Assembly (NCBI RefSeq): GCF_006345805.1
Contig: NW_021832808.1
Span: 1-32,315 of the forward strand
Length of the DNA stretch: 32,315 nucleotides
Source: Octopus sinensis
Lineage: Eukaryota
Direction: 5' to 3'
Position numbers and translations under genes: made by a program. The notes under the pieces were generated by a model, which was not told the origin of the DNA, did no database searches, and saw only the letters and a program-made list of their open reading frames with translations. The first letter of the stretch is position 1. The number at the start of each line of letters is the position of its first letter. Below are positions 1 to 32,315 of the stretch, one piece after another.

Positions 1-84
1 CCTGGGGGTCGATTTGCACGACTAAAAGGCGGTGCTCCAGCATGGCCACAGTCAAATGACTGAAACAAGTAAAAGAATAAAAGA
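1..84 (+). mobile_element. SINE family A, 3' end only
   Basis: ggggtcgatttg..cgactaaa..ggcggtgctccagcatggcc.cagtcaaatgactgaaacaagtaaaagaataaaaga matches the 3' ends of copies at 12.5 kb (+) and 5.04/23.9 kb (-). Confidence 0.8.
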
Positions 85-559
85 GTAATCAATATTTAGT
101 TCAACATGTGAGAAACCACGTGTGGAAACAGTATTATAGGCGGGAAAGTGCAAAGAAAGGGAACTTTTAAGATGACGATATCTGAATGCCTGAACCGGAA
201 AGTTCTGACGATTCTAGAATTCATCCTGTGAGGCATTCTGTGAGACTTCATTGTTTGTGTGGACGTTCTAGATAAGGTTGTTGTTGGTAATTACTTCTAA
301 GTATATGATATAGTGTTGACGCCACGAAAGAGTCTCACGAGGGAAGAAAATATGACAGTTTCAGCAAATCTTTCGTTTTTTTCTTTCTTAGTGTAACAAC
401 AATTTGTTTTGTTTTAGCCATTGAATTTCAACATGTAGATTATTTCAGTAAGATATTACAGATAATACTCGGGGTGGTAATGTTGCACACTAGATCTTTA
501 ACACTTTTGTTTGTCTCCATGACTCAAGCATGAATTGTGACACATACACACACACAAGA

Positions 560-700
560 GAAGTATCCATTCTGTGAAACGGTCTTTAATGCTGCAGTCA
601 TTGAAGCTGAGATCCAATTACCCGGTTTCAAAGTATTTGTGACCCAACCCACAAAACGAATAGTGAAGCCACCGTCATTAATAATCACGATAACGTCAGT
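560..700 (+). pseudogene. Possible decayed LINE APE-endonuclease fragment
   Basis: + strand reads CETVFNAAVIEAEIQLPGFKVF, resembling the ETWL..EI.I.GY..F motif seen in the LINE at 20.85 kb; short and degenerate. Confidence 0.3.
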
Positions 701-720
701 CGCCTGACGATCGGGACTGC

Positions 721-723
721 GTG

Positions 724-785
<62 letters not shown>

Positions 786-808
786 GCGCGCGTGTGTGTG
801 TGTGTGTG
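721..808. repeat. (TG)n/(CG)n compound microsatellite
   Basis: Direct reading. Confidence 0.95.
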
Positions 809-1052
809 TATTATGCGTTGCAAAACTATGGCTAACCATATCCGAGAAAGGCAAAACACTCAACGAAGCAATCCAGGAATGATAACATGCGTCAGAGTGG
901 GTGGGTAAGCTCTGTTTACACTTGGTGCAATGGGCTCCCATCATCGTCTCATCTGTACAAAAGAGTGTAGGGCCATAGCGGGACTGAAATGCCACTAGGC
1001 CACGACTGTGCTGCTGTTCCTTCACAGAACAATCAAGTGATAGCACTACTTG

Positions 1053-1068
1053 AAGCACACGCACAAGC

Positions 1069-1106
<38 letters not shown>

Positions 1107-1274
1107 ACACACACACACACACACGCACACACACACACGCACACGCACACATACACACATACATACACACACACACATACACACACATACACATCACACA
1201 TATACACGCACACACACATACACACACACACGCACACACACATACACACACGCACACACACACACATACACACA

Positions 1275-1307
<33 letters not shown>

Positions 1308-1308
1308 G

Positions 1309-1348
<40 letters not shown>
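1053..1348. repeat. (CA)n compound microsatellite with CG/TA interruptions
   Basis: Direct reading. Confidence 0.95.
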
Positions 1349-1349
<1 letters not shown>

Positions 1350-1623
1350 TATGCATGAATATATGTGTGGGAGTTGTTGTAAGAGTAACTCAACAAATTA
1401 TGAGATCTATGCACACAAGTCACACCCATCTCTCACAAACGAACACAGCTCGGTAATCATGTACCATGCTTCTGCTAATTGTTTTAGTTGCTCTGTTTTC
1501 GCAACTAGACATAGGTGCTGTCTTGGTTTTGCCCTCAACACATGTCTCTGGGAAGATTGAGGACATGGCAGCTGGAGGGAGAGTGGGTCGCTAGTTATTA
1601 GATTAGTACTCATTTTCTGCTTA

Positions 1624-1937
1624 TTTTTTATTTATTTATATGCCCTTTTCAAATCTAGCCAGTCTCATGGATCCGGTTTCCCGGTTTCTATGGCGTATGT
1701 GTCCCTCCCAACTGGACGGGACATCAGTCCATCGCAGTGTTACTCAAGAAACAGGAAGAAAGAGTGAGAGAAAGTTGGGGCGAAAGAGTACAACAGGGGT
1801 TGCCACCACCACCTTGCAGAGCCTCGTGAAGCTTTAGGTGTTTTCGCTCAATAAACACACACAACGCCCGGTCTGGGAATCGCGATCCTACGACCGCGAG
1901 TCTGCTGCCCCAACCACTGGGCCATTGCGACTCCACC
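1624..1937 (-). mobile_element. SINE family C, alternative-tail variant
   Basis: Reverse complement begins ggtggagtcgcaatggcccagtggttgggcagcagactcgcggtc, the same head as 2843 and 7796. A/T-rich tail at 1624-1640. TSD cattttctgctta at 1611-1623 and 1937-1949. Confidence 0.85.
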
Positions 1938-2236
1938 ATTTTCTGCTTAGTTGACAGGAACAACGAGAAATTATTGCCTCCTTGCTCAAAGACAATAAAC
2001 AGTTCCATCAACGAAGAACCAAAAGATTTTAACAATGAATTTGATAGAGAGCATAGAGGTGAACTCCAAACAGTTCGTGCACTCTACATGAAACTCAAAA
2101 ACCATGAAATGTTACTTCCCCCATATTAAGACTGAAATCAGCATATCAAACAAGATGAAGCTGGAGGAAACATCTTCAAGAATAGTTTTTTTTAATGCAA
2201 CATTTCTACGTACAACCTCCATGAAATAGCCTCATA

Positions 2237-2644
2237 TCTCTATATATATAAACGGCAGTTTGCCTGTCTGTGTGTCTGTGTGGCTGTCAGGTTGTACCCT
2301 CACCCTGACCACGACTTTCAACCGATTCTGATGAAACTTGACACACACATAGCCCAATGTCATAATTCAAAACTAATGCAGCGAAAATTTTGAAAATTCC
2401 CCCCAGTTCTGAAAAAAATTGATAAATTCGACATGGGGTCGAGAATCTAAGCTTTTTATATGCAATACATTTTCTGTCGGGAGACAGCTAGGAACATCGT
2501 ATACATAGAAGTATTCGAGTGAAGAGAAGACATTGCAACCTACACATGCGCCTTCGTTCCCTAAAGAGAAAGAACTAGATTGGGATTAGTCGTTGCCTAC
2601 TAGGGGCTCTTACATACCTGGGCAACGCCGGGCTATGCTGCTAG
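2237..2644 (+). mobile_element. Non-autonomous Helitron
   Basis: A|TCTCTATATATATAAA 5' end; CCTGG-GCAACG-CCGGG hairpin at 2617-2632; CTAG|T 3' end at 2641-2644; inserted between A and T with no TSD. These are canonical Helitron termini. Confidence 0.8.
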
Positions 2645-2710
2645 TCTATAACTAAATCGTTCGCCAATTAATTACGAGTGATCAAGTGATCATTTTTCTA
2701 GGATTATCTT

Positions 2711-2842
2711 ACTTGTTTAAACTGATTTCAGTCTTACTGGGGTTATGAAAGAAAAAAAAAACGTCCCTGGTCTTTGAATGTTATACGGAGTTGAGCTTAT
2801 GTGGAATGCTAGTCGTTCAATTCTGTTGTATTGACACTTATT
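2711..2842 (+). repeat. Left copy of ~131-bp direct duplication flanking a SINE
   Basis: acttgtttaaactg...gacacttatt recurs at 3229-3359 with one 1-bp indel and one substitution. Confidence 0.95.
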
Positions 2843-3228
2843 GGCGGAGGCGCAATGGCCCAGTGGTTAGGGCAGCGGACTCGCGGTCATAGGATCGCGG
2901 TTTCGATTCCCAGACCGGGCGTTGTGAGTGCTTATTGAGCGAAAACACCTAAAGCTCCACGAGGCTCCGGCAGGGGATGGTGGTGATCCCTGCTGTACTC
3001 TTTCACCACAACTTTCTCTCACTCTTACTTCCTGTTTCTGTTGTACCTGTATTTCAAAGGGCCGGCCTTGTCACTCTCTGTGTCACGCTGAATATCCCCG
3101 AGAACTACGTTAACGGTACACGTGTCTGTGGAGTGCTCAGCCACTTACACGTTAATTTCACGAGCAGGCTGTTCCGTTGATTCGGATCAACCGGAACCCT
3201 CATCATCGTAACCGACGGAGTGCTTCCC
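2843..3228 (+). mobile_element. SINE family C, full length
   Basis: tRNA-like head with A box TGGCCCAGTGG and B-box-like GGTTTCGATTCC; near-identical to 7796-8185. Confidence 0.9.
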
Positions 3229-3359
3229 ACTTGTTAAACTGATTTCAGTCTTACTGGGGTTATGAAAGAAAAAAAAAACGTCCCTGGTCTTTGAATGTTA
3301 TACGGAGTTGAGCTTATGTGGAATGCTAGTCGTTCAAGTCTGTTGTATTGACACTTATT
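3229..3359 (+). repeat. Right copy of ~131-bp direct duplication
   Basis: Matches 2711-2842. Confidence 0.95.
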
Positions 3360-3684
3360 ACGAATTTGTGCAATTTTACATAGTATCCATCGAGTCTCAA
3401 AATAACTGAAGTTTTAAAAGCTCACACCTACTCAAAAACTACTTTGCAATTACCAACTATTAAACCAAAATCTTAATGCCTATTTCATCATCTTTGGTTT
3501 TCTTTAACGAAGCTTCATGAGTAAAAAATAAAATACAGACACCAAATGTTCTTTCAGGTATATAAACAGAAAGAGACATTTACGATTTTCTATGTATTCA
3601 CCCTAACGAAGGTATAAAATTGTCTGAAACGTCTATGTACAACAATTGGTATAATCAGAAATACAAATTGTTTCCGGAGATAAA

Positions 3685-3685
<1 letters not shown>

Positions 3686-3715
<30 letters not shown>

Positions 3716-3725
3716 TGTATGTATG

Positions 3726-3759
<34 letters not shown>

Positions 3760-3911
3760 TGTATGTATGTATGAATGTATGTATGTATGTATGTATGTAT
3801 GTATGTATGTATGTATGTATGTATGAATGTATGTATGTATGTATGTATGTATGTATGAATGTATGTATGTGTATGTATGTATGTATGTATGTATGTATGT
3901 ATGTATGTATG

Positions 3912-3945
<34 letters not shown>

Positions 3946-4385
3946 TGTATGAATGTATGTATGTATGTATGTATGTATGTATGTATGTATGTGTGTGTAC
4001 ATGTATGTATGTATGTATGTATGTATGAATGTATGTATGTATGTATGTATGTATGTATGTATGTATGTATGTATGTATGTATGTATATATGTATGTATGT
4101 ATGTATGTATATATGTATGTATGAATGTATGTATGTATGTATGTATGTATGTATGTATGTATGTATGTATGTGTTTGTGTGTGTGTATGTATGTATGTAT
4201 GTATGTATGTATATATGTATGTATGTATGTATGTATATATGTATGTATGAATGTATGTATGTATGTATGTATGTATGTATGTATGTATGTATGTATGTAT
4301 ATATGTATGTATGTATGTATGTATATATGTATGTATGAATGTATGTATGTATGTATGTATGTATGTATGTATGTATGTATGTATG

Positions 4386-4417
<32 letters not shown>

Positions 4418-4431
4418 TGTATGTATGTATG

Positions 4432-4463
<32 letters not shown>

Positions 4464-4945
4464 TGTATGAATGTATGTATGTATGTATGTATGTATGTAT
4501 GTATGTGTGTGTGTACATGTATGTATGTATGTATGTATGTATGAATGTATGTATGTATGTATGTATGTATGTATGTATGTATGAATGTATGTATGTATGT
4601 ATGTATCTGTTTGTGTGTGTGTGTATGTATGTATGTATGTATGTATGTATGTATGTATGTATGTATGTATGTATGTATGTATGAATGTATGTATGAATAT
4701 GTGTATGTATGTATGAATGTATGTATGTATGTATGTATCTGTTTGTGTGTGTGTGTATGTATGTATGTATGTATGTATGTATGTATGTATGTATGTATGT
4801 ATGAATGTATGTATGTATGAATATGTGTATGTATGTATGAATGTATGTATGAATATGTGTATGTATGTATGTATGTATGTATGAATGCATGTGTTTGTGT
4901 GTGTTTATGTATGTATGTATGTATGTAGGTAGGTAGGTAGGTATA
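3686..4945. repeat. ~1.26-kb (ATGT)n tetranucleotide array with ATGA/ATAT/GT variants, ending in (GTAG)n
   Basis: Direct reading. Confidence 0.97.
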
Positions 4946-4969
4946 TGTCTATATTTATGTATCAATCAA

Positions 4970-4970
4970 C

Positions 4971-5006
<36 letters not shown>

Positions 5007-5040
5007 ATATCTATCTATCAATCTATCTATCTATCTATTT
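4970..5040. repeat. (CTAT)n microsatellite
   Basis: Direct reading. Confidence 0.9.
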
Positions 5041-5043
5041 ATT

Positions 5044-5261
5044 TATTCTTTTACTTGTTTCAGTCATTTGACTGCAGCCATGCTGGAGCACAGCTTTTTG
5101 TCGAACAAATCGACCCCACGACTTCTTCTTTTTAAGTCTGGTACTTATTCTATCGGTCGATTTTGCCGAACTGCTCAGTTATCAAGCGATGGGAGGTGAA
5201 CAAACACAGACACACAAATATGTATATATATATATATATGTATACACACACACAACACACA

Positions 5262-5298
<37 letters not shown>

Positions 5299-5449
5299 CA
5301 TATATACAATGGGCTTCTTTCAGTTTCCGTTTATCAAATCCACTCACAGGCTATAGTAGAAGACTCTTGCCCAAGGTGCCACGCAGTGGGAGTGAACCCA
5401 GAACGATGTGGTTGGGAAGCAAGCTACTTACCACACACCCACACCTGGG

Positions 5450-5452
<3 letters not shown>
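5044..5452 (-). mobile_element. SINE family A with internal TA/CA microsatellite
   Basis: Minus strand has a tRNA-like head (tggtaagtagcttgcttcccaaccacatcgttctgggttcactcccactgcgtggcaccttgggcaag), a CORE-like ccttgggcaag segment, an internal microsatellite and the family A 3' end. Confidence 0.85.
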
Positions 5453-5486
<34 letters not shown>

Positions 5487-5802
5487 TATATATTTTACAT
5501 ATATATATATATATATATCAATGTCTATCCTGATTTTCGTTTAAGTCTTCGTATTAGTATTAGCTGAGTAGTTTTGCTTCATTTATAATATACGCACGTG
5601 CTTGCTCGCTTGTGAGGAAGAATGTGCTGTGTGTGCGAGCGTATGTGCGTGGACGTACACAGAGAGAAAGAGAGACAGAGAAAGTGAGACAGACACAGAG
5701 GGAAGGAGATAGGAGTGAGCAAGAGAGAGGAGAGAAATAGTTATAGAAATGAATTTGTTTTCAAATATGACTTAGTATTAACTACATTATATATCATTAG
5801 AA

Positions 5803-5972
5803 ATATTCTTTTCTACTCTAGGTACAAGACCCGAAATTCTGGAGGAGGATACCAGTCAATTAGATCGACCCTATTACGCACCTGGTACTTCATTTATCGA
5901 CCCTGAAAGGATGAAAGGCAGAGTTGGCCTCGGCGGAATTTGAACTCAGAACATAAAGACAGACGAAATACC
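5803..5972 (-). mobile_element. SINE family B, 5'-truncated copy (tail type 1)
   Basis: ctgagttcaaattccgccgagg..ctttcatcctttc.gggtcgataaa body shared with 15514-15750. Confidence 0.75.
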
Positions 5973-6210
5973 TATTTCTATTTCTTTACTACCCACAAGG
6001 GGCTAAACACAGAGAGGAAAACAAGGACAGACAAACGGATTAAGTCGATTACATCGACCCCAGTGCGTAACTGGTACTTAATTTATCGACCCCGAAAGGA
6101 TGAAAGGCAAAGTTAGTTGACCTCGACGGAATTTGAACTCAGAACGTAGCGGCAGACGAAATAATGCTAAGCATCTCGCCCGGCGTGCTAACGTTTCTGC
6201 CAGCTCGCCA
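5973..6210 (-). mobile_element. SINE family B, full copy (tail type 2)
   Basis: Reverse complement ggcgagctggcagaaacgttagcacgccgggcgagatgcttagc...; closely matches 15514-15750 including the tail. Confidence 0.85.
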
Positions 6211-6254
6211 AGACCAATAATATTTAAAATAATAACCTGCCTATTGTAATGATA

Positions 6255-7395
6255 ATTCCTTTTACAGTGTAACAACCAGTAACAGGCCGAGAAAACAATC
6301 AAAAGAGGTATCTTCCAGGAAGATTCTCGTTTAGCTTTGCTATTCGTTACAGTCTTGATCCCACTTTCTGTAGTTCTACGCAAAGTCAGCGCACATTACG
6401 AGCTGAAGAAAAATGGACCTCTTCTCGACTACTTTCTCTTCATGGATGACATAAAACTATTCTCAAAAACAGAGCGATATGGAAAGGCTGTTTAAAATTG
6501 TACAGACGTGCAGCAATGATATAAGAATGGAATTCGGAATCTCAAAGTGTGCGGTATTTACTTTGAAACGGGAAGAAAAGAGCAGATTGCAGGAGTATAG
6601 AATTGCCAAACAGAGAGCGAATGAGATGATGGGTACCCTGGAGCTGGACAATATCTTGCATAGAGAAATGAAAGACAAGGGCATCAACGCGTATTTGAAG
6701 TGCTTCAAACTTCTCTTGAATCAAAACTCTATGCAAAGGACCTTGTGACTGCTATCAACACATAGACTGATGCTGTAGTTCGTTATAGTGCACCATTCAG
6801 AAATTGACAGAAGCGGAGATTGACCGACTCAATTGCACTACTCGAAAGAACATGACAATGCATTGTGCCCGCCATCCTAATAGGAAGGTACACAGGCAGT
6901 GCATGAAGAGGTGTAAAGGTAGACGTGGTCTGATAAGCGTACCGGGGTGCATCAATAGTGAAAGAAGATACTTCTGGTAAACAGCGAACAAGACCTGCTA
7001 CTGTATGCTACTAATGTAGAAGGATTTACCAACAATGGAGTTGAGAGTGCTAATGAATTCCGATGAAGAATAGCCACCTCGAAACTAGCAACTTAAAAGA
7101 CCAGGAAGCATCAGGGATGTGGTTCAGTAAAGGTAACCACAAAAAGAGGAATGAAAGCCTGATATTACCGTCCAGGGCTAGGCCTGATATTACTGTCCAG
7201 GGTCCCAGTGTAAAGGGATATAAACCACATAAGTGCAACGAACCTCTGCAGAATGTATGGGAAGAGAGTCGAAAGCGTGGCTTAGATCGTTAGCATTTAT
7301 GAAAGCCCTACATGGAAAGAATACAAGCGCAGACGCGACAAGGTAGCCCTAGACCTTCACTGATTACCGTGCCGGAAGAACGGAAATGAGGTAAC
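6255..7395 (+). mobile_element. Decayed RLE-type LINE (R4/Dong-like): RT motifs through zinc-knuckle region
   Basis: Fragments KRGIFQEDS (GIFQGDSLS), FMDDIKLFSK, DIRMEFGISKCAV, LELDNILHREMKD, RGLISVPGCINSERR, LCRMYGKRVESVA*IVS (decayed CCHC) and KEYKRRRDKVALDLH*, across several frames. Typical of R4/Dong ORFs. Confidence 0.8.
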
Positions 7396-7795
7396 ATGTG
7401 GTTGGTGAATAATGGAGTTTAACGCCGCTTCTCCCCGTTACTTATTTGCCGTAACGTTGCTTTGTTTAAAATCACACATAGTAAATTGTCCAGGTGCTTC
7501 TTCAATACTCCGTGTAGATTTCCACATTTCTTTAGCAAGATATAAATTTGTAGGCCGGTGAACCTTAGGCCACTGCAGTATGATTTTTGATGAGGGTGAG
7601 GGCCTTCAGGACTATGTACTTACGGCCAGTTCGGGATATTGTATAGCTTTCAATAGTGAAGTTTGGTTCGAGCCATTCAAAGAAAGGATCTGTTTATAGA
7701 CTACTGCATATTTTTCCTGTCTTCTCGTCAGAGATTAGGGCTTTAATACTTTCAGCCTCTCCCAGCTGCTTAGCTGTGTTGTACTGGGACATCTT

Positions 7796-8185
7796 GTGGA
7801 GGCGCAATGGCCCAGTGGTTAGGGCAGCAGACTCGCGGTCATAGGATCGCGGTTTCGATTCCCACACCGGGCGTTGTGAGTGTTTATTGAGCGAAAACAC
7901 CTAAAAGTTCCACGAGGCTCCGGCAGGGGATGGTGGTGATCCCTGCTGTACTCTTTCACCACAACTTTCTCTCACTCTTACTTCCTGTTTCTGTTGTACC
8001 TGTATTTCAAAGGGCCGGCCTTGTCACTCTCTGTGTCGCGCTGAATATCCCCGAGAACTACGTTAACGGTACACGTGTCTGTGGAGTGCTCAGCCACTTA
8101 CACGTTAATTTCACGAGCAGGCTGTTCCGTTGATCGGATCAACCGGAACCCTCGTTGTCGTAACCGACGAAGTGCTTCCACCACC
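7796..8185 (+). mobile_element. SINE family C, full length, inserted in the LINE
   Basis: Near-identical to 2843-3228; (CCA)n tail; 13-bp TSD actgggacatctt at 7783-7795 and 8186-8198. Confidence 0.92.
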
Positions 8186-9289
8186 ACTGGGACATCTTCT
8201 TCGTGTAGCATCGCTTGATTGTTCTAGATCTGTTAAAAATGATTCAGTTTTTCGTCAACTTGGCTGTGAACAGTAGTGTAAGCGTTCGAGGACAACTTTT
8301 CTCCTCAAAACCGCATGACTACCTGCTCTCTTGCACTGAATGATCTGAGAATTTATCCCGATATTCTTTCGTACATCAGTGTTGTTTTGGTAATGTGTTC
8401 ATGAAAAAATGCATCAATACACATATCTATTTACAGCTCATGCATACACTATGATTCTGGAATTGCAATTTCCCCGGATCGAATCCATCCTGGTTGCGGA
8501 GCATTTGCAGGCTGATAGTAATGGGCTTGGAATTTTCCAGTGTTAAATTGCATGTACTTGTCTTCACACTGGCAGATTATATTAAAGACCTGCAGTAGGT
8601 TTGTAGCATCATCCCAGGTATGGTGCCACTACAAATGGCAATCCCATCGATGGTGCCACTACAAACAGCAATGGCTCATCCCCAGACAATTTTCTGTCGA
8701 ATTCCACTCAAAATTGGAAATTTCTATGAGAGATCAAGTTGACCGCGACCTGTTTTCAGTCTCTAAAAATGGTATGTAACCCCTCCCCTATTTTCTCAAC
8801 TATGTTGTTTGTGACACACCATTCTGTGGTCGACTTCCGGAAATTGAAGATGTATAACGACCCCCAGTCAAGAGATTGAGCAGCAGTTTCAGCACCCAGT
8901 CGTATTGCTTTAGGAGTTGTGTAAGAGACCTTCTTATTTTCCGAAGGTCATACTGCGTGTTTGTCAGCAATTGATATTCTTCTAGGAATGTAATCAGTTT
9001 TCTTAAGATAATTCGTTCCATGGTTTTGTTGAGATGTGTAGTTAGAGAGATAAGCCTGTAACCTTTGGCACTTGCTCTACTTCCTTCTTTATGAAGAGGG
9101 CATTTTTGCCTTCCTTTAACTTATTCGATAGTTTCCCGTTTGCCAGAAATCGCTGAAAGAATAGTCTAGCTAGAGGGTGTTTTCATGTTTTTAGAGTGAT
9201 TTCAGAATGGAAGGAATTTATCAGAGTCTGTTGCAGAATTTAAGCTTATTTTATTTATGATTGATATTACATCTTTCTCTTTTATGCTG

Positions 9290-9695
9290 ATGCAATCAGT
9301 CTATAAAGCACAAATAGACAAATTACATCCATATATGACGAGGAAGCTGCGACAAATTATAAATATCATTCTGTTTCAAAAGGTCAGGAATGAAGAGATT
9401 CCTCCGACTTGCTGGTCTGCCTCCTACGATGGAAATCCCCATTGATAGAAATTTACGATGGTTTGGGACACGTACACAGGATGGACAACAACAGGCTCTC
9501 CAGACAAATCCTTTACTCCCAACTATGGAAGGCTTAGACTAAGGTTCAAAGATACTGCACAAAACAATAAGAAAAGGATTGAGCTTAATAAATGGCAAAC
9601 GCAAGCGAATAACTGACCAGTGTGGAGAAAACTTACCAAGCCTTGCCAAAGTCATGAGCAGTCATAGTCGCGACGACTGACTGCAGATAATAATG
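9290..9695 (+). mobile_element. RTE-clade LINE 3' fragment
   Basis: Frameshifted remnants YMTRKLRQIINI..KVRNEEI-LRLAGLP, NLRW-GHVHRMDNNRLSRQILYSQL, RLRFKDTA, WQTQANN*PVWRKL; typical RTE C-terminus. Confidence 0.75.
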
Positions 9696-11282
9696 ATCAA
9701 TGTTTGCCACCTGCCTTGTTGTTGTTGTTGTTGTTAAGCAACAAGACGGGTAAGGGTGATTAGGTGATGGTCTAGGGCTTAGGGGCGGGAGACCCCAGAC
9801 TTTGGAAAAAAAAACTTTGGTCGTCTTGTTGTAGTCGAGGGCTCTTCGTTGACGCCTGACACCACTGGGAGGTGGCCCTCGAAGTCGCTGGAAATGGAGA
9901 TCTCCTGGTCCAAATTCTTGAACGGCTGCCACCTGCCTAGAGCTGTAGTGTCAAAGAACTCCTCTAGCTTAATAACCTGCACGTATCCCGGGGTGTGGTT
10001 AAGAGGGGTGTGGGAAACATTTTTGAACTATACTCATCTTTCACTTATCCTTTTGATGGCTGCCATTAACGAGTTAACTCTTTAGAAAAATAGCCTTTTT
10101 AATGATGCACTACGGATAATTCTCTGGCGAATTAGTTGGAAACTTTGGAATATGTTCATATATTCTTTACAGCCCCGGTTTCTATATCTGAACTCCCTTT
10201 ATCACAAGAGTGCCTCATTTTGTTTTCTATGTATTGAAATGTCTTTACTGGGTGAGACTGTTCGCTTTCGGTAAATTAATCATTTAGATGATTTGAGACT
10301 TTTGTTCTGTGCCTCATGAGAACTTTTCTTTCTCTGGGAATTATATACTTGAGTAGCTTGGCCCCTCCTTCTGTGATATATTTAATGCATACGGTTTGCA
10401 TAATTGACATAGATTGTTTGAGTTTCATGTCATTGTAATGTTCAGAGAGATTTTTCTGGTCAGTCTTGTTTGAAGATCTATTCTTGAATTGATTTCCAAT
10501 AAGCTTTGTGAAAATTTAGGATAGACAAGGCTTCCGTGCGTCTAACAGAGTGTGTATGTACAACTGTACCATACATTGTAAGTTCTGTTAGGTTATGGTT
10601 CGAGAAAACAGTCGATGTCGCGATCACATTCTGGATGATACCAAGTTTTTCGTGAAGTGGAGGTCTAGAATATTTTTTCATACTAGTGGGATGGAGTATA
10701 ATTTGTCCTATGACTAGAGCGTTGTCTCATGTATTAGGGAGTTCGAGTAATTGTTTTGATTGTTTTTGTTCATGCAGTGACATTCTTGAGAGAAGGTAGC
10801 CTTCGGGGCATTCAATACGAGGGAGGTTAAAGTCACCCAAAAGGATCTTGTTCGAATGCTAGTCCAGCTTGGTCAGTACCTCTTTCATCTTACTAAGGTT
10901 GTCTTCAGACTGACCACCGTCGTTTGAGGTATTTGGTAGACGGTACGTTGTACATATAACAACATCAAATAACTTAACATGTACTATCAGAGTGTCGGGA
11001 ACGGAGTTTAAGTCTGATTGCAAGATCAAAGGTGTGACGTCAGCACTGACACATATAGCATCTCCACCATGGCTTCTTTCTTCCTTGTCAGTACCGAATA
11101 TGACACAACTTTTGGTATGTGAATTTCCACACCTGCTAACATTTGATATTAGATGGATTTCTGTGATTGCTATGCGTATCGCTTGACTGCATTTGGCAAG
11201 ATTTTCCAGGTACAGGAATTTACTTCTGTTTCTGGTTTTTAATAGCTCCTAAAATTTAGTAATAATATCAATGTAACGCTTA

Positions 11283-11470
11283 AGGAGGAGAGCTGGCAAA
11301 ATGCTTAGTGGCATCTCGCCTGTCTTTACGTCCTGAGTTTAAATTCCACCGAGCTCCACTTTGCCTTTCCTCCTTTCGGAATCAATGAAATATGTACCAA
11401 TTGAGCACTGGGATCGATGTAATTGACTAACCTCCTCGCCGTAATCGCTGGCTTTGTGCCGAAATTTGAA
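11283..11470 (+). mobile_element. SINE family B, diverged copy (tail type 3)
   Basis: ggagagctggcaaaatgcttagtggcatctcg..ctgagtttaaattccaccgag..ctttgcctttcctcctttcgg; tail gctggctttgtgccgaaatttgaaaccaat. Confidence 0.7.
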
Positions 11471-11588
11471 ACCAATATCAATGTATCGCTAAGTCAATCA
11501 GTTGTGGTGGCCTTGCGTGCAAATGTAGATGACTGTTTCTGCTGCAGCCAAGTCAGCTTCTGCACAATCTTTTGTGCATCATTTAAAA

Positions 11589-11741
11589 GTTTGCTGCTCG
11601 TCTGCTACAGTTTGCACTGTGCATATCGTCTGCTGCAGTTTGCACTGTGCGTATCGTCTGCTGCAGTTTGTACTGTGCGTATCGTCTGCTGCAGTTTGCA
11701 CTGTGCGTATCGTTTGCTTCAGTTTGCACTGTGCGTATCGT
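11589..11741. repeat. 28-bp minisatellite (agtttgcactgtgcgtatcgtctgctgc), about 5 units
   Basis: Unit starts at 11609, 11637, 11665, 11693, 11721, plus a degenerate unit at 11589. Confidence 0.9.
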
Positions 11742-12255
11742 TCTTTAGTAAAAGCAAATATTGCTTGTTGTATCTTCTTTGGACGAATACCCATGCGATT
11801 AATGTTCGAGTATTCCTGTTTTATTGGAAATATCCTTGGGCGTGTTTTTCTGCCTTTAACTAGCTTTGTGGGGAATAGTTGCCCCCATTAGCATAGCTGT
11901 GGCCGGACATACAGTGAACATAAAGCCAATTTGTTTCCTACTTTTCCTACTCTCCATGGAACTTACGGACGATTTGGATTCAGTTTATGATTTTCCGGTC
12001 CCTGTCTTAATTTCAAAGTTGAAGCGTTATTTTATTTTTACATATACACATACTGTTCCTTATACACATACTTTGGATTATTCCAGCTGTTTCTGGGATA
12101 TCCCAAAGTATGGGAAAATATTTGTCTCCGATGACGGAATATTCCATACATTGGGACATTCCCAAAACAACTGTAGGACTTTGAATTTTTCAGATAATAA
12201 TAATGTATATGACTTTAGCTGTTTGTCTTGCCTTAACGTTTGCTGTCCTCTTTAA

Positions 12256-12578
12256 CAAGGTGCCACTGCAAGTGTCTTCTACTATAGCCTCAGGCCGACC
12301 AAACCCTTGTGAATGGATCTAGTAGACGGAAACTGAAAGAAACCCCGTCGTATGTGTGTGTGTGTGTTTGTTTGTCTGTGTTTGTCCCCCCAGCATCGTT
12401 TGACAACCGATGTTGGTGTATTTACGGCCTCGTAAATTAGTGGTTCGACAAAGGCGACCAATAGAATAAGTACTAGACTTACAAAGAATAAATCGTGGGG
12501 TCGATTTGTTCGACTAAAGGCGGTGCTCCAACATGGCCGCAGTCAAATGACTGAAACAAATAAAAGAATAAAAGAATA
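12256..12578 (+). mobile_element. SINE family A, head-truncated
   Basis: caagtgtcttctactatagcctc.ggccgacc...internal (TG)n...family A 3' end. Confidence 0.85.
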
Positions 12579-12585
12579 TATATAT

Positions 12586-13199
12586 GTATGCTTGGCTGGT
12601 GGTTGGAAATAATGTAAAGGATGACTCGTCCGAGAAAATAACATTCTTCCACTGCTCTGGTATTCTGATTGCAGCCCTCCCGTGAAATCCAGTTTTGTAA
12701 TGCTCCCGGCGAGCAGTTTTTGCGGAAACTGGGTTCTCGAGGTGGTCATTAAGCCCTGCAGTAATTTTGGGAGCTGTACTTTTTGTGATCCTTTCTAACA
12801 ATTCACGTAAGATTCCAATGATCCCTATCTGCAAGTTTTGGTTTTCTTCCAGAGTTTTGTTTTGACGAGGTTTTTCCTTCTTTCTCAAAGGCTGTCATTA
12901 CTTTCGAAACAGTACTTCTTGATACACCAAACATTTCAGCTGTTTTCGTTACGCTAGCACCTGCTATACGAGCACCAACATTTTGACCTCTCTGAAAGTC
13001 CAATACATGTCATTTTAATGAATTTTAATTACCGTTTTCTGATGATATCTGAAAAGAAGCATCAATTTTTGCAAAACATATTAAGCAACACTAATAATGA
13101 ATCAAAAAACATAAAAATAAACAAGCTTTTGACGGTTTAGCTATTTCCAAATTATGATGCTATGATGCTAGGTGTTTCCATTATTTTGTCCAACCCCTG
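12586..13199 (-). mobile_element. Tc1-family DNA transposon remnant (one TIR plus transposase N-terminus)
   Basis: Minus strand TA|CAGGGGTTGGACAAAATAATGGAAACACC TIR. Transposase DFQRGQNVGARIAGASVTKTAEMFGVSRSTVSKV (paired-like HTH), then LNDHLENPVSAKTARRE..GRAAIR/PEQWKNVIFSDESSFTLF containing the first catalytic D; truncated there. Confidence 0.9.
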
Positions 13200-13561
13200 T
13201 ATAAATATGTGCTACATAGCCATGATGTTTTGCACATTTCGTCTTCAACTTATCCTTATTATAATTATTACGTAACTTCGGGTTTCTTGAAACAGATGCC
13301 GCGTCATAAAATTACATATTTTATCTTATTCTGCACATTTATTCTGTATTTTTATTGTATTCCTTGTAAATAAATTCATATCAAGCCTAATTGCATTAAT
13401 ATCCATTTCTACCTGCATATCAGCTCGATTGGAATTTCCATTATAGCCATTCTTGAAGGCACAGGCCTTGTCCAAAAGATTGGAGTTAAGTTTTAAATCT
13501 TTTTGAGTACAACTACGTGTTTTCAATAATGAGCATGACCAGCTCTCACTTATTGTTTCTG

Positions 13562-13592
<31 letters not shown>

Positions 13593-13613
13593 TACACGCA
13601 CGCGCGCATATAT

Positions 13614-13720
13614 ACATCGATCTATTTTGCTGAACCTCAAAGCTACGGGGACGTAAACACACCTGCACCCGGTGTCAAGCGGTGGAGAGGCAACAAACAA
13701 AAAAACACACACATAGATAT
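13614..13720 (-). mobile_element. SINE family A internal fragment
   Basis: gctacggggacgtaaacacacc.gca.ccggtgtcaagcg matches the family A middle segment (cf. 24030-24070). Confidence 0.65.
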
Positions 13721-13784
13721 TTACATACATACATACATACATGCATACACACACACACACACAAACACACACATACACAAACAT

Positions 13785-13943
13785 ATATTGTTGTATTTAG
13801 GGATGGTCATGTTGCCAGTTTAGCCAATAAAAACACACGCACTATATATTTGGTGTTAATTTGCTTTAGCTTTATTTTATTTTTTACAGCTGAAGCAAAT
13901 TAACACCAAATATATACATGACCATCCCTAAATACAACAATAT
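13785..13943. repeat. Nested inverted repeat (fold-back)
   Basis: 13785-13812 pairs perfectly with 13916-13943 (28 bp); 13843-13871 pairs with 13888-13916 (29 bp, 1 mismatch); 30-nt bulge and 16-nt loop. Confidence 0.9.
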
Positions 13944-13997
13944 CTGTTTCAACACACGATTTCACATCAAGAACCTTGCAAAACGAATATATAAACG

Positions 13998-14033
<36 letters not shown>

Positions 14034-14219
14034 TTAATTTTAAAATATATATCACGAATCCTATGGGAGTCATCGTCGTAAGTTGTCGCTTGATCCATCA
14101 AGAATGAGCCATGCCACATCCTCCAAAATTTGCTAATCTCCCTCTTCAAAGCTTCCACAGCTGACATGCTGACTTCGTATAATGACAACGGCCCGAATAT
14201 CCAGAGCAGGCTGGTATGC

Positions 14220-14301
<82 letters not shown>

Positions 14302-14471
14302 AGTACAAAGTGAGATAGGGGTTATGAGTGTAACCCACTATGGGGTATCAGTTATCCAATACACTGCCAGTGAAGTACCCAAAAGGCTACTACATAAATG
14401 CTTACAATTGCAATGCAATTTTTTGTATTAGATGGGCGAAAGTAAAATGTTTTACCTCAAAATCATAATAC

Positions 14472-14740
14472 AAATAAGAAAATGGAGGAACAGATTCCTT
14501 TCAATCATCAACTTACAGATAATACCATGAGATACCTTTATCTACAGGCTGAAACAGCTGTAAGATCCATCTTATATGTAATATTTTATGGTATTATCTT
14601 ACTTATTGATGTATATTGTTTTATTCTGTTTTATTCTGTTGGATTTGGATGTTCCTATTTAATTAGTTAATAAATTATATGAATTGGTATTATCTGCAAG
14701 TTGATGATTGAAAGGAATCTGTTCCTCCATTTTCTTATTT
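14472..14740. repeat. 56-bp terminal inverted repeat enclosing a partial hammerhead-like motif (Penelope-like remnant)
   Basis: 14472-14527 is the reverse complement of 14685-14740 (1 mismatch); GAAAC-AGCT-GTA at 14551-14562. Confidence 0.75.
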
Positions 14741-14753
14741 CTATTATACATAC

Positions 14754-14811
<58 letters not shown>

Positions 14812-14814
<3 letters not shown>

Positions 14815-14970
14815 GACAGGCTTCTTTCTGTTTCCGTCGGCCAAAGCCGCTCATGAGGCTTGGTCGGCCCGAATCTATAGCAGAAAACACTTGCCCAAGG
14901 TGGCGTGCAGTGAATATGAATCCGGAACCATGTGGTTCGTAAGCAAGCTTCTTACCACACAGCCACGCCT
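14812..14970 (-). mobile_element. SINE family A, 5' half
   Basis: Matches 24185-24330 and 5310-5452. Confidence 0.8.
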
Positions 14971-14992
14971 GATATGTTTATGTTTGTGCGTA

Positions 14993-15068
<76 letters not shown>

Positions 15069-15083
15069 ACACACACACACACA

Positions 15084-15114
<31 letters not shown>

Positions 15115-15469
15115 CACACCACACACACACACACATATGCATGCATGTTTTTTTTATGAATTTCATAAATTCGAGACCATTTGCTAAGTTATTTGTGTAA
15201 TAAGTAGAAAACATTGACACTCATGATATATCAGTTGTCTTTGTACATCGTCGACATCTGCACCACTGTTTAAATATACAGGAAAACACGTTTATGATTC
15301 CCTTTGTTCTCGCTTTTATGAAAGTTTCAAGTTGTTAGACATCTAAGTAACACCTGAGTACCAGGAGCACAAACTCTGGCCGGAGCTTATACGTATGCTT
15401 GTAAGTATGTATGTATGTGTGTAGGTAGGTAGGTAGGTAGGTAGGTAAGCATGTATGAATGTGTGCAAG

Positions 15470-15510
<41 letters not shown>

Positions 15511-15513
15511 TGA

Positions 15514-15750
15514 AGGCAGCGAGCTGGCAGAAACGTTAGCACACCGGGCGAAATGCTTAGTGGTATTTCGTCTGTCTTTACGTTCTGAGTTCAAATTCCG
15601 CCGAGGTCGACTTTGCCTTTCATCCTTTCGGGGTCGATAAATTAAGTACCAGTTACGCACTGGGGTCGATATAATCGACTAAATCCGTTTGTCTGTTCTT
15701 GTTTGTCCTCTCTGTGTTTCGCCCCTTGTAGGTAGTAAAGAAATAAGTAT
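15514..15750 (+). mobile_element. SINE family B, full copy (tail type 2)
   Basis: ggcagcgagctggcagaaacgttagc head; B-box-like gagttcaaattcc; tail as in 5973-6050. Confidence 0.85.
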
Positions 15751-16194
15751 ATAGATATGTGTATGTGTGTGTAGGCCAATACGAAGAAACATTTGAAAAC
15801 GTAATTCAGAGATACATATTGAAATATACATACACACACACGTACACACAAACATATACGTGTCTATGTTTGTGTGTGAGTATATGTAAGTGTAAATATA
15901 TATGTACGTGTATATAAATGTATCTATTTATTGAAGAGCTGCAGAAATATAACAAAAGCTGTTACTCAGAGTTTCACGTTCCTGTTCGTCAGACAGTTTT
16001 GTCAAAACTGTCCGACGAATGGGAACGTGAAACTCTGAGTAACAGTTTTTGTGATATTTCTGCTGCTTTTCAATATGTCATATTCCTCTGGTATTCGAGT
16101 ACTCTTTTTTCCACCTTGTTTCACATTTATGTGCTTACTTCGGTATAACTGTATCTATATACTTATACATCTCACTCTCGGTGTCTCTCTCTTC

Positions 16195-16238
<44 letters not shown>

Positions 16239-16257
16239 ATCTATCTATCTATCTATC

Positions 16258-16290
<33 letters not shown>

Positions 16291-16309
16291 TATATATATA
16301 ATATATATA

Positions 16310-16347
<38 letters not shown>

Positions 16348-16433
16348 TATTTGAGACAAAACCACTATTTTGCAAAACAAACAAGGAAAGACTTAATCAA
16401 TACATAAAATTTAATAAATAGTCAAAAAAACCG

Positions 16434-16476
16434 CCACTACAATCGTTTCTTGTCTTGATCGACAATCTTCAGGTGG
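16434..16476 (-). ncRNA. Minimal type I hammerhead ribozyme (left-arm copy)
   Basis: Exact reverse complement of 20215-20257. Confidence 0.8.
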
Positions 16477-17749
16477 ACTTCCAATCTAAAAAATCAAAAT
16501 TTTAAAATATAAAAATAATACTTTTAAATAATTAAAGTATAAATGAAAAAATATAAGTATATAATCCATATATAACCTATATATAATCCATATCGAAAAT
16601 ATAGACTAATTACCACGAATTCCCTAAAAAAACCCTACTAAAACAAAACTCTTAAAAACATATAACGATAAAATCTCCCTTTGCTAAACTCTATAACAAA
16701 CCTATAAAGTAAACCCCCTAACCTAAACATTCACACAAACAAATCACACCACGTAAACCACAGACTCACGACTTATACATACCTATACTAACATTATAAA
16801 CCTCAATATACACCAAACCCACTCCCCCCACACAGACAAATTAACCATACATCCCAAACCTAAATAACAAACCATATATACATTCCACACAAAACACACA
16901 CTCACACGCACCAAAACCCACTCCCTCCCCACACGACAAATTAACACATACATCCCAAACCTAAATAACAAACCCATATATACATCACACACAAAACACA
17001 CACTCACCGCCAAAAACACTCACACACAAAAGATACATATACTCCCTCACCATATACGCCTATACATACTCACTAAACTCGACATATACAACAATACTTA
17101 CACACCCACATAAAACATTATATACATTTATGAGCTTTAACTCACCTTAGCATCTCTAACAAACAACTTGCAGTAACCCATCCCATTCTCTATGCCTACC
17201 TCACTACTACACTATTCCATTCACATTCCAAACAACTCTAGTCCACCACCCGGTTATTCACGTGGAAAACGAGCACCACTCAAAAATTATGAATGAAACA
17301 ATGTAAAAAAATAACCAACACCTAAAATAGACAAAATACCACACAATTACCTAAAAAAACCATGATAAACCAAAACATAAAAGCATATAACGATAAAATC
17401 TCCCTTTGCTAAACCCTATAACAAACTTATATAGCAAATCCCCTAATCTAAAACATCACACACAAAAAACCACACGTAACCACAGACCCGAAGTTATACA
17501 CAAACCTATACTAACTTATAAACCTCTATACAAAAAAACCACTCCTCCCACACAGACCAATTAACACATACATCCCAATCCTAAATACAAAACCCAAATA
17601 CACATTCACACACAAAACACACACACACGCAAAACACACACACACAACAGATACATATGCTCCCTCACATATACCATATACAATACTCACTAAAACTCGA
17701 TATATACAACAATATTTACATCCACACTCATACAGATAAATAAATTATA

Positions 17750-18156
17750 ATATAAAAAAATAAAATTGTTCCAGATGATATTCTTTATAATATTAATAAG
17801 GCCTCTAAAGTAGTAATGTTAAAATATGAGTTGGATAATAAAACTGAACCTTATGTACCTTTGCACCCCAGAATTACTCTTAAAGACCATAAAGATAATT
17901 TTTATTCAGACCCTAAAGTTAGATTAATTTGCCCATGTAAATCGGACCTAGGTAAATTAAGTAAATTTATTTTAGATAAATATATTGATAAGTTAAATAA
18001 ACTTAATTATTTAAAATTATGGTTAGTAATAATAATACATTGAAATGGTTTATAATATAAAGATAAAAATCGTTATAAATTTATTCAAATATATAGATAA
18101 TTATTATTCTTCTATTAATGAAATTGTGTTTAATAAAGCGCTTATTTTCGCAACAA
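17750..18156 (+). pseudogene. Penelope-like reverse transcriptase N-terminal fragment
   Basis: RITLKDHKDNFYSDPKVRLICPCKSDLGKLSKFILD, then (frameshifted) LKWF..IKDK..KFIQ.-IDNYYSSINEIVFNKALIFA. Matches my recollection of the PLE RT pattern ITLKDHK.NF...PK.RLINP.KS..G..SK..LD...WF...F..FDI..FY.SI. Confidence 0.8.
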
Positions 18157-20214
18157 CAATAAATACATCGTAATTAACCAGAATATCAAAAATAACATTA
18201 TGACATAAGGATAAATCAAATACATACTTACAATTCAGTTACAAATTATAAAGTGAAATTAGATTATTAGCCGTTAAAAAACCAAACAAAATTACGTTAC
18301 CTTGGAAATAACTAATGTAAAAAAAGAATACGCGCCATAGAAAGTAAACGTCATTCATAGTATGAATGGAGAAATATAATAAATGGAACTAAAAACTATT
18401 TCCACGTAGCAAACCAACGCTACTTAAAAAAATTTATTATGAATGGATTCTTTAAAAACTATCATGAAAAATCAATTAAATACATTTATGAGCTTTAGCT
18501 CACCCTTATAACTCTAACAAACAACTTACAGTAACCCAAACTCAATGCCTACCTCATTACCACCCTAAAGGGTGGTAATGAGGTAGGCATTGAGTTGGGT
18601 TACTGTAAGTTGTTTGTTAGAGTTATAAGGGTGAGCTAAAGCTCATAAATGTATTTAATTGATTTTTCATGATAGTTTTTAAAGAATCCATTCATAATAA
18701 TTTTTTAAGTAGCGTTAGTTTGCTACGTGGAAATAGTTTTTAGTTCCATTTATTATATTTCTCCATTCATACTATGAATGACGTTTACTTTCTATGGCGC
18801 GTATTCTTTTTTTACATTAGTTATTTCCATGGTAACGTAATTTTGTTTGGTTTTTTAACGGCTAATAATCTAATTTCACTTCATAATTTGTAACTGAATT
18901 GTAAGTATGTATTTGATTTATCCTTATGTCATAATGTTATTTTTGATATTCTGGTTAATTACGATGTATTTATTGTTGTTTTCATAAGAGTGTTTATGTA
19001 TATGAGATTGGTTGTGAGTTTTTAATTGTATAATTAATTTATTTATCTGTATGAGTGTGGATGTAAATATTGTTGTATATATCGAGTTTTAGTGAGTATG
19101 TATATGCGTATGTGAGGGAGCATATGTATCTGTTGTGTGTGTGTGTTTTGCGTGTGTGTGTGTTTTGTGTGTGAATGTGTATTTGGGTTTGTTATTTAGG
19201 ATTTGGGATGTATGTGTTAATTTGTCTGTGTGGGGAGGGAGTGGTTTTTGGTGTATAGAGGTTTATAAGTTAGTATAGGTTTGTGTATAAGTCTTGGGTC
19301 TGTGGTTTACGTGTGGGTTTTTTGTGTGTGAATGTTTAGATTAGGGGGATTGCTATATAAGTTTGTTATAGGGTTTAGCAAAGGGAGATTTTATCGTTAT
19401 ATGCTTTTATGAGTTTTGGTTTATCATGGTTTTTTTAGGTAATTTGTGGTATTTTGTCTATTTTAGGTGTTGGTTATTTTTTTACATTGTTTCATTCATA
19501 ATTTTTGAGTGGTGCTCGTTTTGCCACGTGAATAACCGGGTGGTGGACTAGAGTTGTTTGGAATGTGAATGGAATAGTGTAGTAGTGAGGTAGGCATAGA
19601 GAATGGGATTGGGTTACTGCAAGTTGTTTGTTAGAGATGCTAAGGTGAGTTAAAGCTCATAAATGTATATAATGTTTTATGTGGGTGTGTAAGTATTGTT
19701 GTATATGTCGAGTTTAGTGAGTATGTATAGGCGTATATGTGAGGGAGTATATGTATCTTTTGTGTGTGAGTGTTTTGCGTGTGAGTGTGTGTTTTGTGTG
19801 TGAATGTATATATGGGTTTGTTATTTAGGTTTTGGGATGTATGTGTTAATTTGTCTGTGTGGGGAGGGAGTGGGTTTTGTTGTATATTGAGGTTTATAAG
19901 TTAGTATAGGTATGTGTATAAGTCGTGAGTCTGTGGTTTACGTGTGTGTATTTGTGTGTGAATGTTTAGGTTAGGGGGTTTACTTTATAGGTTTGTTATA
20001 GAGTTTAGCAAAGGGAGATTTTATCGTTATATGTTTTTAAGAGTTTTGTTTTATCAGGGTTTTTTTAGGGAATTCGTGGTAATTAGTCTATATTTTCGAT
20101 ATGGATTATATATAGGTTATATATGGATTATATACTTATATTTTTTCATTTATACTTTAATTATTTAAAAGTATTATTTTATATTTTAAAATTTTGATTT
20201 TTTAGATTGGAAGT

Positions 20215-20257
20215 CCACCTGAAGATTGTCGATCAAGACAAGAAACGATTGTAGTGG
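20215..20257 (+). ncRNA. Minimal type I hammerhead ribozyme (right-arm copy)
   Basis: ccac-CTGAAGA-ttgtc[gatcaa]gacaa-GAAA-c[gatt]g-TA-gtgg: stem I ccac/gtgg, core CUGANGA, 5-bp stem II, GAAA, quasi-palindromic stem III ACGATTGT, GUA cleavage triplet at 20251-20253. Confidence 0.82.
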
Positions 20258-20432
20258 CGGTTTTTTTGACTATTTATTAAATTTTATGTATTGATTAAGT
20301 CTTTCCTTGTTTGTTTTGCAAAATAGTGGTTTTGTCTCAAATAATATTTTATAATATTTTACTATAAAATTGGATTTATCCTAAATCTGATTTTTTTTCC
20401 CTGTAAATTTGGATATATTCCCTAATATTTAT

Positions 20433-20485
<53 letters not shown>

Positions 20486-20744
20486 CTATATATAAGAGAG
20501 AGAATTCGCGGAGAAACCTAATATCCGAACTAAAGATGAGGAACAAATGGGAGAGAAGGTTTACGAATCTAAGATGGACAGATAATCAAGTCCTACCTCT
20601 GGTCCCATGCTGTAGTGCTGACAGGGAAAGTGATGTGAGGGCAAATCGAAGTGAAGTTGATACCCCCGTCAACGATGCTATCTCTGATACCCCTTATTCT
20701 GCTTGTTCCCCACTCCCGCCCCTCAGACTTCACAGCTCAGCATC

Positions 20745-21420
20745 GTCTACAACACCAACTCGTGCTCCTTATTCCCAAAGTTCAGTGAACTATTTACACT
20801 GGCCATACATGACTCCCCTGATGTGATAGCTATCACCGAGACTTGGCTGACTCCAGCAGTAAAGGACTCAGAAATCCCCTGCAGGGCTACGTCCTTTTCA
20901 GATGTGACAGAGGAAAAAGGCGAGGTGGAGGTGTTGCTGTGTATGTTAAGTCTGAGCACAAACCGTCCAGCGGTATTCTACCCACTAATGCTCAACCTAC
21001 AACAAAATTCGATGCCGTCTATTGCAAGCTGAGCCTATCTGAGTTTTGCCTGCCCGTGTTGGCTGTCTACAGGCCGCCTCTTGCCGACCCCCAGGACGAT
21101 GCTCATTTACTCGAAGCGATAAGATTCGTTTCAGCTTCGCATGGTACTAGGAGACTTCAACGCTCCCACGATCGATTGGCCCGCATCAATTTGTACAACA
21201 TCTTCCCGTTTCGGCCCGGCCCTTCTTGACGTGGCTGAAGATTGTTTTCTATCGCAACATGTTGAATATCCGACAAGGCATCGGTCTGGGCAGCAGCCAT
21301 CTATGCTAGATCTGGTATTCTCCCGCTATCCAAGATCAGTGTCAGACGTATCTGTGTGCGCCCCTCTTGCCAAGAGTGATCATGCGGTCCTGAAGTTCGT
21401 CATGCACACAACTTTTTCTA
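20745..21420 (+). pseudogene. LINE ORF2 APE endonuclease, frameshifted
   Basis: DVIAITETWL, GYVLFRCDR..RGGGVAVYVK, AVYRPP, LGDFNAPTIDW, LDLVFS, SDH motifs across three frames. Confidence 0.9.
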
Positions 21421-21834
21421 CGCCCCGACTACTTCGCTGCCACGTAGAGTCTTCTCTGCAATTAATCTTGAAATTCTAACCGAGGCTTCCGCGCTTCTGG
21501 ACTGGTGATCCCTGATGACGTTGTCCTCTGTTGACGAACTATGGTCATCCCTCAAAGCATATGTAATCTTTTTGACTGACCAGGCAGTTCCCGTTGGGCT
21601 TCCCAAGAAGAAGAAACACAAGCCCTGGGTGACGAAGAAGGTTAAACGAGAACGTCGACTCAGAGATATTGCTTGGGCTGAATTCAAAAATCTGGATTCG
21701 ACTGCAGCTTTTGAGGTGTACAAAACTCAACGAGACCGAGCCGTGAAAATTGAAAAGAAAGAACGCTTCAGTTATGAATACAAAATCGCGGCAATCCAAA
21801 AACCTTCTTTGCCCATGTCCAGCGGAATTCCCGC

Positions 21835-23502
21835 TTGAACAACCAGATTGCAACGTTGGTAGACTCAACAGGCGTATCGATTGAGGACCCTTATCAACAG
21901 AGTCAATTATTTGCCGAGGCTTTTTCAACTATTTTCAAACAAGATGATGGTCGTGAACCCCCTCCATTTGATAGATCGGTACCTCCAATGCTTCGATTGG
22001 TCATCACGCGGGACGAAGTCAAACGTGTTATTCAAGGCCTCGATGTCAACAAGGGTCACGGCCCTGACGGTATACACCCACGGGTTATCAAAGCGTTGGC
22101 TCCGGTCATCTGCGAGCCCTTAACACGACTATTCAATATGTCATTGGCGACGGGTGTTATACCTGCAGACTGGAGAACAGCAATAATCTGCCCAATTTTC
22201 AAGAAAGGGAGCCGCGAAGACCCGCTTAACTACCGACCGGTTTCCTTTACATCAATAATCAGCAAGATGTTCGAAACCATCCTTAAGAAAAGTATGATGC
22301 TCCACCTCCTAAACACAGCCTCTATCTCTGATTCCCAACACGGCTTCGTGCCGAAGAGATCATGCTTGACCAACTTACTAGTAATGGAAGAATTGGTGAC
22401 GCGCATCCTCGATGATAGTGATGCTGTTGACATCGTTTTATTGGACTTTGCCAAAGCTTTTGACTCGGTAAACCACCGCCTATTACTTGTCAAGCTTCAA
22501 GCATATAGTTTCCATCCGGATATTATACGATGGGTTGGTGCCTTCCTCTCAGATCGCTCCTTCCAAGTCCAAGTAAATGGTTCGCGGTCCGACGTCTCCA
22601 GTGCGAGCAGTGGCGTGCCTCAAAGTTCAGTGCTTGGGCCCTTGTTGTTCTTAGTCTTCATAAATGACTTGCCCGACGACCTCACGCAACACACCCTTCT
22701 ATTTGCCGACGATATCAAACTGGTCGCTCCTCGCGGTAATATAGAGGATCTTCGTCGATGCCTCCACTAAATTTGGAAGTGGTCTAACGATTGGGACCTG
22801 TGTCTGAACGTGTCAAAGTGCTGTCATCTGCCTGTCGGCTCTACTCCTGCAACTCAACTTGATTTCGAGCCGGGTCGTCTGCTGCTGGAGAGGACCGATC
22901 AGGTAAAGGACCTGGGTATCTTGGTGGATTTCTCCTTTTCGCCTTCGGCCCAGTGCGTCCATGCTGCCAACAAAGCACGCGGAATTCTGTTCTTGATTCG
23001 ACGGTCATTCGGAATGCTCACAGCAGCCATATTCCTACCACTCTATGTCACGCTGGTGAGACCCATATTGGAGTATGGGATTCAAGCCTCTTCTCCTTAT
23101 CTCCTCAAAGACATACAGCATCTCGAAAGAGTCCAGAAGCTGGCTACCCGCATGGTTCATGGTCTCAAAAATTTGTCCTACGAAGAAAGGCTGAGGACGC
23201 TCGACCTTATTCTCTTGAAAAAACGCTGCCGCCGTGGTGATCTCATTCTCGCCCACAACATCATAAGCGGAAAGTGTAACCTCTCGAAAGAGCTGTTCTT
23301 CACTCCTGCTCCAGAGCGTCGGCTGCGGGGTCATTCCGAAAAGCTCTACCTGCGACGATTTCATCTCAATCGAAGGAGAGGAGCTTTCTTCCGTCCGGGT
23401 TGCGGATCCGTGGAACAAGCTGCCAGACGAGATGGTGAAGATGCCGACGACCGCTTTGTTCAAAGCCTCCCTGGACCTCAAGTGGCTGAACTCTTTACAT
23501 GA
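21835..23502 (+). pseudogene. LINE ORF2 reverse transcriptase and C-terminal domain
   Basis: KGHGPDGI, NYRPVS, QHGF, LDFAKAFDSV, SGVPQSSVLGPLLF, LFADDIKL. One in-frame TAA at 22768-22770 (reading continues in the same frame) and a frameshift near 23390. Confidence 0.93.
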
Positions 23503-23584
23503 ACACCACCCTGTACTTAACTCCATATCCCCCTACATGGCCTTGCTATTTGCTTTTGAGCCAAATTAACTAACTAACTAGCTA

Positions 23585-23900
<316 letters not shown>

Positions 23901-23915
23901 ATTCTTTTATTATTT

Positions 23916-24092
23916 TATTCTTTATTTGTTTCAGTCATTTGACTGCGGTCATGCTAGAGTACTGCCTTTAGTCGAATAAATCGACCCCAGGACTTATATT
24001 CTTTTTAAGCCTAGTACTACTTCTACCGCTAAGTTACGGGAACATAAACACACCAATATCGGTTGTCGGACCAACACAGACACATACATATA

Positions 24093-24186
<94 letters not shown>

Positions 24187-24327
24187 CCGTCTACAAGATC
24201 CACTCACAAGGCTTTGATCGGCTCGAGGCTTTAGTAGAAGACTATTGCCCAAGGTTCCACGCAGTAGGACTGAACCCGGGACCATGTGGTTGGTAAGCAA
24301 GCTACTTACCACACAGCCACTCCTGCG

Positions 24328-24330
<3 letters not shown>
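23916..24330 (-). mobile_element. SINE family A, near full length, with internal (TA)n
   Basis: Head reverse complement aggcgcaggagtggctgtgtggtaagtagcttgc...gggttcagtcc; 3' end as at 1-84. Confidence 0.88.
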
Positions 24331-24385
<55 letters not shown>

Positions 24386-25024
24386 TAATAGTAAAAACTC
24401 TAGAGATGTTTGTGTGTATCCGAAATAGTATATTCTATCTGATTCTTTTCTTCTTTTTTTTTGCATATTTATTTTCATACTTACCATCGGCAGTGTGGTA
24501 CAAATGTTTGTAATATCTGGACCTCTATTTATTAATGAAAACGATTAAACACCAATGTTGACTGTTATTTCTTGCCGAAAAAGCCATGGCTTTCGTGATA
24601 TCAGCACACATATACACATACAGAATACACATACATATAATGAATGTCATGGCTTGTCAATCAACACAAACACACGCTATGCGTGACATACACACACATA
24701 GTCTTCACAATCTCTAATGAAAAAAAAAACGTCGAGTTTTTGACATACACAATATTTTAATCATTTAGGAATATTTTTAACTGAATCTGATTTCAAAGGT
24801 GTAAGCTGTTTGTACAATAAGTATTTATATTTTACCTTTCTTTAAACAGACAATATTTTAATGCTTTTTAAAATTATTTTCAAGTGAATGGCGATCTTTC
24901 GCGTGTCATCCAGAGTTCGTTCATTTCTGTAAAATTTTTTTTTTTATTTACTGAATAAATTTTAAACTGAAAGAGAGAAGAAAGTGAAAGATGTATGTAC
25001 GTGTATATGAAATGGACGTGTGCA

Positions 25025-25310
25025 TGTGAAAGAGAGAGAAAGAGAGAGAGAGAGCGGAAGAAAGAGAGAGAGAGCGGAAGAAAGAGAGGGAGCGAAAGAA
25101 AGAGAGGGAGCGAAAGAAAGAGAGAGCGCGGAAGAAAGAGAGAGCGGAAGAGAGAGAGAGTGAGGAAGAGGGAGAAAGTGAGTGAAGGGATGTGTTGTCA
25201 TATGCGTACATATTTCTTGTATGTACGTGTGTATGTGTATGTATGTGTGTGTGTATGTGTGTGTGTGTGTCTGTGTGTCTGTGAGAGAGAGAGAGAGAGA
25301 GAGAGAGAAA
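25025..25310. repeat. GA-rich, (TG)n and (GA)n compound simple repeat
   Basis: Direct reading. Confidence 0.9.
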
Positions 25311-25672
25311 TTAACAAACAAAACCAGCTGATCTGGATGACAGTTCTGAGAATCAAAGCGACAGCTCTGAGAGTCAAAGCGAAAGATTACCCTAAGGGAA
25401 TACTATTACAGCATTCAACGTATCTCAGCTCCAAAGATTTGGGTGCTATTTCTAGCTACAACGTAACAGCTATCTGCGATAAAGGACCCAAAATACCTGT
25501 TACGCGGTAGCAGGGCGTGCAAGAAATAGCAGCCAAATCTTTCCTTTTCTGGGGAAAGCTGCCGTTTATGCGTGATATCGATGTCACAGTCGTTGAAAGC
25601 ATGCGAAATAACCCAGAGAAGGAAAAAAACCCATGAAACAAAATTCCGTTGCTGGGAAACTCAGACCTTCCA

Positions 25673-25701
25673 CGTGACCCAACGGATCACGGGTAGTCTA
25701 G
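25673..25701 (+). mobile_element. Helitron-like 3' terminus
   Basis: CGTGACCC-AAC-GGATCACG hairpin (1 mismatch) followed 6 nt later by CTAG|T; a second CTAG at 25703-25706. 5' end not identified. Confidence 0.55.
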
Positions 25702-25706
25702 TCTAG

Positions 25707-25767
<61 letters not shown>

Positions 25768-25774
25768 ATATCTA

Positions 25775-25846
<72 letters not shown>

Positions 25847-25935
25847 ATATATAATATATATATACTCTTTTAACCCTTTTACTTGTTTTCAAAGAATGTC
25901 TGCTTCTTTGTCCGTAAAAATGAATTGAATTTCTA

Positions 25936-26432
25936 TGTGTTTGTTTGTTTGCCCGTCAAAATGAAAGTAAAGACACCAAATCCGTAGGGGTAGTCTTACC
26001 CTAGTTCAGATTCGAAACTGAATCTTTCAATTCACCTTGAGCATACGGCCTTTTCAAACGTCAAAAAGAACCGTGATAAATCGGTGTTCCACTTGACCTG
26101 TAGCCTCTTCAGTGCCATCGCAAGTTCACTCACATAATGAGTGACCTGGATTCGGTAAAGCTTATTATTCTATATGATAGTGTTTGTTTGTTTGATTGCT
26201 TGTTTGTTTGTATGTTTATCCGCCAAAATGAAAGCAAAGACTGCAAATCTGGAGGAGTTGTCTTACCCTGGCTCAGATTCGAAACTGAATCCTTAAATTC
26301 TCCTTGGGCATACGGCCTATTTAAACATGAAAAGGAACTGTGACAAATGAGTGTTCCACTTGACCAGTGGCCTTCTCCGTGCCATCGCACAGTCACCTGG
26401 ATTCGGTAAATTTATTGTTCTATGTGATATAG
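25936..26432 (+). repeat. Two diverged ~250-bp tandem copies (25936-26180, 26181-26432)
   Basis: Shared blocks caaaatgaaag, gtcttaccct.g.tcagattcgaaactgaatc, gcatacggcct, gtgttccacttgacc, gtgccatcgca, cctggattcggtaaa. Confidence 0.85.
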
Positions 26433-26778
26433 CTATTTTTCTAGCTTGTCAGTTCAGATATAAATATACAAACTTCTTTGAGATAGACCGAGATAATCCG
26501 ACATCAAAGCGGGACGCACGACACACACACAGAGAACTTGACAGGGAAAAGAAAAACATCGACAGATCCACAGAAAGACATTTCACATCAACAACATGCA
26601 TTCCGACTTACAGATCTGCTTCGCTTTAACTACCGCCTGCTACAGTTAAACTTCTCTTCCACACAACGCCTTGCCTTGCATTCCTGTAATATAGCGCCGA
26701 AATTCAGCGCTAACGCTGACTGGACACAGCATCTGTAATTTCATTTGACTATTTCATACTGATATTCTTAATCAAAAA

Positions 26779-27012
26779 ATGTCTCCTAAAAAAAGAGCGT
26801 CAAAAAGCGAACACCAAAGAAACCCACGAAGTGCAGCTGAAGATGAAGATGAGAGACGCGCACGGCTTGCAGATGGTCGACAAAGAGATAAAGCTCGACG
26901 TGTATCTGGAACTGAACATCAAAGAAATGCATGGTTTGCAGATAGCCAACACAGAATAGCAAGCTTGGTGTGCAGCAGAAAAGGAAGCATACAAAGTTCA
27001 AAGAATGCATAA
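26779..27012 (+). pseudogene. Disrupted ORF with basic NLS-like start and 23-aa STPR-like repeats (possible Helitron Rep-Hel N-terminus)
   Basis: MSPKKRASK; then EDEDERRARLADGRQRDKARRVS / GTEHQRNAWFADSQHRIA.., a 23-residue period fitting E-x-x-E-x-R-x-x-R-L. Confidence 0.55.
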
Positions 27013-30000
27013 CGTGCAGATAGCGAGCAGAGAATGGCAGCTCGATGTGCAGCAGAAATGGAATTTCAAAAAGTTCAAAGAATGCTCAACGTGCAGATAG
27101 CGAGCAGAGAATGGCAGCTCGATGTGCAGCAGAAAAGGAAGGTCAAAAAGTTCAAAGAATGCTCAACGTGCAGATAGCGAGCAGAGAATGGCAGTCCGAT
27201 GTGCAGCAGAAAAGGAAGGTCAAAAAGTTCAAAGAATGCTCAACGTGCAGATAGCGAGCAGAGAATGGCAGCTCGATGTGCAGCAGAAAAGGAAGGTCAA
27301 AAAGTTCAAAGAATGCTCAACGTGCAGATAGCGAGCAGAGAATGGCAGTCCGATGTGCAGCAGAAAAGGAAGGTCAAAAAGTTCAAAGAATGCTCAACGT
27401 GCAGATAGCGAGCAGAGAATGGCAGCTCGATGTGCAGCAGAAAAGGAAGGTCAAAAAGTTCAAAGAATGCTCAACGTGCAGATAGCGAGCAGAGAATGGC
27501 AGATAGATGTGCAGCAGAAAAGGAAGGTCAAAAAGTTCAAAGAATGCTCAACGTGCAGATAGCGAGCAGAGAATGGCAGATCGATGTGCAGCAGAAAAGG
27601 AAGTTCAAAAAGTTCAAAGAATGCTCAACGTGCAGATAGCGAGCAGAGAATGGCAGCTCGATGTGCAGCAGAAATGGAAGTTCAAAAAGTTCAAAGAATG
27701 CTCAACGTGCAGATAGCGAGCAGAGAATGGCAGTCCGATGTGCAGCAGAAAAGGAAGGTCAAAAAGTTCAAAGAATGCTCAACGTGCAGATAGCGAGCAG
27801 AGAATGGCAGATCGATGTGCAGCAGAAAAGGAAGGCCAAAAAGTTCAAAGAATGCTCAACGTGCAGATAGCGAGCAGAGAATGGCAGTCCGATGTGCAGC
27901 AGAAAAGGAAGGTCAAAAAGTTCAAAGAATGCTCAACGTGCAGATAGCGAGCAGAGAATGGCAGCTCGATGTGCAGCAGAAAAGGAAGTTCAAAAAGTTC
28001 AAAGAATGCTCAACGTGCAGATAGCGAGCAGAGAATGGCAGCTCGATGTGCAGCAGAAAAGGAGTTCAAAAAGTTCAAAGAATGCTCAACGTGCAGATAG
28101 CGAGCAGAGAATGGCAGCTCGATGTGCAGCAGAAAAGGAAGTTCAAAAAGTTCAAAGAATGCTCAACGTGCAGATAGCGAGCAGAGAATGGCAGCTCGAT
28201 GTGCAGCAGAAATGGAAGTTCAAAAAGTTCAAAGAATGCTCAACGTGCAGATAGCGAGCAGAGAATGGCAGCTCGATTTGCAGCAGAAATGGAAGTTCAA
28301 AAAGTTCAAAGAATGCTCAACGTGCAGATAGCGAGCAGAGAATGGCAGTCCGATGTGCAGCAGAAAAGGAAGGTCAAAAAGTTCAAAGAATGCTCAACGT
28401 GCAGATAGCGAGCAGAGAATGGCAGTCCGATGTGCAGCAGAAAAGGAAGGTCAAAAAGTTCAAAGAATGCTCAACGTGCAGATAGCGAGCAGAGAATGGC
28501 AGATCGATGTGCAGCAGAAAAGGAAGGTCAAAAAGTTCAAAGAATGCTCAACGTGCAGATAGCCAACAGAGAATGGCAGCTCGATGTGCAGCAGAAAAGG
28601 AAGTTCAAAAAGTTCAAAGAATGCTCAACGTGCAGATAGCGAGCAGAGAATGGCAGCTCGATGTGCAGCAGAAAAGGAAGGTCAAAAAGTTCAAAGAATG
28701 CTCAACGTGCAGATAGCGAGCAGAGAATGGCAGCTCGATGTGCAGCAGAAAAGGAAGTTCAAAAAGTTCAAAGAATGCTCAACGTGCAGATAGCGAGCAG
28801 AGAATGGCAGCTCGATGTGCAGCAGAAAAGGAAGTTCAAAAAGTTCAAAGAATGCTCAACGTGCAGATAGCGAGCAGAGAATGGCAGCTCGATGTGCAGC
28901 AGAAAAGGAAGTTCAAAAAGTTCAAAGAATGCTCAACGTGCAGATAGCGAGCAGAGAATGGCAGCTCGATGTGCAGCAGAAATGGAAGTTCAAAAAGTTC
29001 AAAGAATGCTCAACGTGCAGATAGCGAGCAGAGAATGGCAGCTCGATTTGCAGCAGAAAAGGAAGTTCAAAAAGTTCAAAGAATGCTCAACGTGCAGATA
29101 GCGAGCAGAGAATGGCAGTCCGATGTGCAGCAGAAAAGGAAGGTCAAAAAGTTCAAAGAATGCTCAACGTGCAGATAGCGAGCAGAGAATGGCAGTCGAT
29201 GTGCCAGAAAAGGAAGTTCAAAAAGTTCAAAGAATGCTCAACGTGCAGATAGCGAGCAGAGAATGGCAGATCGATGTGCAGCAGAAAAGGAAGGTCAAAA
29301 AGTTCAAAGAATGCTCAACGTGCAGATAGCGAACAGAGAATGGCAGCTCGATGTGCAGCAGAAAAGGAAGTTCAAAAAGTTCAAAGAATGCTCAACGTGC
29401 AGATAGCGAGCAGAGAATGGCAGCTCGATGTGCAGCAGAAAAGGAAGGTCAAAAAGTTCAAAGAATGCTCAACGTGCAGATAGCGAGCAGAGAATGGCAG
29501 CTCGATGTGCAGCAGAAAAGGAAGTTCAAAAAGTTCAAAGAATGCTCAACGTGCAGATAGCGAGCAGAGAATGGCAGCTCGATGTGCAGCAGAAAAGGAA
29601 GGTCAAAAAGTTCAAAGAATGCTCAACGTGCAGATAGCGAGCAGAGAATGGCAGTCCGATGTGCAGCAGAAAAGGAAGTTCAAAAAGTTCAAAGAATGCT
29701 CAACGTGCAGATAGCGAGCAGAGAATGGCAGCTCGATGTGCAGCAGAAAAGGAAGTTCAAAAAGTTCAAAGAATGCTCAACGTGCAGATAGCGAGCAGAG
29801 AATAGCAGCTCGATGTGCTGCAGAAAAGGAAGGTCAAAAAGTTCAAAGAATGCTCAACGTGCAGATAGCGAGCAGAGAATGGCAGCTCGATGTGCATGAG
29901 AAATGGAAGTTCAAAAAGTTCAAAGAATGTACAACTTGCAGATATCGAGCAGAGAACGGCAGTCCGATGTGCAGCAGAAAAGGAAGTTCAAAAAGTTCAA

Positions 30001-32315
30001 AGAATGCTCAACGTGCAGATAGCGAGCAGAGAATAGCAGCTCGATGTGCTGCAGAAAAGGAAGGTCAAAAAGTTCAAAGAATGCTCAACGTGCAGATAGC
30101 GAGCAGAGAATAGCAGCTCGATGTGCTGCAGAAAAGGAAGGTCAAAAAGTTCAAAGAATGCTCGACGTGCAGATAGCGAGCAGAGAATGGCAGTCCGATG
30201 TGCAGCAGAAAAGGAAGTTCAAAAAGTTCAAAGAATGCTCAACGTGCAGATAGCGAGCAGAGAATGGCAGCTCGATGTGCAGCAGAAATGGAAGTTCAAA
30301 AAGTTCAAAGAATGCTCAACGTGCAGATAGCGAGCAGAGAATGGCAGTCCGATGTGCAGCAGAAAAGGAAGTTCAAAAAGTTCAAAGAATGCTCAACGTG
30401 CAGATAGCGAGCAGAGAATGGCAGCTCGATGTGCAGCAGAAAAGGAAGGTCAAAAAGTTCAAAGAATGCTCAGCGTGCAGATAGCGAGCAGAGAATGGCA
30501 GATCGATGTGCAGCAGAAAAGGAAGTTCAAAAAGTTCAAAGAATGCTCAACGTGCAGATAGCGAGCAGAGAATGGCAGTCCGATGTGCAGCAGAAAAGGA
30601 AGGTCAAAAAGTGCAAAGAATGCTCAACGTGCAGATAGCGAGCGGAGAATGGCAGTCCGATGTGCAGCAGAAAAGGAAGGTCAAAAAGTTCAAAGAATGC
30701 TCAACGTGCAGATAGCGAGCGGAGAATGGCAGTCCGATGTGCAGCAGAAGAGGAAGGTCAAAAAGTTCAAAGAATGCTCAACGTGCAGATAGCGAGCAGA
30801 GAATGGCAGATCGATGTGCAGCAGAAAAGGAAGTTCAAAAAGTTCAAAGAATGCTCAACGTGCAGATAGCGAGCAGAGAATGGCAGCTCGATGTGCAGCA
30901 GAAATGGAAGTTCAAAAAGTTCAAAGAATGCTCAACGTGCAGATAGCGAGCAGAGAATGGCAGCTCGATGTGCAGCAGAAAAGGAAGGTCAAAAAGTTCA
31001 AAGAATGCTCAACGTGCAGATAGCGAGCAGAGAATGGCAGCTCGATGTGCAGCAGAAAAGGAAGGTCAAAAAGTTCAAAGAATGCTCAACGTGCAGATAG
31101 CGAGCAGAGAATGGCAGCTCGATGTGCAGCAGAAATGGAAGTTCAAAAAGTTCAAAGAATGCTCAACGTGCAGATAGCGAGCAGAGAATGGCAGCTCGAT
31201 GTGCAGCAGAAAAGGAAGGTCAAAAAGTTCAAAGAATGCTCAACGTGCAGATAGCGAGCAGAGAATGGCAGCTCGATGTGCAGCAGAAAAGGAAGGTCAA
31301 AAAGTTCAAAGAATGCTCAACGTGCAGATAGCCAACAGAGAATGGCAGCTCGATGTGCAGCAGAAAAGGAAGTTCAAAAAGTTCAAAGAATGCTCAACGT
31401 GCAGATAGCGAGCAGAGAATGGCAGCTCGATGTGCAGCAGAAAGGAAGGTCAAAAAGTTCAAGAATGCTCACGTGCAGATAGCGAGCAGAGAATGGCAGC
31501 TTGATGTGCAGCAGAAAGGAAGTTCAAAAAGTTCAAAGAATGCTCAACGTGCAGATAGCGAGCAGAGAATGGCAGCTCGATGTGCAGCAGAAAAGGAGGT
31601 CAAAAAGTTCAAAGAATGCTCAACGTGCAGATAGCGAGCAGAGAATGGCAGCTCGATGTGCAGCAGAAAAGGAAGTTCAAAAAGTTCAAAGAATGCTCAA
31701 CGTGCAGATAGCCAACAGAGAATGGCAGCTCGATGTGCAGCAGAAAAGGAAGGTCAAAAAGTTCAAAGAATGCTCAACGTGCAGATAGCGAGCAGAGAAT
31801 GGCAGCTCGATGTGCAGCAGAAAAGGAAGGTCAAAAAGTTCAAAGAATGCTCAACGTGCAGATAGCGAGCAGAGAATGGCAGATCGATGTGCAGCAGAAA
31901 AGGAAGGTCAAAAAGTTCAAAGAATGCTCAACGTGCAGATAGCGAGCAGAGAATGGCAGCTCGATGTGCAGCAGAAAAGGAAGTTCAAAAAGTTCAAAGA
32001 ATGCTCAACGTGCAGATAGCGAGCAGAGAATGGCAGCTCGATGTGCAGCAGAAAAGGAAGGTCAAAAAGTTCAAAGAATGCTCAACGTGCAGATAGCGAG
32101 CAGAGAATGGCAGCTCGATGTGCAGCAGAAAGGAAGGTTCAAAAGTTCAAAGAATGCTCAACGTGCAGATAGCGAGCGGAGAATGGCAGTCCGATGTGCA
32201 GCAGAAGAGGAAGGTCAAAAAGTTCAAAGAATGCTCAACGTGCAGATAGCGAGCGGAGAATGGCAGTCCGATGTGCAGCAGAAGAGGAAGGTCAAAAAGT
32301 TCAAAGAATGCTCAA
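26970..32315 (+). repeat. 77-bp tandem satellite, ~69 units, open-ended at the window edge
   Basis: Unit gtgcagcagaaaaggaag(g/t)tcaaaaagttcaaagaatgctcaacgtgcagatagcgagcagagaatggcagctcgat; the ORF track repeats every 77 bp. Confidence 0.98.

What the first reader, a model, noticed from the sequence alone, without database searches (positions are those of the whole stretch)
26779..32315. Satellite born from a 23-aa STPR-like coding repeat
The ORF's 69-bp repeat (gaa cat caa aga aat gca tgg ttt gca gat agc caa cac aga ata gca) aligns directly to the satellite unit (gaa gtt caa aga -at gct caa cgt gca gat agc gag cag aga atg gca). The 77-bp unit equals the 69-bp codon repeat plus a 9-bp duplication (aaagttcaa) minus one A. 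Some units keep ancestral-looking alleles (agccaacag at ~28562, ~31330, ~31690; agaatagca at ~29799, ~30030, ~30107). STPR is the 23-residue DNA-binding repeat of silkworm FMBP-1, also found at Helitron transposase N-termini (established). The ancestor-to-satellite transition is visible in situ at 26900-27050.
Basis: partly seen in the sequence, partly recalled or inferred. Interest (0 to 1): 0.85.

Follow-up and report, generated by a model that had tools for sequence, protein, structure and literature searches.

The report
Satellite array born inside Helitron gene
A 5.4-kb block of 77-base tandem repeats grew out of a short repeated coding stretch at the start of a dead Helitron transposon gene, giving an unusually clear example of a known process in which mobile elements seed satellite DNA.

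Summary
A 77-bp tandem array (about 70 units, 96% matches) runs from 26937 to the window end. It abuts a 77-codon ORF (26779-27012) whose own repeats are spaced 69 bp.

A full HMMER search found one relative. It is a 1.1-kb Logan contig (L001) matching window 26751-26980: leader, ATG and three repeats (176/234, E 4e-43). L001 has no array. It continues into a decayed reading frame collinear with residues 119-349 of the Helraiser Helitron transposase (score 137; 400 shuffles 36.6±4.7).

So the ORF is the 5' end of a Helitron transposase gene, and the satellite is derived from it. The unit core is 85% identical to L001's third repeat. The unit equals one 69-bp period plus a 9-bp duplication minus one A, and no gene repeat in either copy carries these changes.

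"STPR-like" is fair but unproven. Pfam STPRs is the only or top hit for the ORF and for most L001 translations tried, always below threshold (12.7-26.8 bits, cut-off 27). The idealised satellite peptide does not match.

The array is non-coding. Its genome-wide abundance, right boundary and host organism could not be tested. Transposon-derived satellites are known, so this is a new variant of a known kind.

The parts
26751..26778 (+). Leader just upstream of the ATG, homologous to the relative L001 (nt 34-63). Homology between the two copies begins here.
   Evidence: blastn window 26751-26980 vs L001 34-252: 176/234 identical, E 4e-43.
26779..27012 (+). Truncated ORF of 77 codons, the 5' end of a dead Helitron transposase gene. 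It has a basic N-terminus (MSPKKRAS), then repeats R1-R3, and then reads out of frame into the first array unit to a TAA at 27010-27012.
   Evidence: ORF list. One database relative, P0121, at E 3.5e-06 in 1.84 billion proteins. Pfam STPRs is the only hit: 13.2 bits, E 0.13, below the cut-off of 27.
26803..26838 (+). R1, a half repeat of 12 codons (KSEHQRNPRSAA).
   Evidence: Read directly from the sequence. L001 has the matching partial repeat 107 nt before its R3 (D1).
26839..26907 (+). R2, a full 69-nt repeat of 23 codons (EDEDERRARLADGRQRDKARRVS). It has Glu1, Arg6, Arg9, Leu10 and Arg20 in STPR numbering.
   Evidence: 69-nt spacing to R3 (D3). 42/68 in-register matches to the satellite unit against shuffles of 19.0±3.6. 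STPR residue definitions are from PMC4856987.
26908..26977 (+). R3, 69 nt plus one extra A at 26961/26962 that shifts the frame (GTEHQRNAWFADSQHRIA|AWCAA). This is the last gene repeat. Its second half already aligns with the array unit.
   Evidence: 86% identical to L001 R3 and 75% to the restored satellite unit. Local alignment z = 10.5.
26978..27054 (+). First 77-nt period in repeat phase. It contains the 9-bp insert (26990-26998), the 1-nt loss after 27004 (AGAAAT to AGAAT) and a TAA.
   Evidence: Read directly from the sequence. TRF unit 0 (26937-27014), which overlaps it, has 13 differences from the consensus against 0-7 for the interior units.
26937..32315 (+). 77-bp tandem array of about 70 units, cut by the window end. 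It is non-coding, purine-rich on the + strand (69% A+G) and has no higher-order periodicity.
   Evidence: TRF. Unit table. One TAG per 231 nt, so most ORFs are 69 aa and the longest is 125 aa. Mean pairwise difference 3.9% with no dip at any lag.

Best explanation
The window holds the 5' end of a dead copy of a Helitron transposon. The transposase gene begins with a short basic N-terminus and three to four tandem 23-codon (69-bp) arginine-rich helical repeats of the STPR type.

In this copy one 69-bp period acquired a 9-bp tandem duplication and lost one A, which gave a 77-bp unit that no longer keeps the reading frame. That unit was then amplified to at least 70 copies and homogenised. The likely mechanism is unequal exchange or replication slippage between neighbouring repeats. 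The pre-existing tandem coding repeat supplied the homology that started the process.

The array is now ordinary non-coding satellite-like DNA with no evidence of function. The transposase is destroyed.

Shown: the array; the 69 to 78 to 77 transition; homology of the gene repeats to the unit; an unexpanded relative that continues into a Helitron N-terminal domain; and the polarity of the two indels.

Inferred: the amplification mechanism; a possible hybrid origin of the unit (first ten codons from R4, last thirteen from R3); and DNA binding by the repeats.
For: 1. TRF finds an array of 70 units at 96% matches.
2. Spacing goes 69, then 78, then 77.
3. R2 and R3 match the unit in the codon register at 42/68 and 51/68 positions, far above shuffles.
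4. The only relative among 1.84 billion representative proteins is P0121 (E 3.5e-06), on the Logan contig L001.
5. blastn of window 26751-26980 against L001 34-252 gives 176/234, E 4e-43. A satellite unit against L001 R3 gives 52/61 (85%), E 6e-15.
6. L001 has repeats spaced 69 nt and no tandem array.
7. L001 nt 449-1076 aligns, allowing frameshifts, to Helraiser residues 119-349 (sequence verified against PDB 7LCC). The score is 137, against 36.6±4.7 (maximum 59) for 400 shuffles and 39 for the reverse strand. There are 54 identical and 105 positive of 207 aligned pairs, with 3 frameshifts and 1 stop.
8. Pfam STPRs is the only or top hit for the ORF and for every L001 variant but one, the full-length frame-1 translation with X at stops, which gave no hit. 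Scores are 12.7-26.8 bits. None of 7 composition-matched shuffles hit it.
9. Two of L001's in-frame TGA codons fall at STPR positions 9 and 20, where Arg is conserved. The satellite has CGA at position 20.
10. The HELIANO survey finds STPRs stably associated with canonical Helitrons (PMC11417382).
11. The array is non-coding: the period is not a multiple of 3 and there is a TAG every 231 nt.
Against: - The window ends inside the array, so no Helitron Rep or helicase sequence is seen in this copy. No Helitron termini were identified either.
- L001 comes from an unidentified sample and is itself decayed. A word-indexed search and a PDB phmmer search with its translation found nothing. The Helitron link therefore rests on my own frameshift-tolerant alignment to one reference protein.
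- The STPR profile score never reaches Pfam's cut-off. The full-length frame-1 translation of L001 with X at stops gave no Pfam hit at all, and the idealised satellite peptide does not hit it.
- The satellite consensus is slightly closer to L001 R3 (81%) than to the adjacent window R3 (75%). The founder may therefore not be the neighbouring repeat as it now stands.
- Abundance elsewhere in the genome is unknown.
Confidence: 0.85

Rival explanations
1. Same origin, different amplification mechanism. The array was built by aberrant Helitron rolling-circle replication, which over-amplifies 5' segments, rather than by unequal exchange or slippage between neighbouring coding repeats.
For: Reviews describe rolling-circle tandemisation of truncated Helitrons, preferential amplification of 5' parts, and 'intermediate' arrays flanked by Helitron parts on one side only (PMC12628747). 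Here the array sits at the 5' end and Helitron sequence is seen on one side only.
Against: The repeated unit is one internal 69-bp period, not a truncated element with a 5' terminus. No Helitron end or hairpin recurs in the units. The monomer dimer shows no special single-strand fold (z = -0.49). The period equals the pre-existing repeat spacing, as expected for out-of-register exchange.
Confidence: 0.15
2. The direction is reversed. A pre-existing 77-bp satellite was captured by a Helitron and became part of its 5' coding region.
For: Helitrons are known to capture host sequences, including tandem repeats (PMC12628747).
Against: All gene repeats (R2 and R3 in the window; R3 and R4 in L001) share the in-frame 69-nt period, lack the 9-bp insert and keep the A. 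They give a consistent STPRs profile signal, whereas the satellite-derived peptide does not. STPRs occur in Helitrons of many species.
Confidence: 0.04
3. The ORF is not a gene remnant at all. It is only decayed edge units of the satellite that happen to stay open.
For: Array edges are typically the most diverged. Unit 0 has 13 differences from the consensus. R1 and R2 taken alone align only modestly to the unit (z about 3).
Against: The spacing upstream is 69, not 77. The region, including 28 nt of leader and the ATG, is homologous to a contig that has no array and goes on to encode a Helitron N-terminal domain.
Confidence: 0.03
4. The ORF is the first exon of a host STPR transcription-factor gene (of the FMBP-1 or ZNF821 type) rather than of a transposon, and that host gene's repeat expanded.
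For: STPR domains occur in host transcription factors across animals (PMC4856987). No Rep or helicase is visible in the window.
Against: About 82% of aligned bases are identical, leader included, with a copy that continues without interruption into a region collinear with Helraiser 119-349. There is no detectable pairwise similarity to the solved BmSTPR chains.
Confidence: 0.04
5. The array is an assembly artefact.
For: Tandem arrays at sequence ends are error-prone. The window ends within the array.
Against: The units carry structured, recurring variants (for example TC, A or T at fixed columns, and the shared CCAACA allele) and a graded edge. They are not identical copies.
Confidence: 0.03

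Closest known systems
Satellite DNAs that arise by expansion of internal tandem repeats of Helitron or Helentron elements (Drosophila DINE-TR1 central tandem repeats; Crassostrea gigas Cg170/HindIII and other Helentron-borne arrays)
   Same: The monomer is homologous to an internal segment of a rolling-circle transposon. The array is flanked by element sequence on at least one side, as in the 'intermediate form' described in PMC12628747. The array is homogenised and non-coding.
   Different: Those cases involve non-coding central repeats of non-autonomous elements. Here the seed is an in-frame peptide-coding repeat inside the transposase gene of an autonomous-type element, and the frame-breaking steps (+9, -1) can be read at the junction.
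Satellites derived from transposon coding regions (L1 ORF2 to PROsat and Pvc20; CR1 ORF2 to chicken HinfI repeat; CACTA Tnp2 transposase to CficCl-61-40; gag to rye E3900), as tabulated in PMC9659126
   Same: A piece of a transposon ORF became the monomer of a tandem array.
   Different: In those cases a unique ORF segment was tandemised afresh. Here the ORF already contained a tandem repeat with the same period, which gives a direct route by out-of-register exchange.
STPR DNA-binding repeats (Bombyx FMBP-1, human ZNF821; Pfam PF21107), also recorded in canonical Helitrons by HELIANO (PMC11417382)
   Same: The period is 23 residues, and the repeats are basic and predicted all-helical. Glu1, Thr/Ser2, Arg6, Arg9, Leu10 and Arg20 are partly present. 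STPRs is the only or top Pfam hit for the ORF and for most L001 translations tried.
   Different: Scores stay below Pfam's cut-off (12.7-26.8 bits against 27). There is no pairwise match to solved BmSTPR chains. DNA binding is untested.
Helraiser (reconstructed bat Helitron transposase, PDB 7LCC)
   Same: The relative L001 is collinear with Helraiser residues 119-349, including the CC-x-GK zinc-finger-like motif.
   Different: Only 26% identity. Helraiser's own basic N-terminus (residues 1-100) shows no similarity to these repeats beyond composition and gives no Pfam STPRs hit.

Membership tests
STPR repeat domain (Pfam PF21107) | Tandem repeats of strictly 23 residues | tested here: met
   R2 to R3 spacing is 69 nt in the window (D3). 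R2 to R3 and R3 to R4 spacings are 69 nt in L001. The definition is from PMC4856987. The satellite itself has a 77-nt period and does not meet this.
STPR repeat domain (Pfam PF21107) | Profile score at or above Pfam's gathering threshold (27 bits) | tested here: not met
   Window ORF 13.2 bits; frame-corrected ORF 13.9; P0121 12.7; L001 (from ETRIE) with X at stops 12.8; L001 with Arg at the TGA codons 17.4; repaired L001 plus repeat 1, 26.8. The full-length L001 frame-1 translation with X at stops gave no hit. STPRs was the only or top family wherever there was a hit, and 0 of 7 shuffles hit it. The idealised satellite peptide gave no hit.
STPR repeat domain (Pfam PF21107) | Conserved Glu1, Thr/Ser2 and Arg9 in each repeat | tested here: inconclusive
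   R1: K1, S2, R9. R2: E1, D2, R9. R3 in the window: G1, T2, W9. R3 in L001: E1, T2 and TGA at position 9. Satellite unit: E1, K2, Q9 with R10. Read from the sequence using the numbering of PMC4856987.
STPR repeat domain (Pfam PF21107) | Binds the DNA major groove as tandem helices | not testable with these tools
   AlphaFold2 on the single sequence gives one long helix over residues 19-60 (mean pLDDT 78.9). This is compatible but not discriminating.
Helitron (canonical, HLE1) transposase gene | N-terminal zinc-finger-like region collinear with a reference Helitron transposase | tested here: met
   Met in the relative L001, not in the window itself. Helraiser 119-349 against L001 449-1076 scores 137, against 36.6±4.7 for shuffles. 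The window shares only the part upstream of this region.
Helitron (canonical, HLE1) transposase gene | Rep (HUH) nuclease and PIF1-like helicase domains | not testable with these tools
   The window ends in the array and L001 ends before the Rep domain. tblastn of Helraiser 1-349 against the window found nothing significant.
Helitron (canonical, HLE1) transposase gene | 5'-TC and 3'-CTRR termini with a subterminal hairpin, inserted between A and T | tested here: inconclusive
   Homology between the two copies starts sharply 28 nt upstream of the ATG (window 26751). No TC terminus is evident there, and two copies are too few to decide.
Satellite DNA | Long head-to-tail array of near-identical monomers, non-coding | tested here: met
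   70 units over at least 5.4 kb at 96% matches. Mean pairwise difference 3.9%. Stop codons are present and the period is not a multiple of 3.
Satellite DNA | High genomic abundance or multiple arrays, typically heterochromatic | not testable with these tools
   No eukaryotic genome collection is on hand. Exact-pattern scans of metagenome, prokaryotic-genome and viral contigs found 0 matches.
Transposon-derived satellite (expansion of an internal repeat) | Monomer homologous to an internal element segment, with polarity from element to satellite | tested here: met
   Unit against L001 R3: 52/61, E 6e-15. The restored unit is 81% identical to L001 R3 and 75% to window R3. The +9 and -1 changes are found only in the array.

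The most novel reading that the evidence does not exclude
The coding repeat for a transposase's DNA-binding domain may be a recurrent seed of satellites. The 77-mer could be a major, possibly heterochromatic or centromeric, satellite of this genome, or could be spread by this Helitron family. Other STPR-bearing Helitron families might have spawned satellites in the same way. A further speculative link: the STPR-type domain favours 4-bp AT-rich repeats such as (ATAC)n and (ATAG)n, which abound in this window, so it could tie the element to microsatellite-rich regions.
Probability: 0.15. Interest if true: 0.7.

Novelty: new variant of a known kind. Interest (0 to 1): 0.5.

Why it matters
Satellite DNAs are known to arise from transposons, but the first steps are rarely visible.

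Here the whole path can be read at one junction:
- an in-frame 69-bp peptide-coding repeat;
- two small indels that break the frame and set a 77-bp period;
- amplification to at least 70 homogenised copies.

An unexpanded relative serves as an outgroup and fixes the direction of change.

The case shows that tandem peptide repeats inside a transposase gene, and not only non-coding internal repeats or termini, can seed a satellite. It also yields a concrete, testable prediction for the far end of the array.

It is a single locus in an unidentified animal genome. Its weight depends on how abundant the 77-mer is elsewhere.

Tried and rejected
Searches and tests that led nowhere:
1. A word-indexed protein search with the 77-aa ORF found no hit.
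2. Exact look-ups of the ORF and of the commonest 69-aa array ORF found nothing on record.
3. Exact DNA scans for the satellite core and for a family-specific R3 pattern found 0 hits in metagenome, prokaryotic-genome and viral contigs.
4. The reverse transcriptase of the neighbouring CR1-like LINE was searched to identify the host. The best hits are only 48-53% identical and taxonomically scattered, so the host remains unknown.
5. Literature searches for the monomer string and for the run accession found nothing relevant.
6. The last word-indexed search, with the conceptual L001 translation, returned nothing at E ≤ 0.001. In hindsight the threshold was too strict for a decayed pseudogene.
7. 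A PDB phmmer search with the same translation found nothing, and Pfam found nothing for the L001 zinc-finger region. I therefore wrote a frameshift-tolerant alignment against Helraiser, which gave the decisive result.
8. A PDB phmmer search with the repeats gave no match to BmSTPR.
9. Helraiser's own N-terminal basic region, compared with the repeats, shows nothing beyond composition, and it gives no Pfam STPRs hit.
10. No tRNA or Rfam family is present in the window.
11. The single-strand fold of the monomer dimer is not unusual (z = -0.49).
12. No higher-order repeat structure was found in the array.
13. AlphaFold2 on the 61-residue ORF gives one long helix, which is uninformative, so no fold search was run.
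14. No supplement text is held for the HELIANO paper.

Ideas rejected:
- The array as an expanded in-frame protein domain. The period is 77 and there is a TAG every 231 nt.
- AATAGC as an ancestral allele. The outgroup has AATGGC.

Full report
**What is there**

The window is animal-type genomic DNA, very rich in microsatellites, with a decayed CR1-like LINE at about 20.5-23.5 kb.

From 26937 to the window end (32315) TRF reports a single array. It has period 77, 70.0 copies, 96% matches and no indels. Cutting it at a fixed anchor gives 77-nt spacing in 60 of 68 intervals.

The first unit differs from the consensus at 13 of 78 columns, the second at 3, and the rest at 0-7. Mean pairwise difference among interior units is 3.9%, with no higher-order periodicity.

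The + strand is 69% purine. The period is not a multiple of three and one frame carries a TAG. Reading frames are therefore broken every 231 nt. Most ORFs are 69 aa and the longest is 125 aa. The array is non-coding.

**The ORF and the transition**

Directly upstream lies an ATG-initiated ORF at 26779-27012 (77 aa). Read in 23-codon phase it contains:
- a basic N-terminus, MSPKKRAS;
- a half repeat R1 (26803-26838);
- a full repeat R2 (26839-26907, EDEDERRARLADGRQRDKARRVS);
- a repeat R3 (26908-26977, GTEHQRNAWFADSQHRIA-AWCAA), which carries one extra A at 26961/26962.

The repeat finder independently reports a family at 26857, 26926 and 27004 with spacing 69 and then 78, after which the spacing is 77.

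R2 lies entirely outside the TRF array. It matches the satellite unit at 42 of 68 ungapped positions in the codon register. Shuffles give 19.0±3.6, and the best register of 3000 shuffles reaches 37 at most. R3 matches at 51 of 68.

The unit equals one 69-nt period plus a 9-nt tandem copy (GKTCAAAAA|GTTCAAAGA, 7-8 of 9 identical) minus one A (AGAAAT to AGAAT).

**An unexpanded relative**

The word-indexed search with the ORF found nothing. A full HMMER scan of 1.84 billion representative proteins found exactly one relative, P0121 (E 3.5e-06, 59% identity). It lies on a 1119-nt Logan contig from run SRR11869391 (L001).

The gene caller had read TGA as Trp. In the standard code the contig is a pseudogene with three in-frame TGA codons and a 2-nt indel.

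blastn aligns window 26751-26980 to L001 34-252 at 176/234 identical, E 4e-43. The alignment covers 28 nt of leader, the ATG, and R1 to R3. A satellite unit (window 26998-27057) aligns to L001's R3 at 52/61 (85%), E 6e-15.

L001 has its repeats spaced 69 nt apart (R2 to R3, and R3 to R4) and has no tandem array. After R4 it does not enter a satellite.

**The relative is a Helitron**

Pfam, a PDB phmmer search and my last word-indexed search found nothing for the downstream translation of L001.

I recognised a CC-x-GK motif typical of Helitron N-termini. To test it, I verified the first 349 residues of Helraiser against PDB 7LCC chain A. I then ran a frameshift-tolerant protein-to-DNA local alignment of my own.

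Helraiser residues 119-349 align collinearly to L001 nt 449-1076 with score 137. The 400 composition-preserving shuffles gave 36.6±4.7 (maximum 59), and the reverse strand gave 39. There are 54 identical and 105 positive of 207 aligned pairs, with three frameshifts and one stop. Plain tblastn sees only the zinc-finger-like block (E 0.095).

So L001 is the decayed 5' part of a Helitron transposase gene. By homology, the window ORF is the same gene's 5' end in another copy.

**Direction of change**

Every gene repeat in both copies (window R2 and R3; L001 R3 and R4) has the in-frame 69-nt period, lacks the 9-nt insert and keeps the A. All array periods, including the first (26978-27054), carry both changes. 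The satellite state is therefore derived.

With the insert removed, the unit shows these identities:

| Compared with | Identity |
|---|---|
| L001 R3 | 81% |
| Window R3 | 75% |
| Window R2 | 62% |
| L001 R4 | 47% |

The unit's last 13 codons are R3-like: 87% and 85% to the two R3 copies, against 33% to R4. Its first 10 codons are ambiguous: 72% to L001 R3 and 66% to L001 R4. They share the CAA-CGT/CTT signature at codons 9-10 with R4 and R1.

This fits, without proving, an out-of-register exchange between R3 and R4. Such an exchange would create a hybrid repeat that then became the array period. It predicts the second half of R4 and the rest of the gene at the far end of the array.

The CCAACA allele in three interior units is shared with window R3 and L001, so it is ancestral. 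The AATAGC allele is not supported as ancestral, because L001 has AATGGC.

**Is it STPR?**

STPRs are defined as strictly 23-residue basic repeats with conserved Glu1, Thr/Ser2 and Arg9. In FMBP-1, Arg6, Leu10 and Arg20 also contact DNA (PMC4856987).

The period is met. R2 has E1, R6, R9, L10 and R20. L001 R3 has E1, T2, Q5 and R6, with TGA exactly at positions 9 and 20. The satellite has CGA at position 20, which fits CpG decay of Arg codons in L001.

Pfam STPRs (PF21107) was the only or top hit wherever a hit was found:

| Sequence tested | Bits | E-value |
|---|---|---|
| Window ORF | 13.2 | 0.13 |
| Frame-corrected window ORF | 13.9 | 0.073 |
| P0121 as called | 12.7 | 0.18 |
| L001 frame 1 from ETRIE, X at stops | 12.8 | 0.17 |
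| L001 frame 1 from ETRIE, Arg at the TGA codons | 17.4 | 0.0059 |
| Conceptually repaired L001 including repeat 1 | 26.8 | 7e-06 |

The cut-off is 27 bits. None of seven composition-matched shuffles hit STPRs.

Against membership:
- the cut-off is never reached;
- the full-length L001 frame-1 translation with X at stops gave no Pfam hit;
- the idealised satellite peptide gives no STPR hit;
- no pairwise match to solved STPR chains exists.

The HELIANO survey reports STPRs as a domain stably associated with canonical Helitrons (PMC11417382). That fits the context. I therefore call the repeats STPR-like, not proven STPR.

**How it most likely came about**

A tandem coding repeat offers ready-made out-of-register homology. 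After the +9 and -1 changes, the founding 77-nt period was amplified and homogenised by unequal exchange or slippage. This destroyed the transposase.

Rolling-circle tandemisation, which is described for Helitrons (PMC12628747), is a possible alternative for the amplification step. It is less well fitted because the unit is an internal period without element termini.

Reverse capture of a satellite, a spurious ORF made of decayed edge units, a host STPR gene, and an assembly artefact are each disfavoured by the evidence above.

**Novelty**

Satellites derived from transposons are well documented. They include Helitron internal repeats and pieces of transposon ORFs (PMC12628747, PMC9659126).

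Two things are new here. The seed is an in-frame peptide repeat of a transposase gene. The transition is also preserved at the junction, with an outgroup to polarise it. I rate this a new variant of a known kind and of moderate interest.

**Limits**

- The host organism is unknown.
- The right boundary of the array and its genome-wide abundance could not be examined.
- The Helitron link rests on one short, decayed relative and one reference protein.

Noticed in passing
window 16333-17757 and 19026-20357: A 1.4-kb inverted repeat, 96-97% identical, with internal 101-bp and C/A-rich subrepeats. It flanks a 1.3-kb centre that holds a 75-aa ORF (17816-18043). It looks like a foldback or long-terminal-inverted-repeat element.
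   Followed up: no
window ~20500-23500: A decayed CR1-like LINE. The reverse transcriptase domain scores RVT_1 E 2.4e-24 and is split over several ORFs. The best database relatives are only 48-53% identical and come from scattered animal taxa, so the host genome is not represented in the collections.
   Followed up: partly
window 3686-4962, 23598-23902, 25680-25866: Very long 4-bp microsatellites: (TATG) about 322 copies, (ATAG) about 76 copies, and (TCTA)n(TA)n 0.9 kb upstream of the ORF. These are the same motifs, (atac)n, (atag)n and (tata)n, that the FMBP-1 STPR domain binds best (PMC4856987). This is probably coincidence in a microsatellite-rich genome.
   Followed up: no
window 25925-26129 and 26192-26396: A 267-bp tandem duplication at 80-83% identity, each copy preceded by a (GTTT)n stretch, directly upstream of the ORF leader. 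There are no other copies in the window.
   Followed up: no
window 5039-5517, 14745-15035, 23910-24390; also 2824-3227 and 7777-8179: Dispersed SINE-like repeat families at 75-96% identity, often next to (TA)n runs. ARAGORN detects no tRNA-like head.
   Followed up: no
L001 118-120, 205-207, 238-240: The database protein P0121 was predicted with TGA read as Trp. In the standard code these are stop codons. Two of them sit at STPR positions 9 and 20, where Arg is conserved, which suggests CGA to TGA decay at methylated CpG.
   Followed up: partly
window 26751 / L001 34: Homology between the two Helitron copies begins abruptly only 28 nt upstream of the ATG. No canonical 5'-TC terminus is evident, so it is unclear whether this is an element end, a truncation or an assembly break.
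   Followed up: partly
window 11598-11741: A 28-bp minisatellite with 5 copies at 94% matches.
   Followed up: no
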